Assembly (NCBI GenBank): GCA_965183885.1
Contig: OZ238992.1
Coordinates: 1,572,528-1,636,527, forward strand
DNA from: Flavobacteriales bacterium
GTDB lineage: Bacteria; Bacteroidota; Bacteroidia; Flavobacteriales; BACL11
Direction of reading: 5' to 3'
DNA length: 64,000 nucleotides
Numbering within the stretch: the first letter of the stretch is position 1; every line of letters starts with the position of its first letter. Positions 1 to 64,000 of the stretch are shown here, in pieces. The notes below the pieces were generated by a model that was not told the origin of the DNA, ran no database searches, and saw only the letters and a program-made list of their open reading frames with translations. The translations under genes were made by a program, and so were the position numbers.

Positions 1-1812
1 GTTTATGGAAGGGGGAACAGGAACTCCTGCTAGCGTAGTCCAAACTCCTCCAGGGTCTTCATTTGTTAATAATGTTCCCATGTTAAATGAGTTAGTACTA
101 TTAATGCAAATCTCTTGGTTGTTAGCTACTCCTGAATAAGGAAGAGTGTTAACGGTTGTAGTTAAACTAGCTGTTGATATAGCTCCGTTACAACCTGTAC
201 TGTCAGTAATACTTGTGATAGTATAGGTAGTTGTACTTGATGGAATAAAGGTTATAGGGTTTCCTCCTACAGTACCATTAATATCAAGCGTGTAAGGTGC
301 TATTGCACCTCCTGTATCTAGTAGTAATGTAAAAGGTGGTGTTCCTGTTAATGCAAATCCAAGAGTAACTGTTTCACCTTCACAAATTGCAGTAGCACCA
401 CTAATAGAGATATCAACTGTTGAATTTGGAGTTACAGAAATAGTATCAGTTATATTACATAATGGATGAGTATTGTCATAAGCAAATACCTGTATTTGAG
501 TAGGTACACTTACTGAGACAAGAGGACTTTGTGATGAAGGGTTTGTAATATCAGTAGTTCCTCCACTTGTAAGATTTGACCATGTGTAGTTGTAAACAGC
601 AGATGAAGGACAGCTAACAACAGTGTTGAAACTTCCAGGAACACCCCCAGGGGCTCCTTGCTGTGTAAGTAAATTATTTCCGCTATCAAAAACTTTATAA
701 AGACATTCATTTGCGGCATTACCTAGTGATGTGAATATGGTGCTAAATTGATCGCCATCAGAAACAGGGATAGAGTAAGAAACAGAAGTTGCATTAGCTC
801 CATTAGACATGGTATAATTACTGTATAAACTTGAGTTAATATTGACATCTAAATTATGATAGGTTTGAGGGTTTGTACCTACAGTCCATCCTGGGTTACT
901 TGCTCCTCCAGGTAAGTAGTTCCACAATTCTAAAGTGTAGCTACAGTAGCTTTTAATAGTTGCTTCGGCATTAAGAGTGTCATTAAGTGCACAAGGAATA
1001 TTTGTAACAGAAGCATTTACAGTAGGTTGTTCAACAACTATTGTTTTTGTAGCATAGCAAGTATCATCAACCCAGTTAGAATATACCAAAGAATAAGTAG
1101 TTGTAGCATACGGAGCAACAATAACACTATCTTGAGTGTAACTAGCAGGAATAGCTCCTCCACTCCATAGTGGAGAGTATCCAGTACAAGTTGCAATATT
1201 TACATTGTCTATCCCCCAAAAGTCCCATCCAGTTCCAGAGGCATTAGTTTGTATCCATCTAAATTGAGTAGTAGAAGTTTGTGCAGCTAAAGGTATAGGG
1301 TAGCAATAGTTGTTCCATCCAGTATAAGGATATCCAACAGGGTTAAAGTAGAAAATTTGAGTCCAAACTCCACCAGCAACCTTGTATTGTAAATAAACTC
1401 CTTCGTTAGATTGGTCAGGTCCGTCACAAGTACCCCCTTGAGTTTCTTGTCTAAAGTCGAAACAGATATCTCCCCCACAAGATGCATCTACAGGGATTGT
1501 AGTGGCTGATCTTGGAGTTGGAGATCCAGCACCAAACCATAAGTGTTGCCCTCCATTAGGGTTTGTTCCACAAGGCCCACCAATAGTGTATCCACTAGTT
1601 ACAGATTGCCAGAGTCCACTTAGGGTACTAGCTGTAAAATCATCTGATGAGGCTCCTCCAACTCCAATTTGTTGCAGCTCTAAACTATCACCACAAGAAA
1701 TAGTATCTCTTGAAGATGCAATGTTAGTACTACATTGAGCATTTAATTGAGTAGAAGCAGCTATGAAAAATAAGAATAAAAGATATTTCGAAATAGTAGA
1801 AGTACTGTTCAT
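1..1812 (-). CDS. Large secreted Cys-rich modular surface protein with N-terminal Reelin-subrepeat-like domain and Ig-like modules (partial; runs off window start)
   Basis: Not in the ORF track because there is no stop in the window. Manual translation from ATG at 1812 is open to position 1: MNSTSTISKYLLFLFFIAASTQLNAQC... (signal peptide ending AQ) ...EGVYLQYKVAGGVWT...PLAAQTSTTQFRWIQ...DFWGIDNVNI... The start overlaps the upstream stop (TAATG). Confidence 0.9.
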   Translation of the reverse strand, partial: MNSTSTISKYLLFLFFIAASTQLNAQCSTNIASSRDTISCGDSLELQQIGVGGASSDDFTASTLSGLWQSVTSGYTIGGPCGTNPNGGQHLWFGAGSPTPRSATTIPVDASCGGDICFDFRQETQGGTCDGPDQSNEGVYLQYKVAGGVWTQIFYFNPVGYPYTGWNNYCYPIPLAAQTSTTQFRWIQTNASGTGWDFWGIDNVNIATCTGYSPLWSGGAIPASYTQDSVIVAPYATTTYSLVYSNWVDDTCYATKTIVVEQPTVNASVTNIPCALNDTLNAEATIKSYCSYTLELWNYLPGGASNPGWTVGTNPQTYHNLDVNINSSLYSNYTMSNGANATSVSYSIPVSDGDQFSTIFTSLGNAANECLYKVFDSGNNLLTQQGAPGGVPGSFNTVVSCPSSAVYNYTWSNLTSGGTTDITNPSSQSPLVSVSVPTQIQVFAYDNTHPLCNITDTISVTPNSTVDISISGATAICEGETVTLGFALTGTPPFTLLLDTGGAIAPYTLDINGTVGGNPITFIPSSTTTYTITSITDSTGCNGAISTASLTTTVNTLPYSGVANNQEICINSTNSFNMGTLLTNEDPGGVWTTLAGVPVPPSIN

Positions 1813-2258
1813 TAATAAATATTTAAGTTCGTTAATTGAAATTCTGTTAGGGAAATAATTTTGTCAACCCCAGGCATTTTAGCTAAATCTTCAGTAAATT
1901 TTGAAAAAATACGTAGTGCATTTTGGTTTGTACAATTTCCCTGAATAGTTGTATTTGCAGCAACTATTATTTGTTTGTTAGACTCATCAGAATCTGATTC
2001 ACAGTTAATGCAATTATTGTCATACCATAGTTCTTCTTTCCAGTCTATAGTAATTTTGTTATTGGTATAATTGCTAATCTTTATTACAAGAAACTCACTG
2101 TTAAACTGTTCTGTGTACTCACAATTGGAGTATGTGTATTCGATTTTTACTTGATTGTCTTGGTGGTAGGTAGTCCAATTATTAGAGGTTTGAGCAAATG
2201 TTTGAACTGTACCGAAAAAAGTAAATATTGAAAAAAGTGTAGCAAAGAATAATTTCAT
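1812..2258 (-). CDS. Secreted hypothetical protein (148 aa, 4 Cys)
   Basis: Signal peptide ending TFAQ; TATATTTG promoter-like element upstream; stop overlaps the ATG of the downstream gene. Confidence 0.8.
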   Translation of the reverse strand: MKLFFATLFSIFTFFGTVQTFAQTSNNWTTYHQDNQVKIEYTYSNCEYTEQFNSEFLVIKISNYTNNKITIDWKEELWYDNNCINCESDSDESNKQIIVAANTTIQGNCTNQNALRIFSKFTEDLAKMPGVDKIISLTEFQLTNLNIY

Positions 2259-2284
2259 GGTTTATTTTGAAGTTTATAAGGCTC

Positions 2285-2292
2285 CAAATATA
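2285..2292 (-). promoter_or_regulatory. Bacteroidota sigma-70 -7 element (TATATTTG) for the 148-aa/Reelin-like gene pair
   Basis: Exact TAnnTTTG match 26 nt upstream of the ATG at 2258. Confidence 0.6.
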
Positions 2293-2340
2293 CGAAAAAA
2301 AAGACTTAACTATTTATATTTCTATTTTACTCTTATGCGT

Positions 2341-3066
2341 TTAAAATTTAGTGCAGCTATTCTCTAGGACCCAAGCGGTATTTCCATTAGATAATTTAAT
2401 GTTTATCCACTCACCAATTTGATCAGTTATTATAACTTTTGTACCAGCATGAAGACTGAAAAGTTCGGTGCTATTGCTACTAGGAGCACTAAAGGCTACA
2501 ACTACATCATTAAAAATAATAGCCTGCCTTAAGTTATAATTAGAGTAGGAAGCAAAGCTTAAAGTTAGTAATAAGAGTGATGATAGAATAAGAGGTTTGA
2601 TATAGTTTTTGGAGTTGAAAGGAGTTCTTTTTCCAACTATCCATATTAGTAAAACTAACCAAATAGAAATAAGAGTTAAGTATTGCCAGGTTTTGGTGTT
2701 AAACAAGTTAACTGTTTTTTGCCACCATTTCTTATAAAATAATTGAGGGAGGTCCTCTATTTTATCTATAATCTTAAGTTTAGTTAATGCTAGGTTTTCA
2801 GCAGCTTGTGTAGTATGATTTAGCTTTAGACTTCTTTCATAGTTTAAAATTGCAGCAGCCCAGTTATTTGTTTTATAATAACAGTTTGCAAGATTATAAT
2901 AAAGCTCACTACTAATATATTCAGTTTGTATTATGCTATCATAAAGTAAAATAGCTTCTTGGTATTTCTCACTAGCATATAATTCGTTAGCGCTAATAAA
3001 TAATTGTTCATTTGGTAGCGCAACGATTGAATGTAAGAGTGATATTATAAATAGTATTTTTCTCAT
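2341..3066 (-). CDS. batE: BatE (TPR + TM + SH3-like domain)
   Basis: TPR (LYYNLANCYYK, AILNYERSL), two TM segments, C-terminal LHAGTKV..GEW..I.L.NG..W; last gene of the bat cluster. Confidence 0.88.
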   Translation of the reverse strand: MRKILFIISLLHSIVALPNEQLFISANELYASEKYQEAILLYDSIIQTEYISSELYYNLANCYYKTNNWAAAILNYERSLKLNHTTQAAENLALTKLKIIDKIEDLPQLFYKKWWQKTVNLFNTKTWQYLTLISIWLVLLIWIVGKRTPFNSKNYIKPLILSSLLLLTLSFASYSNYNLRQAIIFNDVVVAFSAPSSNSTELFSLHAGTKVIITDQIGEWINIKLSNGNTAWVLENSCTKF

Positions 3067-4805
3067 TTTAAGGAGGTCTCTACTTCAATTATTATTGTTT
3101 TTGCTTTTTCTAGAATTGTATCCATTTGTGTATTTTTATTACTAGCTGGAGCATATCGAGCAAATTCACATTCGTCAAGCAAAGCAATAAAAGCAGTTTC
3201 AATATTTTTATTAATGGATGATTTATTAAAATGCATATTGATACTTTCTTTTGAAAGCTCAGCAGCATTAACTTTAAATTTGTCAGAGAAATAGCCCCAA
3301 AGTGATTTTTCTATTTCTTCAAAAAACAGATCAAAATCATTGTTCTTTATGCAGTTTTGAGCAGATTTTAATCGTTTTAGTGCAATTTTATTGGCTTTTT
3401 TTGTTTTTGAGCTATTCTTATCACTTTTATTGATGGCTGTATATGCTCTAAATATTAGGAGTATGAGTAGGGGTAGTAAAAATAAGGTTAGGAATAAATT
3501 CTTTGATAATAGTACATCATTTATCTTTTTAAGATTTGTGTTTTTGCTAATATAATGGATATCTTTATTATTACTAACTAATTGCTGATTTTGAGTGTTT
3601 CCATCTTCGTTATTCTTGCTCTTAGTAACTTTAATATTATGGCTGCTTGCTCTTTTGTTTTGATATTTTTTTGTTTTGGTATTAAAAACGCTGAGTGTAG
3701 CTTCAGGAATAGTATATTCCCCTTTATATCTAGGGATTAATAAGTATTCATAGGTTTTAATGCTTCTTTTTCTTCCTCCCTCAAAAATACGTTCACTAAT
3801 CTTTGGGTCATATACCTCAAAGTCAGACGGAAAATTTATTGTTAAGGGTTCTATTAGCTCAAGGTTACCTGTTCCTGTAAGTTTTAGTTTGTAAGTTATG
3901 GCATCATTTGCTGCTATTGTATTATTATCAATACTTGATGTAACGCTTATATTTCCTACAGCACCATTAAAATTATTAGGTGTAGGTTTTGGTAACTCTT
4001 TTACTTTAATGTGTATTGGTTTTGAAGTAATAAATTCATCTTGTGTGGAATATCCTCCTCCAAACATATTTGCAATAGGGTCTCTGCTATTTCGTTTGTT
4101 TTTAACCCGAATACTGCATTTAAGCTCTAAAGGATCAATTATTAATTGTCCTGATTTTTGTGCGGTAAGAACTGACTTTTTTATTGTAGCAGTATTATAT
4201 GGAACACCATTAATCACTTCCCTTTTAAAACGACTGGATGCTTCTAAGTCTTTTGTCCAAAAACCATTGAGTGCAGGAAGGTTTGATGCTACTGTACTTG
4301 CTAAGTCAATTCTAGTGAAAAGCTTATAGGAAACTAGTATCTGTTCTCCAACATAGATATTACTTTTACTTACACTAACTTTAATAAATAGGTTCTCAGT
4401 TAATGACTTTTGTTCTGCTTTTGTTCTCTCACTTGCCTTTACAACTTTTAGTTGTAGGCTCTTACTTTTAATAGTTTTACCATTAACATTGATGCTAGCA
4501 GGGCTAATTGTGTAGTTTCCTTCTTTTGAAGCTTTTAAATAAAAAGTATAAGTTGTTGAGCTTGTATTTTGGCTTTTCCCATTTACATAGCTATAACTAC
4601 TTTGTGTAGATGGGTTGGGACCGCTAAGTACACGTAAACCATTAAATTTTGGAGCTTTAAAGCCATTGCCTTTGGTGTTGATAGTATATTGCACTAGAAT
4701 TTGTTCTCCAGCAATAGCAGGATTTTTGTCAACAGCTACAGTAAGTTGTTGTGCTTTTGCAAATAGACTGCAAAATAAAAATATAATAATACTTATTTTC
4801 TTCAA
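3063..4805 (-). CDS. batD: BatD (oxygen tolerance family)
   Basis: Signal peptide, LSGPNPS, YVGEQI, F.GAVG, FEVYDPK, CEFARYAP motifs; position in the bat operon. Confidence 0.9.
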   Translation of the reverse strand: MKKISIIIFLFCSLFAKAQQLTVAVDKNPAIAGEQILVQYTINTKGNGFKAPKFNGLRVLSGPNPSTQSSYSYVNGKSQNTSSTTYTFYLKASKEGNYTISPASINVNGKTIKSKSLQLKVVKASERTKAEQKSLTENLFIKVSVSKSNIYVGEQILVSYKLFTRIDLASTVASNLPALNGFWTKDLEASSRFKREVINGVPYNTATIKKSVLTAQKSGQLIIDPLELKCSIRVKNKRNSRDPIANMFGGGYSTQDEFITSKPIHIKVKELPKPTPNNFNGAVGNISVTSSIDNNTIAANDAITYKLKLTGTGNLELIEPLTINFPSDFEVYDPKISERIFEGGRKRSIKTYEYLLIPRYKGEYTIPEATLSVFNTKTKKYQNKRASSHNIKVTKSKNNEDGNTQNQQLVSNNKDIHYISKNTNLKKINDVLLSKNLFLTLFLLPLLILLIFRAYTAINKSDKNSSKTKKANKIALKRLKSAQNCIKNNDFDLFFEEIEKSLWGYFSDKFKVNAAELSKESINMHFNKSSINKNIETAFIALLDECEFARYAPASNKNTQMDTILEKAKTIIIEVETSLK

Positions 4806-4806
4806 T

Positions 4807-5541
4807 TTACCAATCTTTTAATACTTTAACTCTTTTTCCTTTAACCTTCTTTTTTTGTAATTCTTCTTGCAAGTCTTTTTCTTGTTGTTGTATAGCTTCT
4901 AGCATTTTCTCAGCATCCTCTTTGGTCATATCCTCTTTTTCTTTGGATTGCTGTTGTTCCTTTTTTTCTTCTTGTTCTTTTTGTTGTTCTTGGTTTTGTT
5001 CTTTATTTAGCTCTTCTTCTTCCTTATTTTCTCCTTCTTTGTCTCCTTCTTTGTCTTCTTTTTTGTCTTTATTATTTTCGTTGTTTTTATCTCCTTCCCC
5101 TTTTTGTTGTTCTTGTTCTTTTTGTTGCTGCTTAATAAGAGTTATATTTTCTCTAGCCTCTTCATCATTAGGATTTAGTCTAAAAGCCTGCTTGTACGCT
5201 TCAATAGCATCATCTAATTTCTGCTCTTTTGTTAATGAGTTTCCTAGATTGTAATATACTTTAGCTAAATCTTCATCAGTTTTTGCATTATCAATTAAGG
5301 ATTTAAATAAACCTGATGATTCTTCATACCTTTCTTGTTTGTATACTGAGTTTGCTAAGTTATAAGAAGCATTGAAATAATCTTGGTCTTTTTCTAAAGC
5401 TTTTCTGTACTGCATCTCAGCTTCATTATAGCTACTATCAGCATATAAATCATTTCCATCTCTTAAAAAGGATTTTTTATTTTGAGCTAAGGTAGCTGTG
5501 CTGCTTATTACTAGCAATAATATGAGTAATATATTTTTCAT
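4807..5541 (-). CDS. batC: BatC (TPR protein with charged low-complexity tail)
   Basis: TPRs (YNLANSVY, YNLGNSL), Q/E/K-rich linker, C-terminal KDW. Confidence 0.88.
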   Translation of the reverse strand: MKNILLILLLVISSTATLAQNKKSFLRDGNDLYADSSYNEAEMQYRKALEKDQDYFNASYNLANSVYKQERYEESSGLFKSLIDNAKTDEDLAKVYYNLGNSLTKEQKLDDAIEAYKQAFRLNPNDEEARENITLIKQQQKEQEQQKGEGDKNNENNKDKKEDKEGDKEGENKEEEELNKEQNQEQQKEQEEKKEQQQSKEKEDMTKEDAEKMLEAIQQQEKDLQEELQKKKVKGKRVKVLKDW

Positions 5542-6575
5542 TATTCCTTGTAAAAATTAATTCGGTTACTCCATTTATTTTTTCTTCCTAAAAGGATTAA
5601 ATCAATAAATAAAAAGAAGAGTGCTATTCCTAAAAATAGTTGGAAACGGTCTTTATATTCTGTAAAAACCATAGTGCCAATTTCTTTCTTCTCCATTTTG
5701 TTTATTTCAGCAAATAATGTTGAAAGCCCAGCCTGTGAATTATTAGCACGAACATAGGTTCCATTACCAGCACTTGCAATTTGTTGGAGCAAGCCTTCAT
5801 TTAATTTACTTACAATGGTATTTCCTTCCTTATCTTTTCTGTATTTAGTTATAACTCCATATTTATTATAAACAGGTATAGGTCCTCCTTTACTTAGTCC
5901 CATTCCTAAGGTGTGAATAAAAACCCCTTCTTCTTGAGCTTTTTTAGCACTTTCAATTGCTTCTTCATCGTGGCTTTCTCCATCAGTAATTATAATGATA
6001 GCTTTGCTTTGAGCATTTTCTTTGTCAAAAGACTCTTTACATAAATCAATTGCCTTTCCTATTTTAGTTCCTTGTGTAGGAATTATATTTGTATTTACTG
6101 TAGATAAAAATAATTTGGCAGCAGAGTAGTCTGTAGTAATTGGTAGTTGTACGTAAGCTTCTCCTGCAAATACAACTAGTCCTATTCTATCTCCTTTTAG
6201 TTTGTCTATTAAACGAGAGATGGCTTGTTTAGCCCTCTCTAGTCTGTTAGGTTTTATATCTTCAGCTAACATGGAGTTAGAGAGGTCAATAGCAATCATA
6301 ATATCTGCACCTTCTCTTTTTACTTCTTCCATTTTTGCACCTACTTGAGGGTTACTAATCCCAACAATAAGAAGGGTGAAAATAAGAATAGTAAGAATGT
6401 TTTTTATTTGTGATCTTTTTTTAGAAAAAGAATGTAAAAGTTCTTTTACTAGTGCAGGGTTTCCAAATAAAGCCAAAGATTTTTTCTTCCATCTATTGTG
6501 TAAGAAAATAGCAATAATTAAAACAGGAACTCCATAAAGGAGGTTTAGAAATTCTATGTGTTCGTACCTTAACAT
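5541..6575 (-). CDS. batB: BatB (VWA domain)
   Basis: MIDAS DLSNSM, PNRLERAK, LPITTDY, ITDGE; follows batA. Confidence 0.9.
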   Translation of the reverse strand: MLRYEHIEFLNLLYGVPVLIIAIFLHNRWKKKSLALFGNPALVKELLHSFSKKRSQIKNILTILIFTLLIVGISNPQVGAKMEEVKREGADIMIAIDLSNSMLAEDIKPNRLERAKQAISRLIDKLKGDRIGLVVFAGEAYVQLPITTDYSAAKLFLSTVNTNIIPTQGTKIGKAIDLCKESFDKENAQSKAIIIITDGESHDEEAIESAKKAQEEGVFIHTLGMGLSKGGPIPVYNKYGVITKYRKDKEGNTIVSKLNEGLLQQIASAGNGTYVRANNSQAGLSTLFAEINKMEKKEIGTMVFTEYKDRFQLFLGIALFFLFIDLILLGRKNKWSNRINFYKE

Positions 6576-7564
6576 TATGGAACTTGTTTTAAATAAGTGA
6601 TTTTGAGTATAAAGCTAATAAATAATAGACCTAAAGCCCATAGTGCAAAAACTCGAAACTCTTCTTTAAGCTTATGAAATTCTGTAACTTCAATTTTTGA
6701 TTTTTCTAGGCTGTCAATATCTTTATAAACTTCCTTTAAAGAGTTGTTGTTAGTTGCTCTAAAGTATTTTCCATCGGTTAAACTTGCAATATCTTGTAAA
6801 GTTTTTTCGTCAATTTTAACTTCAACTTCTCTGTATTGTATTCCAAAAGCAGTTTGGAATGGATAGGGGGCAAATCCTTCTGTTCCAACACCAATAGTAT
6901 ACACTCTAATATTAAATTTTTCTGCAATTTCAGCAGCGGTAAGTGGAGGTACCATTCCACTTGTATTAACTCCATCAGTAAGTAAAATAATTACTTTGCT
7001 TTTTGCTTCACTATCTTTTAGTCGATTTACTGCTGTAGCTAAGCCCATTCCTATAGCAGTCCCATCAGTAATCATACCACTTTTTACATCTTTAAATAGA
7101 TTGGTAAGTACATTGTGATCAGTGGTAAGGGGGCATTGGGTAAAACTTTCTCCTGCAAAAATTACTAAGCCTACTCTGTCATTTATTCTTTTACTGATAA
7201 AATCCATTGCAACATTCTTTGAGGCTTCAAGTCTGTTTGGTTTTAGGTCCTCAGCCAACATACTACTTGATATATCCATAGTAAGTACAATGTCAATTCC
7301 TTCTGTTGTACTTTCTTCCCACTCACTACTAGATTGTGGTCGAGCAAGAGCTATAATAATTAATGCTGCAGCAATTAGCTTTAATAAATAGGGTAGGTGT
7401 CTTAATCTTTGTCGTAGTGTTACTGTTTTGCTGAATGATTTAGTATTAGAAAATAAAATACTACCACTTATATTACCTTGTTTCAGTATATACCAAATAA
7501 GTAGTGCTACAGGAAGTATTAGTAGGTAAAAGAGTTTGCTATTTTCAAAAATAAAACTACTCAT
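6575..7564 (-). CDS. batA: BatA (VWA domain)
   Basis: ALARPQ, MIDAS DISSSM, PNRLEA, DGTAIGMGLATAVNRL, LLTDG. Start taken at ATG 7564 (MSSFIFEN), which overlaps the upstream stop, rather than 7606. Confidence 0.92.
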   Translation of the reverse strand: MSSFIFENSKLFYLLILPVALLIWYILKQGNISGSILFSNTKSFSKTVTLRQRLRHLPYLLKLIAAALIIIALARPQSSSEWEESTTEGIDIVLTMDISSSMLAEDLKPNRLEASKNVAMDFISKRINDRVGLVIFAGESFTQCPLTTDHNVLTNLFKDVKSGMITDGTAIGMGLATAVNRLKDSEAKSKVIILLTDGVNTSGMVPPLTAAEIAEKFNIRVYTIGVGTEGFAPYPFQTAFGIQYREVEVKIDEKTLQDIASLTDGKYFRATNNNSLKEVYKDIDSLEKSKIEVTEFHKLKEEFRVFALWALGLLFISFILKITYLKQVP

Positions 7565-8414
7565 TGTTAGCAATTTTTTTAGTTGCATTAACAAATCCTT
7601 TTGCAAGAGTCATACTTTCTTTATTTTCAGTGTCAATAGGTTTGCTTTTTGCAAACTTTGCTAAGTCGGCCCTTTGTAGTAAGATGCGTAAACTATTGTT
7701 TTGTTCTTTAGTAACCTTACTTTCTAATTCATGTAAAATCTCATCAGTTGCTAATTCAAGTGCAATAAAGTTGAATCTATTCTCAGTATATCTTCGAATA
7801 ATTTCGGAGAGCTCAGTATGATACTCTTTGGTTTTTCCTTCTTGCCAAAGTTGTGCGTCTTCAAGATTTTTTAGAGCTGATAATGCTGTAACTTCTGGAG
7901 CAATTATAACTTTAGGTTTTACTTGTAATGTTTTCTCTCTTTTTATAAAAACATATTTTTTAAGTAAGAAAATAATAGCGGCTAGTAGTATTACACCTAT
8001 AAGCCAAGGCCATATATCACTCCAGCCAATAGGAGCATCCATAACTTCTTTAATGTCGTTTAGTTGAGCGCCTTCTTCAAGTGTTATGCTTGCTACATTA
8101 AGTAATAAACCTTCTGTTTTATTTTGCTCACTAAAATGGAATTCAGGAATATAATAACCTCCGCTATCCCAAGCGGTAATAATAAAATCTTGACTTATTA
8201 ATCCATTAGAGGTGTCTATTTTATTAGCTTTTATAATTTCAACACCGTTTACAATAGTGTCAATATAGTTAGGCCAGTATTTAGTACCGCTTACTTCATT
8301 GCTTATAGTAAAATGGACTTGGTCACCAATAATAATTGCATTAGTATCTAATGTTGCTTTTTGAGCAAAAGCAATACTTTGTATGAATATGAGTATATAA
8401 ATTAATTTTCTCAT
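7557..8414 (-). CDS. Conserved bat-operon membrane protein (signal peptide, single TM, helical C-terminus)
   Basis: Lies between DUF58 and batA; motifs DIK, K.Y.TELSEIIRRY, ADLAKFAK. Confidence 0.8.
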   Translation of the reverse strand: MRKLIYILIFIQSIAFAQKATLDTNAIIIGDQVHFTISNEVSGTKYWPNYIDTIVNGVEIIKANKIDTSNGLISQDFIITAWDSGGYYIPEFHFSEQNKTEGLLLNVASITLEEGAQLNDIKEVMDAPIGWSDIWPWLIGVILLAAIIFLLKKYVFIKREKTLQVKPKVIIAPEVTALSALKNLEDAQLWQEGKTKEYHTELSEIIRRYTENRFNFIALELATDEILHELESKVTKEQNNSLRILLQRADLAKFAKSKPIDTENKESMTLAKGFVNATKKIANNE

Positions 8415-9286
8415 TTTCTTTTCCCTCTTGTTTTAAAGAAGTTAATTAAAGGTTTTACATAATCAGTTCCTGTAGTAATATTAATTAAATCAACTCCACT
8501 TGCAGGAAATAGTTTGTATAATTCTTCAGTTTTTTGTGCTCTATTTTTTGCAAAATCGTCACGAACTTTTTTGTTTGAAGTATCTACATAGATTAGTTCT
8601 TCAGTTTCAGCATCTTGCATAGGAACAAGTCCAATATTTGGCAAGTTATCTTCTCTTTTGTCATGAATTCTTAATGCTACTAAATCATGTTTTTTGCTGG
8701 CAATTTTTAAGGGCTTATCAAATTCTTTGCTTATAAAATCAGAAAGAATAAAACAGATGCTTTTTTTCTTAATTACTGCATTAAAGTATTTCAAAGCTCC
8801 TGCAATATCTGTTCCTTTTCCTTTAGGTTGAAAGGCTAGCACTTCACGAATAATCCTCAGGATATGGCTTTTTCCTTTTTTAGGAGGTATAAATTGCTCT
8901 ATTTCATCAGTAAAGAAGATGACTCCAACTTTGTCGTTATTATTAATTGCTGAAAAAGCTAAAATGGCAGCTAGTTCAGTAGCTAGTTCTCTTTTAAATT
9001 GTTCCTGAGTTCCAAAATTTCCTGATGCTGATACGTCAATAAGAAGCATAACAGTCATCTCTCTTTCTTCTTCAAACACCTTTACAAAAGGTGCGTTGTA
9101 TCGAGCAGTTACATTCCAGTCGATAGAGCGTACATCATCTCCAGGTTGATATTCTCTAACTTCAGAAAATGCCATACCCTTCCCTTTAAAAGCCGTGTGA
9201 TATTCTCCTGCAAAGATATGGTTGGAGAGTCCTTTGGTTTTTATCTCAATTTTACGAACTTTTTTTAAAAGTGCTGAGGTACTCAT
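8411..9286 (-). CDS. DUF58 family protein (MoxR-associated, VWA-like)
   Basis: GEYHTAFKGKGMAFSEVREYQPGDDVRSIDWNVTAR, FEEERE. Confidence 0.93.
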   Translation of the reverse strand: MSTSALLKKVRKIEIKTKGLSNHIFAGEYHTAFKGKGMAFSEVREYQPGDDVRSIDWNVTARYNAPFVKVFEEEREMTVMLLIDVSASGNFGTQEQFKRELATELAAILAFSAINNNDKVGVIFFTDEIEQFIPPKKGKSHILRIIREVLAFQPKGKGTDIAGALKYFNAVIKKKSICFILSDFISKEFDKPLKIASKKHDLVALRIHDKREDNLPNIGLVPMQDAETEELIYVDTSNKKVRDDFAKNRAQKTEELYKLFPASGVDLINITTGTDYVKPLINFFKTRGKRK

Positions 9287-10287
9287 TAAGGAATTTCTAC
9301 TGTGTTTAGTATTTCAGTAATAATATCTTCTGAAGTAATATTTTCAGCTTCAGCCTCATAAGTAAGACCTATTCTGTGACGTAGAACATCGTGACAAAGT
9401 GCACGAACATCTTCAGGAATTACATAGCCTCTACGTTTAATAAAAGCATAAGCTTTACATGCAGCTGCTAAATTGATACTTGCTCTTGGAGAGCCTCCAA
9501 ACGAAATCATATCTTTAAATTTCTCTAGTCCGTATTGCTCAGGGTAACGGGTCGCAAAAACAATATCAATAATGTATTGTTCTATCTTTTCATCCATATA
9601 TACTTCTTTTACTAAGTCACGAGCACGGATAATAGCATCTGTTTTTAAAACTGAATTAGCTGAAGGAAATGACTTTGCTAAGTTATGACGGATAATCATT
9701 TTTTCTTCCTCCTTTTTAGGGTAGTCAATTACTACTTTAAGCATAAACCTGTCTACTTGTGCTTCAGGCAGTGGATAGGTACCCTCTTGTTCTACGGGGT
9801 TTTGGGTTGCCATTACTAAAAATGGAATATCTAAATTAAAAGATTCACCTCCTATAGTAACTTGGCGCTCTTGCATTGCTTCAAGTAATGCTGATTGTAC
9901 TTTTGCTGGAGCACGGTTAATCTCATCAGCTAAGATGAAATTGGCAAATATTGGTCCTTTCTTAATTGAGAAATTTTCATTTTTAGGGCTGTATATTTGT
10001 GTTCCAATAATATCAGCGGGTAATAAATCAGGAGTAAATTGTAAACGACTAAATTTAGCATCTATAGTTTTGGCTAGTGTGCTTATTGCTAATGTTTTTG
10101 CCAAACCTGGAACACCTTCTAATAAAATATGTCCGTTTGATAAAAGAGCAACTAAAAGGCGTTCGCTCATGTGTTTTTGTCCAACTATTACTTTGTTAAG
10201 TTCTAGCATTAACATGTCAATGATAGCACTTTCTTTATTAATTTTTTCGTTTAATTCTTTTATGTCGGTTTGTAATGTTTCTGTCAT
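9286..10287 (-). CDS. moxR: MoxR family AAA+ ATPase
   Basis: LLEGVPGLAKT, QFTPDLLPAD, LADEINRAPAKVQSALLEAM, ATQNPVEQEGTYPLPEAQ.DRF. Confidence 0.95.
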   Translation of the reverse strand: MTETLQTDIKELNEKINKESAIIDMLMLELNKVIVGQKHMSERLLVALLSNGHILLEGVPGLAKTLAISTLAKTIDAKFSRLQFTPDLLPADIIGTQIYSPKNENFSIKKGPIFANFILADEINRAPAKVQSALLEAMQERQVTIGGESFNLDIPFLVMATQNPVEQEGTYPLPEAQVDRFMLKVVIDYPKKEEEKMIIRHNLAKSFPSANSVLKTDAIIRARDLVKEVYMDEKIEQYIIDIVFATRYPEQYGLEKFKDMISFGGSPRASINLAAACKAYAFIKRRGYVIPEDVRALCHDVLRHRIGLTYEAEAENITSEDIITEILNTVEIP

Positions 10288-10307
10288 TGTTTAATTTTTA
10301 TCAAATG

Positions 10308-10315
10308 CAAATTTA
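10308..10315 (-). promoter_or_regulatory. -7 element (TAAATTTG) for the moxR-bat operon
   Basis: TAnnTTTG match 20 nt upstream of the moxR ATG. Confidence 0.6.
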
Positions 10316-10423
10316 AAAGTTCAAGTAAAAAAATACTAAAATATTAACGAGTATTTTTTTAGCTTAGTATTTTCTTAGAAAAATAATAGTTTTAGGAATA
10401 GGAGTTGTTTTCTTTCAGTATAG

Positions 10424-12406
10424 CTACCTTATTATAAAAAGATGCCCCATCTCTTGGTGTTTCCATTCTTCAAAATCTTGAAAGTAAATTTCATAAACAT
10501 AAACTCCCATAGGAAGGTCATTTTCTGTTTCATAATGCTTTCCATCCCAACCATTTTCATTTAAGAAACACTCTAATTCATTAATGTTGTTTGTAGTGTA
10601 AACTAGGTTAGACCCTCTGTTGTAGACGTTAAAGTAGAAAGTCTCAATTCTAACCCCATTGTATGAGATGCAGAACTTATCATTTTTACCATCTAAATCA
10701 GGAGTAAAGCTATTTGGAATATACATCCAATATTTATCAGCTACCCATAATTGTTTAAAGGTTGTATCACTACACCCAAAATTATCCTGTACTACTAAAC
10801 TTATTTGGTAAACCCCTAATGAGTCGGCATATTCATGGTATGGGTTTCTTGTAAAATTATTAGGCGAATTATCTCCAAAATCCCATGTCCAGTCTGTTAT
10901 ATTTCCTAAAGAGGCGTCATTTAATTGTAGTGTAGGGTGTAAAATATTTATAGTGTCCGAAACTGTTGTAAAATGTGCTGTTGGTGCTTCTCTTAAAGTT
11001 ACAAAAGCTTGTCCTGATATTGAACCGTATCCATTTATATCTAAAACAGAAACAAGTGTATAAGTTCCTTCCTTACTTGTGTTGATAATATAAGGGTTTA
11101 TTGAGGTTGTAATGCTTGGTTGTGAAATCCCGTCAATTGCATAGATGAAAGTATAAGAAGCTGTAACGTTACTAAAAGTAATTTTGATTTCAGCAGCACC
11201 GGGGATATTGTCGCATATAGTGTCATTCCCGTAGATAAAAGCATTTAAATTACTAGTAACGCAAGTATTTATACAAGAGCTGTAAGAACTGAATGTTCCA
11301 AAGCCTGTTCCAGGGTCTATACAGGCACCATTAATACAGTCCCAACTTGGAGTAGTAGCGCAAACAAGCGCACAAGAAGCAGAATCGGAATAAATTCCAC
11401 TACCATTCCCTGGGTCAATACAAGCTCCGTTTATACAGTTCCAACTTTTTGAGGTGCTAATACAAGTTGAAGTATCTGAACAATCCCCGATATTTAGTAT
11501 AACGGCATAATTTCCGCTTGAGGTTATTGTAAATGTTTGATTTGTATCTCCAGGAATAATTGTATTATTATTACAATCAAACCATTGATAAGTTGCATTA
11601 GTGTCATTAGAGATAAGGGTGTTTCCAATTTGTGAAATGCCTAAGTCAAATATCCCTAGCCCTGTCCCTTCTCTGAACAATGACAATATTTCACAATCAG
11701 TTAGGATGTCACTATAAAGTCGAACATCATCAATTTCACCTGAAAAAAATTCGCCAGTACCACCATCTTTAAACCTTCCCATCATCATAAACTGGCCTGT
11801 TGTTTCCCATGTTCCTGAAGAAACATCTTTTTCTGCTAGTATTTGAATACCATTCATGTATAGATATACGCTATCTTTTACGTTATCTTTCATAGCAACT
11901 AAATGATGCCATGAACTTAGTGAGTAATCGTTACTAGTATGAAATGATATATGTCTAGTCCCTGAAACGTTCCCGAAACTGTATCTTATGTCAAAATCCA
12001 TATCAGCATCTAGATTGTCAATTCTAAGCATTAAAATATTTCTTGAACTTGGACTATCAGCATCACTATCATCTTTATCATCATATCGAAGTAAATTTTG
12101 CTTAGCATTAGTGTTGCAATTGAACCAGAGACTTATGGAACTAATTGTTGATTCTTCATAATGTAATGAGGCATCATTCCCTAAATTAATCCAGTCATCT
12201 GTTCCGTCAAAATGGTAAGCACTATTTGTATTTCCAAATCTATCTGCTGTTAAAGAGGCTCCATTTACAACTCCATTATTTGAATTTGCAGAGGCATCAT
12301 TTGCATTTCCATTAAATGGATAATAAGCATCTAAATTATCAGTGGGAATTTGAGCTTGAACCTGGCAGATAGTTGCTATTGTAATAATAAATAATATTCT
12401 TTTCAT
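10424..12406 (-). CDS. T9SS type-B cargo: LamG-like jelly roll + Cys-rich repeats + Ig-like + PKD + gliding-motility-associated CTD
   Basis: Signal peptide; YYPFNGNAND..DRFG..AY.FDG..WHHLVA..LYMNG..FSGEIDDVRLY (LamG); WTWDFGD (PKD); IPNSFTPD.DG.ND...WDG...GVY.Y (type-B CTD). Confidence 0.88.
   Translation of the reverse strand: MKRILFIITIATICQVQAQIPTDNLDAYYPFNGNANDASANSNNGVVNGASLTADRFGNTNSAYHFDGTDDWINLGNDASLHYEESTISSISLWFNCNTNAKQNLLRYDDKDDSDADSPSSRNILMLRIDNLDADMDFDIRYSFGNVSGTRHISFHTSNDYSLSSWHHLVAMKDNVKDSVYLYMNGIQILAEKDVSSGTWETTGQFMMMGRFKDGGTGEFFSGEIDDVRLYSDILTDCEILSLFREGTGLGIFDLGISQIGNTLISNDTNATYQWFDCNNNTIIPGDTNQTFTITSSGNYAVILNIGDCSDTSTCISTSKSWNCINGACIDPGNGSGIYSDSASCALVCATTPSWDCINGACIDPGTGFGTFSSYSSCINTCVTSNLNAFIYGNDTICDNIPGAAEIKITFSNVTASYTFIYAIDGISQPSITTSINPYIINTSKEGTYTLVSVLDINGYGSISGQAFVTLREAPTAHFTTVSDTINILHPTLQLNDASLGNITDWTWDFGDNSPNNFTRNPYHEYADSLGVYQISLVVQDNFGCSDTTFKQLWVADKYWMYIPNSFTPDLDGKNDKFCISYNGVRIETFYFNVYNRGSNLVYTTNNINELECFLNENGWDGKHYETENDLPMGVYVYEIYFQDFEEWKHQEMGHLFIIR
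10499..10555 (-). repeat. 57-bp perfect inverted repeat, copy 1 (partner 20007-20063)
   Basis: AATGGTTGGGATGGAAAGCATTATGAAACAGAAAATGACCTTCCTATGGGAGTTTAT occurs in both genes. Confidence 0.9.
10629..10826 (-). repeat. 198-bp inverted repeat, copy 1 (partner 19736-19933)
   Basis: Base-by-base comparison: identical except 10654 vs 19908. Confidence 0.93.
11261..11446 (-). repeat. Two tandem 29-aa Cys-rich coding repeats
   Basis: SWNCINGACIDPGNGSGIYSDSASCALVC (11360-11446) and SWDCINGACIDPGTGFGTFSSYSSCINTC (11261-11347). Confidence 0.9.
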
Positions 12407-12409
12407 AGT

Positions 12410-12568
12410 TTATTTAATCCTTGTTAATTCCCAATTAGCTGTTCCGTGAAAATTATTTCCGCTAAAACCATCAGCATTTCCATTCATTGGGTAATATAAA
12501 AGTAGATTGTTGGTGATTTGCCCAAATAGTGAAAATGGTAGGTAAATAAGTAGAATTATTTTATTCAT
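12410..12568 (-). pseudogene. 52-aa truncated paralog of a LamG-protein N-terminus (signal peptide + first LamG strands)
   Basis: MNKIILLIYLPFSLFGQITNNLLLYYPMNGNADGFSGNNFHGTANWELTRIK*; aligns with QIPTDNLDAYYPFNGNANDASANSNNG of the next gene; TAAATTTG at 12601-12608 upstream. Confidence 0.7.
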
Positions 12569-12710
12569 GTAAGAGTTCTTTTTGTACTATGTGCTTTTTG
12601 CAAATTTAAGAAATAATTCTAACTGTTATGTGATTTATAAACAGTTTAAATACTAATAAATTGCTCTTAATCTATTGCTGGGAAGCAGCATGTATTTTAA
12701 AATCTAATAC

Positions 12711-12718
12711 TATCTTTG
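12711..12718 (+). promoter_or_regulatory. -7 element (TATCTTTG) 4 nt before the truA ATG
   Basis: TATCTTTG-CCCA-ATG. Confidence 0.65.
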
Positions 12719-12722
12719 CCCA

Positions 12723-13466
12723 ATGCGTTTTTTTGTTGAATTTTCTTATAAAGGTACAGCTTATCATGGTTGGCAAATACAGCCTAATGCAAATACTGTG
12801 CAGGCTGAACTTAATAAAGCATTATCAATACTGCTAAATATTCCTGTAGAAGTAAGTGGAGCAGGCAGGACAGATGCAGGAGTACATGCAAAGCAAATGT
12901 TTGCACATTTTGATATAGAAAAAAATTTTGATATAGAAAAATTAGTATTTAAATTAAATAGTTTTTTGCCAGATGATATTGCAGTAAGTGATATAGTAAA
13001 AGTTGATGATGATACGCATTGTCGCTTTGCAGCTACAAGTAGAACTTATCAATATCATATTTCAAAACAAAAAGACCCATTTAATAGTCAAGCTTATTTT
13101 TATTATAAAAAGTTAGATGTTAATGCTATGAATACAGCTTGTAAGTATTTGTTAGGAAAACAAGATTTTACATCGTTTTCAAAAGTACATACTCAAACAT
13201 TTACTAATAATTGTGAGGTAATGTTAGCGAGGTGGGATGACAATGGTAGTGAACTAGTTTTTACAATAAAAGCTGATCGTTTTTTAAGAAATATGGTGCG
13301 TGCAATTGTAGGGACCTTGTTAGCAGTAGGTGAAGGAAAAATTTCTGCTGATAGTATAATTGGGATTATTGCTAATAAAGATAGGTCAAGCGCTGGGGTT
13401 TCTGTTCCTGCTCAAGGGCTGTTTTTGATAGAAATAGAGTATCCTTTTTTGGAAGGAGGAAGTTAG
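12723..13466 (+). CDS. truA: tRNA pseudouridine(38-40) synthase TruA
   Basis: Y.GT.YHGWQ.QPN, GAGRTDAGVHA, FLRNMVRAIVG. Confidence 0.96.
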   Translation: MRFFVEFSYKGTAYHGWQIQPNANTVQAELNKALSILLNIPVEVSGAGRTDAGVHAKQMFAHFDIEKNFDIEKLVFKLNSFLPDDIAVSDIVKVDDDTHCRFAATSRTYQYHISKQKDPFNSQAYFYYKKLDVNAMNTACKYLLGKQDFTSFSKVHTQTFTNNCEVMLARWDDNGSELVFTIKADRFLRNMVRAIVGTLLAVGEGKISADSIIGIIANKDRSSAGVSVPAQGLFLIEIEYPFLEGGS

Positions 13467-13492
13467 TTTTTGATTTTGAATTAGGGATAAAA

Positions 13493-15259
13493 ATGAGTGA
13501 GGATAAAACAGGAAATGTATTAGATTGGGATTTACTTAAAAGAGTAATTACTTATGCAAAACCTTATAGGTTGCAATTTGTAATTGCAGCTGTTTCTGCA
13601 ATCTTATTGTCATTCTTAGGTCCTTTACGTCCTATGCTTATCAATTATGCTATTGATAATTATATTGTTATTCCTGATAAGGAAAAACTTTTAGATATAA
13701 CAACACTACTAATTGGATTGCTTTTTTTTGAGGGGCTTGTTCAGTTCTTTTATATCTATCTTTCTACTTGGATTGGGCAACATGTAATCCAAGATTTAAG
13801 AGTGAAAGTTTTTAAGCACATCTTATCTTTAAAGATGAAGTATTTTGATAATAATGCTATTGGTACATTAATTACACGAACAGTTTCGGACATAGAAACT
13901 ATTGCAGACATTTTCTCACAAGGGTTATTGGTTATTATTGCGGAATTATTGAAGCTGATTGTCGTAATTACGATGATGTTTTATACTGATTGGCGTTTGG
14001 CAATTATTGCAATGTTAACTATTCCTATTTTATTGGTTGCTACGGCTTGGTTTAAACGAAATGTAAAAGCTGCTTTTCAGGATGTTAGAGAGCAGGTTTC
14101 ACAGCTTAATACTTTTGTTCAAGAGCATATTGTAGGAATGAACATTGTTCAGATTTTTAATAGAGAAACATCAGAGTATAAAAAGTTTAAGTCAATTAAT
14201 GGAAAGCATAGAGATGCAAACCTTAGATCAATCTTTTATTATGCAGTCTTTTTTCCTGTAGTAGAGGTGCTCTCAGCAGTTTCAATAGGGTTAATTGTAT
14301 GGTATGGTGGGGAGCGTATTTTATCAGGAGAAAATATTACAATAGGGGAGCTAATAGCATTTATATTATTTGTTCATATGATGTTTAGGCCTATTAGACA
14401 ATTAGCAGATAGATTTAACATATTGCAAATGGGTATTGTAGGTTCTGAGCGTGTATTTAAGGTGTTAGATACTGAGGATAAGATAGAAAATGAGGGTGAT
14501 AAGTTATTGGGAGCATTGAAGGGGTCAATTAAATTTGAAAATGTAGATTTTTACTATAAAGAAAATGAATGGGTCCTAAAAGGCTTAAGCTTTGAAGCTG
14601 AAGCTGGAAAATTACTTGCTTTGGTAGGTAGGACAGGAGCAGGGAAAACATCAATTATTAGCGTTTTAAATCGCTTTTATGAGATACAGAATGGAACAAT
14701 AACAATAGATGGTGTTCTAATTGAAAAAATTCAACTTGAAAGTTTAAGAAAAAATATTGCCTTAGTGCAGCAGGAGGTGTTTTTGTTTTCTGATTCTATT
14801 TTAAATAACATTACCTTGTATGATACTACTATTACAAGGAATGATGTGGTTAGTGCTGCTAAGGAAATTGGAGTGGATGAGTTTATTAATACACTACCTA
14901 ATAGTTATGATTATGTAGTGGGTGAACGAGGAGTTACTTTATCGGCAGGACAACGGCAACTTATTGCATTTCTAAGAGTGTATGTTCGAGACCCTAAAGT
15001 TTTAATTTTAGATGAAGCTACATCTTCAATAGATACCGCTACTGAAGTATTATTACAAAGTGCATTAGAAAAATTATTAAAAGATCGTACTACTATTGTA
15101 ATTGCTCATAGGCTTTCTACTATAATAAATGCAGATAAAATTTTACACTTAAAAGATGGTACTGTTCTTGAACAGGGAACTCATAAGCAATTGCTTAGTA
15201 ATGGTGGTTCTTACGCTGAACTGTATGAGAAACAGGCGGGTGTAAGAGTGAGTGAGTAA
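13493..15259 (+). CDS. ABC exporter half-transporter (MdlB-like)
   Basis: TM domain, Walker A GRTGAGKT, LSAGQRQ, LDEATS, IAHRLST. Confidence 0.92.
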   Translation: MSEDKTGNVLDWDLLKRVITYAKPYRLQFVIAAVSAILLSFLGPLRPMLINYAIDNYIVIPDKEKLLDITTLLIGLLFFEGLVQFFYIYLSTWIGQHVIQDLRVKVFKHILSLKMKYFDNNAIGTLITRTVSDIETIADIFSQGLLVIIAELLKLIVVITMMFYTDWRLAIIAMLTIPILLVATAWFKRNVKAAFQDVREQVSQLNTFVQEHIVGMNIVQIFNRETSEYKKFKSINGKHRDANLRSIFYYAVFFPVVEVLSAVSIGLIVWYGGERILSGENITIGELIAFILFVHMMFRPIRQLADRFNILQMGIVGSERVFKVLDTEDKIENEGDKLLGALKGSIKFENVDFYYKENEWVLKGLSFEAEAGKLLALVGRTGAGKTSIISVLNRFYEIQNGTITIDGVLIEKIQLESLRKNIALVQQEVFLFSDSILNNITLYDTTITRNDVVSAAKEIGVDEFINTLPNSYDYVVGERGVTLSAGQRQLIAFLRVYVRDPKVLILDEATSSIDTATEVLLQSALEKLLKDRTTIVIAHRLSTIINADKILHLKDGTVLEQGTHKQLLSNGGSYAELYEKQAGVRVSE

Positions 15260-15311
15260 GATTGTATTAGCGATTTTTCTCTTTGATTGTCTTTTTTAGT
15301 ATTTTTGTAGA

Positions 15312-17384
15312 ATGCTAAAAAAAATAATTATTCTATTTGTGGGTATTTTTTCAACGACATTGATAAGTGCTCAAATAGTAATTGATAATAATACACCTTA
15401 TGATGCTCCTGCTTGGTTAGTAGATAATATCCTTTTAGGAGGAGGGGTTACAGCTTCTAATATTATATATCAAGGAGATTCGTCTCAAATAGGTTGGTTT
15501 GATGCGGTAAATACAAACTTAGGTATTGATAGCGGTATAGTGCTTTGTACTGGAGATGTTTATGCTCTTGATCCTACAAATATAGGACTTGGTGCTAACC
15601 CAGCAAATATTGTTGCTGACCCTGATTTATTGAATGTTGCAAATTCAGTTCCTCCCTTAATTGGACAAACTTTTACCGTTTCAGGAATAAATGATGTGGC
15701 AATATTAGAGTTTGAATTTATTCCTACTTCTGATTCTTTAAAGTTTAATTATGTTTTTGGTTCTCAAGAATATTTTGGATTTGAGAATACTCAATATAAT
15801 GATGTTTTTGGTTTTTTCTTGTCAGGACCTGGAATTACAGGTGCATATTCATCCCCAGCAGGGTTTCCAAACGGATCTATCAACTTGGCTGTAGTTCCAG
15901 GGTCAAATCCACCTTTGCCAATTACAATTTCCTCAATTAATAGTGTAACACCAATAAATCAACAATATTTTGTTCCAAACCAAGGTACAGCTTTAGATAC
16001 TATTGATGATGCTGATGGAATGACAACAGTACTTACTGCTAGAGCTTTGGTGCAATGTGGAGAAACATATCATATTCGTTTAGCTATTGCTGATGGTGCA
16101 GATCAGGGTTTAAGTTCTTATGTTTGGTTAGAAGCAGGGAGTTTTTATTCTCCTCCCCTTGAAATTATTGATGAGTTGGGAATTGATTCTACAGTTATGG
16201 AAATTCCTTGTAATTCATCTATTATGTTAACTGCAAATGGAGGAGCTGGAGCTACTTATCAATGGTTTGATTCTTTAGGAGTTGTTTTTGGTACTGATTC
16301 ATCAGTAATAGTAGGTGCAGGAACTTATTGGGTTGAAGCAACGTCTTTAGGTTGTCCTGTAGTTTCGGACACTCTTCGAGTTATTCAGGATGATTCTCCA
16401 GTCTTTGATTTAGGTATGGATTATAATATTCCTTGTAATACAACAACTTTTATTGATCCTGTAGTTACTGGAGGGAGAGGTAATCCTTTTTATACTTACT
16501 TATGGAATACAGGAAGTACTGATACTATACTAGAAGTTAATCAGGGAACATATATCTTAGAGGTAGATGATGGGACAGGTTGTTCTTTTAAAGATACACT
16601 TGTTATTACTGAAGATGCAGCACCTCTTACTGTTATATCTGGAGGAGGAGCTATTTGTGATGATGGGTCTTTAGCTACAATTTCATTTAATTTTAATGGT
16701 TTGTTGCCTTGGGAATTAACATATACTGATGGGAATATTAATAATACTGTTACTAATATTATCTCATCAACTTATACATTCTTATCTTCTGTTGAAGGGG
16801 ATTATCTAATAGTTAACTCTAAGGATGTTAATTCCTGCGTCTCTGATACTCTTGGAAGTGCTCATATAAGAGTTAATCCTCTTCCTCTTCCTGTAATTAC
16901 TCCTAATGATACTACAATCTATATTGGAGATATAGCAGAACTAGATGCAGGAAAATTTGTTAGTTATAAATGGTATACTATTGAGGATTCTTTGGTAGCT
17001 ACTACTCAAGTATTAGAGGTTGCTGATTCTGGAACTTTTTATATATGGGTTGAGGATGAAAATGGTTGTACAAATGTTTCTGATTCAGCAGTAGTACATA
17101 CCCTTCCTAAAACGGAATTATTTGTACCTACAGCATTTACTCCTAATGGAGACAATCATAATGAGCTACTAGCTATTAAAGGAGTAAATATTGCTGAATA
17201 TAACCTTAAGATATTTAACAGATGGGGTGAGCTACTTTTTGAGAGCAATGTGTTAGAGAAATATTGGGATGGTTCTTTTGAGAATGAGAAAGTAGCTCAA
17301 GGTGTTTATTATTATACAATAGAAGCTCTTGGAGAAGATAATATACTGTTTAATCTTTCAGGTACTGTTAACGTAATTTATTAA
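15312..17384 (+). CDS. T9SS type-B cargo with choice-of-anchor L-like N-terminal domain, Ig-like modules and CTD
   Basis: DVAILEFEF.P...F.YVFGSQEY...YNDVFGFFLSGPG...YHIRLAIAD; CTD FVPTAFTPNGD.HNE..IFNRWG..WDG..GVYYY. Confidence 0.88.
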   Translation: MLKKIIILFVGIFSTTLISAQIVIDNNTPYDAPAWLVDNILLGGGVTASNIIYQGDSSQIGWFDAVNTNLGIDSGIVLCTGDVYALDPTNIGLGANPANIVADPDLLNVANSVPPLIGQTFTVSGINDVAILEFEFIPTSDSLKFNYVFGSQEYFGFENTQYNDVFGFFLSGPGITGAYSSPAGFPNGSINLAVVPGSNPPLPITISSINSVTPINQQYFVPNQGTALDTIDDADGMTTVLTARALVQCGETYHIRLAIADGADQGLSSYVWLEAGSFYSPPLEIIDELGIDSTVMEIPCNSSIMLTANGGAGATYQWFDSLGVVFGTDSSVIVGAGTYWVEATSLGCPVVSDTLRVIQDDSPVFDLGMDYNIPCNTTTFIDPVVTGGRGNPFYTYLWNTGSTDTILEVNQGTYILEVDDGTGCSFKDTLVITEDAAPLTVISGGGAICDDGSLATISFNFNGLLPWELTYTDGNINNTVTNIISSTYTFLSSVEGDYLIVNSKDVNSCVSDTLGSAHIRVNPLPLPVITPNDTTIYIGDIAELDAGKFVSYKWYTIEDSLVATTQVLEVADSGTFYIWVEDENGCTNVSDSAVVHTLPKTELFVPTAFTPNGDNHNELLAIKGVNIAEYNLKIFNRWGELLFESNVLEKYWDGSFENEKVAQGVYYYTIEALGEDNILFNLSGTVNVIY

Positions 17385-17387
17385 TTT

Positions 17388-20138
17388 ATGAGAAAAAATT
17401 TATTCTTATTCTGTATCTTTTTTAGTTTAATAACTAATGCTCAAACTACTGATTGGGTTAAATCATTTGGAGGTACTGCTTCAGATAAAGGTATTTCTAT
17501 TGGTACAGATTCACTTGGATTTATTTATGTAAGTGGTTATTTTAATAATGAGGCTACTTTTGGTACTATTACTTTAACGAATAGCCCTTTAAGTACTTGG
17601 GGAAATAATAAAGAGAATTTTGTTTTTAAAATGGATTCTCTTGGAAATGTTTTGTGGGCTGTTGCAGGTGGAAATTTAGCAGGAGGTTGTTGTGATGATA
17701 GAGCCTTAGGGATGCATGTAACTCCTGGGGGAGATGTTTTTATTACAGGTACATTTTGGTCATCTTATAATATTGGAAGTTGTAGTGTAACTCAAAATGT
17801 ATGGGGAACAGCTTTAAACTCTTCGGATAATTCTCTTTTGGCAAAATTAGATAAAGATGGGAATTGTCAATGGGTAATTGGATTTGGTGCAGATGAAGGA
17901 GCAGGAAGTGGAGCAGATTGTCCTTGGCCTATTTATGATGCTGATGACCATTCCTATGATGTAAAAGTAGATGCTGATGGTTTTATTTATGTTACAGGTT
18001 TCTTTTCAGGACTTAGTGCTGACTTTGATACTCTTACAATTACTAATCCTACTTGGAATACTACTTGTACCCCAATGGGCTATATAGGAAAACTTGATCC
18101 AAATGGAAACTGGATTTGGGTGGATAAGTTTGATGGAATTAAAGATGCTAGAGGCTCAAGAGATAATAGGTTAGCTATTGATCAATTTTCAAATATTTAT
18201 GTAGTAGGTGGTTTTGAAAATACTGGGACCTATGGACCATATTCTATTACCTCAAATGGAGAGTGGGATGCTTTTATCTTTAAGATGGATAAAAATGGAA
18301 ATTGGATTTGGGCTAAGAATGTAGGAAGTAATAAAACAGATAGAGCAAATTCTATTGCTGTTGATGTTTGTGATGATGTTTATATTACTGGAGAATATAG
18401 AAACCCTATGGTGTTTTCTGGAGCAAATGCATCAAATGGAACAGATACATTAAGTCATAAAAAGAAAAGAGATGTATTTGTAGCTAAGATGAATAATAAA
18501 GGAGAATGGAAGTGGGCAAAAAGAGCAAGAAGTACAGGTACAGATAAACCGTATCAAATGTCAGTTGATGCAAATAAACAGGTGTTTTTAGGAGGTACTG
18601 CAGGAGGAGAGATGACATTCTCCAATGGATTAGTAGTTGGACCTCAAATAGCAGGAGATACTACTATGTCCTCTTGGGTAGCACAGTTAGATGGATCAAC
18701 AAATACTGGAGATTGGGTTTGGGCAAAAATGGCAGGATCTAATACAGATGATGATGATAGAACTGGAGACATTTGTCCTGATGGTTTTGGGAATGTATAT
18801 GCTGTAGGGTTTTTTGAGGAATTGGCTAATTTTGATGGTACTATTTTAGATGCTACAGGAAGAAGAAAAGATATATTTGTTTGGAAGATGAGCATGACTC
18901 CTGGGAGTTTTACTTATAATAATTCTTTCGATACTATTTTTGCAGATAGTATGGTGTTTAATCCAGCAGATACAGGGGTTTTTACCACAAGTTCTCTTGT
19001 TTTGGATGGTTGTGATACTACTTTTGTTGATTCAATTATTCATCAAAAATTAGGAGTGCAAATTAATTACAATATTAATAACCCTGGTACAGCTACTATT
19101 ACTATTGATGGTGTAGTGCAAACTATGCCTTATGCTAAAAACTATTGGTTTGGAGAAACTATTAGTATTGCAGCAACTTTGCAGCCCAATTGGTTATTTA
19201 GCCAGTGGAAAACATACTCTAATTCAGTATTACCTAGCTCAAGTAGTATAACAGCTACTTTTATTGCTAATTATTCTGACTCTTGCATTTTCATGACTTA
19301 TCCTAAACCTCCTTTGGAGGCTTTTATTCTTGGAAATGACACATTATGCAGTAATGACCCTAATGATGCTGAGGTTAAGGTATCCTTTAGTGGAGCTTCA
19401 GCCCCTTATACTTTTGTGTATGCTGTTAACGGGATTACTCAGTCAAGTATTACTACATCAATAAACCCTTATGTTATAAAAACAAGGGAAGAGGGTGTAT
19501 ATACTTTAGTTTCTTTTGCAGATGCTTCTTTAACTGGTGCAATATCAGGCTCTGCTCTTGTAACGATAAGGCAAGCTCCAGAAGCACAATTTACAACTGT
19601 TTCTGATACACTAAGTGTTTTGTACCCTGTTATAAAACTAAATGATGTATCTTTAGGGAACATTACAGATTGGACTTGGAATTTTGGAGATAATTCTCCT
19701 GATGATTATATTAAGAATCCTTCTCATACATATGTCGACTCATTAGGGGTTTACCAAATAAGTTTAGTAGTACAGGATAATTTTGGGTGTAGTGATACAA
19801 CCTTTAAACAATTATGGGTAGCTGATAAATATTGGATGTATATTCCAAATAGCTTTACTCCTGATTTAGATGGTAAAAATGATAAGTTCTGCATCTCATA
19901 CAATGGGATTAGAATTGAGACTTTCTACTTTAATGTTTATGATCGATTTTCTAACCTTGTATATACCACGGATGCAGTTAAGGAGCTAGAGTGTTTTTTA
20001 AATCAGAATGGTTGGGATGGAAAGCATTATGAAACAGAAAATGACCTTCCTATGGGAGTTTATATCTACAATATCTATTTTCAAGATTTTGAAGGGTGGA
20101 AACATCAAGAGGTGGGGGAGATATTTATTATTAGATAA
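17388..20138 (+). CDS. T9SS type-B cargo: SBBP-type beta-propeller + Ig-like + PKD + CTD
   Basis: Repeated D..G.IYV.G.F / F..K.D..G...W blades; WNFGD (PKD); IPNSFTPD CTD nearly identical to that of 10424..12406. Confidence 0.88.
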   Translation: MRKNLFLFCIFFSLITNAQTTDWVKSFGGTASDKGISIGTDSLGFIYVSGYFNNEATFGTITLTNSPLSTWGNNKENFVFKMDSLGNVLWAVAGGNLAGGCCDDRALGMHVTPGGDVFITGTFWSSYNIGSCSVTQNVWGTALNSSDNSLLAKLDKDGNCQWVIGFGADEGAGSGADCPWPIYDADDHSYDVKVDADGFIYVTGFFSGLSADFDTLTITNPTWNTTCTPMGYIGKLDPNGNWIWVDKFDGIKDARGSRDNRLAIDQFSNIYVVGGFENTGTYGPYSITSNGEWDAFIFKMDKNGNWIWAKNVGSNKTDRANSIAVDVCDDVYITGEYRNPMVFSGANASNGTDTLSHKKKRDVFVAKMNNKGEWKWAKRARSTGTDKPYQMSVDANKQVFLGGTAGGEMTFSNGLVVGPQIAGDTTMSSWVAQLDGSTNTGDWVWAKMAGSNTDDDDRTGDICPDGFGNVYAVGFFEELANFDGTILDATGRRKDIFVWKMSMTPGSFTYNNSFDTIFADSMVFNPADTGVFTTSSLVLDGCDTTFVDSIIHQKLGVQINYNINNPGTATITIDGVVQTMPYAKNYWFGETISIAATLQPNWLFSQWKTYSNSVLPSSSSITATFIANYSDSCIFMTYPKPPLEAFILGNDTLCSNDPNDAEVKVSFSGASAPYTFVYAVNGITQSSITTSINPYVIKTREEGVYTLVSFADASLTGAISGSALVTIRQAPEAQFTTVSDTLSVLYPVIKLNDVSLGNITDWTWNFGDNSPDDYIKNPSHTYVDSLGVYQISLVVQDNFGCSDTTFKQLWVADKYWMYIPNSFTPDLDGKNDKFCISYNGIRIETFYFNVYDRFSNLVYTTDAVKELECFLNQNGWDGKHYETENDLPMGVYIYNIYFQDFEGWKHQEVGEIFIIR
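19736..19933 (+). repeat. 198-bp inverted repeat, copy 2 (partner 10629-10826)
   Basis: 172 bp perfect, 1 mismatch, 25 bp perfect. Confidence 0.93.
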
Positions 20139-20154
20139 GCTTTTGATCTATTCT

Positions 20155-21621
20155 CTAATTCCTTTTCCAGAAGTAAGGAGTGAATAAAATGGCAATTGTA
20201 AAGAGTTCTAATCTTCCTAGTATCATAAGAAAACTAAGTACCCACTTTGCAGCATCAGGTAGGTGAGCAAAAGATGCTGCTGGGTTAATACTTCCAATAC
20301 CAGGTCCTACATTACTCACAGCTGTAATAGATGCAGAAATAGCATCCTTAAAGTCTAAGCCGATAAAGGTAAGAGCTATACTTCCGCTTACAAAAACAAA
20401 AAGATAAAAGAAAACAAAAGCTAATAGGTTATAAATAGTTTTTGGAGCAACCCCGTCACCATTTAGCTGTACAGGTATAATTGCTGATGGGTGTAAACGT
20501 CTTTTAAATTCTAAAAATCCATTTTTCATAAGTAGGGTAATTCGTACTAGCTTCATTCCTCCTGAAGTGGATCCAGCACTAGCTCCACTAAAAAGAAGCA
20601 AGAAAAAGATAAAGCTTGCTACTGCTCCCCATTCAGTATAGTTTGCACTTGCATAACCTGTTGTTGTTATAATACTTATTACTTGAAAAAGGGCTGTTCT
20701 TATAGCATTCTCTATTGGTGTGTTGGTAGATACTATTATCATAGGTGTTACAACAACAGTAAGTAGTATAACCGCTAATATATACCAGTTAAACTCATCA
20801 TTATTCCAGAATTTTTTGAATTTTAATTTACTTCCATAATATAGTAACGTAAAATTAGTTCCTGCTAAAAACATAAATAGGATAATGATATACTGTATGA
20901 GTGGAGATGTAAAGTGCCCTATACTTGCTTGTTTGGTTGAGAACCCTCCAGTACTCATAGTAGTTAAGGCATGGTTAATTGCATCAAAGAATGGCATGTT
21001 AGCAAGCCAAAGTAAAAGAGTTTGAACTAAGGTTAGACTGGCGTAGATAAGCCAGAGACGTTTTGCAGTTTCCTTAATTCTAGGATGAATTTTATCCTTG
21101 GTTGGTCCTGGAGCTTCTGAAGCAAATAACTCCATTCCTCCAACTCCTAATAAAGGGAGTATGGCAATAGTAAGTACAATAATTCCCATACCTCCAATCC
21201 ATTGCGTCATACTTCTCCAAAATAATATGCTCGCAGGCATCTGCTCTATATTATTTAGTATTGAAGATCCTGTTGTAGTTAACCCTGATACGGTCTCAAA
21301 AAAAGCATTAGTAACAGAGCTAAATGTTCCACTTAATAGGTAGGGAATAGCACTGCAAATTATCATTGCTGTCCACCCTAGTGCAACTATAAGATAACCT
21401 TCTCTCTTTTTTACCTCATCGTCTTTTTTCTTTCGGGTTAAGTATTTGGTAATTACACCTGTAATTAAAGTAATAACTGTAGCGTTAATAAAGACTCCTT
21501 GCATGCCATCATTATAGTAAAAACTAAAAGGTATAGCTAATGCCATTAAAAACCCAGTAATGATAATAAGTGTACCTACAACATTTAAAACTACTGATTT
21601 ATTGATGAGTTTTTTTGCCAT
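20155..21621 (-). CDS. trkH: Trk potassium uptake membrane protein TrkH
   Basis: FFETVSGLTTTG, QWIGGMGI, STGGFS, TTTGY, AGSTSGG.K, NVGPG, GRLE. Confidence 0.95.
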   Translation of the reverse strand: MAKKLINKSVVLNVVGTLIIITGFLMALAIPFSFYYNDGMQGVFINATVITLITGVITKYLTRKKKDDEVKKREGYLIVALGWTAMIICSAIPYLLSGTFSSVTNAFFETVSGLTTTGSSILNNIEQMPASILFWRSMTQWIGGMGIIVLTIAILPLLGVGGMELFASEAPGPTKDKIHPRIKETAKRLWLIYASLTLVQTLLLWLANMPFFDAINHALTTMSTGGFSTKQASIGHFTSPLIQYIIILFMFLAGTNFTLLYYGSKLKFKKFWNNDEFNWYILAVILLTVVVTPMIIVSTNTPIENAIRTALFQVISIITTTGYASANYTEWGAVASFIFFLLLFSGASAGSTSGGMKLVRITLLMKNGFLEFKRRLHPSAIIPVQLNGDGVAPKTIYNLLAFVFFYLFVFVSGSIALTFIGLDFKDAISASITAVSNVGPGIGSINPAASFAHLPDAAKWVLSFLMILGRLELFTIAILFTPYFWKRN

Positions 21622-21624
21622 TAT

Positions 21625-22962
21625 TTACTGAAAGAATTTTTCAATTTTATGTATGGTTTTATCATTTGTAAAAATGATAGCTTTATCTCCTTCTGAAAGT
21701 TGAAACTCTCCAAAAGGAATAAAGCTTCTATTATCCCTTACAACTCCTGCAATATTTACCATTCCAGGTAGTTTTAGGTCTTTTAAAGGTTTAAGCGTTA
21801 TTTTGCTGCCAGCTTTTACTGTAAATTCAATTACTTCAGCTTCAAGGTTAAGGGTTGCTACTGCATTTACTTCTCCTTTTCTTATATATTTTAAAATATC
21901 ATTAGCAGCAATAACTTTTTTATTGATTAAAGTATCAATACCAATATTGTGTGATAGTTTAATATAATCAATGTTTTCAACCCCAGCAATTGTTTTACGG
22001 ACACTATGCGATCTTGCTACTAAGGAAGAGATGATATTGGTTTCAGAATCTCCAGTAACAGCTATAAAGGCATCCATATCATCTATGTTTAAGTCTTCAA
22101 GAAGCGATACGTCAGTACCATCACCATTTATTACTAAGGTCTTTTTTAGTTGTAAAGCTATATGATTTGCTTTTTCTTCATTTTGTTCAATTAGCGTAAC
22201 ATTATAATTGCTTTCTAATCGTTCGGCAGTTAGTACACCTATTTTACTTGCTCCTAGAATCATAACATCCTTAATGTCAAAATCTTCTTGCCCACATATA
22301 AGAGGAACTTCTTCGTAGCCTTGAGGTGTAGAAATAAAATAAACAATATCACTCTCTGTAAATTTAGTATTTGCCTGAACCATTATAGTTTCATTATTTC
22401 TTAAAATACAGATAGGCTTAAAGGAAAGGTTATTGTTGAAGTGCTCTGAGTTAAGAACCGTGCGCCCAAGTAATGGAGAATTCTTGGTTAGCTGTATGCT
22501 AAATACGGAGAGTTTCCCTCCTTCAAAATCATAGTTATCTAAAAAAGCTTCGTGTTTTATAAGTTGATGAATCTCTTTAGCGGCAATTTCTACAGGAGAT
22601 ATTACATGGTCAACTCCAATTTCTTGGTAGAGCACACGCATATCACTTCCTATTTCTTCAAAGTTACTGATACGGCTAATAGTTCTTTTTGCACCTAATT
22701 TTTTTCCTAAAATACAGATAAGAAGATTGGTTTCTTCGGATGATGTAGCTGCTATTAGTAAATCGCATGAGGATACGCCGGCTTCTATTAATATATCAAC
22801 ATCTTTAGCATCACCTTGTAGACCTATGATGTCATTATGTTGTTGAGCTTTATCTAATTGTTTTTTATTATTATCAATTAGATAGGTGTCTTGAGCCTCA
22901 TTTGCAAGCATGTGTGCTAGGTATGATCCTACTTCTCCAGCACCTGCAATAATAATCTTCAT
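21625..22962 (-). CDS. trkA: Trk potassium uptake regulatory subunit TrkA
   Basis: MKIIIAGAGEVG; two RCK N/C pairs; directly upstream of trkH. Confidence 0.95.
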   Translation of the reverse strand: MKIIIAGAGEVGSYLAHMLANEAQDTYLIDNNKKQLDKAQQHNDIIGLQGDAKDVDILIEAGVSSCDLLIAATSSEETNLLICILGKKLGAKRTISRISNFEEIGSDMRVLYQEIGVDHVISPVEIAAKEIHQLIKHEAFLDNYDFEGGKLSVFSIQLTKNSPLLGRTVLNSEHFNNNLSFKPICILRNNETIMVQANTKFTESDIVYFISTPQGYEEVPLICGQEDFDIKDVMILGASKIGVLTAERLESNYNVTLIEQNEEKANHIALQLKKTLVINGDGTDVSLLEDLNIDDMDAFIAVTGDSETNIISSLVARSHSVRKTIAGVENIDYIKLSHNIGIDTLINKKVIAANDILKYIRKGEVNAVATLNLEAEVIEFTVKAGSKITLKPLKDLKLPGMVNIAGVVRDNRSFIPFGEFQLSEGDKAIIFTNDKTIHKIEKFFQ

Positions 22963-23122
22963 CTTTGAAAAATTTTAGCAAAGCTAAGTGTTTTTTAGGT
23001 AACAGAATAGATTTACTAGATTTTTCACTATAATTTGCTTTATTGTTAATAAAATAAGGAAGGTTTAATATTTACTTTTTAGATTATTCTTAGCTTAGTA
23101 GTTCTTTTCAAATGGATATTAA

Positions 23123-26100
23123 GTGACTCAGAATTTTCAAATTTTTCGTTCCTCAGCAGGCTCAGGTAAAACCTATACACTCTCATTGAGTTATATTGCT
23201 TTGGCAATAAAAGGAGGGCGTTATGGTTATGAAGATTATTATCGAAAAATTTTAGCAATTACTTTTACGAATAAGGCAGCATCAGAAATGAAGGAGCGTG
23301 TCTTGGAATATTTGGATTGTTTAGCAAAAAAACAAGATAAAGATGGCGTGCTTGATTGGTTAAAAAAAGAAACAAATTTTGAACAAGAAGTTATTTTTAG
23401 TAGAGCAAAGTCAATTCATAATCATATTTTACACCATTATGCTGATTTAGGAATTTCAACTATTGATAAATTTACCTATAAAATTGTTCGCACCTTTGCT
23501 GCTGATTTAGGTTTGTCACACAATTTTAATCTAGAGATGGATAATTATAAAGTTATTCAGCCTGTAGTTGCTTTGTTATTATCAAAAATATCAGCAACAG
23601 GAGGGGACTTGTCAGATGCTTTAGTACATTTTGCAATGCAAAAAGCAGAGGATGGTAATAGTATAAATATTGAAAAAGATTTAGAGAATTTTTCAAAGCA
23701 GTTATTTAAAGAGGAGGTTAGTAAGTATGTAGATGTTAAGCAGCTTACTGTGAAAGAATGCATGCAGGTTAAAAAAGATTTACAAAACCAAAAGAAGAGC
23801 TGTAAGCAAAGGATAGATGGCTTAGCAGAAGAGGTTACCACTTATTTTATTGTAAATGATTTAACAAAAGAACATTTTTTAAGAGGTACATATTTTAAGC
23901 ACTTTACACTTAACTTAGGGTATCAGCAATATAAAAAATGGAAACCTTCGGATTCACTTAGGAAAAACATAGCTAATGATGAATGGTACGCTAAAGGAAA
24001 AAGTAGTGAAATAAAAAACCTAGTAGATGCTTTAAAACCTCAATTGCTTCAGTTTTATGATGATTTAATGGTTTTACTTGTAGAGTATAACTCGATACAA
24101 GCTGTACTTAAAAATATTTACTCAATTGCAGTGCTTAATGAGTTAATGACCGAGGTTAAGGCTTTTAAAAAGGAGAATAATATTGAGCAAATATCGGAGT
24201 TTAATAAGAAAATACATTCGGTAGTAATAAAACAACCTTCTTCCTTTATTTATGAACGCTTAGGTGAACGTTATAATCATTACTTAATTGATGAATTTCA
24301 GGATACATCACTTTTACAGTGGCAGAATATTTTGCCATTAATTACAGATTCATTGGATTATGGAAAAAGTATGTTGGTTGGTGATGGAAAACAATCTATT
24401 TATAGATGGAGAGGTGGAGAAGTAGAGCAATTTTTTCAGTTGCCTAAAATTTATAAAGGTGATGAGCTTTTATTTAAAAAAGATTGGGAATCAAAATTAG
24501 ATTCTCATTATACTCCCAACAACCTAGCAAGTAATTTTAGAAGTAGGAAAAACATTATTAATTTTAACAATCAGTTTTTTGAAAATATAAAGAGTTTGTT
24601 ATCTGATGATATCATTGGTATTTATGATAAGCAAGAGCAGACTACTGCTTATGCAAAAGAAGGAGGCTATGTTCATATAGAACTTTGTGGAGATAAAGAA
24701 AATGATTTTAAGGAAGTGATTTTGGAAAGAATGACTGAAGAGATAAAGAAAATTACTGAAGAGAATAATTATTCTTATAATGATATCGCTATTCTATGTG
24801 ATAGTAGAAAAAGGGTAGCATTAGTTGCGGAATATTTGTCAGCAGCTCAAATTCCTGTAATTTCAAATGAAGGTTTATTATTAAGTAAATCTAAGAAAGT
24901 AATTGCATTGGTAGCAATGCTTAAATATTTGCAAAACCCAATGAATACAATAGCAAAATCAGTTATTGTAGATTATTTATTTAAAGTGCAATTAATAGAT
25001 GAAAACCTGCATCAACTTTATTTAGAGATTAAAACTAATGAAGGTTTTATAAGATTACTTGAGCGAGGGGGTATTTATATAAATCCTAAAAAACTTTTAC
25101 AAGAGTCGCTTTATGAAATGGTAGAACAACTTATTAGAGCTTTTAATTTTAAAGAAGATATTTATTTAGGTTTTTATTTAGATTTAGTGCTTGCTTATTC
25201 TGAGAAGAATGGAAGTAGTCTTAGTGAGTTTTTACTCTGGTGGGAAGATAAAAAAGAGACTGAGGCTATTGTGATTCCTGAAGGAGCAAATGCAGTGCAA
25301 TTAATGACAATTCATAAATCCAAAGGTCTTGCTTTTAATGTTGTAATGATTCCTTTTAATTGGGAGGGAGGTAAAAAAGGAAATGAAATTTGGGTTGACA
25401 CTTCTTCTTATTTTACAAAAAAGTTGCCATCAGCATTAATTAATGCTAATTCGGATTTAGAATTTTCATACTTTAGTGAGAAGTATAAAAAGGAAAAAGA
25501 ATTGTCGCTATTAGATAATTTGAATAAACTATATGTTGCAATGACAAGGCCTAAGGAACGCTTATATGTTTATGCAAAGCATTTTCCGGATAAAATTACT
25601 AATGCTTTTGTAGAAAAAGGTTATCTGAATTCATTCTTATATAAATATGATACTGACTTTCCTATTATAGTTGGTGATGCTGAACTTATGCATCAGAAAA
25701 AAGATAAACAGCTAAATGTTTTTACAACAAAACCAAAAAATAAATTAGATTGGCGTGATGTAATTTCTTTAAAGCATAGTGCTGAGCAAATATGGGATTT
25801 AGAAACTACAACTGCTAAAAGGGATTGGGGAATACTTTTGCATGCTGCTTTAGAACAAATTCATTATACACATCAAAAACAAAAAGTATTGGATGGGATG
25901 TATAAAGCAGGGAAGTGTGAGAAAGAGGATTATGAAAGGTTGATAGTTACAATAGATAATTTACTTGCTAATGAAAAAATGGGTGTTTATTTTTCAGATG
26001 ATTGGGAAGTGAAAACAGAAAAAGAAATATTAATGACAAACGGTAAAACATATATTCCTGATCGCTTGTTGTTCTCAAAAAATACTGATGCTGTGGTGGT

Positions 26101-26245
26101 GGTTGATTATAAAACAGGAATAGAAAAGCCTCAGCATGAAATTCAGATAACAGATTATGCTAGTGCTTTGCAGGAGATGGGATACAAGCATATTAAAAGA
26201 GTTCTTATTTATATAAACGATACGCTAAAGATAAAAGAGTTATGA
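23123..26245 (+). CDS. UvrD/AddA-like helicase-nuclease
   Basis: SSAGSGKT, LAITFTNKAA.EMKER, IDEFQDTS, VGDGKQSIYRWRGG, MTIHKSKGL, LYVAMTR; C-terminal PDR..VDYKTG nuclease. Confidence 0.92.
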   Translation: MTQNFQIFRSSAGSGKTYTLSLSYIALAIKGGRYGYEDYYRKILAITFTNKAASEMKERVLEYLDCLAKKQDKDGVLDWLKKETNFEQEVIFSRAKSIHNHILHHYADLGISTIDKFTYKIVRTFAADLGLSHNFNLEMDNYKVIQPVVALLLSKISATGGDLSDALVHFAMQKAEDGNSINIEKDLENFSKQLFKEEVSKYVDVKQLTVKECMQVKKDLQNQKKSCKQRIDGLAEEVTTYFIVNDLTKEHFLRGTYFKHFTLNLGYQQYKKWKPSDSLRKNIANDEWYAKGKSSEIKNLVDALKPQLLQFYDDLMVLLVEYNSIQAVLKNIYSIAVLNELMTEVKAFKKENNIEQISEFNKKIHSVVIKQPSSFIYERLGERYNHYLIDEFQDTSLLQWQNILPLITDSLDYGKSMLVGDGKQSIYRWRGGEVEQFFQLPKIYKGDELLFKKDWESKLDSHYTPNNLASNFRSRKNIINFNNQFFENIKSLLSDDIIGIYDKQEQTTAYAKEGGYVHIELCGDKENDFKEVILERMTEEIKKITEENNYSYNDIAILCDSRKRVALVAEYLSAAQIPVISNEGLLLSKSKKVIALVAMLKYLQNPMNTIAKSVIVDYLFKVQLIDENLHQLYLEIKTNEGFIRLLERGGIYINPKKLLQESLYEMVEQLIRAFNFKEDIYLGFYLDLVLAYSEKNGSSLSEFLLWWEDKKETEAIVIPEGANAVQLMTIHKSKGLAFNVVMIPFNWEGGKKGNEIWVDTSSYFTKKLPSALINANSDLEFSYFSEKYKKEKELSLLDNLNKLYVAMTRPKERLYVYAKHFPDKITNAFVEKGYLNSFLYKYDTDFPIIVGDAELMHQKKDKQLNVFTTKPKNKLDWRDVISLKHSAEQIWDLETTTAKRDWGILLHAALEQIHYTHQKQKVLDGMYKAGKCEKEDYERLIVTIDNLLANEKMGVYFSDDWEVKTEKEILMTNGKTYIPDRLLFSKNTDAVVVVDYKTGIEKPQHEIQITDYASALQEMGYKHIKRVLIYINDTLKIKEL

Positions 26246-29034
26246 AACCATTTTTAGATAAAATAGCAACACGTTTATTAGTTAAGTTTCCTGATGGTAT
26301 GGAAGGGGTAGCAGTTGTTTTGCCTTCTAAGAGAGCAGTAGTATTTCTAAAACATTATTTAGCACAAAAAATAAAGAAACCTGTTTTCTTACCTGAGTTT
26401 TATTCAATTGAGGAGTTTGTTGAGAAGTTATCGTCTTTACAAGTTTTAGACAATATCTCTTTACAGTTTCGCTTATATCAGAGTTATTTAAATAACCCAC
26501 CTCAAAAAGTAGATTCTTTTGATGATTTTCTGAACTGGAGTAATGTATTGCTACATGACTTTAATGATATAGATAGGAATATGGTAGATGCAACAGCAAT
26601 TTACAGCAACCTTAAAGATGTAAAAGAGTTAGAAGGTTGGAGTGTTGAGGATTGGAGCTTATCTGTTGATGAGTTAACACCTATGCAAAGTGATTATATT
26701 AGCTTTTTTGGGGCTATGATTAATTGGTATCACGATTTTAAAGAGCAGCTAAAAGCAGAAAATGTAGCTTATCAGGGGATGGCTTATCGACAAGCTGCAG
26801 AGTGTGTTGATAGTGCAACTATTTCTTGGAAAAAAGTATGGTTTGTAGGTTTAAATGCACTTACTAAATCAGAGCAGAAAATAATTAATTTCCTAAAAAA
26901 AGAGGATGTAGCTCGGGTGTTTTGGGATGCCGATCATTTTTATTATGATAATCCTATGCATGAGGCTGGGGGCTTTTTAAGAGAACAAAAGGAACAATGG
27001 TCTGAGATTGATTTTAAAGGTGTAGATAATTATTATGCAAAGCAAAAGGAAAGCTTTAAGGTTATTGCTTGCCCAAAAAACATAACGCAAGCAAAGGTTG
27101 CTTCGGAGGTGATTAGAAAATTTTCAAAAGAGGATTTGGATAACAGTAATACTGCAATTGTTTTAGCAGATGAGGGTTTGTTATTTCCAGTGCTTCATAA
27201 TTTGCCATCGGAAGTAAAACAGTTAAATGTTACAATGGGAAGCCCACTTAAAGGGACTGCATTATTTGCTTTTGTTGAGGCGCTATTTAATATGCAATTA
27301 CATGCAATAAAGTATAGGCATAAAGCTTTTTATTATAAAGATGTTATTGCTGTAGTTGAACATCCTTATTTCTCAAAACTTGCTGAAGAAAATGAGCTTT
27401 CTGATTTTAAACGTTTTATAACAAATCATAATATTGTTTTTATAGGAAAATCAAATATTGATAATTTCTTTAAAAGCTCAGAGATTGTAAAGTCATTATT
27501 TATTTTATGGACTACTGTAAATCAAGCTTTGGAGGCTCTTGATAGTCTTATTGGTGCATTGCGATTACCTCTTGTTGGAAAAACAGGATCAATTGAATCA
27601 GAAGTTTTATCGACCTTTTATAGATGTTTAACTTCATTAAATAACTTATTGTCAGTTAGTAGTTTTGATATTGAGCTTAGAACCCTGCAAGTAATTATGC
27701 AGCAATTAGTAGCAAATGAAACTATTCCGTTTAAGGGAGAGCCTTTAAAAGGGGTGCAGCTAATGGGAATTTTAGAAAGTAGAACTTTAGACTTTAAGAA
27801 TGTAATTATGTTGAGCGTAAACGAGGGGAAACTACCTAAAGGAAAGTCAGTAAATTCTTTTATTCCTTATGATATGAAACGCTATTTTAAATTGCCAACA
27901 TATTCCGAAAGCGATGCTGTTTTTTCATATCATTTTTATAGACTTTTGCAAAGAGCAAATAATATCACTTTAGTTTATAGTTCTGTTACTGATGATTTTG
28001 GGTCTGGAGAGAAAAGTAGATTTATTACACAGCTTTTATCGGAATATAAATCTTCTGAGATTAAAGAGTATGTATACAAAGGGGAGGATTTTGAGATAGA
28101 TGAAATACAGCCAATTGTTGTTCAGAATAAAGGTTTAGAGTCAGTTTTAAAGGCATGGGCTACTAATGGGGTTTCTCCTTCTGCTTTAAATAGGTATAAT
28201 AATTGTAGCCTTTCTTTTTACTATCATTATTTAGCAAAAATAAGAGTTGATGAGCAAATAGATGAGTATGCTGATTCAAGTACTTTAGGTACGGCAGTTC
28301 ATAATGCATTGGATAAACATTATCCAATTGGAGTTTTGGAAGAATCATTTATAAAAGAAAATACTGGGGCAATTTTAAGTACAATAAGAGATGAATTTGT
28401 TGAGGTGCTTTCAGAACAAGGAATGGAAGAAGGAAAGAATTACTTAAGTTTACAAATAGCACAAAAATTAACCAAAGATTTCTTAGCTCTAGAACAAAAA
28501 ACAATCCGAGAGGCTGCTGCTGAGAATCAACAAATTAAAGTATTATCAAAAGAAGAGAATTTAGATTGTGAAATAAATATTGATGGATTAGAATTTAGAC
28601 TTATTGGTAAGGCGGATAGAGTAGATGTTAAGGGTGATGTTGTTAGGATTATAGATTATAAAACAGGTATGGTTACCCCAAGTGAACTTAAGTTTCAGGA
28701 GTATGATGAGTTAGTTGACAATCCTAAAAGAGCTAAAGCATTTCAGTTGTTAATGTATGCTTATATATATATGAAGATGAATCCTAATTGTTTAGGTAAG
28801 GAGCTTATTGTAGGGAATTATGCTTTTAAAAATCTAAAGGAAGGGCTGATAACAGTAACTCAAAAAGCTGGTAGTTCAGAAACTAAGGTTGTAAAAATAA
28901 CTTCAGCAGTATTGGACGAATTTCAAGATCAATTAGAGGTAGTACTTACTAAAATAGTTAATGATGACTTTGAACAAACGTCTGATATTAACTCCTGTAA
29001 ATGGTGCGATTATAAATCTATTTGTAAAAGGTAG
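26242..29034 (+). CDS. AddB-like PD-(D/E)XK nuclease with Fe-S staple cysteines
   Basis: Overlaps the addA-like stop; QLMGILESRTLDF, SPSAL..Y..C, GKADRVD..IIDYKTG, terminal CKWCDYKSIC. Confidence 0.88.
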   Translation: MKPFLDKIATRLLVKFPDGMEGVAVVLPSKRAVVFLKHYLAQKIKKPVFLPEFYSIEEFVEKLSSLQVLDNISLQFRLYQSYLNNPPQKVDSFDDFLNWSNVLLHDFNDIDRNMVDATAIYSNLKDVKELEGWSVEDWSLSVDELTPMQSDYISFFGAMINWYHDFKEQLKAENVAYQGMAYRQAAECVDSATISWKKVWFVGLNALTKSEQKIINFLKKEDVARVFWDADHFYYDNPMHEAGGFLREQKEQWSEIDFKGVDNYYAKQKESFKVIACPKNITQAKVASEVIRKFSKEDLDNSNTAIVLADEGLLFPVLHNLPSEVKQLNVTMGSPLKGTALFAFVEALFNMQLHAIKYRHKAFYYKDVIAVVEHPYFSKLAEENELSDFKRFITNHNIVFIGKSNIDNFFKSSEIVKSLFILWTTVNQALEALDSLIGALRLPLVGKTGSIESEVLSTFYRCLTSLNNLLSVSSFDIELRTLQVIMQQLVANETIPFKGEPLKGVQLMGILESRTLDFKNVIMLSVNEGKLPKGKSVNSFIPYDMKRYFKLPTYSESDAVFSYHFYRLLQRANNITLVYSSVTDDFGSGEKSRFITQLLSEYKSSEIKEYVYKGEDFEIDEIQPIVVQNKGLESVLKAWATNGVSPSALNRYNNCSLSFYYHYLAKIRVDEQIDEYADSSTLGTAVHNALDKHYPIGVLEESFIKENTGAILSTIRDEFVEVLSEQGMEEGKNYLSLQIAQKLTKDFLALEQKTIREAAAENQQIKVLSKEENLDCEINIDGLEFRLIGKADRVDVKGDVVRIIDYKTGMVTPSELKFQEYDELVDNPKRAKAFQLLMYAYIYMKMNPNCLGKELIVGNYAFKNLKEGLITVTQKAGSSETKVVKITSAVLDEFQDQLEVVLTKIVNDDFEQTSDINSCKWCDYKSICKR

Positions 29035-29113
29035 TTGAGTAGGTAAGATTGTATTGGAGTAGTTTGTATTTGTAACTTGAATTTCACTATTTTTGTAAGA
29101 AATAAAACTAGCT

Positions 29114-32100
29114 ATGAAAACTATAAAAGGAATACTTATTTTATCTATTGCAGCCATATTTACTGCTTCAGCAACAGATATTAAACTTACAGAAACAAGC
29201 AATAACCTTACTATTACTGAAAAGACCTTAACAGAGTTTACTTTTATAAATCATCTTTCGGAGATTAGTACAATGTCAGTAAAAACAAATGCTGGAACTT
29301 TTGTAAAACTGATTGCCTCAGGATATGGTGAAAATGCAAAAAAAGGTACAGCAGAGTTACCTGTACTTGAAGAATTAATTAATATTCCTTTAGGAGCTCA
29401 GGTAGCTATACAAATAATAAATAAAGAAGAAAAATTGATTTCTTTATCAGATTATGGGATTACTAATAGGGTGTTCCCATCTCAACCTTCTGTGTTGAAA
29501 AGTGAAAAAGCTGAAGATGTTCCTTTTTATTTTAATGCTGACTACTATACTAAAGATGGCTTTTATACCAATAAGCTTGTTTCAACTGAATATTTAGGGA
29601 AAATGAGAGGGCAACAATTAGCAAGAATTTCAGTAGCTCCTTTCAGTTATAATCCAACAACTAATCAATTAAAAGTAGTTACTAAATTAGAAGTAAAGGT
29701 AATATTTGAAAATACAGATGTAGCGAAACATATTGCAAATAAGAAGAAATACTTTAGTCCTGAATTTGAGCACTTATTTAAAGGTTGTATTAATTACTTG
29801 CCAATGCAGGAGAAGGATGTTATAACGACTTACCCTGTGAAGTATGTAATTATTGCTGATCCACAATTTCAATCAGTATTACAGCCATTAGTAGAATGGA
29901 AGATAAAGAAAGGATTTATTGTGGTTGAAGGGTATACTAATGATCCTTTAGTAGGAAATACAACAACTTCAATACATGCATATATTAAAGATATGTATGA
30001 TAATGCTACTGTTGCAGATCCAGCACCAACTTATTTATTAATTGTAGGTGATGATGGGCAAGTTCCTTCTTTTAATGGAGCTGCAGGATCGCATTTGTCA
30101 GATATGTATTATTGTGAGTTTGATGGAGGAGGAGATTTTTATCCTGAGATGTATTATGGACGATTTTCTGCTATTTCAGCTGCTGATGTAGAAACCCAAG
30201 TGCATAAAACACTAACACATGAACAATATACGTTTTCAGATCCTTCTTTTTTAGATGAAACAGTATTAGTAGCAGGCGTTGATGCTAGTTGGGCCCCTAC
30301 TCATGGTAATGGACAAATAAACTACGGTACAGATAATTATTTTAATGCAGCTCATGGTTTAACTGTTTATAATTATCTATATGGTTCAGGAACACCTATT
30401 ACTTCAGATATGTCTGGAGCTTCAGCAGCTATAATTGCTGATATTAGTGGTGGAGTAGGTTTTGCAAATTACACTGCACATTGTGGCTCTTCTGGTTGGT
30501 CGGACCCTTCTTTTACTACTTCAGATATTGCGGGTTTACAAAATATTGATGAATTTGGCTTTATGGTAGGGAATTGTTGTCAGTCTAATAAATTTGATGT
30601 CCCAGTTTGTTTTGGAGAAGGCTTATTAAGAGCAACTAATAAAGGGGCTGTTGGTTATATTGGTGGTTCAAACAATACTTACTGGAATGAAGATTTTTGG
30701 TGGGCTGTTGGTAGTAATAGTAGCAGTAGTATTTCTGCTAACCCTACTTATGCTGGTACAGGTTTAGCATTATATGATTGTTTAATGCATGAAAATGGAG
30801 AACAACAAGCTGATTGGTTTATAACAGCGGGGCAAATGATACATTCAGGGAATTTAGCAGTTACTCAAGCAGGAGGTTCTGAGCAGTACTATTGGGAAAT
30901 TTACCATTTAATGGGAGACCCTTCATTAATGCCTTATGTTGGAGTCCCAACAGCATTAACAGTTACTCATCCTGCTGCAACACCAGTTGGTACTACAACC
31001 TTAACAGTGAATACTGAAGAAAATGCTTATGTAGCAATTTCTATAAATGGAGTGCTTTTAGATGCTCAATTAGCAGATGTGACAGGAATTGTAAACCTTA
31101 CTTTTCCTGCAATATCAGTTATAGCTGCTGCTGATATTGTTGTTACAAAACAATTTAAGCAACCTTACATTAATACTATACAAATTATTGCTCCTACAGG
31201 GCCATATGTTATTTATGCTTCTCATACTAATGATGATGTTGCAGCTAATAATAATGGGCTTGTAGACTATAACGAGTTTATAAGTATGGATGTTGATTTT
31301 CAGAATGTAGGTGTGGCAGATGCAAATGCTCTAACTGTAGTTATTACTACTAATGACCCATATGTTACATTAATTGATAGTACTGATAATATTACATTGA
31401 TTGGAGCTTCACAAATACAGAGTATAACTGCTCCTTTTACTTATCAAGTAGCTAATATAGTTCCTGATCAGCATATAGTTGTTTTTGATGTGGTAATGAC
31501 GGATAACTTAGGTAATGTTTGGAGCTCAACGCTAAATACTACTTTAAATGCCCCAGTTCTTAATCATACTACATTTACAATTGATGATACTTCCCTAGGA
31601 AATGGGAATGGAAAATTAGATGCTGGAGAAACGTTAGATTTAATAGTTGATGTAATAAATACTGGACATGCTGATATTGCAAATTTAACAGCAACTTTAG
31701 GAAGTTTATCTTCTTATGTTACTATAAATACTATAAGTACAGTAGTTGCAGCGTTAAATGTAAGTCAGCAACAAAGTGTAACGTTTAATATTACAGTTGA
31801 TGTTGCTACGCCAGTAGGTACTTTTGTTGAGTTTCCTTTTGATATTACTGATGGAGCTTATGCACATAATACAGTTTTTAATGCCATGGTAGGTATTATT
31901 GACGAAGATTATGAAACAGGTGACTTTACTCAATATGCTTGGGTGCAAGGGGCTTATCCTTGGACAATAGATAATGTCCAGGTTTATGAGGGAAATAATT
32001 CTTCAAAGTCAGGAGTAATACCTGATGGTAGCCAGTCTGAGTTGTCAGTTACATTGGATGTAACTGCTCCTGGAGATATTTCATTTTTTAAGTTTGTATC

Positions 32101-32563
32101 ATCTGAACAGAGTTATGATGAGCTTAAATTTAAAATTAATGGAAATAAAGTAGGGGAGTGGTCCGGTGAGGATGTAGCTTGGAGTTTTGTTTCTTTTCCA
32201 GTTGCTGTTGGTCAAAATACTTTTAAATGGGAATATGAAAAAGATGCTTCAGTAAGTTCAGGTCAGGATTGCGCTTGGATTGACTATATTGTTTTTCCTC
32301 CTATTGCTTTAGCCCCAGCTAGTGTTAGTCAATTAGAAGTTGATTTTGAAATTTATCCAAACCCTACTATGGGTAGTTTTAATATATTATTTAATGATGC
32401 TCAGGTACATACTGTCGAGGTTTATGATGCTCAAGCAAAAGTGATTAAGCGTATAGATAATCAAATAAATACTTCATCTTTTGATATCTCAGAGTATGCA
32501 GCGGGAACTTATACTGTAAAGATAATTCCTGAGGGAATAAGTTACCAGATTGTAAAGCAGTAA
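29114..32563 (+). CDS. Gingipain-like peptidase C25 (propeptide, catalytic, Ig-like, adhesin-like domain, T9SS type-A CTD)
   Basis: YLLIVGD, SDMYY, YGRFSA, NYTAH (catalytic His), GNCC (catalytic Cys), LMGDP; C-terminal IYPNPT...GTY.VK...IVK. Confidence 0.92.
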   Translation: MKTIKGILILSIAAIFTASATDIKLTETSNNLTITEKTLTEFTFINHLSEISTMSVKTNAGTFVKLIASGYGENAKKGTAELPVLEELINIPLGAQVAIQIINKEEKLISLSDYGITNRVFPSQPSVLKSEKAEDVPFYFNADYYTKDGFYTNKLVSTEYLGKMRGQQLARISVAPFSYNPTTNQLKVVTKLEVKVIFENTDVAKHIANKKKYFSPEFEHLFKGCINYLPMQEKDVITTYPVKYVIIADPQFQSVLQPLVEWKIKKGFIVVEGYTNDPLVGNTTTSIHAYIKDMYDNATVADPAPTYLLIVGDDGQVPSFNGAAGSHLSDMYYCEFDGGGDFYPEMYYGRFSAISAADVETQVHKTLTHEQYTFSDPSFLDETVLVAGVDASWAPTHGNGQINYGTDNYFNAAHGLTVYNYLYGSGTPITSDMSGASAAIIADISGGVGFANYTAHCGSSGWSDPSFTTSDIAGLQNIDEFGFMVGNCCQSNKFDVPVCFGEGLLRATNKGAVGYIGGSNNTYWNEDFWWAVGSNSSSSISANPTYAGTGLALYDCLMHENGEQQADWFITAGQMIHSGNLAVTQAGGSEQYYWEIYHLMGDPSLMPYVGVPTALTVTHPAATPVGTTTLTVNTEENAYVAISINGVLLDAQLADVTGIVNLTFPAISVIAAADIVVTKQFKQPYINTIQIIAPTGPYVIYASHTNDDVAANNNGLVDYNEFISMDVDFQNVGVADANALTVVITTNDPYVTLIDSTDNITLIGASQIQSITAPFTYQVANIVPDQHIVVFDVVMTDNLGNVWSSTLNTTLNAPVLNHTTFTIDDTSLGNGNGKLDAGETLDLIVDVINTGHADIANLTATLGSLSSYVTINTISTVVAALNVSQQQSVTFNITVDVATPVGTFVEFPFDITDGAYAHNTVFNAMVGIIDEDYETGDFTQYAWVQGAYPWTIDNVQVYEGNNSSKSGVIPDGSQSELSVTLDVTAPGDISFFKFVSSEQSYDELKFKINGNKVGEWSGEDVAWSFVSFPVAVGQNTFKWEYEKDASVSSGQDCAWIDYIVFPPIALAPASVSQLEVDFEIYPNPTMGSFNILFNDAQVHTVEVYDAQAKVIKRIDNQINTSSFDISEYAAGTYTVKIIPEGISYQIVKQ

Positions 32564-32976
32564 TGGGAAAAGCTCTAGGCATTGATTATGGCACCAAACG
32601 AACAGGTATAGCAATTACAGATGCAATGCAAATTATTGCTAGTGGATTAACTACTGTTCCTACTCATTTGTTAGATAACTTTATTGCAAATTTATTTGTG
32701 AAAGAAACTATTGATTGTTTTGTAATTGGTGATCCTAAAAATTTAAATGGAACCAGTACCGATAGTACTGGACATGTGAAAGGCTTTATAAAACGATTGC
32801 AAAAAAAGTACCCAACTATTCCTATACATCAAATTGATGAACGCTTTACTTCCAAAATTGCAAAACAGAGTATATTAGCTTCAGGAGTAAGTAAGAAAGG
32901 AAGAAGAAATAAGGCTTTAGTTGATGAGGTAAGTGCAACTATTATTTTACAAAATTATTTGGATTTTAAGATGTAA
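32563..32976 (+). CDS. ruvX: RuvX/YqgF family nuclease
   Basis: LGIDYGTKRTGIA.TD, DERFTS, VD.VSA.IILQ.YL. Confidence 0.95.
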   Translation: MGKALGIDYGTKRTGIAITDAMQIIASGLTTVPTHLLDNFIANLFVKETIDCFVIGDPKNLNGTSTDSTGHVKGFIKRLQKKYPTIPIHQIDERFTSKIAKQSILASGVSKKGRRNKALVDEVSATIILQNYLDFKM

Positions 32977-35746
32977 GTTTCTTCTTAAGAAACTGCCCTG
33001 TAAGAGATTCTTTACAGGTTATAATATCTTCAGGAATTCCTTCAAATACTATAGTTCCTCCTTTATCACCACCTTCAGGACCTAGGTCAATTATCCAATC
33101 GGCACATTTTATAACATCTAAGTTGTGTTCAATACAAACTATAGAGTGTCCTTTTTCAATTAAGGCGTAGAAAGAATTAAGTAGCTTATTGATATCATGA
33201 AAATGCAGACCAGTTGTTGGTTCGTCAAAAATAAATAGGGTTTTATCAGCAGTATTTCCTTTGCTTAAGAAAGAAGCAAGTTTTATTCTTTGTGCTTCAC
33301 CACCACTTAAAGTATTTGAGGACTGTCCAAGTTTTACATATCCTAAACCTACATCTTGTAAAGGCTGTAGTTTCTTAGCAATATTAAGCTCATTGCTATT
33401 CTCAAAAAATGCAATAGCTTCTTCTACTGATAAATTAAGGATATCAGCAATATTTTTATTTCCAACTTTAATCTCTAAAATTTCATTTTTAAAACGTTTT
33501 CCTTTACAGTATTCACATTCTAGGTGGACATCGGCCATAAACTGCATCTCAACAGTAGTTTCACCTTCTCCTTTACAGTGTTCGCACCTACCTCCATCTA
33601 CATTAAATGAAAAGAAACCAGATTTATATTTTCTGCTTTGAGCTAAAGGCTGATTGGTAAATAGTTTTCTAATATCATCATATACTTTTATGTAAGTAGC
33701 AGGGTTAGATCTTGATGATTTTCCAATAGGGTGTTGGTCAATAAATTCAATTTTCTTTAGATTATTAGTGCTTACTGCTATGCTTTCATAGGTTTTACTT
33801 CCTTTTGTAGAATTTCCTAAGAAGTTGTTCAGTGCTGGTTTTAGCACATCTTTTACAAGGGTTGATTTTCCAGACCCACTTAATCCTGTAACAAGTGTTA
33901 ATCCGTTTAATGGAAATGCAGTATTTACATTCTTTATGTTATGCTGATTTATTCCTGTTATTTTTATACTATCTCTAGTTTTTCTTCTTTGCTTAGGAAC
34001 TGGGATAAGTAATTTCTTTGATAGATATTGAGTTGTTAAACTCTTCTCTTCCTTATAAATGTCTTCTAGTTTTCCTTGATAAATAATTTCTCCCCCATGG
34101 ATTCCTGCTTCTGGACCAATATCAATTATCTGGTCAGCTTCTTCCATTATTTCTTCGTCATGCTCAACTACAATAACGGTATTCCCTATGTCTCTAAGTT
34201 CTTTTAGGATTTTAATTAAACGCTCTGTATCTTTAGAATGTAAGCCTATACTTGGTTCATCTAGTATATACATTGCTCCAACTAATGAACTTCCTATTGA
34301 TGTTGCTAAATTGATTCTTTGGGATTCTCCTCCTGATAAGGAGTTTGATTTTCTGTCTAATGTTAAGTAGCTTAAGCCTACTTCATTTAAGTAATGGAGT
34401 CTACTTTGTATTTCGTGGGTTAGCCTTTCTGCAACTTTAGCATCTGCTTTATTTAGTTTAATACTATTAAAGAAATCTAATGCTTGACCAATATTCATTT
34501 TTACAATATCAGCAATGCTCTTACCTGCTATTTTAACATACAAAGCATCTTTTCTAAGACGAGAGCCTTTACATTCAGTACAGGTTGTTTTTCCTCTATA
34601 TCTAGCTATAAGTACTCTGTTTTGTATCTTATATTTGTCACTTTCTAGTTTCTGGAAAAACTGATCTATTCCTTTACATTTATTTTTTCCATGCCATAGG
34701 ATGTCCTTTTGTTCATCATTCAGTTCATTATAAGGTCGGTGTACAGGAAAGTCAAATTTTGCAGCTCTAATAATAAAGCGATCTTTCCATTTACTTAGCT
34801 TTTCTCCACTCCAACAGCTTACAACTCCTTGGTAAACAGATAGGTTCTCGTTAGTAATTACTTTCTTATGGTCAATTCCTAGTATTGACCCAAATCCTTC
34901 ACATTTTTTACATGCTCCATAAGGGTTGTTAAAAGCAAATAGGTGAGTAGAAGGTTTCTCAAATTGCATTCCATCTAGTTCAAACTTATTAGAAAAGTGA
35001 TGAACATCTTTTTTTACTTGTATGCTGCACTCTCCATTACCTTCAAAAAATGCAGTTTGTACTGAATCAGCAATTCTACTTTCTATATCGCTATCATCAA
35101 TAATAATACGGTCAATTACTATTTGTATTTCATCTGCAGCTACAGTAATTTCTTCTTTTATTAGATCTTTAATTCTTACAATTTCATTTTTATATATTAT
35201 ACGTGAAAAGCCTTGTTGTCTTAATACAGATAATATCTCTTTGTTACTGTTTTCTTTATATTGTGCTAAAATAAGGATAACTTCATCTTTGTCTTGTTGG
35301 AGTATGAAGTTTACAACATCACTTATTTGGTGGCGTTTTACCTCTTTTCCTGATATTGGAGATATTGTTTTTCCAATTCGAGCAAATAAAAGCTTTAAGT
35401 AATCATAAATTTCGGTGCTAGTACCAATTGTTGATCTAGGGTTGTTAGTTGTTGTTTTTTGTTCTATTGCAATAGCAGGGCAAATTCCTAGTATCTCATC
35501 AACTTCTGGTTTTTGTAATTTACCTAAGAATTGTCGTGCGTAGGACGATAGGCTTTCAATATAGCGTCTTTGTCCTTCAGCAAACAAAGTGTCAAAGGCT
35601 AATGACGATTTTCCACTTCCTGAGACTCCAGAAATAACAATAAGTTGATTTTTTGGAATACTAATTGAGATGTTTTTTAGGTTGTGCAAGCGTGCTCCTC
35701 TAATCTCAATTTTTTCAGTAGTATTTTTTGTTTTTTTTGTAGTCAT
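32966..35746 (-). CDS. uvrA: Excinuclease ABC subunit A
   Basis: GARLHNLK, GVSGSGKSSLAFDT, LSGGESQRI, LDEPSIGLH, second ABC cassette LSGGEAQR/FDEPTTGLH. Confidence 0.96.
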   Translation of the reverse strand: MTTKKTKNTTEKIEIRGARLHNLKNISISIPKNQLIVISGVSGSGKSSLAFDTLFAEGQRRYIESLSSYARQFLGKLQKPEVDEILGICPAIAIEQKTTTNNPRSTIGTSTEIYDYLKLLFARIGKTISPISGKEVKRHQISDVVNFILQQDKDEVILILAQYKENSNKEILSVLRQQGFSRIIYKNEIVRIKDLIKEEITVAADEIQIVIDRIIIDDSDIESRIADSVQTAFFEGNGECSIQVKKDVHHFSNKFELDGMQFEKPSTHLFAFNNPYGACKKCEGFGSILGIDHKKVITNENLSVYQGVVSCWSGEKLSKWKDRFIIRAAKFDFPVHRPYNELNDEQKDILWHGKNKCKGIDQFFQKLESDKYKIQNRVLIARYRGKTTCTECKGSRLRKDALYVKIAGKSIADIVKMNIGQALDFFNSIKLNKADAKVAERLTHEIQSRLHYLNEVGLSYLTLDRKSNSLSGGESQRINLATSIGSSLVGAMYILDEPSIGLHSKDTERLIKILKELRDIGNTVIVVEHDEEIMEEADQIIDIGPEAGIHGGEIIYQGKLEDIYKEEKSLTTQYLSKKLLIPVPKQRRKTRDSIKITGINQHNIKNVNTAFPLNGLTLVTGLSGSGKSTLVKDVLKPALNNFLGNSTKGSKTYESIAVSTNNLKKIEFIDQHPIGKSSRSNPATYIKVYDDIRKLFTNQPLAQSRKYKSGFFSFNVDGGRCEHCKGEGETTVEMQFMADVHLECEYCKGKRFKNEILEIKVGNKNIADILNLSVEEAIAFFENSNELNIAKKLQPLQDVGLGYVKLGQSSNTLSGGEAQRIKLASFLSKGNTADKTLFIFDEPTTGLHFHDINKLLNSFYALIEKGHSIVCIEHNLDVIKCADWIIDLGPEGGDKGGTIVFEGIPEDIITCKESLTGQFLKKKLTS

Positions 35747-35902
35747 TAAATTGCAGAATTTGCAAAGCTAATAAATAAGATTTGGATAATTCAAATTGTT
35801 TTCCTATATTTGGACCTGAATTTATACAATTAATTAACAATACTTCAGCCTATAGACACATTTTTACTTTAAACTTTTATTAACTAAAAACAACAAAGTA
35901 AT

Positions 35903-36490
35903 ATGCTGTCTAAAACTATTTCCGATCAAGTACTCGTAAAAAATTTCTTAAATGGTGATAACTCATCATTTGAACAATTATTAAATAGACATAAAAACAG
36001 GGTTTTTGCCTTTATTATGTCAAAAGTGAAAAATAGAGACCTTACTGAAGATATATTTCAAGATACTTTTATTAAAGTGATTAACTCTTTGCAAAAAGGG
36101 AAGTACAATGAAGAGGGGAAGTTTTTACCTTGGATGATGCGTATTGCTCATAATTTGGTTATTGATCATTTCAGAAAAGAATCTAAGATGAGAAAGATTA
36201 GACCTACATCTGAGTTTGATATTTTTGAAGTTTTAGATGATGGAAGTAAAAATCAAGAGCAAGTAATGATTCAGGATCAGGTACATGCTGATTTAAAAGA
36301 TTTAATTGAGATGCTTCCTGAAGATCAAAAAGAAGTATTAAAGTTAAGATACTTTGAGGATATGTCCTTTAAGAAAATATCTGCTTCATCTGGAGTAAGT
36401 ATTAATACAGCGCTTGGTCGTATGCGTTATGCACTTATTAATCTTAGAAAGCTTGCAGAAAAACATCATATTGATTTGCAAGTAAAATAA
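35903..36490 (+). CDS. ECF-family sigma-70 factor
   Basis: Region 2 (EDIFQDTFIK..KF.PW..RIAHN..IDHFRK) and region 4 (LP.DQKEV...SFK.I...VSINTALGRMRYA); TATATTTG upstream near 35805. Confidence 0.93.
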   Translation: MLSKTISDQVLVKNFLNGDNSSFEQLLNRHKNRVFAFIMSKVKNRDLTEDIFQDTFIKVINSLQKGKYNEEGKFLPWMMRIAHNLVIDHFRKESKMRKIRPTSEFDIFEVLDDGSKNQEQVMIQDQVHADLKDLIEMLPEDQKEVLKLRYFEDMSFKKISASSGVSINTALGRMRYALINLRKLAEKHHIDLQVK

Positions 36491-36561
36491 ACAAACATTT
36501 ATATACTATAATTGTAGGATGTTGCGTTAATTAGGTGTAATGAACTTAAAAAATACACTAT

Positions 36562-36765
36562 ATGAGCAAAAACTCTACATTAGAATTGTGGAATCACTTA
36601 TCAAAAGAAGAGTACGTTTCATTTGATAAGAAGGTACACAAAATCCTTTCTGATACTCAGAATGGACCAAAAAAAGAAACAATAGATACTATTCTTGCTT
36701 ATGCAAGTTCAGTGAAAGGAATTAAAACTAAATCGAAAGATAGAATTTTAATTTCACTTAACTAA
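36562..36765 (+). CDS. Small hypothetical protein downstream of the ECF sigma factor
   Basis: 67-aa ATG ORF with A-rich leader, followed by a terminator hairpin. Confidence 0.7.
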   Translation: MSKNSTLELWNHLSKEEYVSFDKKVHKILSDTQNGPKKETIDTILAYASSVKGIKTKSKDRILISLN

Positions 36766-36781
36766 AAGTGGTTTTGGTTAG

Positions 36782-36814
36782 TAAAAGAGGCGTGGTAGCC
36801 TCTTTTATTTTTTT
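36782..36814 (+). terminator. Rho-independent terminator
   Basis: TAAAAGAGGC-gtggta-GCCTCTTTTA followed by a T tract. Confidence 0.8.
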
Positions 36815-36826
36815 AGTTTTGTGCCC

Positions 36827-37462
36827 GTGAATAAAAAAGAAAGAACAAAACATTTTATTGCTCATTTTTCTGAGCATATGCCTGAAGCAAAAACAGAGTT
36901 AGATTATACTAATGCCTTTGAGCTTACTGTTGCAGTAATTCTGTCTGCACAGTGTACTGATAAACGAGTTAATATTATTACTAAAGAATTATTTGAACAG
37001 CTACCTACAGCTGAGGTAATGGCTGAAGCTTCAGTAGATATAATTTTTGACTTAATAAAGTCTTGTTCCTACCCAAGGAATAAAGCAAAGCACCTTTCTG
37101 GTATGGCAAAAATGCTAATGCAAGATTTTAATGCTAAAATTCCAGAAAACTTAGAAGACTTACAAAAACTACCTGGGGTAGGGAGAAAAACAGCTAATGT
37201 TGTAGGGTCAGTTTATTTTGATATTCCTGCAATGCCAGTTGATACTCATGTATTTCGTGTGGCAGATAGGATAGGGTTAACTACTAATGCTAAAAATCCT
37301 TTGCAAGCTGAATTACAATTACTGAAACTCTTCCCTAAAGAAAAATTAAATATTGCACATCATTGGTTAATCTTACATGGTAGATATTTATGTAAAGCAC
37401 GAAGGCCAGAGTGCGAAAGGTGTGAGATTACAGAAATTTGCAAGTATTTTTCAAAACGATAA
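36827..37462 (+). CDS. nth: Endonuclease III
   Basis: LSAQCTDKRVN, HhH LPGVGRKTANVV, VDTHV.R, C-x6-C-x2-C-x5-C Fe-S motif. GTG at 36827 (MNKKER) is preferred to 36821 because TAGTTTTG occupies 36814-36821. Confidence 0.95.
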   Translation: MNKKERTKHFIAHFSEHMPEAKTELDYTNAFELTVAVILSAQCTDKRVNIITKELFEQLPTAEVMAEASVDIIFDLIKSCSYPRNKAKHLSGMAKMLMQDFNAKIPENLEDLQKLPGVGRKTANVVGSVYFDIPAMPVDTHVFRVADRIGLTTNAKNPLQAELQLLKLFPKEKLNIAHHWLILHGRYLCKARRPECERCEITEICKYFSKR

Positions 37463-37537
37463 TTTTGTTAATAATTTAAGCTGCTTTTTTTTGATGTTTG
37501 CTGGATTATTTCTCTAATTTGTATAAAATAAATAACT

Positions 37538-38539
37538 ATGAGTAAAAAAGACCAAAGTGCTAAAATTAAGGCACTAGAACTTACCTTAGGTAAGTTAGAA
37601 AAATCCTATGGAAAGGGAGTAGTAATGAAGTTGGGAGATAAAGTTGTTGAAGATGTAGAGGCAATTCCTACAGGATCAATAGGTTTAGATTTAGCTTTAG
37701 GTGTTGGTGGATACCCAAGAGGAAGAGTAATTGAAATATATGGTCCAGAGTCATCAGGTAAAACAACATTAACAATACATGCAATTGCTGAAGTGCAAAA
37801 GCAAGGAGGTATTGCAGCTTTTATTGATGCTGAGCATGCATTTGATGCTTCTTATGCGTCAGATTTAGGAGTTGATGTAGATAATTTATACATTTCACAA
37901 CCTGATAATGGAGAGCAAGCATTAGAAATTGCTGATCATTTAATTAGTTCAGGAGCTGTAGATTTAGTAGTAGTAGATTCTGTAGCGGCTTTAACTCCAA
38001 AATCAGAGATTGAAGGAGAAATGGGGGATTCTAAAATGGGACTACATGCCCGTTTAATGTCTCAAGCACTTAGAAAACTAACTGCTACAATTAATAAAAC
38101 AAATTGTACAGTTATCTTTATTAATCAAATAAGAATGAAGATTGGAGTTATGTTCGGTAACCCAGAAACAACTACAGGAGGTAATGCGCTTAAGTTCTAT
38201 TCTTCAGTGCGTTTGGATATCAGAAGAATTGGTGCTATTAAAAATGGTGAGGACATTATAGGAAACAGAACTAGAGTAAAAGTAGTTAAGAATAAGGTAG
38301 CTCCTCCATTCCGTAAAGTTGAATTTGATATTATGTTTGGTGCTGGAATTTCTCGTTCAGGAGAAGTTTTAGATAAGGCGGTAGACTTAGATGTAGTTAA
38401 GAAAAGTGGTTCATGGTTTAGCTATGGTGATACTAAGTTAGGGCAGGGACGTGATGCTGTAAAACAATTAATTGCTGATAATCCTGAACTTTCTGAGGAA
38501 ATTGAAACTAAAATTAAAGAGGCTTTAACTCAAGAGTAA
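37538..38539 (+). CDS. recA: Recombinase RecA
   Basis: [47 protein letters not shown]. Confidence 0.98.
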
Positions 38540-38545
38540 TTTTTT

Positions 38546-39571
38546 ATGATGCGTAAAATTATATTTGCTGTAGCAATACTGTTTATTGCTGCCTGTAGTA
38601 CTGAAAGTGAAAAGAAGGTTGAAAAATCAGAGATTACTATTTTATCTGAAAAGATAAAAAAGGATCCTCTTAATGTTGCTTTATTGAAAGAACGTGCTAC
38701 TTATAATAAAGAGCAAAATAATTTGGAGTCTGTTCTTTTTGATTTGAATCAATGTGTTCAATTAGATTCTTTAGATTATCAGGTGTTTTATGAAATTGCT
38801 GAGATTTATTTTGAACTTTCAAAATCAAATAAAGCTAAAGGAGAATATCCTTCTTTGTCAAAATATAACCTTAATAGGGCTTTAAAATTAAATAATGAAG
38901 CTTATGAAGCCCATGCTTTAATGGGGGAGTTGATGCTGGCTTATGCTAAGTACGATAAGGCTGTTGAGCATCTTAACTCTTCATTGAAATTAGAATATAA
39001 TCAAGCAAAAACACATATGTTGCTTGGATATACTTTTAAGCAGTTGAAGCAAGAAGAGGCGGCTATTAATTGCTTTAGGAATGCAATAAATGTTGATGCA
39101 GAATATAAAGAAGCTTTTGTACAGTTAGGTCAAATATACCACCAGATGGGGGATACTTTAGCGGTTCAGTATTATGATAATGCTTTAAGGATTGATCCTG
39201 AAGATGAGATAATATTATACAATAAAGCTCTTTTTTATCAATCTATTACACAATGGAATGCAGCTTTAGAGGCTTATACAGCTTTGCATAAAGTAACTCC
39301 ATTTCATTCAGATGGGCATTATAATTTAGGGTTTATTCATATGGAGTTAGATTTGCACGATGTTGCTACTAATAATTTTTCTGATGCCATTTATTCAAAC
39401 TCATCTTTTTTTGAAGCGTATTATGCAAGAGGGAATTGTTTTGAAACACTAGGAAATATAGCTCAAGCTGAATCAGATTATAAAAGAGCTATAGAAATTA
39501 ATCCTGAGTATACTTTTGCTATAGATGCTTTGGAAAAATTACAAGAACGAAATAAACAATTTAAGAAATAA
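38546..39571 (+). CDS. TPR-repeat lipoprotein
   Basis: Lipobox FIAAC; multiple TPR units. Confidence 0.85.
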   Translation: MMRKIIFAVAILFIAACSTESEKKVEKSEITILSEKIKKDPLNVALLKERATYNKEQNNLESVLFDLNQCVQLDSLDYQVFYEIAEIYFELSKSNKAKGEYPSLSKYNLNRALKLNNEAYEAHALMGELMLAYAKYDKAVEHLNSSLKLEYNQAKTHMLLGYTFKQLKQEEAAINCFRNAINVDAEYKEAFVQLGQIYHQMGDTLAVQYYDNALRIDPEDEIILYNKALFYQSITQWNAALEAYTALHKVTPFHSDGHYNLGFIHMELDLHDVATNNFSDAIYSNSSFFEAYYARGNCFETLGNIAQAESDYKRAIEINPEYTFAIDALEKLQERNKQFKK

Positions 39572-40017
39572 TGACAGTACAAGATCAAATTACACAGGAT
39601 ATAAAGGAGGCTATGAAAGCGAGAAATGTAGATAAGTTAGCTGCATTACGTGCAGTTAAGTCTGCAATAATGTTAGAAGCAACTAAAGATGGAAGTACAA
39701 CAGTTGCTGATGCCGTTTCTTTAAAGCTTATAGCTAAGTTGGTAAAGCAAAGAAAAGATTCAGCTGCAATATTTATTGAGCAAAATCGTCAGGATTTAGC
39801 TGATGATGAAATAAATCAACTGGCTTACCTTGAGCCTTATTTGCCAGCACAAATGGGGGAGGATGAAGTAAGAAAGGTAGTACAGGAAGTTATTGCTCAG
39901 GTTGGTGCATCGTCCCCCGCTGATATGGGAAAATGTATGGGTCCACTTATGGGAAGGTTAAATGGTAAGGCTGATGGTTCACTAATTTCTAAATTAGTAA
40001 AAGAGGAACTTTCTTAA
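39571..40017 (+). CDS. GatB/YqeY domain protein
   Basis: DIKEAMKA, LR..K, KQRKDS..F...R.DLA..E, YLP.Q, DMGK.MG, G.ADG. Confidence 0.93.
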   Translation: MTVQDQITQDIKEAMKARNVDKLAALRAVKSAIMLEATKDGSTTVADAVSLKLIAKLVKQRKDSAAIFIEQNRQDLADDEINQLAYLEPYLPAQMGEDEVRKVVQEVIAQVGASSPADMGKCMGPLMGRLNGKADGSLISKLVKEELS

Positions 40018-40041
40018 TTACTTTAAGGAAAATTTAAAAAT

Positions 40042-40076
40042 AAAAAAGGCGAACAAATGTTCGCCTTTTCTTTTTT
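40042..40076. terminator. Bidirectional Rho-independent terminator between yqeY and rplT
   Basis: AAAAGGCGAACA-aa-TGTTCGCCTTTT with A/T tracts on both sides, between convergent genes. Confidence 0.88.
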
Positions 40077-40093
40077 AGCACCAACTAAAAAAT

Positions 40094-40438
40094 TTATTTT
40101 ACTTTATCCACAACTGCTTTAAAAGCTTCTGGGTGGTTCATTGCTAAATCAGCTAAAACTTTTCTGTTTAACTCAATTCCGTTAGCGTGAACTTTACCCA
40201 TAAATTGTGAGTAAGACATTCCGTGTAATCTTGTTCCTGCATTAATTCTCTGTATCCATAATGCACGGAAAGTTCTCTTCTTATTTTTTCTGTCACGGTA
40301 TGCGTATTGCATCCCTTTTTCTACAGCATTTTTAGCTACTGTATGTACATTTTTTCTTCTCCCAAAGTATCCTTTGGCAGCTTTTAATATTTTGTTTCTT
40401 CTAGCTTTTGCAGCTACTGAATTTACCGATCTTGGCAT
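40094..40438 (-). CDS. rplT: 50S ribosomal protein L20
   Basis: [31 protein letters not shown]. Confidence 0.98.
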
Positions 40439-40526
40439 AATTTAATTGTTTTTTGGTGTATAGTGGCTTTTTATTTTTATGCCCTTGTTTGAACTACATA
40501 CCTGGTTAATAACCTAATTTATTTTT
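40439..40526 (-). promoter_or_regulatory. Candidate structured leader upstream of rplT
   Basis: On the mRNA strand GGUAUGUAGU can pair with ACUAUACACC (one mismatch), enclosing GGC/GCC; a small GGUU/AACC hairpin lies upstream. Confidence 0.4.
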
Positions 40527-40721
40527 TTAAATACCTAACTGAAGCTTAACGCTTTTTTCGTCAGACTTGTTAACGTAACCAGTTTTGGTTAAGTTGTGCT
40601 TTTGTTTAGTCTCTTTCTTAGTTAAGATGTGTGACTTAAACGCATGCTTTCTTTTTAATTTACCAGAACCTGTAAGTTTGAATCTCTTTTTGGCTCCAGC
40701 CTTTGTTTTCATTTTTGGCAT
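40527..40721 (-). CDS. rpmI: 50S ribosomal protein L35
   Basis: MPKMKT..GAKKRFK.TGSGK..HILTKK. Confidence 0.97.
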
Positions 40722-40733
40722 TGTCTTCTTTTT

Positions 40734-41282
40734 TTATTTCTTCTTTTTTGGTGCTATTATCATTATCATTTTCTTTCCTTCCAACTTAGGCATACTTTCT
40801 ACAACTCCTATGTCTTCTAGTGCTTGAGCTAATTTTAAAAGTAAAATTTGTCCTTGGTCTTTAAAGATAATTGTTCTACCTCTAAAGAAAACAAATGCTT
40901 TTACTTTTGCTCCTTCTTCCAAAAACTTTTGAGCATGTTTTAATTTAAAATCAAAATCATGTTCTCCAGTGTTAGGTCCAAATCTTAACTCTTTTACTAC
41001 AACCTTTTGCGCCTTGCTTTTTATTGCTTTTTGCTTTTTCTTTTGGTCGTAAATAAACTTTTTATAATCAATTACTTTACAAACGGGTGGTTCTGCTTTT
41101 GGAGATATTTCTACTAAATCCAGATTTAAATTTCTTGCAATTTTTAATGCAGCGTCAAGTTGAACAATTTTTGGTTCTACTTGATCTCCTACCATTCTTA
41201 CAAATGGGGCTGTAATTTCTCTGTTAGTTCGGTGTAGTTTCTTTTCTACTACTCTACCTCTAAATGGTCTCTTTTTTGCGAT
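40734..41282 (-). CDS. infC: Translation initiation factor IF-3 (non-AUG start, probably ATC)
   Basis: Frame is open upstream of the track's ATG (IAKKRPFRGRVVEKKLHRTNREITAPFVRMVG...), restoring the N..I...VR motif; DLVEISP.A.PPVCK.IDY.K, KE.RF.P. Confidence 0.93.
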   Translation of the reverse strand: MAKKRPFRGRVVEKKLHRTNREITAPFVRMVGDQVEPKIVQLDAALKIARNLNLDLVEISPKAEPPVCKVIDYKKFIYDQKKKQKAIKSKAQKVVVKELRFGPNTGEHDFDFKLKHAQKFLEEGAKVKAFVFFRGRTIIFKDQGQILLLKLAQALEDIGVVESMPKLEGKKMIMIIAPKKKK

Positions 41283-41294
41283 CTCTTTACCGTT

Positions 41295-43238
41295 TTAGTT
41301 ATTAAAAGTGATTAAATTATTTATTTCTTCTGTTATTATCTTTATCAATCCGTCAACCGAAATGCTTCCTAAATCCTCTCCTCCATGTTTACGAACTGAT
41401 ATAGTTCCTTCATTTTCTTCTCTTTCACCAACTATAATGATGTAAGGGATTTTTGAAACTTCAGCATCTCTTATCTTTCTTCCAGTAGTTTCAGCTCTTT
41501 GGTCAATCGGGCCGCAAATATCGTAATTTTTTAATAACCTGGATACTTTTTCAGCATAATCATGATATTTCTCACTGATAGGCAATATGATAAACTGATC
41601 TGGGGCTAACCAAAGTGGGAAATTACCACCGCAATGCTCGATAAGAACAGCTACAAAACGCTCCATTGATCCGAACGGAGCACGGTGTATCATTACGGGT
41701 CTATGTTTTTGATTATCAGCACCTGTATACTCTAGTTCAAAACGCTCAGGTAAATTATAATCTACTTGTATTGTTCCTAGTTGCCACTCTCTACCTAGGG
41801 CATCTTTTACCATAAAATCTAGCTTAGGACCATAAAAGGCAGCCTCACCATATTCTACAACTGTTTCTAAACCTTTTTCGGCAGCAGCTTCAATAATTGC
41901 AGCTTCAGCTTTATCCCAGTTTTCATCAGAACCAATATATTTTGCTTTATTCTCAGGGTCACGTAAGGATACTTGAGCTTTAAAGTCTTTAAAACCTAAG
42001 GCATTAAATACATAAAGTACTAAATCAATTACAGATATAAATTCTTGTTTTACTTGGTCAGGACGCACAAAAAGGTGAGCATCATCCTGAGTAAATCCTC
42101 TAACACGAGTTAAACCATGTAATTCTCCAGATTGCTCATAACGATAAACAGTACCGAATTCTGCAAAACGAACAGGTAAATCACGGTAAGAATATTGCTT
42201 TGATTTATAAATCTCACAGTGGTGAGGGCAGTTCATAGGTTTTAAGAAAAACTCTTCTCCTTCATTAGGAGTTTTGATAGGTTGGAATGAATCCTCACCG
42301 TATTTTTCGTAATGACCAGAACAAACATATAAATCCTTATTGGCAATATGAGGTGTAACAACAGGTAAATAACCTGCTTGTGTTTGTGCTTTTTTTAGAA
42401 AGTTCTCTAATTTTTCTCTTAGTTGAGCTCCTTTTGGAAGCCATAATGGTAGTCCTTGTCCCACTTTTTGTGAGAAAGTAAAAAGCTCCATTTCTTTTCC
42501 TAGTTTACGGTGGTCACGTTTTTTTGCTTCCTCCAATAACTCTAGGTGAGCAGTTAGTTCTTTTTGTTTAGGAAATGACACACCATAAATACGCGTTAAT
42601 TGTTTACGGTTTTCATCTCCTCTCCAATAAGCTCCTGCAATATTTAATAGCTTAATTGCTTTTATTTTTCCTGATGATGGGATATGTGGTCCTCTACATA
42701 AATCAGTAAAATTACCTTGTGTGTAGAAAGTGATGTTTCCATCTTCTAGGCCTTCTATTAATTCTAGCTTATATTCATCCCCTTTTTCAGTAAAGTAAGC
42801 AATAGCATCTTCTTTTGAAATATCTTTTCTTTCAAATGACATTTTTTGAGAAGCCAATTCCTTCATTTTTTTCTCAATTTTTGGTAACTCATCAGAAGAG
42901 AGAACACGGTCTCCTAAATCGATATCATAGTAAAAACCATTATCGATTGCAGGACCAATTCCTAATTTTACTCCAGGATACAATGCTTCTAAAGCTTCAG
43001 CCATAATATGGGCTGAAGAATGCCAAAAACTCATTTTTCCCTCCTTATCATTCCAAGTATGTAAGGTAAGGGTAGCGTCAGTGGTTATAGGTCTGTTTGC
43101 ATCCCAAACTTCTCCATTTACACTAGCCGATAGCACATTTCGTGCCAAGCCCTCAGAAATTCCCATAGCAATATCCATTGCGGAAGTTCCACTTTCTACT
43201 TGTTTAATACTTCCGTCAGGAAGAGTAATGTTAATCAT
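41295..43238 (-). CDS. thrS: Threonine--tRNA ligase
   Basis: [10 protein letters not shown] (TGS), [33 protein letters not shown]; TATATTTG at 43260-43267 supports the 43238 start. Confidence 0.98.
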
Positions 43239-43369
43239 TCGTTTTTGTTTTAAAGGATGCAAATATAAGGATTAGATGTTAGATAGGAGTAGTGTGGTTT
43301 TAGATTTTAATTGACACGTAAAATTGAGAGAAAAATAAAGTTATTTTATAAGTAACCGAATATTAGATA

Positions 43370-45070
43370 TTGATTGAAAATAGAAACTATTTATTAAATT
43401 TGGACAAATTTATTTTTAGGGATGCATGTTTTTTTAATCTATCAAATATAATTATGGATAGGGAGGTACAGATTTTAAAGGGTTTTATTAAAAATCCAGA
43501 TAACATAAATAGTTTTAAAGAAGCTGAAGAGATATTATTGATGTCAGATAATCTTTATAGGGAAACATTGCATAGTTATCAAAGTTGTAAAATAAAAAAT
43601 GATAAAGGAATTGTCTCTAAAAATACAATTGCTTTTTCTGAGGTTAAAGCTTATACAGACGAAATTGTTAGCTTGGTTAAATCCGTAATAATTTGTATCA
43701 ACTCAAAATTTAATAAGGAAGTAAAGAGTCGTTTTGGAAATAAAGTTTCAGAGTTATATACTTTAATGGGAAAAAAAGATATTTCTTTTAGTCCCTTGTT
43801 AAAAATATTGATAAAGAAAGAAAGTGAATTGCTTAATAAATATTTTCTTAAGATTAATACTATCAAAAATAGTGAAGGGTTAACAGCATTTGAACCTTAT
43901 TTTTTAAGTAAGTATCTTGAGATAGCAAAAAATAGTTCAGAAGATATAAGAAAGAATTATTATAAAATTTCTGAAATCTATATTGAGTTAGTTGATGTCC
44001 GTAATAGGATTGCTCAGGAAAAAGGTTTTTTGAATTATTATGATTATCAGATGTCCCTTCAGGGAAAAGACAAAAAGGAAATCTCATTATTTGCTAATGA
44101 AATGAAAGCTGACTTTAGTTCTTTTCTTTCTTCTTTTTTAGAAGGAAGGGATAGTAATCTACTTCAAAATATACCTCCACAATTGTTTCATTTTTATTTC
44201 TTGAATAATAAAGACAGAAAGGATATTGATAGAGAAAATTTAGAAGCAGTCTTTAAGGAAGTTGATGAAGAATTATTTCAAATGTTTAAGAAGTTAAATA
44301 GTAAAAATAAATTAGATTCTATTAAAAGCAATACAAAAAGAGATATAGCTTATACCACATATTTATATAATGATAAGCTGCCTTATATTTTTATGCAAGA
44401 TAGAGGTGGTTTCTCTGATTTAAGAGTATTAACTCATGAATTAGGACATGCATTTGAAAAATACTTAAACAAAGATGTTGAGTTGTTTTCACAATTCACT
44501 TCTGATGTAGAAATTGCTGAATCGCAAGCAATTACTATGGAGTTGATTTTTGCTGAAGAGCAAAGTGTGTTACTGAAAGATCGGAATTCAACTGATTATA
44601 AAAATTATATAGTATTAAAAAACCTCATGTTAATCCCAGAGGCTTTATGTATCTATGAGTTTGAAAGATTAGTTTATTCTTCAAAGTTGTTAAGAGCAGA
44701 AGATTTGAGAGAGACTTGGTTTGATTTAAATGTTAAATTTGGTCTTGTTAAAGAAGATGTTATAGATAAGGAACAGTTTTCTAATTATTGGATTATGAAG
44801 AAACACCTGTTTAATGCGCCTTGCTATTATATTAATTATGCAATTGCTAAATTAATAGCATTTCAATTTTATAAGCAATATGTTAATCATAAAAAGGATA
44901 TGTTTGTTTCATTCAAAAGGTATAATCAATCTAGTGGGTTTGAACTAAAGAAAAACTTATTGAAAAATCATAATATTCATCACCCCTTTAGTGAGGAGTC
45001 TTCAAAAGTTATTGTTGAGTTTTTGCAGCAATATTTTACTTTATACAACTCTGAGGTTAATGGTGTTTAA
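43370..45070 (+). CDS. Divergent M3 family oligoendopeptidase (PepF/M3B-like)
   Basis: LTHELGHAF (HEXXH), AESQAITME (third Zn ligand), HLFNAPCYYINYAIA. Start is uncertain (TTG 43370 or ATG 43454). Confidence 0.8.
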   Translation: MIENRNYLLNLDKFIFRDACFFNLSNIIMDREVQILKGFIKNPDNINSFKEAEEILLMSDNLYRETLHSYQSCKIKNDKGIVSKNTIAFSEVKAYTDEIVSLVKSVIICINSKFNKEVKSRFGNKVSELYTLMGKKDISFSPLLKILIKKESELLNKYFLKINTIKNSEGLTAFEPYFLSKYLEIAKNSSEDIRKNYYKISEIYIELVDVRNRIAQEKGFLNYYDYQMSLQGKDKKEISLFANEMKADFSSFLSSFLEGRDSNLLQNIPPQLFHFYFLNNKDRKDIDRENLEAVFKEVDEELFQMFKKLNSKNKLDSIKSNTKRDIAYTTYLYNDKLPYIFMQDRGGFSDLRVLTHELGHAFEKYLNKDVELFSQFTSDVEIAESQAITMELIFAEEQSVLLKDRNSTDYKNYIVLKNLMLIPEALCIYEFERLVYSSKLLRAEDLRETWFDLNVKFGLVKEDVIDKEQFSNYWIMKKHLFNAPCYYINYAIAKLIAFQFYKQYVNHKKDMFVSFKRYNQSSGFELKKNLLKNHNIHHPFSEESSKVIVEFLQQYFTLYNSEVNGV

Positions 45071-46698
45071 CTTTGAATAATCCCAGGATTATATGCTTCT
45101 TTTATAGGTGCGTTATTTGCCGCTTCTATCCCCATAGAAATTACTTTTCTGGTTTCTAAAGGATCAATAATAGCATCTACCCAAAGGCGAGCCGCAGCAT
45201 AATAAGGGGAGGTTTGTGCATCATACCTATCTGTAATGGTTTTTAATAATTGAGCTTCTTTCTTTTTGTCAATTTCTTCTCCTTTAGCTTTTAGGCTTGC
45301 TTTTTCAATTTGCAATAAAACCTTAGCCGCTTGTGCACCACCCATTACAGCTAATTGAGCTGTAGGCCAGCTAACAATAAGCCTTGGGTCGTAAGCTTTA
45401 CCACACATAGCATAATTTCCTGCACCATAAGAGTTTCCTACAATGATTGTAAATTTAGGCACTACAGAGTTTGCCATAGCATTTACCATTTTGGCACCAT
45501 CTTTTATAATTCCACCATGTTCGGATCTGGATCCTACCATAAAACCAGTAACATCTTGTAAAAACACCAATGGTATTTTCTTTTGGTTACAGTTGGCAAT
45601 AAAACGTGCTGATTTATCTGCCGAATCGGAATAGATAACACCACCAAATTGCATTTCTCCTTTTTTGGTTTTTATCATTTCTCTTTGGTTGGCTACAATA
45701 CCTACTGCCCAACCATCAATTCTGGCATATCCACAAACTATAGATTTTCCATATCCTTCTTTATACTCTTCAAAATCGGAGCTATCTACCAAGCGAGCAA
45801 TAATATCCTTCATATTGTAAGGCTTGGCTCTATCTTTTGGTATAAGTCCGTAAATTTCTTTTTCGTCTTCTTTTGGAGGGTGTGCTGCTTTCCTATTGAA
45901 ACCTGCTTTTTCATTATCCCCAATTTTATCCATTATATTACGGATTTTATCAAGGGCATCTTTATCGTCTTTTGCTTTATAATCTGTTACTCCAGAAATC
46001 TCGCAATGTGTAGTTGCACCACCTAAAGTTTCGTTGTCAATACTTTCGCCAATAGCAGCTTTTACTAGGTAACTTCCTGCTAAAAAGATACTTCCGGTTT
46101 TGTCAACAATTAATGCTTCATCACTCATAATAGGAAGGTAAGCACCACCAGCAACACAAGCGCCCATAACAGCAGCAATTTGTGTAATTCCCATTGAGCT
46201 CATACGGGCATTATTACGGAACATTCTTCCAAAGTGTTCTTTATCAGGAAAAATTTCATCTTGCATAGGTAAAAACACTCCAGCACTATCTACCAAATAG
46301 ACAATTGGCAAGTGGTTTTCCATTGCAATTTCCTGTAATCTTAAATTCTTTTTTGCAGTAATAGGAAACCAAGCTCCTGCTTTTACTGTAGCATCATTAG
46401 CAACAATTATACACTGCTTATCTTCTATGTAAGTGATTCCTGCAACTACACCTCCAGAAGGGCAGCCACCATATTCACTATACATTCCTTCTCCAACAAA
46501 AGCACCAATTTCTAGGAACTCGGCATCAGTATCTTTTAGGTAGTCAATACGTTCTCTAGCAGTAAGTTTTCCTTTTGCGTGTTGTTTCTCAATTTTCTTT
46601 TTCCCACCACCTAAAGCGACTTCTGCATGTTTTCTTTTCATCTCTGAGATAAGTAATCTCATCTTGTCATCATTCTTATTGAAATCTAAATTAGCCAT
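45067..46698 (-). CDS. Acyl-CoA carboxylase carboxyltransferase beta subunit (methylcrotonyl-CoA carboxylase-like)
   Basis: GKLTARERI, ANDATVKAG, VDSAG..LP.QDE.FPD.EHFGR.F, C.AGGAY, GFMVG..E.GGI.K.GAK, SYGAGNY.MCG.AY. Confidence 0.93.
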   Translation of the reverse strand: MANLDFNKNDDKMRLLISEMKRKHAEVALGGGKKKIEKQHAKGKLTARERIDYLKDTDAEFLEIGAFVGEGMYSEYGGCPSGGVVAGITYIEDKQCIIVANDATVKAGAWFPITAKKNLRLQEIAMENHLPIVYLVDSAGVFLPMQDEIFPDKEHFGRMFRNNARMSSMGITQIAAVMGACVAGGAYLPIMSDEALIVDKTGSIFLAGSYLVKAAIGESIDNETLGGATTHCEISGVTDYKAKDDKDALDKIRNIMDKIGDNEKAGFNRKAAHPPKEDEKEIYGLIPKDRAKPYNMKDIIARLVDSSDFEEYKEGYGKSIVCGYARIDGWAVGIVANQREMIKTKKGEMQFGGVIYSDSADKSARFIANCNQKKIPLVFLQDVTGFMVGSRSEHGGIIKDGAKMVNAMANSVVPKFTIIVGNSYGAGNYAMCGKAYDPRLIVSWPTAQLAVMGGAQAAKVLLQIEKASLKAKGEEIDKKKEAQLLKTITDRYDAQTSPYYAAARLWVDAIIDPLETRKVISMGIEAANNAPIKEAYNPGIIQS

Positions 46699-46725
46699 AG
46701 TGTAAAATTTTGTCAAAAATACTAA

Positions 46726-46767
46726 TAGTTATTAGTTGTTTGTTTTTAGTTGTTAGTTTTTTGGTGA
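46726..46767. repeat. Degenerate intergenic heptamer tandem repeat
   Basis: TAGTTAT TAGTTGT TTGTTTT TAGTTGT TAGTTTT TTGGTGA. Confidence 0.5.
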
Positions 46768-46785
46768 TTGCTTACTAACTAATTA

Positions 46786-47391
46786 TTAAACTTTAACATT
46801 ATAAAGATAATCAGCACTTTCAGGACCTAAATTAAAGAGCAAATCCAAAATAGAGAGGTTGGGAATAAAACCATGTTTTTCCATAAATACTTGGTCGTAT
46901 TGCTTTTGGTTTTTTAGTTTCCAATGGTAGTTTCTTAAGTCAGAAAAATTACCTTCATGTACATATTCCTGTGTGGGTTTTGTTGTGTTTTCTTCTTGTA
47001 AAAGCTTAAGTGTTATTTCTTGTAGCTTACTGTTAAAATCTACTAAGTACTCTTCTTGCTTCTCAAAAAAAGGCTGTAATTCATCCTTGTAATATTCAAA
47101 ATAAGGGGAGGAGTTGTATGCTGATTGTATCGCATTCCAATGCTCTTTTTGCCAATTTTGTTTGTAGGATATTTTTATGTTTTTTATAAGAGTTTTACTG
47201 CTTCCTTTTCGTTCTTTAGGAATAGTAAGTCGTAATTTTCCATTGGCACCATAAATTTCACATCTGTTACGGATGCTTTGCTTTACAAAATGTTCGTATA
47301 GTTCAATAGTGCAATTTGGGTGTTTTAGCAGTATTGCGTAGTAGGAAATAGGTGCTAAATATGCAGTAGGAAGTAAAGGGTTATTTAACAC
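46786..47391 (-). CDS. WbqC-like family protein
   Basis: KQS.RNRC.I, W...HW....AY..SPYFEYY, Y.QVF..F.PNLSILDLLFN.GP. Confidence 0.9.
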   Translation of the reverse strand: MLNNPLLPTAYLAPISYYAILLKHPNCTIELYEHFVKQSIRNRCEIYGANGKLRLTIPKERKGSSKTLIKNIKISYKQNWQKEHWNAIQSAYNSSPYFEYYKDELQPFFEKQEEYLVDFNSKLQEITLKLLQEENTTKPTQEYVHEGNFSDLRNYHWKLKNQKQYDQVFMEKHGFIPNLSILDLLFNLGPESADYLYNVKV

Positions 47392-48643
47392 TTCTAAATA
47401 ATCTGTTCCATCTTATTTTCTTCAATCCTTTTGCGTTTTTATCCCAACTCATCCAAACGAAAAGTGCTTTTCCAACAATATGGTTTTCAGGAACAAATCC
47501 CCACATTCTGCTATCTGCTGAATTGTGCCTGTTGTCTCCCATCATCCAAAAATAGTCCATAGCAAAAGTATAAGTATTGCTTAGCGTATCATTGATGTAA
47601 ATTTCACCTTCTATAACTTCTAATTTATTATTTTCATAACGCTCAATAATATCTTTGTAAAGAGGAAGGTTTGTTGTAGTAAGGTCAATAGTTGTTCCAG
47701 CAGCAGGAACAGTTATAGGGCCATAATTATCTACATTCCAATTATGGTTTTTGTTATGCGGAAAGATATTAGAGGAATATTGTCCTGCTTTTTCTATTTG
47801 CTTGTTAACAGCAGTAACATTTGGAAATTGTTGTATGGCATCCTTACTAGCATCAGTAAGGTTTAAAATATATTCATTTTGGTTACGACCATATCCACCT
47901 TCAGTGATGTCATATTTTTCATATAAGATATTAGGATTTAAACCAGCCCCTTTTGTGCTTACATCATATTTCCATTGTTTTTTCATGCCTTCAGGTTCTT
48001 CTTGAGGAGCATCATTAACCATTAGCTGAGCATTTACAACTTCTATTTTATCACCAGGAATTCCTACACATCTTTTTACATAGTTTTCCTTTTTATCAAC
48101 TGGCCTTCCAAGAGTTTCAGCAGGGTAATTAAATACGACACAATCGTTTCTTTCAATACCTCCTAAGCCTTTCATACGATGGTAAGGTAACTTTACAGAT
48201 TCAGTATATGATTTTCCTCCTACAACTGGCATAGTATGGTGTACAAGTGGAAAAGCAACAGGAGTCATAGGAACTCTTGGTCCGTAACTTACCTTGCTTA
48301 CAAATAGAAAATCACCAATAAGCATTGATTTTTCCATTGATGAAGTAGGGATAGTATAAGCTTCGATAAGGAAAGTACGTAATAGGGTAGCAGCTATAAC
48401 TGCAAAACCAATAGCATCAATCCAACTTCTTACTTCAGTTTTTTTCTTTTTAGGTTTCTTTACTCTTTTTTTCCAGAAGGTATAGTTAAAGGTTTTCCAG
48501 AATAAAAAATCTGCAACAAATAAAGGAATAAAGTATAACCATTCACCTTCTATTAAATAAATAAATGCCGTCCAAGCAATGGCAAATATTATAAATGCTA
48601 CTATTTTAAAGAATTTCCCTAATTGTTCTTTTATTTTTTTCAT
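47381..48643 (-). CDS. lepB: Signal peptidase I
   Basis: IPTSSME (catalytic Ser), GDFLFVSK, YVKRC (catalytic Lys), MGDNRHNS.DSR.WGFVP. Confidence 0.95.
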   Translation of the reverse strand: MKKIKEQLGKFFKIVAFIIFAIAWTAFIYLIEGEWLYFIPLFVADFLFWKTFNYTFWKKRVKKPKKKKTEVRSWIDAIGFAVIAATLLRTFLIEAYTIPTSSMEKSMLIGDFLFVSKVSYGPRVPMTPVAFPLVHHTMPVVGGKSYTESVKLPYHRMKGLGGIERNDCVVFNYPAETLGRPVDKKENYVKRCVGIPGDKIEVVNAQLMVNDAPQEEPEGMKKQWKYDVSTKGAGLNPNILYEKYDITEGGYGRNQNEYILNLTDASKDAIQQFPNVTAVNKQIEKAGQYSSNIFPHNKNHNWNVDNYGPITVPAAGTTIDLTTTNLPLYKDIIERYENNKLEVIEGEIYINDTLSNTYTFAMDYFWMMGDNRHNSADSRMWGFVPENHIVGKALFVWMSWDKNAKGLKKIRWNRLFRSVK

Positions 48644-48670
48644 ATTCTATTTTAACGCTTTTTTTATTTT

Positions 48671-49339
48671 TTATTGTGCAAGTACATCTTTCATACTAAA
48701 GATGCCTTTTTTACCTACAATCCATTCTGCTGCAATAAGTGCACCCATAGCAAAACCATCACGATTTTTTGCAGTATGTTTTATTTCTATTTCATCAACT
48801 AATGAGTCGTATTTTATGATGTGTGTTCCAGGAACATCTCCAATTCTTTCAGCAGTAATTGCTGTGGTATTATTTAATACTTCATCCATTTGCTCTCCTA
48901 AAGTTTTGGCAGTTCCACTAGGGGAATCTAATTTTTTGGTATGATGAATTTCATGAAGACTACTTTTGTAATTATGATTTTTCATCAGCTTAGCTAAGAT
49001 TTTATTGAGCTCAAAAAATAGGTTTACCCCTAAGCTAAAGTTAGAAGCGTAAAGAAATGCTCCTTTTTTAGCTGTACATAAAGCTTCAATTTTATCTAGT
49101 TGGTTTAGCCATCCTGTGGTGCCCGAAATAATAGGGATGCCGTTGTTTATTGCATGACTAATGTTTGTAACAGCAGTAGTTGGGATGCTAAAATCAATAG
49201 CAACATCAGCCTTACTTAAATCTAGCGTTTCTGCTGGTTGTTTACTTGATGAAGTAAGGATAATTGTATGTCCTCTTTCAATGGCAAGTTCGCTAATGCG
49301 TTTCCCCATTCTTCCATTACCTAAAATTGCAATTTTCAT
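48671..49339 (-). CDS. dapB: 4-hydroxy-tetrahydrodipicolinate reductase
   Basis: G.GRMG, IDFS, SGTTG, ASNFSLG, EIHH..K.DSPSGTA. Confidence 0.95.
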   Translation of the reverse strand: MKIAILGNGRMGKRISELAIERGHTIILTSSSKQPAETLDLSKADVAIDFSIPTTAVTNISHAINNGIPIISGTTGWLNQLDKIEALCTAKKGAFLYASNFSLGVNLFFELNKILAKLMKNHNYKSSLHEIHHTKKLDSPSGTAKTLGEQMDEVLNNTTAITAERIGDVPGTHIIKYDSLVDEIEIKHTAKNRDGFAMGALIAAEWIVGKKGIFSMKDVLAQ

Positions 49340-49348
49340 TTGGCAAAT

Positions 49349-49852
49349 TTATAATTTAAATGATAAGGAAAGACCGCTTGCATTTTCTTTTGCCATATAG
49401 ACAGGTTGTATGCGAAGGCTAATGTCTTCACTTACATCATACTCAAATAGATGAGCGCTTACAGAGGCATCAACAATATTAAGGATGTAAGTCATTGTAA
49501 ACAGTAAGGCAGATATTTCTCTATTCCTTCTGGAAAGATCAATAGCTTCCCTAAGTTGAGCATCAGTATAGTTAATATTGTCTGAATTGTCTCCTGCTAT
49601 TCTGTTAAGATAAGCATCTTTGTAGTGGTTGTAGTAATCATTACTTTCCTTAAAGTAATAGGCAGATGTAGCTAGTCCTGCATAAATGATAGGAATTTTC
49701 CAGTATTTTTCAGCGTATACTTGTCCTGCTCCTGGGATAATTGCAGAATATAAACCTGCTTTCTTTGGTACTTTTACAGCAGACTCTTGAGCTGAAGCTG
49801 TAAAGGTATAAAGTAGTAATATACTGAGGATAATTTTTTTCAAATTCAACAC
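49349..49852 (-). CDS. DUF5683-type membrane protein
   Basis: SAIIPGAGQ.Y..YWKIPIIY, LNIVDA.V.AHL; usual position between parB and dapB. Confidence 0.82.
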   Translation of the reverse strand: MLNLKKIILSILLLYTFTASAQESAVKVPKKAGLYSAIIPGAGQVYAEKYWKIPIIYAGLATSAYYFKESNDYYNHYKDAYLNRIAGDNSDNINYTDAQLREAIDLSRRNREISALLFTMTYILNIVDASVSAHLFEYDVSEDISLRIQPVYMAKENASGLSLSFKL

Positions 49853-49854
49853 TT

Positions 49855-50766
49855 TTAGCTATTTATAATTTCAAATATTTTGGCTAAATCTTCATCATTG
49901 TTAAAAGGAATAATGAGTTTTCCTTTTCCTTTTTTATTTCTTTTTAATTCTACTTCTTTATCTAGGTTTCTGGATAAATCATGTACTAACTTTTGTTGGG
50001 CAAAAGGTAGTGGGTTTGCAGTTGTTGTTTTCTTAACTTTTGAAGTTCTTTTGTAAGTACTGTTAGAAAACTCTTTTACTATTTGTTCTACCTCTCTAAC
50101 AGAATAACCATTAGCAATAGCATCATTATAGATGTTGAGTTGCGTGTCTTTATTTTTAACATTAATTAAGGCTCTAGCATGCCCAGTACTAATAAGACCT
50201 TCAGATAATCCTTTTTGGATTTCAACAGGAAGCTTTAATAAACGTAAGAAATTGGTTACAGTAGTTCTGTTTTTTCCTACACGCTCGCTACACTTTTCTT
50301 GGGTTAGCCCCAGCTCATCAATTAGTCTTTGGTAGGATAAGGCTACTTCAATAGGGTTAAGTTGTTCTCTTTGTATATTCTCAACCAAGGCCATCTCAAG
50401 CATTTCTTGGTCATTTGCAATACGAACATAAGCAGGAATTTTACTAAGTCCTGCTAATTGAGAAGCTCTAAATCTTCTTTCTCCAGAAATTAGTTGGTAT
50501 TTATTATAACCTAGCTTACGAACGGTTATAGGTTGTATAATTCCTAATTGCTCAATAGATGCTGATAGTTCGTGTAACCTTTCTTGGTCAAACTCAGTTC
50601 TTGGCTGAAAGGGATTAGTTTCAATTTCACTTATCAGAATTTCATGTGTTTGTCCCGTAGCTAAGTCTTTATTTTCTTTTGGGTTTTCAGTAGAAATGTT
50701 AGTAGTGTTATTGCTGCCTAATATTGCAGAAAGTCCTTTTCCTAATGATCCTTTTTTCTTTGTCAT
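49855..50766 (-). CDS. parB: Chromosome partitioning protein ParB
   Basis: LGKGLSA, NPFQPR..F, GIIQP, GERR.RA, ALVEN.QRE.LNPIE, GHARAL. Confidence 0.96.
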   Translation of the reverse strand: MTKKKGSLGKGLSAILGSNNTTNISTENPKENKDLATGQTHEILISEIETNPFQPRTEFDQERLHELSASIEQLGIIQPITVRKLGYNKYQLISGERRFRASQLAGLSKIPAYVRIANDQEMLEMALVENIQREQLNPIEVALSYQRLIDELGLTQEKCSERVGKNRTTVTNFLRLLKLPVEIQKGLSEGLISTGHARALINVKNKDTQLNIYNDAIANGYSVREVEQIVKEFSNSTYKRTSKVKKTTTANPLPFAQQKLVHDLSRNLDKEVELKRNKKGKGKLIIPFNNDEDLAKIFEIINS

Positions 50767-50770
50767 ACTA

Positions 50771-51553
50771 TTATATTTCTGCCGTTACAGGTTCTAATTT
50801 TTTTAATAATTCATTAGCTAAGTTTAGGTAGTTTATCGCTCCTTTACTTGCAGCATCATGTATTACAATTGTTTCTCCATAAGAAGGTGATTCTCCTAAG
50901 CGTACATTTCTATGAATTATTGTCTTAAATACCATATCTTGGAAATGTGTTTTTACTTCTTCAACTACTTGGTTTGATAATCGTAAACGAGTATCGTACA
51001 TAGTAAGTAGTAAGCCTTCAATAATTAAATCATTATTTAGCCTTTGTTGCACAATTTTTATGGTGTTTAATAATTTCCCTAATCCTTCTAGAGCAAAATA
51101 TTCACATTGAATAGGGATAATTACTGCATCGGAAGCTGCTAGGGCATTTAAAGTAAGTAATCCTAAAGATGGTGCGCAATCAATAATAATATAGTCGTAA
51201 TCATCACGAATAGAAGCAAGTACTTTTTTCATTCGGTACTCACGCTCTTCTAAATCTACAAGCTCTAGTTCAGCTCCAACTAAATCAATATTTGCAGGTA
51301 ATAAATCAAGGTTTGGGCTTTTTGTAGTTACAATTGAGTTTTTAGCTGTTGTAGACCCGATTAAGCATTCGTATATTCCATTCTTAATCTCTCTTGGGTC
51401 GTGTCCTACTCCTGATGTGGCATTAGCTTGAGGATCAGCATCAATTAATAATATTTTCTTTTCTAAAACCCCTAAACTTCCAGCCAAATTCATAGCAGTA
51501 GTAGTTTTTCCTACTCCTCCTTTTTGATTTGCTATAGCTATTATTCTTCCCAT
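50771..51553 (-). CDS. parA: Chromosome partitioning ATPase ParA/Soj
   Basis: NQKGGVGKTT, D.DPQANATSG, IDC.PSLG, QCEYFALEG. Confidence 0.96.
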   Translation of the reverse strand: MGRIIAIANQKGGVGKTTTAMNLAGSLGVLEKKILLIDADPQANATSGVGHDPREIKNGIYECLIGSTTAKNSIVTTKSPNLDLLPANIDLVGAELELVDLEEREYRMKKVLASIRDDYDYIIIDCAPSLGLLTLNALAASDAVIIPIQCEYFALEGLGKLLNTIKIVQQRLNNDLIIEGLLLTMYDTRLRLSNQVVEEVKTHFQDMVFKTIIHRNVRLGESPSYGETIVIHDAASKGAINYLNLANELLKKLEPVTAEI

Positions 51554-51788
51554 TTATAGTGTTGTTTTTTTACGGCTATAAAAGTAGTATGCAAAGCTTT
51601 AAAATCAATTTTCTTTTAATGCTGAATTATCAACAAAAAATAGGAGTTGTTAAGAAAAAATAAGGCTTTTAGTTGTTTTGTAAAAATAAGATAAGAGCTA
51701 AATAGTATAAAATTATAGTGTTGATTTTTAAGAGTTAAAATAGAATTTTAATACTTAAAAGAATAGTTTTTTTGTATGTGTTTGAGGT

Positions 51789-52151
51789 TTACTCGTCTCC
51801 TAAATCATCAAAACTTACTTCTGTGAAATCAGTAGAAGGTAGGTCTTTTGTTTCATCTTTTGCTTCAGTTTTAGGAGCTTTTTCAGAAATGATGTCTTCT
51901 CCTTTTTCTTTAATGATATAATCACTCACTTCAGCAAGGGCATCTTTAAAATTAGAAAAATCTTCTTTATAGAGGTATATTTTGTGTTTTTTGTAAAATG
52001 GTGTTCCATCTTCATTAAAGTCTCTTTTACTCTCAGTAATCGTTAGGTAATAGTCTTCTGCCTTTGTTGATCTTACATCAAAAAAGTAAGTTCTTCTCCC
52101 TGCACGAATCGATTTTGAAAAAATATCTTCCATATCTCTCTTGTCCGCCAT
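51789..52151 (-). CDS. DUF3276 / PUR-alpha-like nucleic acid-binding protein
   Basis: IFSKSIRAGRRTYFFDV...DYYLTITESK...KHKIYLYKEDF; acidic tail. Confidence 0.9.
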   Translation of the reverse strand: MADKRDMEDIFSKSIRAGRRTYFFDVRSTKAEDYYLTITESKRDFNEDGTPFYKKHKIYLYKEDFSNFKDALAEVSDYIIKEKGEDIISEKAPKTEAKDETKDLPSTDFTEVSFDDLGDE

Positions 52152-52252
52152 CTGTAATTTTTTAGCTGATTTATATTAAAGCCAAATATACTAAAAAAAT
52201 GGATATGTAGTTTTTGCAGTTAATAAGCTAAGAAATTATTAGTAGTAGCTTG

Positions 52253-54004
52253 TTACTCTATGTTATTTTGACTTTGATGCATTTGCTGGTAGAATCCTTC
52301 AGATTTTAATAGTTCTTGATGGTTTCCTTTTTCTGTTATCTTTCCTTTGTCCATTACAATAATTTGGTTTGCATCCTTTATGCTTGCAACTCTATGGCTT
52401 ATGATAATACTAGTTTTATTTTTAGTTTCTAGTTTTAAATTATGAAGTATCTTTTGTTCTTTATTTGCATCAATAGCCGATAAACAATCATCAAAAATAT
52501 ATAAATCAGGATTTTTGTAAAAAGTTCGAGCAATAGCTAGTCTTTGTCTTTGTCCTCCAGATAGTTGTATGCCTCTTTCCCCAATAACAGTATCAAACCC
52601 ATCATTAAAATTATTTATTTCATCAAGTATTTCTGCTTTTCTTGCAGCTTCTATTATTTTATCTTCATTAATTGTATTGCTTGAAAAAGCAATATTTTCT
52701 TTTATAGTTCCTGAGAATAAGTATCCATCTTGAGGAACATATCCAATTGCAGTACGAAGGTTGTTTAAATTTAAGTTTTGAATTTGGGTTTCTCTAAAGG
52801 TTATTGTTCCGTTTGTAGTGTCATAGAGTCGGCAAATTAAATTTGCAATAGTTGTTTTTCCACTACCTGTTTTCCCAAATATTCCTAAAGTTTTACCCTC
52901 ATTTATTGTAAAGTTGATACTGTTTAGGGCTTGGATGTTAGTGTCATCATAGCGTAAACTAACATTGTTAAATTTAATATCTCCCTTTATAGGGGTGTCT
53001 TCTTTTGCAGTGTTTTTAATCTTAGGAGTTAAGTGTAGAAATTTATTGATTCTTTCTTGTGATGCAGCTGCTCGTTGTATTAGTGATGTAATCCACCCTA
53101 TAGAAGCAACTGGCCAAGCTAACATATTTACATAGATAATGAACTCGGCAATATTTCCAGTACTAATATTTCCTTTAAAACTTTCAAGTCCCCCAATATA
53201 AACGGTAAGCACTGTGCTAAAGCCTATCATTGTAATAATTAATGGAAAAAATAAAGCTTCAACTTTTACTAAGTGTAGTTGTTTTTGAGTGTATTTTCTG
53301 CAGCTATTAATAAACTGAATCCATGCATTTTTCTCATTAGTAAATGCTTTAGTAATTTGTATTCCTGAAAAGGTTTCTTGTGCTATAGTTGTAATTTCAG
53401 AAAGTTGGGCTTGTACTTTTTCACTTTTTTTATTAATATTATTACTCACGAAATAGACTGATATAGCAAGGAATGGTAAAGGTAAAAGAACATAAAAAGT
53501 AAGAGTAGGGCTAATGCTTATCATTTTGCTAATTACTAATGAAAATAGGACTACAATGTTAATAGCATACATTAGTGCTGGACCTAAATACATTCTTACT
53601 TTACTTACATCTTCAGATATTCTATTCATTAAGTCACCTGTTTTATTCTTTTTATAAAACGAAATGCTTAGTTCCTGATACTTTTTGTAAATCTCATTTT
53701 TAAGATCGTATTCTATTTTTCGAGACATAACAATAATTGTTTGTCGCATAAAGTACATAAATACTCCTTTTAGTAAAGCAAAAGCAACAATAAGGCTGCC
53801 GTATTTTAGTAATGTAATTCGGGTGCTTGATATTGCATTTTCTTCTTGAGTATTTATAGCCTCAATAATAGCATCAAAAGCTTTACGAACAAATTCCGCA
53901 GGGTAAATAGCAAAAAGATTAGCAACTACAATTAAGAAAGCACCAATACTTAGTAGTTTGCGATATTTCCAAAAAAATTTATTGAGATAAAATAAGTGTT
54001 TCAT
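52253..54004 (-). CDS. ABC exporter half-transporter (MdlA-like, degenerate Walker B)
   Basis: TM domain, GKTGSGKT, LSGGQRQR, FDDCLSAID. Confidence 0.92.
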   Translation of the reverse strand: MKHLFYLNKFFWKYRKLLSIGAFLIVVANLFAIYPAEFVRKAFDAIIEAINTQEENAISSTRITLLKYGSLIVAFALLKGVFMYFMRQTIIVMSRKIEYDLKNEIYKKYQELSISFYKKNKTGDLMNRISEDVSKVRMYLGPALMYAINIVVLFSLVISKMISISPTLTFYVLLPLPFLAISVYFVSNNINKKSEKVQAQLSEITTIAQETFSGIQITKAFTNEKNAWIQFINSCRKYTQKQLHLVKVEALFFPLIITMIGFSTVLTVYIGGLESFKGNISTGNIAEFIIYVNMLAWPVASIGWITSLIQRAAASQERINKFLHLTPKIKNTAKEDTPIKGDIKFNNVSLRYDDTNIQALNSINFTINEGKTLGIFGKTGSGKTTIANLICRLYDTTNGTITFRETQIQNLNLNNLRTAIGYVPQDGYLFSGTIKENIAFSSNTINEDKIIEAARKAEILDEINNFNDGFDTVIGERGIQLSGGQRQRLAIARTFYKNPDLYIFDDCLSAIDANKEQKILHNLKLETKNKTSIIISHRVASIKDANQIIVMDKGKITEKGNHQELLKSEGFYQQMHQSQNNIE

Positions 54005-54130
54005 TAATTGGTGTACTAGTTTAATAGGAAAGCCAAAAATAATAAGTAAATTCGCGACCCATTTAAAATATAGAAAAAATATTATTTTAAAAAGGATTAT
54101 CTGATTAGAGAATATAATTTAAGAAGCAAT

Positions 54131-55222
54131 ATGATAGCAGAAAAGACAGGAATAACAGAGACTAATAACGGTTTAGTAGTTGGAAAAATGAGTTTGATGG
54201 GGCATGAACAAGTAGTTTTTTGCCAAGATAAGGAAACTGGACTAAAAGCAATTATTGCTATACATAACACTACATTAGGTCCTGCATTAGGAGGAACAAG
54301 AATGTGGGATTATGATAATGAAGGCCAAGCTATTGAGGATGTTTTAAGATTATCAAGAGGAATGTCGTTTAAAGCTGCAATTTCTGGTTTGGAATTAGGT
54401 GGTGGTAAGGCTGTAATTATAGGTGATGCTAAAACTGAAAAGACGGAAGCTTTAATGCGTAAGTTTGGTGAGTTTGTTGATAGTTTAGGAGGTAAGTATA
54501 TTACAGCAGAAGATGTAGGAATGAGTACTAAGGATATGGAGTATGTGCGTATGGAAACAAAGCATGTTACTGGAATTCCAGAGAGTATGGGAGGTAGTGG
54601 AGACCCTTCTCCTGTAACAGCATTTGGAGTATATATGGGAATGAAAGCATCTGCAAAATACAAATGGGGTAGTGATAACTTAGATGGAAAAACTGTAGTT
54701 GTTCAAGGTATAGGTCATGTAGGAGAAAACCTTGTAAAACATCTTTCTGAAGAAGGAGCAAAAGTAATTATTAACGATATTAACGAAGTAAGATTGGCTG
54801 AACTAGCTGAGCAATATGGAGCTGAGATTGTTATGGGAGATGCTATTTTTGATTTAGATATGGATATTTATGCTCCTTGTGCTTTAGGTGCAACAGTAAA
54901 TCCTAATACTATTTCTCGTTTAAAGTGTGAAATTATTGCTGGAGCAGCAAATAACCAGTTAGCTGATGAAAATAGAGATGGACAGTTATGTGCAGATAAA
55001 GGCATTATTTATGCTCCTGATTTCTTAATTAATGCTGGAGGGTTAATTAATGTATATTCTGAAATTAAAGGATATGATAGAGAGCATTCAATAAATCAAA
55101 CAAGAGAGATTTATAATACTACTCTTGAGATATTAAAGAAAGCTGAGATGGATGGAATAACAACTCATGCAGCTGCTTTAGAGATTGCTGAGCAAAGAAT
55201 TGCTGATAGAAAGAATCAATAA
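54131..55222 (+). CDS. Leucine dehydrogenase (Glu/Leu/Phe/Val dehydrogenase family)
   Basis: GPALGGTRM, GGGKAVI, YITAEDVG, GDPSP.TA.GV, PCALG, GAANNQL, INAGG. Confidence 0.93.
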   Translation: MIAEKTGITETNNGLVVGKMSLMGHEQVVFCQDKETGLKAIIAIHNTTLGPALGGTRMWDYDNEGQAIEDVLRLSRGMSFKAAISGLELGGGKAVIIGDAKTEKTEALMRKFGEFVDSLGGKYITAEDVGMSTKDMEYVRMETKHVTGIPESMGGSGDPSPVTAFGVYMGMKASAKYKWGSDNLDGKTVVVQGIGHVGENLVKHLSEEGAKVIINDINEVRLAELAEQYGAEIVMGDAIFDLDMDIYAPCALGATVNPNTISRLKCEIIAGAANNQLADENRDGQLCADKGIIYAPDFLINAGGLINVYSEIKGYDREHSINQTREIYNTTLEILKKAEMDGITTHAAALEIAEQRIADRKNQ

Positions 55223-55224
55223 GT

Positions 55225-56154
55225 ATGCTAAGTAGAAGACATATTAGATTAAAAGTGATGCAATCTTTATATGCTTATTTTTCAGCAAAGGATAATAATA
55301 TGCCTGTTGCTGAAAGAGCAATGTTAAAGCATATAGAGGAGGTTGTAGAATTAAATTTAGTAGTTATTGCACTTATGGTAGAGTTGGTGAAATATGCTGA
55401 TAATTTCATGGATGATGGAAAGAAAAAGCATTTACCTACTGAAGCTGATTTAATGCCTAAAAGGCGTTTTGTTGATAATGACTTAATTCACTTACTTAGA
55501 GGAGATGCTGCTTTAATGGATAAAGTGAGTAAGGTATCTGGTATTTGGTTAAAAAATGATCATGATATAGTTCGTAAATTATTTAAAGACCTTTATCAAT
55601 CAGAATTGTATAAGAACTATGTTAATAATGAAAATACAAATATTGATATTGATCAGAAGTTTTTTGTAAATGCACTAAATGATATTATCCTTAATAATGA
55701 ATTAGTACACCATATAATAGAAGAAAGAAGTATCTATTGGACTGATGATTTACCATTTGTTGCCACTATTATTATGGGACATCTTAAAACAAAAGGGAAT
55801 ATGAACCCTAAAGGAGTGTTTAAGGATAATACTGATAAAGAATTTGCTTTAAAATTATTTAGAAATACCATAAATAACAATAAAGAATACGAAGGTATTA
55901 TTGTAAAGTTTGCAAAAAACTGGGAACTAGATCGTATTGCAATAATGGACCAGTTATTCTTAAAAATGGCTTTTGCAGAGATATTAAGTATGGAAGATTT
56001 GCCTGTTAAAGTTTCTATGAATGAGTATATTGAAATTGCAAAGTATTATAGTACTCCTAAGAGTAAACTCTTTGTTAATGGTCTTTTAGATAATGCAGTA
56101 AGGTCTTTTACTAAGGAAGGGAAAATTAAAAAGATAGGTAGAGGCTTAATCTAA
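55225..56154 (+). CDS. nusB: Transcription antitermination factor NusB (Bacteroidota long form)
   Basis: MLSRRHIRLKVMQ.LYA; NW..DRIA.MD; P.KV..NEYIEIAK.YS..KS..FVNG.LD. Confidence 0.93.
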   Translation: MLSRRHIRLKVMQSLYAYFSAKDNNMPVAERAMLKHIEEVVELNLVVIALMVELVKYADNFMDDGKKKHLPTEADLMPKRRFVDNDLIHLLRGDAALMDKVSKVSGIWLKNDHDIVRKLFKDLYQSELYKNYVNNENTNIDIDQKFFVNALNDIILNNELVHHIIEERSIYWTDDLPFVATIIMGHLKTKGNMNPKGVFKDNTDKEFALKLFRNTINNNKEYEGIIVKFAKNWELDRIAIMDQLFLKMAFAEILSMEDLPVKVSMNEYIEIAKYYSTPKSKLFVNGLLDNAVRSFTKEGKIKKIGRGLI

Positions 56155-56188
56155 AAGATTATCTTTAATTTTGAAATCAAAAATAAAA

Positions 56189-56647
56189 ATGTTAAGATTT
56201 ACATATATTATAATATTAGCAGTTCTTGTTGGGTGTAGTAATTCTCCTTCAGAAGGAAAAAGTATAACAACTGATTTAGTAAGTAGTCCTTTGTCAGCTA
56301 GTAGTAAAGCGGTTAAGGTTGATGTTCCTGAAATTGAGATGGAAGAAGTTGAATTTAACTTTGGAGAGCTAGTACAGGGTGAGTCTGTAACTCATGACTT
56401 TATTCTTAAAAATGTAGGAGAAGGAGCGTTAATAATAAGTGCAGCAAAAGGAAGTTGTGGATGTACTGTTCCTCAATGGCCAAAAGAGCCTATTGCACAA
56501 GGAGAAGAAGCTATAATTAAAGTGACTTTTAATAGTGTTTCAAAACAAGGGAAACAAAGAAAGACAGTAACCTTGGTAACCAATGCGATACCAAATACTA
56601 AAGTATTAACAATAAGCGGGAATATAATTGTTCCTGAAAATAAATAA
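56189..56647 (+). CDS. DUF1573 domain lipoprotein
   Basis: Lipobox LVGC; F.FG....H.F..KN.G..L.I....SCGCT.P; ATG 56189 lies downstream of TAATTTTG at 56166-56173. Confidence 0.88.
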   Translation: MLRFTYIIILAVLVGCSNSPSEGKSITTDLVSSPLSASSKAVKVDVPEIEMEEVEFNFGELVQGESVTHDFILKNVGEGALIISAAKGSCGCTVPQWPKEPIAQGEEAIIKVTFNSVSKQGKQRKTVTLVTNAIPNTKVLTISGNIIVPENK

Positions 56648-56650
56648 ATT

Positions 56651-56947
56651 ATGATAATATTACAAGCATCAAGTACAGGTATGTCCTCATTAATTATGTT
56701 CGGTATGATATTTGCCGTAATGTACTTTTTTATGATTCGTCCACAAATAAAGAAACAAAAGAAAGAACGTGAATACCGTTCAGCATTACAAAAAGGTGAT
56801 GATGTAATTACTATTGGTGGTGTTTATGGTAAAATTACTGATGTAAAAGAAGATGCTTTTATTATTGAAGTGCATGGAGGATCTAAGTTAAAAGTTTTAA
56901 AAACTGCAGTGTCAATGAATGGTGATGCTACTATAGAGCAGAAATAA
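56651..56947 (+). CDS. yajC: Preprotein translocase subunit YajC
   Basis: YFFMIRPQ.KK.K, L.KGD.V.TIGG..G.I. Confidence 0.95.
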   Translation: MIILQASSTGMSSLIMFGMIFAVMYFFMIRPQIKKQKKEREYRSALQKGDDVITIGGVYGKITDVKEDAFIIEVHGGSKLKVLKTAVSMNGDATIEQK

Positions 56948-57930
56948 TGCTCAAACACTTAAAAAACAGAGTAGATAGTTTTTTTAAGTCAGAAACAAAT
57001 AATAAAAAGATAAGTACTTATACTTTATTCCTTTTTATCTCCTTTTCTTTTTGGTTTTTAAGTATGCTTTCAAAGCAGCATGAAACCACTTTAAACGTTC
57101 CAGTAAAATATTCTAATTTTCCTACAGATAAAATTGTAGTAGGTTCTATTTTAGATAATATTCAAGTTCGAGTAAAAGCTTCAGGGTTTTCAATAGTCTC
57201 ATATAATCTATTTACTTCATCTAAATTGGAGCTAAATTTAGAAGTAGCAAATACTAAACCTAATAATAATGGGGTTGAGGTGTTCTGGATAATGAGTAGT
57301 AATAGGAAAGCAATAGCAGAGGTCTTGCCGTCAGCAATGGAAATAATAGCAGTGCTTCCTGTAAAGATAAGTATTCCTTTAAAGGATAAGGCTAAAAAGA
57401 AAATAGCTGTAGAATTAAAAGAAGAAATTAGTTTAAAGCCAGAGCTTTGGTATGCTTCTCCTGTAGCGTTAACCCCTGATAGTATTATTGTTTATGGAGA
57501 GCAAAACCAATTAGATACTATAAATACAATAAAAACAACCTTATTGAAAATAGTTGATCTTACTGAGGATGAGAGAGTTAAGGTGGTGTTAACCCCTGTT
57601 GAAGGCTTGGAGTATAAGCAAGATTATATTGATGTTAGTATTGCTGTTGAGCCTTTTGTAGAAGAGGTGATTACTCAAGATATAAAGGTAGAAAACCTAA
57701 AGCCAGGCTATTCTATTAAATTATTTCCTGATCAGCTTGCAGTTACTCTAAGGGTTTCAAAAAATAAATATAGTATACTAAAGACTGACTTTTTAAGTGT
57801 TGTAGTTGATGCTTCAACAATCTCAGAAGGGAACAATACACTTGATCCAAAAATTGAAAATCTACCTCCTTTTATTCAGCTGCAAAGGATATATCCTTCA
57901 AGAGTAGAATTCTTATTGATTAAGGAGTAG
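56947..57930 (+). CDS. YbbR/CdaR-like domain membrane protein
   Basis: N-terminal TM (FLFISFSFWFL), repeated P..V.V.G beta modules; follows yajC. Confidence 0.78.
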   Translation: MLKHLKNRVDSFFKSETNNKKISTYTLFLFISFSFWFLSMLSKQHETTLNVPVKYSNFPTDKIVVGSILDNIQVRVKASGFSIVSYNLFTSSKLELNLEVANTKPNNNGVEVFWIMSSNRKAIAEVLPSAMEIIAVLPVKISIPLKDKAKKKIAVELKEEISLKPELWYASPVALTPDSIIVYGEQNQLDTINTIKTTLLKIVDLTEDERVKVVLTPVEGLEYKQDYIDVSIAVEPFVEEVITQDIKVENLKPGYSIKLFPDQLAVTLRVSKNKYSILKTDFLSVVVDASTISEGNNTLDPKIENLPPFIQLQRIYPSRVEFLLIKE

Positions 57931-58978
57931 GTTTGATTTGAATAGTAGCGCTTATAGGATAATGATCTGATAGTTTTTGATCATATTTTTTATAATTTGA
58001 GCTTTTTAGTGTGCTGTCATGAAGTATGTAATCAATTCTTAATCCTGGTATTTTTATAAAGGATTGCCCAATTCCTTTTCCTGATTCTTTAAATGAATCG
58101 TTTAGGTTTTTACTAATAGTTGAGTAAGCAAAAGATAAAGGGGTGTCATTAAAATCACCACATAAAATAATTGGGTAGGGTGATGTTTGCATATGTTCTT
58201 TAATTGCTAGTACTTCATTAGCTCTTTTTTGATAACTACTTTTCATTCTTTCAGTAATGCTGCTAATGCCTTTCTTTAAAGAGTCTGTATTGATTGAGGG
58301 CTTGTTAATGAAGGAGTAATCACTTTTCTTAAACCAATTAGATGCCAGGTGGACATTATATACTCTTATAGTATCACTTTTAATTACAATATCAGAGTAG
58401 ATGCAAGTGTTATTCATTCTCTCCCCTTTAATGCTTACAGTAGCTTTATTAATTTGAGGGTAATTACTGTATATGGCCATATGCCATTGGCTCTTTTTAC
58501 TTTGTAATCCTATATGTCTAAAACTGTAGTCTAAATTAGGGATTTTATCAGGGGCGTAAAACTCTTGTATACAAAGTATATCAGGTTTTTCTTCTTTAAT
58601 AAAAGAAAAAATATCTGACTTTATATTATTGTTGTCTATCCAGTTGTAAGCATTGAATAACCTTACATTATAGGATAAAACCTTTATGTTTTCTGAAGAT
58701 TTATTATTAGGGTTTGTTCCTGCAAAAAGACTGATGTATTGTATTCCTATTAGAAGTACAATAATATTTGCTAGCATTTGTTTTTTTAATTTTATAACCC
58801 AATAGATTAAAAAACCAATATTTATAGCATAAAATATTGGGAATAGCAAGCCAAAAAATGAAATAGGCCAAAAAGTATTTGGATTAATATATGGAGATAA
58901 GTAGGATAATATTAGAGCTAATAAAACTAAAGTGTTTACTAGATACAAAGCTTTATTTATTAATGATAATCCTTTCAT
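57920..58978 (-). CDS. Endonuclease/exonuclease/phosphatase family membrane protein
   Basis: LSYNV, DILCIQE, NVHL.S, CGDFND, RIDYI, SDHYP. Confidence 0.92.
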   Translation of the reverse strand: MKGLSLINKALYLVNTLVLLALILSYLSPYINPNTFWPISFFGLLFPIFYAINIGFLIYWVIKLKKQMLANIIVLLIGIQYISLFAGTNPNNKSSENIKVLSYNVRLFNAYNWIDNNNIKSDIFSFIKEEKPDILCIQEFYAPDKIPNLDYSFRHIGLQSKKSQWHMAIYSNYPQINKATVSIKGERMNNTCIYSDIVIKSDTIRVYNVHLASNWFKKSDYSFINKPSINTDSLKKGISSITERMKSSYQKRANEVLAIKEHMQTSPYPIILCGDFNDTPLSFAYSTISKNLNDSFKESGKGIGQSFIKIPGLRIDYILHDSTLKSSNYKKYDQKLSDHYPISATIQIKPTP

Positions 58979-59853
58979 TTTTTACTAGCGCTAAATAAAG
59001 TTGCTTTTTCCTCCTTACTTAAACTCTCATACCCTGATTTTGCAATTTTTTCTAATACTATATTAACTGCTTTTTGTTCTGCTACTTTTTCAGTATTGAA
59101 TTGTTTATCAGTTTTTGGTCGTTTATGCACTGTCTTTAGTTTGCTTTTGGGCTTAAACATTGTGCTTGTGCTATCTAGGAAGCTTGTAAACGACTTAGAG
59201 TAATCATTTCCTTTTTGGAGTTGCTTAATATATAGGTAGCCAAAAAGTGCTCCTCCTAAGTGAGCAATATGTCCTCCTGCATTTCCTTTTGGGATACTGA
59301 TTATATCAAGTGCTATACTAAATAGGGCAATATGTTTTAATTTTACAAAACCAATAAATGGAAATTGAACACTATAATTTGGGGTGTAGGTTGCTATAGC
59401 AGCTACTATTGCTAGTACTGAGGCTGATGCTCCTAAGGCTTTGGCATTGTAGGTGTATTGTTGCAGTTCTGGAATAAAATTAAATGCAATAATAAACAGG
59501 AGTCCACCACTAATTCCTCCTAATATATAAGTACTTAATAGTTGTTTTGAGTTGAGGTATTGTAGGAATAGTTTTCCGCCAAAGTGTAACCATAACATAT
59601 TAATAAGTAAATGGAGAAAACCATTATGAAGGAACATATAGCTGATAAGTGTCCATGGTTGTGTTGCTAGTTGTTCTCCAGAAGCAGGTAAATATAAACG
59701 CTCAAGTATAGGGTTGAGGTTAAATTGAAACATAAATGAGAATACTCCTAAAATACTGAATACTAAAAACAGACCTACATTAATATAGATAAGCTTATGC
59801 AGCATACTTCCTTTTTGGAATTCCTGTATTAATTTGTTGTATAAATTATTCAT
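58975..59853 (-). CDS. Rhomboid intramembrane serine protease with C-terminal extension
   Basis: YMFLH..HL..NM, GASA, HIAHLGG; tail ..ILEKI..SGYESLS.EEK. Confidence 0.92.
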   Translation of the reverse strand: MNNLYNKLIQEFQKGSMLHKLIYINVGLFLVFSILGVFSFMFQFNLNPILERLYLPASGEQLATQPWTLISYMFLHNGFLHLLINMLWLHFGGKLFLQYLNSKQLLSTYILGGISGGLLFIIAFNFIPELQQYTYNAKALGASASVLAIVAAIATYTPNYSVQFPFIGFVKLKHIALFSIALDIISIPKGNAGGHIAHLGGALFGYLYIKQLQKGNDYSKSFTSFLDSTSTMFKPKSKLKTVHKRPKTDKQFNTEKVAEQKAVNIVLEKIAKSGYESLSKEEKATLFSASKK

Positions 59854-60591
59854 TTAGTAAAATTGGGTGTGGTTTTTTTGCCAATATTTAAGAATAATAT
59901 ATCCGAATAACATACCTCCAAGGTGAGCAAAGTGTGCTATATTATCAGCAGGGTTGTTACTAATCCCTGTGTATATTTCGTATATCCCAAAAGCAATAAC
60001 AACATATTTTGTTTTTATAGGAATGGTAAAGAAAAGGTATATTAATGTGTTTGGGAATAACATTCCAAAGGCTAATAAAATACCAAATACTGCTCCTGAG
60101 GCTCCAACTGTAGGAGCATGAATTAGCCAGTTTAATTTGCCCATTGTTGGGTGAGCATAATTTTGAAATCTTGCTAATAATTGTCCTCCATCTTCTAATA
60201 AAGTATTTAGGTCATTAGGGTTTACCTGGCTTTGTAAACTCCATATTTCGTATTGGTTTATTCCTAAGTGAATAAAGGCTGCTCCTATTCCTGTTATCAT
60301 ATAATAGGTAAGAAATCTTTTCCCTCCCCATACATTTTCAAGTATTTTTCCAAACATCCATAAAGCAAACATATTGGAAAATAGATGTCTAAAGTTGCTA
60401 TGCATAAAAATGTGAGTAATAAACTGATGGGGCATAAAGTAAGGAGATTGAAACTGGTGTAGGGCAAACCATTTAGTAAGGTTTATTCCGTAAGTTTCTA
60501 AAGAAACAGTAGCTAAAAAAAACAATACATTTATGATAAGTAAGTTTTTTACTATTTCGGGCAATTGACTATAACTAGAGGGTCTGTACAT
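59854..60591 (-). CDS. Rhomboid intramembrane serine protease
   Basis: FMH..HL.SNM, VGASGAVFG, AHFAHLGG. Confidence 0.93.
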   Translation of the reverse strand: MYRPSSYSQLPEIVKNLLIINVLFFLATVSLETYGINLTKWFALHQFQSPYFMPHQFITHIFMHSNFRHLFSNMFALWMFGKILENVWGGKRFLTYYMITGIGAAFIHLGINQYEIWSLQSQVNPNDLNTLLEDGGQLLARFQNYAHPTMGKLNWLIHAPTVGASGAVFGILLAFGMLFPNTLIYLFFTIPIKTKYVVIAFGIYEIYTGISNNPADNIAHFAHLGGMLFGYIILKYWQKNHTQFY

Positions 60592-60593
60592 AT

Positions 60594-62351
60594 TTAAAAA
60601 TATTTTTCTAAATCAGTTGTGTTTAAATTGATCATTGTTGGTTTTCCTAAAGGGCATATGCTAGGATTTTCACATTTAAATAATTCGTCTTTTAAGCTTT
60701 TTATTTCTTCTTCACTTAATTTTTTGTGCTCATTTATTGCAAGACTGTTTGCTAGTGAAACGGCTAAGCTATTGTTTTGTTTTGTATGTAATTCCTCGCT
60801 ATTTTTATGTTGTTCAATCAAATATTCTATTACAAATTGTAAGTTTTCTTCTTGGCATTCTGGAGGTATTCCAGTAATAGAAATATGATCATTCTCTATA
60901 GTTTTAAATAAAAAACCTACAGCCTTTAATTTATTTTCTAATTCTGTAACAATAGTTATGTCTTGTTTGTTAAGTGCTATTTCTTTTGGAAATAATAATT
61001 GTTGAGACTGTCCTGTGTTATTTGCTAATAGGTTGCTGAAATATTCAAATAAAATACGGCTATGGGCTCTGTTTTGGTGTATAAGTGTAAAACCATTATT
61101 AGTTGGAGTTAAAATAAATTTATTGCTAATTTGTATAGCTTCATTGCTATAGCTTTCATCATTAAAAGAAGTTAGAAGGCTTAAAGCTTCTTCATTAATA
61201 CCTTCATAGAGATTAATTACTTCATCTTTCTGCTGCTTATTTTTTCCAAAAGGGTTGTAAGAGGCATCAACTTTAATTTGGGGTTGCCTAACAGGTTTTT
61301 CTTCCTTTAAACTAGGGCTAATGTCAAATGATAATTCCTGTGAAAAATCTAAAGTAGGGGCAATGTTATATTGCCCTAATGAACGTTTAACACTGGCTCT
61401 TATAATAGCATAAATAGCTTTTTCATCTTCAAACTTTATTTCAGTTTTTGTGGGATGTATATTTATATCAATTAACCTAGGGTTAATTTTTAAGTTTATA
61501 AAGTAGGATGGAAAATAATTATGAGGGATTAAGTCCTCAAAAGCTTTGCTTATAGCATGTTGGAGGTAATGACTTTTAATAAATCGTCCGTTTACAAAAA
61601 AGTACTGCTCTCCTCTTGTGCGCTTTGCTGCTGCTGGTTTCCCAATAAATCCACTTATTTTTACAAGTGTAGTTTCTTCTTCTATAGGTACTAACTGCTC
61701 ATTTTTTTTGCCGCCAATAACATTTACAATTCTTTGTCTGAAGTTAGTATTTGCTAAATGAAAGATTTCAATATTATTATGAAAAAGTTGCATTTTTACT
61801 GAAGGGTTTGCAAGTGCTACTCGAGTAAACTCCTCAATAATATGTCGCATTTCTACTTTGTCGGACTTTAAGAAGTTACGCCTAGCAGGAACATTATAAA
61901 ATAGATTTTTAACTTTTATTGAAGTTCCATTTGCACAAGCACAATCTTCTTGCTTTTTTATTTCACTTCCTTCAATTATTAAATGTGTACCAAGCTCGTT
62001 ACTGGTAAGTTTTGTTTGTACTTCAACATGTGCTATGGCTGCTATTGATGCCATTGCTTCTCCTCTAAATCCCATAGTTTTTATGGCAAATAAATCATCA
62101 GCATCTTTTATTTTGGAAGTAGCGTGGCGTTCAAAACACATGCGTACATCTGTTTCGCTCATACCACAGCCATTATCAACAATTTGTAAAAGTGTTTTCC
62201 CTGCATCTTTTACAATGAGTTGAATCTCAGTAGCTCCTGAGTCCAATGCATTTTCAAGCATTTCTTTTACTGCTGATGCGGGTCTTTGTATAACTTCACC
62301 TGCTGCAATTTGGTTAGCAACATGGTCGGGTAATAGTTGTATAATATCCAA
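60594..62351 (-). CDS. mutL: DNA mismatch repair protein MutL
   Basis: VANQIAAGEV.QRPAS.VKE..EN..D, DNGCGM, RHATSKI, GFRGEA, D.N.HPTK.E. Confidence 0.96.
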   Translation of the reverse strand: MDIIQLLPDHVANQIAAGEVIQRPASAVKEMLENALDSGATEIQLIVKDAGKTLLQIVDNGCGMSETDVRMCFERHATSKIKDADDLFAIKTMGFRGEAMASIAAIAHVEVQTKLTSNELGTHLIIEGSEIKKQEDCACANGTSIKVKNLFYNVPARRNFLKSDKVEMRHIIEEFTRVALANPSVKMQLFHNNIEIFHLANTNFRQRIVNVIGGKKNEQLVPIEEETTLVKISGFIGKPAAAKRTRGEQYFFVNGRFIKSHYLQHAISKAFEDLIPHNYFPSYFINLKINPRLIDINIHPTKTEIKFEDEKAIYAIIRASVKRSLGQYNIAPTLDFSQELSFDISPSLKEEKPVRQPQIKVDASYNPFGKNKQQKDEVINLYEGINEEALSLLTSFNDESYSNEAIQISNKFILTPTNNGFTLIHQNRAHSRILFEYFSNLLANNTGQSQQLLFPKEIALNKQDITIVTELENKLKAVGFLFKTIENDHISITGIPPECQEENLQFVIEYLIEQHKNSEELHTKQNNSLAVSLANSLAINEHKKLSEEEIKSLKDELFKCENPSICPLGKPTMINLNTTDLEKYF

Positions 62352-62364
62352 TGCTTATCTGGCG

Positions 62365-62604
62365 TTAATTCATTAATAAATTGTAAGCCAACAAAGATAA
62401 AATAATTATCAGGAAAATAATTCTCCTTGCTCTTCCTTTTTGTGCAGGATGCTTAAGGTTATTGCGTTTAAATTTTAAAGGTGATTTTCCTTCTTTTTTT
62501 AGTTGTGCAATTCTTTCTTTTTGAGCATCATAGTATCTAGGTTTAAATTTAAACTCTTTTACTGCTACTGATTTAAAAAATGAAGGTAATTTAGGTGCTG
62601 GCAT
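62365..62604 (-). CDS. Small basic hypothetical protein with C-terminal TM helix
   Basis: F.F.PRYY motif, hydrophobic C-terminus; TATTTTTG at 62611-62618 upstream; precedes mutL. Confidence 0.75.
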   Translation of the reverse strand: MPAPKLPSFFKSVAVKEFKFKPRYYDAQKERIAQLKKEGKSPLKFKRNNLKHPAQKGRARRIIFLIIILSLLAYNLLMN

Positions 62605-62711
62605 AGCTTACAAAAATAGAAAAAAGGTGTTAATAATTTTAGTTAATAAGTATTGATTTTCTAATTTCTATTTTCTTTTGTTAATAGTTCTATTTCCTAA
62701 TTTTACCAGCT

Positions 62712-64000
62712 ATGAAAGATATTAGATTCCTTTTTTTGTTAATGATTGCTTTGCTTAGCAATAGTGTTGTGTTAAAGGCACAGAACAAAGCAGTATTTTT
62801 AAATGAAGATTTTCATTGGGTAGATAGTATTATGAATAGTTTATCTGAGGATGAACGAATAGCGCAGTTATTTATGGTTGCGGCTTATTCCAATAAGTCC
62901 GAGGATCATAAAAAGGAAATAGCCTACCTGATAACAGAGTATAAGATAGGAGGAGTAATGTTTTTGCAGGGAGGCCCTTTAAGACAGGCTAAGCTTACAA
63001 ATTATTATCAGTCAATAGCTAACACACCACTTATGGTAGCAATTGATGGAGAGTGGGGGGTAGCAATGCGTTTAGATTCTGCTTTGCGTTTTCCATGGCA
63101 AATGACTCTAGGGGCTATTGAAGATACAAATCTGATTTATGATATGGGTGTAGAAGTAGCTCGTCAATGTAAATTATTAGGAATTCATATTAATTTTGCT
63201 CCAGTAGTTGATGTGAATTCTAATCCTAAAAATCCTATTATCAATAATCGTTCATTTGGAGAAAATCCTGAGAAAGTTGCAAAAATGGGAATTGCATATA
63301 TGAAAGGAATGCAAGATAATAGGGTATTGGCCTGTGCAAAACACTTTCCAGGGCATGGAGATACTGATGCAGATTCTCACAAAACATTACCTGTAGTAAA
63401 TCATAATAGAAAAAGGCTTGATGAAATAGAATTGTTTCCTTTTAAAAATTTGATTAATAATGGTTTGGGGTCTGTAATGGTAGCGCATCTTAATATTCCA
63501 GCTTTGGATAATTCTGATGCTAAGGCAGTTAGTTTGTCACCTAAAGTAGTAAATGGATTATTAAAAGAGGAGTTAGGGTTTACAGGTTTAGTAATTACTG
63601 ATGGTTTAAACATGAAAGGTGTAAGCCAATTTTATGAGCCAGGAAAAGTTGATATTGAAGCTTTAAAAGCAGGTAATGATGTTTTATTATTTGCTCAGGA
63701 TGTTCCAAAAGCAATTGAAGAAATTAAAATTGCAATAAAAGCTGGTGCAATTACACAAAAAGAAATTGATTTAAGGTGTAAGAAAATATTAAAAGCAAAG
63801 CAGTGGATGGGCTTGGATAATTATACTCCAGTTAATCTTGATAAAGTAGATGAAGAAATTATTACTCCTAAAACAAGAGTTATTGATAGGGAGTTAGTTG
63901 CTGCATCTTTAACTTTACTACAAAATTATGATAACTTATTACCTTTAAAACGTTTGGATACTCTGCGTATAGCATCTGTGGTTGTAGGTGAGGATGGAAG
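62712..64000 (+). CDS. GH3 beta-N-acetylglucosaminidase (NagZ-type; partial, runs off window end)
   Basis: Manual translation: signal peptide, WVDSIM..LS..ERIAQLFMV, IDGEWG..MRL, NFAPVVDVN.NP.NPII..RSFGE, KHFPGHGDTDADSH. Confidence 0.93.
   Translation, partial: MKDIRFLFLLMIALLSNSVVLKAQNKAVFLNEDFHWVDSIMNSLSEDERIAQLFMVAAYSNKSEDHKKEIAYLITEYKIGGVMFLQGGPLRQAKLTNYYQSIANTPLMVAIDGEWGVAMRLDSALRFPWQMTLGAIEDTNLIYDMGVEVARQCKLLGIHINFAPVVDVNSNPKNPIINNRSFGENPEKVAKMGIAYMKGMQDNRVLACAKHFPGHGDTDADSHKTLPVVNHNRKRLDEIELFPFKNLINNGLGSVMVAHLNIPALDNSDAKAVSLSPKVVNGLLKEELGFTGLVITDGLNMKGVSQFYEPGKVDIEALKAGNDVLLFAQDVPKAIEEIKIAIKAGAITQKEIDLRCKKILKAKQWMGLDNYTPVNLDKVDEEIITPKTRVIDRELVAASLTLLQNYDNLLPLKRLDTLRIASVVVGEDG

Follow-up and report, generated by a model that had tools for sequence, protein, structure and literature searches.

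Reelin consists of a Reeler domain, eight repeats of the form subrepeat A-EGF-subrepeat B and a basic C-terminal region; its subrepeats are themselves mostly structural and, to our knowledge, none is known to bind glycans. SprB-type gliding and adhesion proteins and other type B cargo of the type IX secretion system (T9SS) of Bacteroidota are built from a signal peptide, a long run of Ig-like and PKD domains and a C-terminal type B domain. The C-terminus of such cargo, that of SprB included, remains at the outer membrane after export, and a PorP/SprF-like gene usually lies beside the gene of SprB-type cargo. The cleaved-adhesin domains of gingipains and HagA (PDB 4ITC, 3KM5), MAM domains and carbohydrate-binding modules (CBM4/16/22/29) are often calcium-stabilized binding heads on secreted proteins, these cleaved-adhesin examples being T9SS cargo of Bacteroidota as well.

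We analyzed a gene at the beginning of a 64,000-nucleotide stretch, hereafter the window, of the genome of a small, marine-type Flavobacteriales bacterium. The N-terminal domain of its product belongs, by sequence and by fold, to the same family as reelin subrepeat B (PF21471; PDB 2DDU, 2E26, 3A7Q/5B4X, 6A48, 7LYU), an 11-strand jelly roll in which DDF, CG, C..PD, EGV.LQY, FRW.Q and W.IDNV follow one another in the same order and a Cys pair is shared. It departs from subrepeat B in its degenerate Asp-box and in its carrier, a predicted T9SS cargo protein with the general layout of SprB-type and other type B proteins. As in SprB-type systems, the genome encodes SprA and PorP/SprF proteins; unlike SprB, which is far larger, the protein studied here has no SprB-repeat match in Pfam, no adjacent PorP/SprF gene, and a small upstream partner of no known family.

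Gene organization

The large open reading frame runs on the minus strand from position 1812 to position 1 of the window, where it encodes 604 residues, and is open at its 3′ end, continuing past the window start; this is probably why it was missing from the ORF track. The full-length protein has 1374 residues, 2313 nt of the gene lying outside the window (full ORF, 14216..18340 of locus sequence L003). The gene is flanked by the small partner gene, a paralogous cassette and a 166-aa ORF, and a Bat operon lies upstream. The earlier note had placed a reelin-like domain at about residues 57-206; its coordinates proved exact upon translation, and all of the motifs it had quoted, namely DDF, LWQSVTSG, GGPCG, HLWF, RSATTIPVD, ICFDFR, CDGPDQSNEGVYLQYKVAGGVWTQI, PIPLAAQTSTTQFRWIQ and GWDFWGIDNVNI, are found in the translated protein [Table 1]. 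The CGES..LQ flank in the short segment preceding the domain is common to close relatives in the alignment. Residues 207-471 matched no Pfam family at E<=10, and their atlas feature matches to SprB-repeat, Ig_7 and PKD clusters, at 0.82-0.88, serve as leads only.

Table 1 Features of the large gene and its upstream partner in the window
Feature	Position in window	Strand	Basis
Signal peptide, aa 1-26, MNSTSTISKYLLFLFFIAASTQLNA, then Q	1735..1812	-	Translation: K at position 9, hydrophobic core, then A-Q; cleavage site presumed
Short Cys-containing N-terminal segment preceding the jelly roll, aa 27-56	1645..1734	-	Translation; no family assigned
Jelly-roll domain resembling reelin subrepeat B, aa 57-206 (first nucleotide of residue 57 at 1644, last of residue 206 at 1195)	1195..1644	-	PF21471 at aa 78-206; reelin PDB chains; AF2 model
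No family assigned, probably more beta-sandwich stalk modules, aa 207-471	400..1194	-	Atlas feature matches, leads only
Start of Pom152-like Ig repeat stalk, aa 472-604	1..399	-	Weak Ig-like_POM152 matches (E 0.071) in the window part
Partner gene lying upstream, encoding a secreted beta-sandwich protein of 148 aa that belongs to no known family	1812..2258	-	ORF; 1-nt overlap with the start of the large gene

Sequence relationship to reelin

The domain matched Pfam PF21471 (Reelin_subrepeat-B) at 61.5 bits (cut-off 27, E 9.1e-17), over model positions 5-126 of 127, and the head of the paralog also passed the gathering cut-off (67.7 bits). In a phmmer search of the PDB, five rows were reelin, with E-values between 1.7e-14 and 1.7e-13, and the one remaining row was a ribosomal protein at E 2. 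A profile built from 22 bacterial copies retrieved reelin alone from the same database (all five rows at E<=10, the best at 3.7e-58) and matched all four subrepeats of reelin repeats 5-6, subrepeats B scoring above subrepeats A; in chimaera reelin, the B subrepeats scored 49-101 bits and the A subrepeats 20-53 bits. Judged by these searches, the resemblance of the domain to reelin is far beyond chance, and the proposal that it is a bacterial homolog of reelin subrepeats is upheld, with the refinement that it is nearer to subrepeat B than to A.

Two cysteines, C32 and C80, are invariant in all 22 bacterial copies, and the acidic positions of DDF and IDNV align with those of reelin. A published account describes a single internal disulfide in every reelin subrepeat, which preserves the calcium site (PMC6908669). 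The Asp-box reads YKVAGGVW, in which only the G and W of S/T-x-D/N-x-G-x-x-W are kept; the canonical motif ([ST]-x-[DN]-x-G-x-x-W) occurs in 8 of the 22 aligned bacterial copies and is missing from both the window protein and its paralog, so that the alteration pointed out earlier is real. The profile-based assignment to PF21471 stands, as the Pfam model does not require an Asp-box. The residues conserved family-wide (W, F, R, E and D of FRW.Q and W.ID.V) are those conserved in reelin; they look like core positions and thus do not indicate a binding site. This core-like conservation, the degenerate Asp-box hairpin and the mostly structural nature of reelin's own subrepeats count against the interpretation favored below. 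Large clade-specific insertions are found in the loops (alignment columns 160-200).

Predicted fold of the domain

The AF2 model of the domain has 11 strands (pLDDT 88.8, pTM 0.86). In Foldseek searches, reelin occupied ranks 1-8 with E-values of 1.1e-11 to 7e-10, TM-scores of 0.76-0.82 and 26-29% identity, and the first non-reelin match was a MAM domain at E 1.4e-5. VIA-align superposed the model on reelin with Z 18.5-20.5 and an rmsd of 1.9-2.5 over 146-154 residues, as compared to Z 13.2 for the K1 cleaved adhesin, 12.5 for MAM and at most 12.1 for the CBMs. In superposition, the modeled 11-stranded jelly roll thus comes closer to reelin than to any of the other jelly rolls compared. None of the 22 copies matched a MAM, CBM or Cleaved_Adhesin family in Pfam at E<=10, and none of these domains was retrieved in the PDB sequence searches with phmmer or the bacterial profile. 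Set against the generic MAM, CBM and cleaved-adhesin jelly rolls that the earlier note had named as competitors, reelin scores higher both by sequence and by structure.

Architecture and export

In the full protein, the stalk matched Ig-like_POM152 (PF24312) at E 2.2e-17, with a PKD domain at residues 1227-1271, and the C-terminus matched CHU_C (PF13585) at residues 1286-1370 with 48.6 bits against a cut-off of 27. Beyond the window, the protein thus continues with further Ig repeats, the PKD domain and the CHU_C/T9SS type B sorting domain up to residue 1374. The Ig-like stalk described previously is therefore confirmed, the domain standing at its N-terminal end and Ig-like repeats making up the remainder, and extension of the contig in search of a T9SS C-terminal domain revealed a type B sorting domain (CHU_C, TIGR04131). 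Source records call close relatives 'gliding motility-associated C-terminal domain-containing protein'. Over its 1374 residues, the protein carries in Pfam a single subrepeat, with no subrepeat A, EGF module or Reeler domain, unlike reelin; from this domain content, it is a member of the family and not a reelin ortholog.

The genome encodes 21 CHU_C matches above cut-off, one SprA (2644.7 bits) and five PorP/SprF-family genes, three of which directly follow another CHU_C gene. None of the five lies near 1,565,000-1,575,000, where a neighbor of this cargo gene would be found, and TIGR04131 scored 35.4 on the full protein against a cut-off of 35. The lack of an adjacent PorP/SprF gene and this margin of just 0.4 bits both count against the T9SS-surface reading.

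A conserved partner and a tandem duplication

The stop codon of the partner gene overlaps the start of the large gene by 1 nt (TAATG), which makes translational coupling of the two possible. The partner protein matched no Pfam or NCBIfam family. Among 61 related genomes, 25 of 26 partner matches were directly upstream of a PF21471 match and, conversely, 24 of 31 over-cut-off heads had a partner gene upstream. Its AF2 model (pLDDT 87.4) has 8 strands; no match was found in the PDB by Foldseek at E<=0.001, the best VIA-align score was a generic Z of 6.6 with assorted Ig-like sandwiches, and a partner profile retrieved nothing from PDB sequences under E 0.69. Fused or longer forms of the partner were looked for and none was found, which is weak evidence. 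In complex prediction of head and partner, run without controls, the scores were 0.65, 0.29 and 0.13, the mark being 0.32, a result that weighs on neither side of the question of binding.

The cassette formed by the partner and the large gene is tandemly duplicated. The paralogs are 98-100% identical in 50-residue blocks over residues 932-1374, with two mismatches in the last 1200 nt, and 46-80% identical over the first 930 residues, the head being at 61%. Diverged heads on identical tails would fit two specificities served by one anchoring and export design. What is new here is the partner of no family conserved upstream of the head, and the tandem duplication of the two-gene cassette.

Distribution and phylogeny

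Of 61 related genomes, 24 carry the domain. Within the host's own family it occurs in 25 of 36 genomes, and a sample of 301 genomes spread over the phylum yielded 25 with it. The PF21471-type family comprises 3065 protein clusters at 50% identity, most of those listed having bacterial-type architectures, and includes cyanobacteria, a choanoflagellate, a sponge and invertebrate reelins, the evidence for its prokaryotic presence outside Bacteroidota being one named cyanobacterial protein. Some members harbor 12 to 36 tandem copies of the domain. In trees that are unrooted, no outgroup being usable at such divergence, the window protein lies deep inside a starred bacterial clade (46 rows, 97*), far from the eukaryotic rows. 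The position of the head at the N-terminus is conserved in this clade, all 27 database-protein rows, those whose names state a position, beginning at residue 48-76 of their protein.

The description of the domain as a metazoan module was thus too narrow, given the mostly bacterial-type clusters among those listed and the fact that Pfam already marks such proteins. Of the relevance to the origin of reelin repeats that had been suggested, the true homology remains; since the window protein is nested in a bacterial clade and not beside the eukaryotic branch, it has no special bearing on reelin's origin, and no more than thousands of other bacterial copies have. The domain is a well-supported, ordinary member of a module common in bacteria for which a Pfam family exists.

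Alternative explanations

Two alternative explanations concern the origin of the reelin likeness. The domain might be a generic galactose-binding-like jelly roll of the MAM, CBM or cleaved-adhesin type that resembles reelin through a shared fold and not through specific kinship. Folds of the same broad class do turn up in structure searches (Z 10-13, Foldseek E 1e-5 to 3e-4), and a review likens reelin subrepeats to CBMs and cleaved-adhesin domains (PMC4882317); reelin nevertheless scores 5 to 8 Z units higher and six orders of magnitude better in Foldseek E-value, at 26-29% versus 8-16% identity, and the profiles of these families find nothing at E<=10 in the 22 bacterial copies, which leaves this explanation very unlikely. 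We rejected membership in the MAM, CBM or cleaved-adhesin families, the likeness to them being at the level of the fold and without a profile match. That the gene or its head was recently acquired from an animal, or is contamination, might be suspected from the GC content, which is 0.375 over the window's first 2 kb and 0.29-0.35 elsewhere, but is extremely improbable in a genome consisting of a single 2.11-Mb contig with 0.02% contamination, for a domain present in most genomes of the host's family, placed by the trees in a bacterial clade remote from eukaryotic rows and borne by a protein of bacterial architecture, with a T9SS sorting domain and neither EGF nor Reeler domain. Genome quality, family-wide occurrence, tree and architecture led us to reject both recent transfer from animals and contamination.

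The third explanation concerns function. Much as packed reelin subrepeats build a rod, the domain might be a structural or self-associating module that caps or stabilizes the stalk or mediates like-to-like contacts between fibers or cells. The coincidence of its conserved positions with those of reelin suggests conservation of a core and not of a site, the tandem arrays of other members look like rod-building use, and Asp-boxes are described in one study as holding the subrepeats of reelin together (PMC2716378). In the window protein, however, the domain occurs once, at the very N-terminus, where the entire clade has it; between the paralogs it has diverged, in contrast to the identical tail, as expected for a part that determines specificity; and its loops bear large clade-specific insertions. 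We therefore consider a purely structural or self-associating role unlikely.

Proposed function

The reading that we favor, and hold to be probably correct, is that of a T9SS-exported, 1374-residue surface protein with a reelin-like distal head that is a probable binding module and a partner that works with this head. Its layout runs from a signal peptide-like N-terminus through the single jelly roll and some 1000 residues of Ig-like and PKD domains to the type B sorting domain. By analogy with type B cargo, the C-terminus would be held at the outer membrane, so that the reelin-like domain would sit as a head at the far end of a long stalk, where it may bind a glycan, a particle or a cell surface. 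The invariant cysteines would keep the head in shape, probably aided by a Ca2+ site of the structural kind present in reelin subrepeats and CBM-type jelly rolls, and the partner with its overlapping stop codon may work together with the head. A more speculative scenario, which we regard as rather doubtful, is that head and partner form a dedicated unit, the partner serving either as its keeper in the periplasm or, exported along with the head, as a cap or co-receptor, in a modular, swappable specificity cassette for T9SS fibers of marine Flavobacteriales, and that bacterial heads were the pool from which a holozoan ancestor drew the subrepeat later multiplied into reelin.

Significance

Our literature search for bacterial reelin-subrepeat homologs found no paper, and one review still places reelin among the later-evolving matrix proteins (PMC3308698). 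As a single instance of a Pfam-recognized family, the window domain carries modest weight; it adds to the evidence that the reelin subrepeat is a widespread microbial surface module, occurring also in a choanoflagellate and a sponge, and not an animal invention. For marine microbiology, the locus defines a head-plus-partner cassette that is common on the T9SS surface fibers of small-genome Flavobacteriales, and the ligand of the head could explain how such cells attach to particles or algae.

The head domain and its kinship with reelin

The large gene is encoded on the minus strand, its open reading frame starting at window position 1812 and leaving the window past the first base; 604 residues are encoded within the window and the 3′ end is open, which is probably why the gene was omitted from the ORF track. 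Residues 57–206 match exactly the interval in which an earlier note had recognized a reelin-subrepeat-like domain (hereafter the head), and all of the motifs it quoted were found in the translation. The source genome is a single contig of 2.11 Mb (completeness 99.6%), and the complete gene was read beyond the window in L003, a stretch of the same genome that continues past the window start [Table].

Homology of the head to reelin subrepeats is near certain. Pfam family PF21471 (Reelin_subrepeat-B) matched residues 78–206 over model positions 5–126 of 127 (E 9.1e-17, 61.5 bits against a cut-off of 27), and no other family matched the head region at E<=10. A phmmer search of all PDB sequences returned five distinct reelin sequences (E 1.7e-14 to 1.7e-13), the sole non-reelin row being a ribosomal protein at E 2. 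A profile of 22 bacterial copies (alignment A1, comprising 20 copies from 15 related prokaryote genomes, the window copy and its paralog) found reelin in all five PDB rows at E<=10 (best 3.7e-58), matching all four subrepeats of reelin repeats 5–6 with top scores for the two B subrepeats. Scanned singly against Pfam at E<=10, the 22 copies all matched PF21471; the other families returned were BNR (5/22, best E 0.022), CHB_HEX_C (5/22), Tli3 (3/22) and IDM1_C (1/22), with no MAM, CBM or Cleaved_Adhesin family among them.

An AlphaFold2 model of the head computed on A1 (mean pLDDT 88.8, pTM 0.86) has eleven strands, the number given for reelin subrepeats in a passage of PMC4882317. In a Foldseek search of the PDB with this model, reelin occupied ranks 1–8 (E 1.1e-11 to 7e-10, TM 0.76–0.82, identity 26–29%), followed by a MAM domain (1.4e-5), CBM4-2 (3.3e-5) and the K1 cleaved-adhesin domain (5.4e-5). 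An independent all-against-representatives structure alignment yielded Z 18.5–20.5 for reelin (rmsd 1.9–2.5 over 146–154 residues), against 13.2 for K1 cleaved adhesin, 12.5 for MAM-containing chains and at most 12.1 for CBMs. The earlier note had named generic jelly rolls of these three kinds as the alternative to its reading; reelin outscored them in every profile and structure test run, and the homology claimed for the head therefore stands.

Nine positions are invariant in all 22 A1 copies (C32, R52, F69, C80, E88, P125, Q139, D148 and W150, numbered along window:1174–1665 minus), the cysteines being those of PCG and CDGPD. A putative disulfide and calcium site are plausible in the bacterial head because reelin subrepeats have both, each being described as holding one internal disulfide that preserves the calcium site (in a passage of PMC6908669) and a Ca2+ ion on the convex side, as in CBMs and cleaved-adhesin domains (in a passage of PMC4882317). 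The canonical Asp-box (S/T-x-D/N-x-G-x-x-W) occurs in 8 of the 22 copies and in neither the window protein nor its paralog, in agreement with the altered, degenerate motif noticed earlier.

Coordinates of the cassette, its second copy and neighboring features
Feature	Window	L003 or genome	Residues of large protein	Strand	Source
Large gene, complete (1374 aa)		L003 14216..18340		minus	
Head	1644..1195		57–206	minus	
Stretch between head and recognized Ig repeats (265 aa)	400–1194		207–471	minus	Pfam scan
PKD domain			1227–1271		Pfam
CHU_C			1286–1370		Pfam, 48.6 bits vs 27
Small partner gene (148-aa ORF), directly upstream of large gene	2258..1812			minus	
Second cassette copy		L003 9466–14071; genome 1565465–1570070		minus for small gene	
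Second-copy small gene		L003 13616..14071		minus	
Second-copy large gene (1385 aa)		L003 9466..13623			
Further CHU_C (T9SS type B) sorting domain	about 10466–10720			minus	
Further CHU_C (T9SS type B) sorting domain	about 17124–17327			plus	
Further CHU_C (T9SS type B) sorting domain	about 19842–20087			plus	
Bat-type (aerotolerance) operon	2341–6575			minus	

Architecture and export of the large protein

Pfam recognized Pom152-like Ig domains in the full-length protein (PF24312, E 2.2e-17; PF23664; PF24527), bearing out the Ig-like stalk proposed behind the head. Extension of the contig also located the T9SS domain sought at the end of the protein: a type B sorting domain, matched by CHU_C [Table] and, narrowly, by NCBIfam TIGR04131 (35.4 bits against a cut-off of 35). 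Residues 207–471 gave no Pfam family at E<=10; their language-model look-alikes (SprB-repeat, Ig_7 and PKD clusters at 0.82–0.88) are leads only, and the segment YTLELWNYLPGG...GW within them possibly forms a small sandwich domain of its own.

The genome carries T9SS genes, one for the SprA translocon and five of the PorP/SprF family; none of the five lies beside the large gene, and three of them directly follow a different CHU_C gene. It holds 24 CHU_C matches, and the 21 over the cut-off represent a high surface-cargo load for a small 2.1-Mb genome; among these 21, three besides that of the large protein lie in the window [Table]. The N-termini of the large protein and of the small partner both read as signal peptides with Gln first after the likely cleavage site, which fits the Bacteroidota habit of placing Gln directly after signal-peptide cleavage. 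T9SS type B cargo such as SprB remains associated with the outer membrane through its C-terminal end; by analogy, the distal tip of the displayed protein would be the N-terminal jelly roll.

A conserved partner gene and a tandem duplication

The small partner gene ends in TAATG, one base being common to its stop codon and the start codon of the large gene. Its product has six cysteines and no match in Pfam or NCBIfam; its model (pLDDT 87.4) is an eight-stranded beta-sandwich for which structure searches returned no clear structural relative. Among 61 related genomes, 26 matches to it were found in 20 genomes and, when places were compared, 25 of them lay directly upstream of a PF21471 match on the same strand, the sole exception being located on another contig of its genome (G030). 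Of the 31 PF21471 matches over the cut-off, 24 were preceded by the small partner, and the pairs extend to genomes of two other families. At E<=0.001 its family comprises 298 proteins; the 120 relatives listed all lack a Pfam domain, and no name among them is more informative than 'hypothetical protein' or an unprocessed gene-call string. This conserved gene is the most useful lead of the case. Directly upstream on the same strand, 82 nt from the small partner gene, lies a Bat-type operon encoding a VWA/BatA-N protein, a TPR protein, BatD and a TPR+SH3 protein.

Both genes of the cassette recur together as a tandem duplicate, the second copy lying just outside the window [Table]. From residue 932 to the end (~440 aa), the two large proteins are 98–100% identical in every 50-residue block, with two mismatches in the last 1200 nt of the genes; before residue 932 identity is only 46–80%, and 61% in the heads. 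Near-identical tails joined to diverged heads suggest that the tail was recently gene-converted or partially re-duplicated, the heads having been kept different.

Distribution of the domain and relationship to animal reelin

The domain is far from rare. PF21471 was found at E<=0.001 in 34 of the 61 related genomes (24 over the cut-off), in 25 of 36 genomes of the window's own family, in none of 14 control genomes, and in 70 of 301 genomes of an even phylum-wide sample restricted to genomes at least 90% complete (25 over the cut-off). A word-indexed search recovered 65 proteins among 1407 candidates, all but one (64/65) already assigned to PF21471 in a precomputed Pfam column. For the few that bear a name, the entry reads 'gliding motility-associated C-terminal domain-containing protein' or 'hypothetical protein', and the named sources are Flavobacteriales, Crocinitomicaceae and Lishizhenia. 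An exhaustive profile search of cluster representatives gave 3065 matches at E<=0.001, 1897 at 1e-10 and 806 at 1e-30. Names were looked up for 30 of the 150 best matches. Ten of these are named eukaryotic proteins: chimaera, hagfish, lancelet, acorn worm, crinoid, horseshoe crab and nemertean contribute reelin or reelin-like proteins, and the others come from krill (an unnamed protein), a sponge and the choanoflagellate Salpingoeca infusionum. One more protein belongs to a eukaryote protein set and lacks an organism name. Bacteria account for two named proteins, a 12-copy T9SS type A protein from Bacteroidota and a matrixin-family protease from a cyanobacterium; the remainder are nameless. 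S. infusionum has 8–10 copies of the domain, which also occurs in the sponge Sycon and, within the protostomes, in horseshoe crab, nemertean and krill (database proteins P0081, P0086, P0072, P0073 and P0082); a passage of a 2012 review places reelin among later-evolving matrix proteins (PMC3308698). Two database proteins consist almost wholly of tandem reelin-like subrepeats, P0067 (metagenome, 5983 aa, 35–36 copies) and P0068 (Bacteroidota, 3445 aa, 12 copies). Our literature search found no paper on bacterial reelin-subrepeat homologs, and the case is one member of a large, database-recognized family little discussed in print.

An unrooted FastTree phylogeny was built from 147 domain rows: all 22 genome copies, four named bacterial proteins (10 rows), every second unnamed match represented by its best domain (66 rows), and eukaryotic rows from chimaera and acorn-worm reelin subrepeats, sponge, choanoflagellate and one eukaryote-set protein. 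Left out were eukaryotic rows below 110 profile positions or 25 bits, and bacterial and unnamed rows below 110 positions. A further seven proteins, one of them a horseshoe-crab reelin and the other six named or putative eukaryotic proteins, were also omitted. Ninety bacterial and unnamed rows fell on one starred side (96*), and all named eukaryotic rows but two sponge domains on the opposite side, with weak support (81). In a quick unrooted IQ-TREE phylogeny of 79 rows (chimaera as the only animal, every fifth unnamed row), the eukaryote label needs two changes, of which starred branches force only one. Holding all 33 eukaryotic rows together, a group chosen after the first tree was seen, was not rejected by the AU test (delta lnL 5.0, p 0.395). 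The window head sits deep inside a starred bacterial clade (46 rows at 97* in FastTree, 25 rows at 96* in IQ-TREE) and has no special closeness to the animal branch. In the 46-row clade, all 27 database-protein rows, whose names give position, start at residue 48–76; placement of the domain at the N-terminal tip therefore characterizes the clade.

Proposed function

Reelin itself offers the main rival to a binding role, namely that the head is structural or self-associating as in that protein; we regard this as rather unlikely. A binding role for the head is rated a little better than even. Our overall reading, surface display of a ligand-binding head with an assisting small partner and two paralog specificities, is the one we favor with modest confidence. 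The large protein would sit on the cell surface, its Ig-like stalk holding the reelin-like jelly roll outermost, where the head may bind some external ligand, be it a glycan, another cell or a particle. The head would be assisted or partnered by the small protein, and the two paralogs would represent two specificities.
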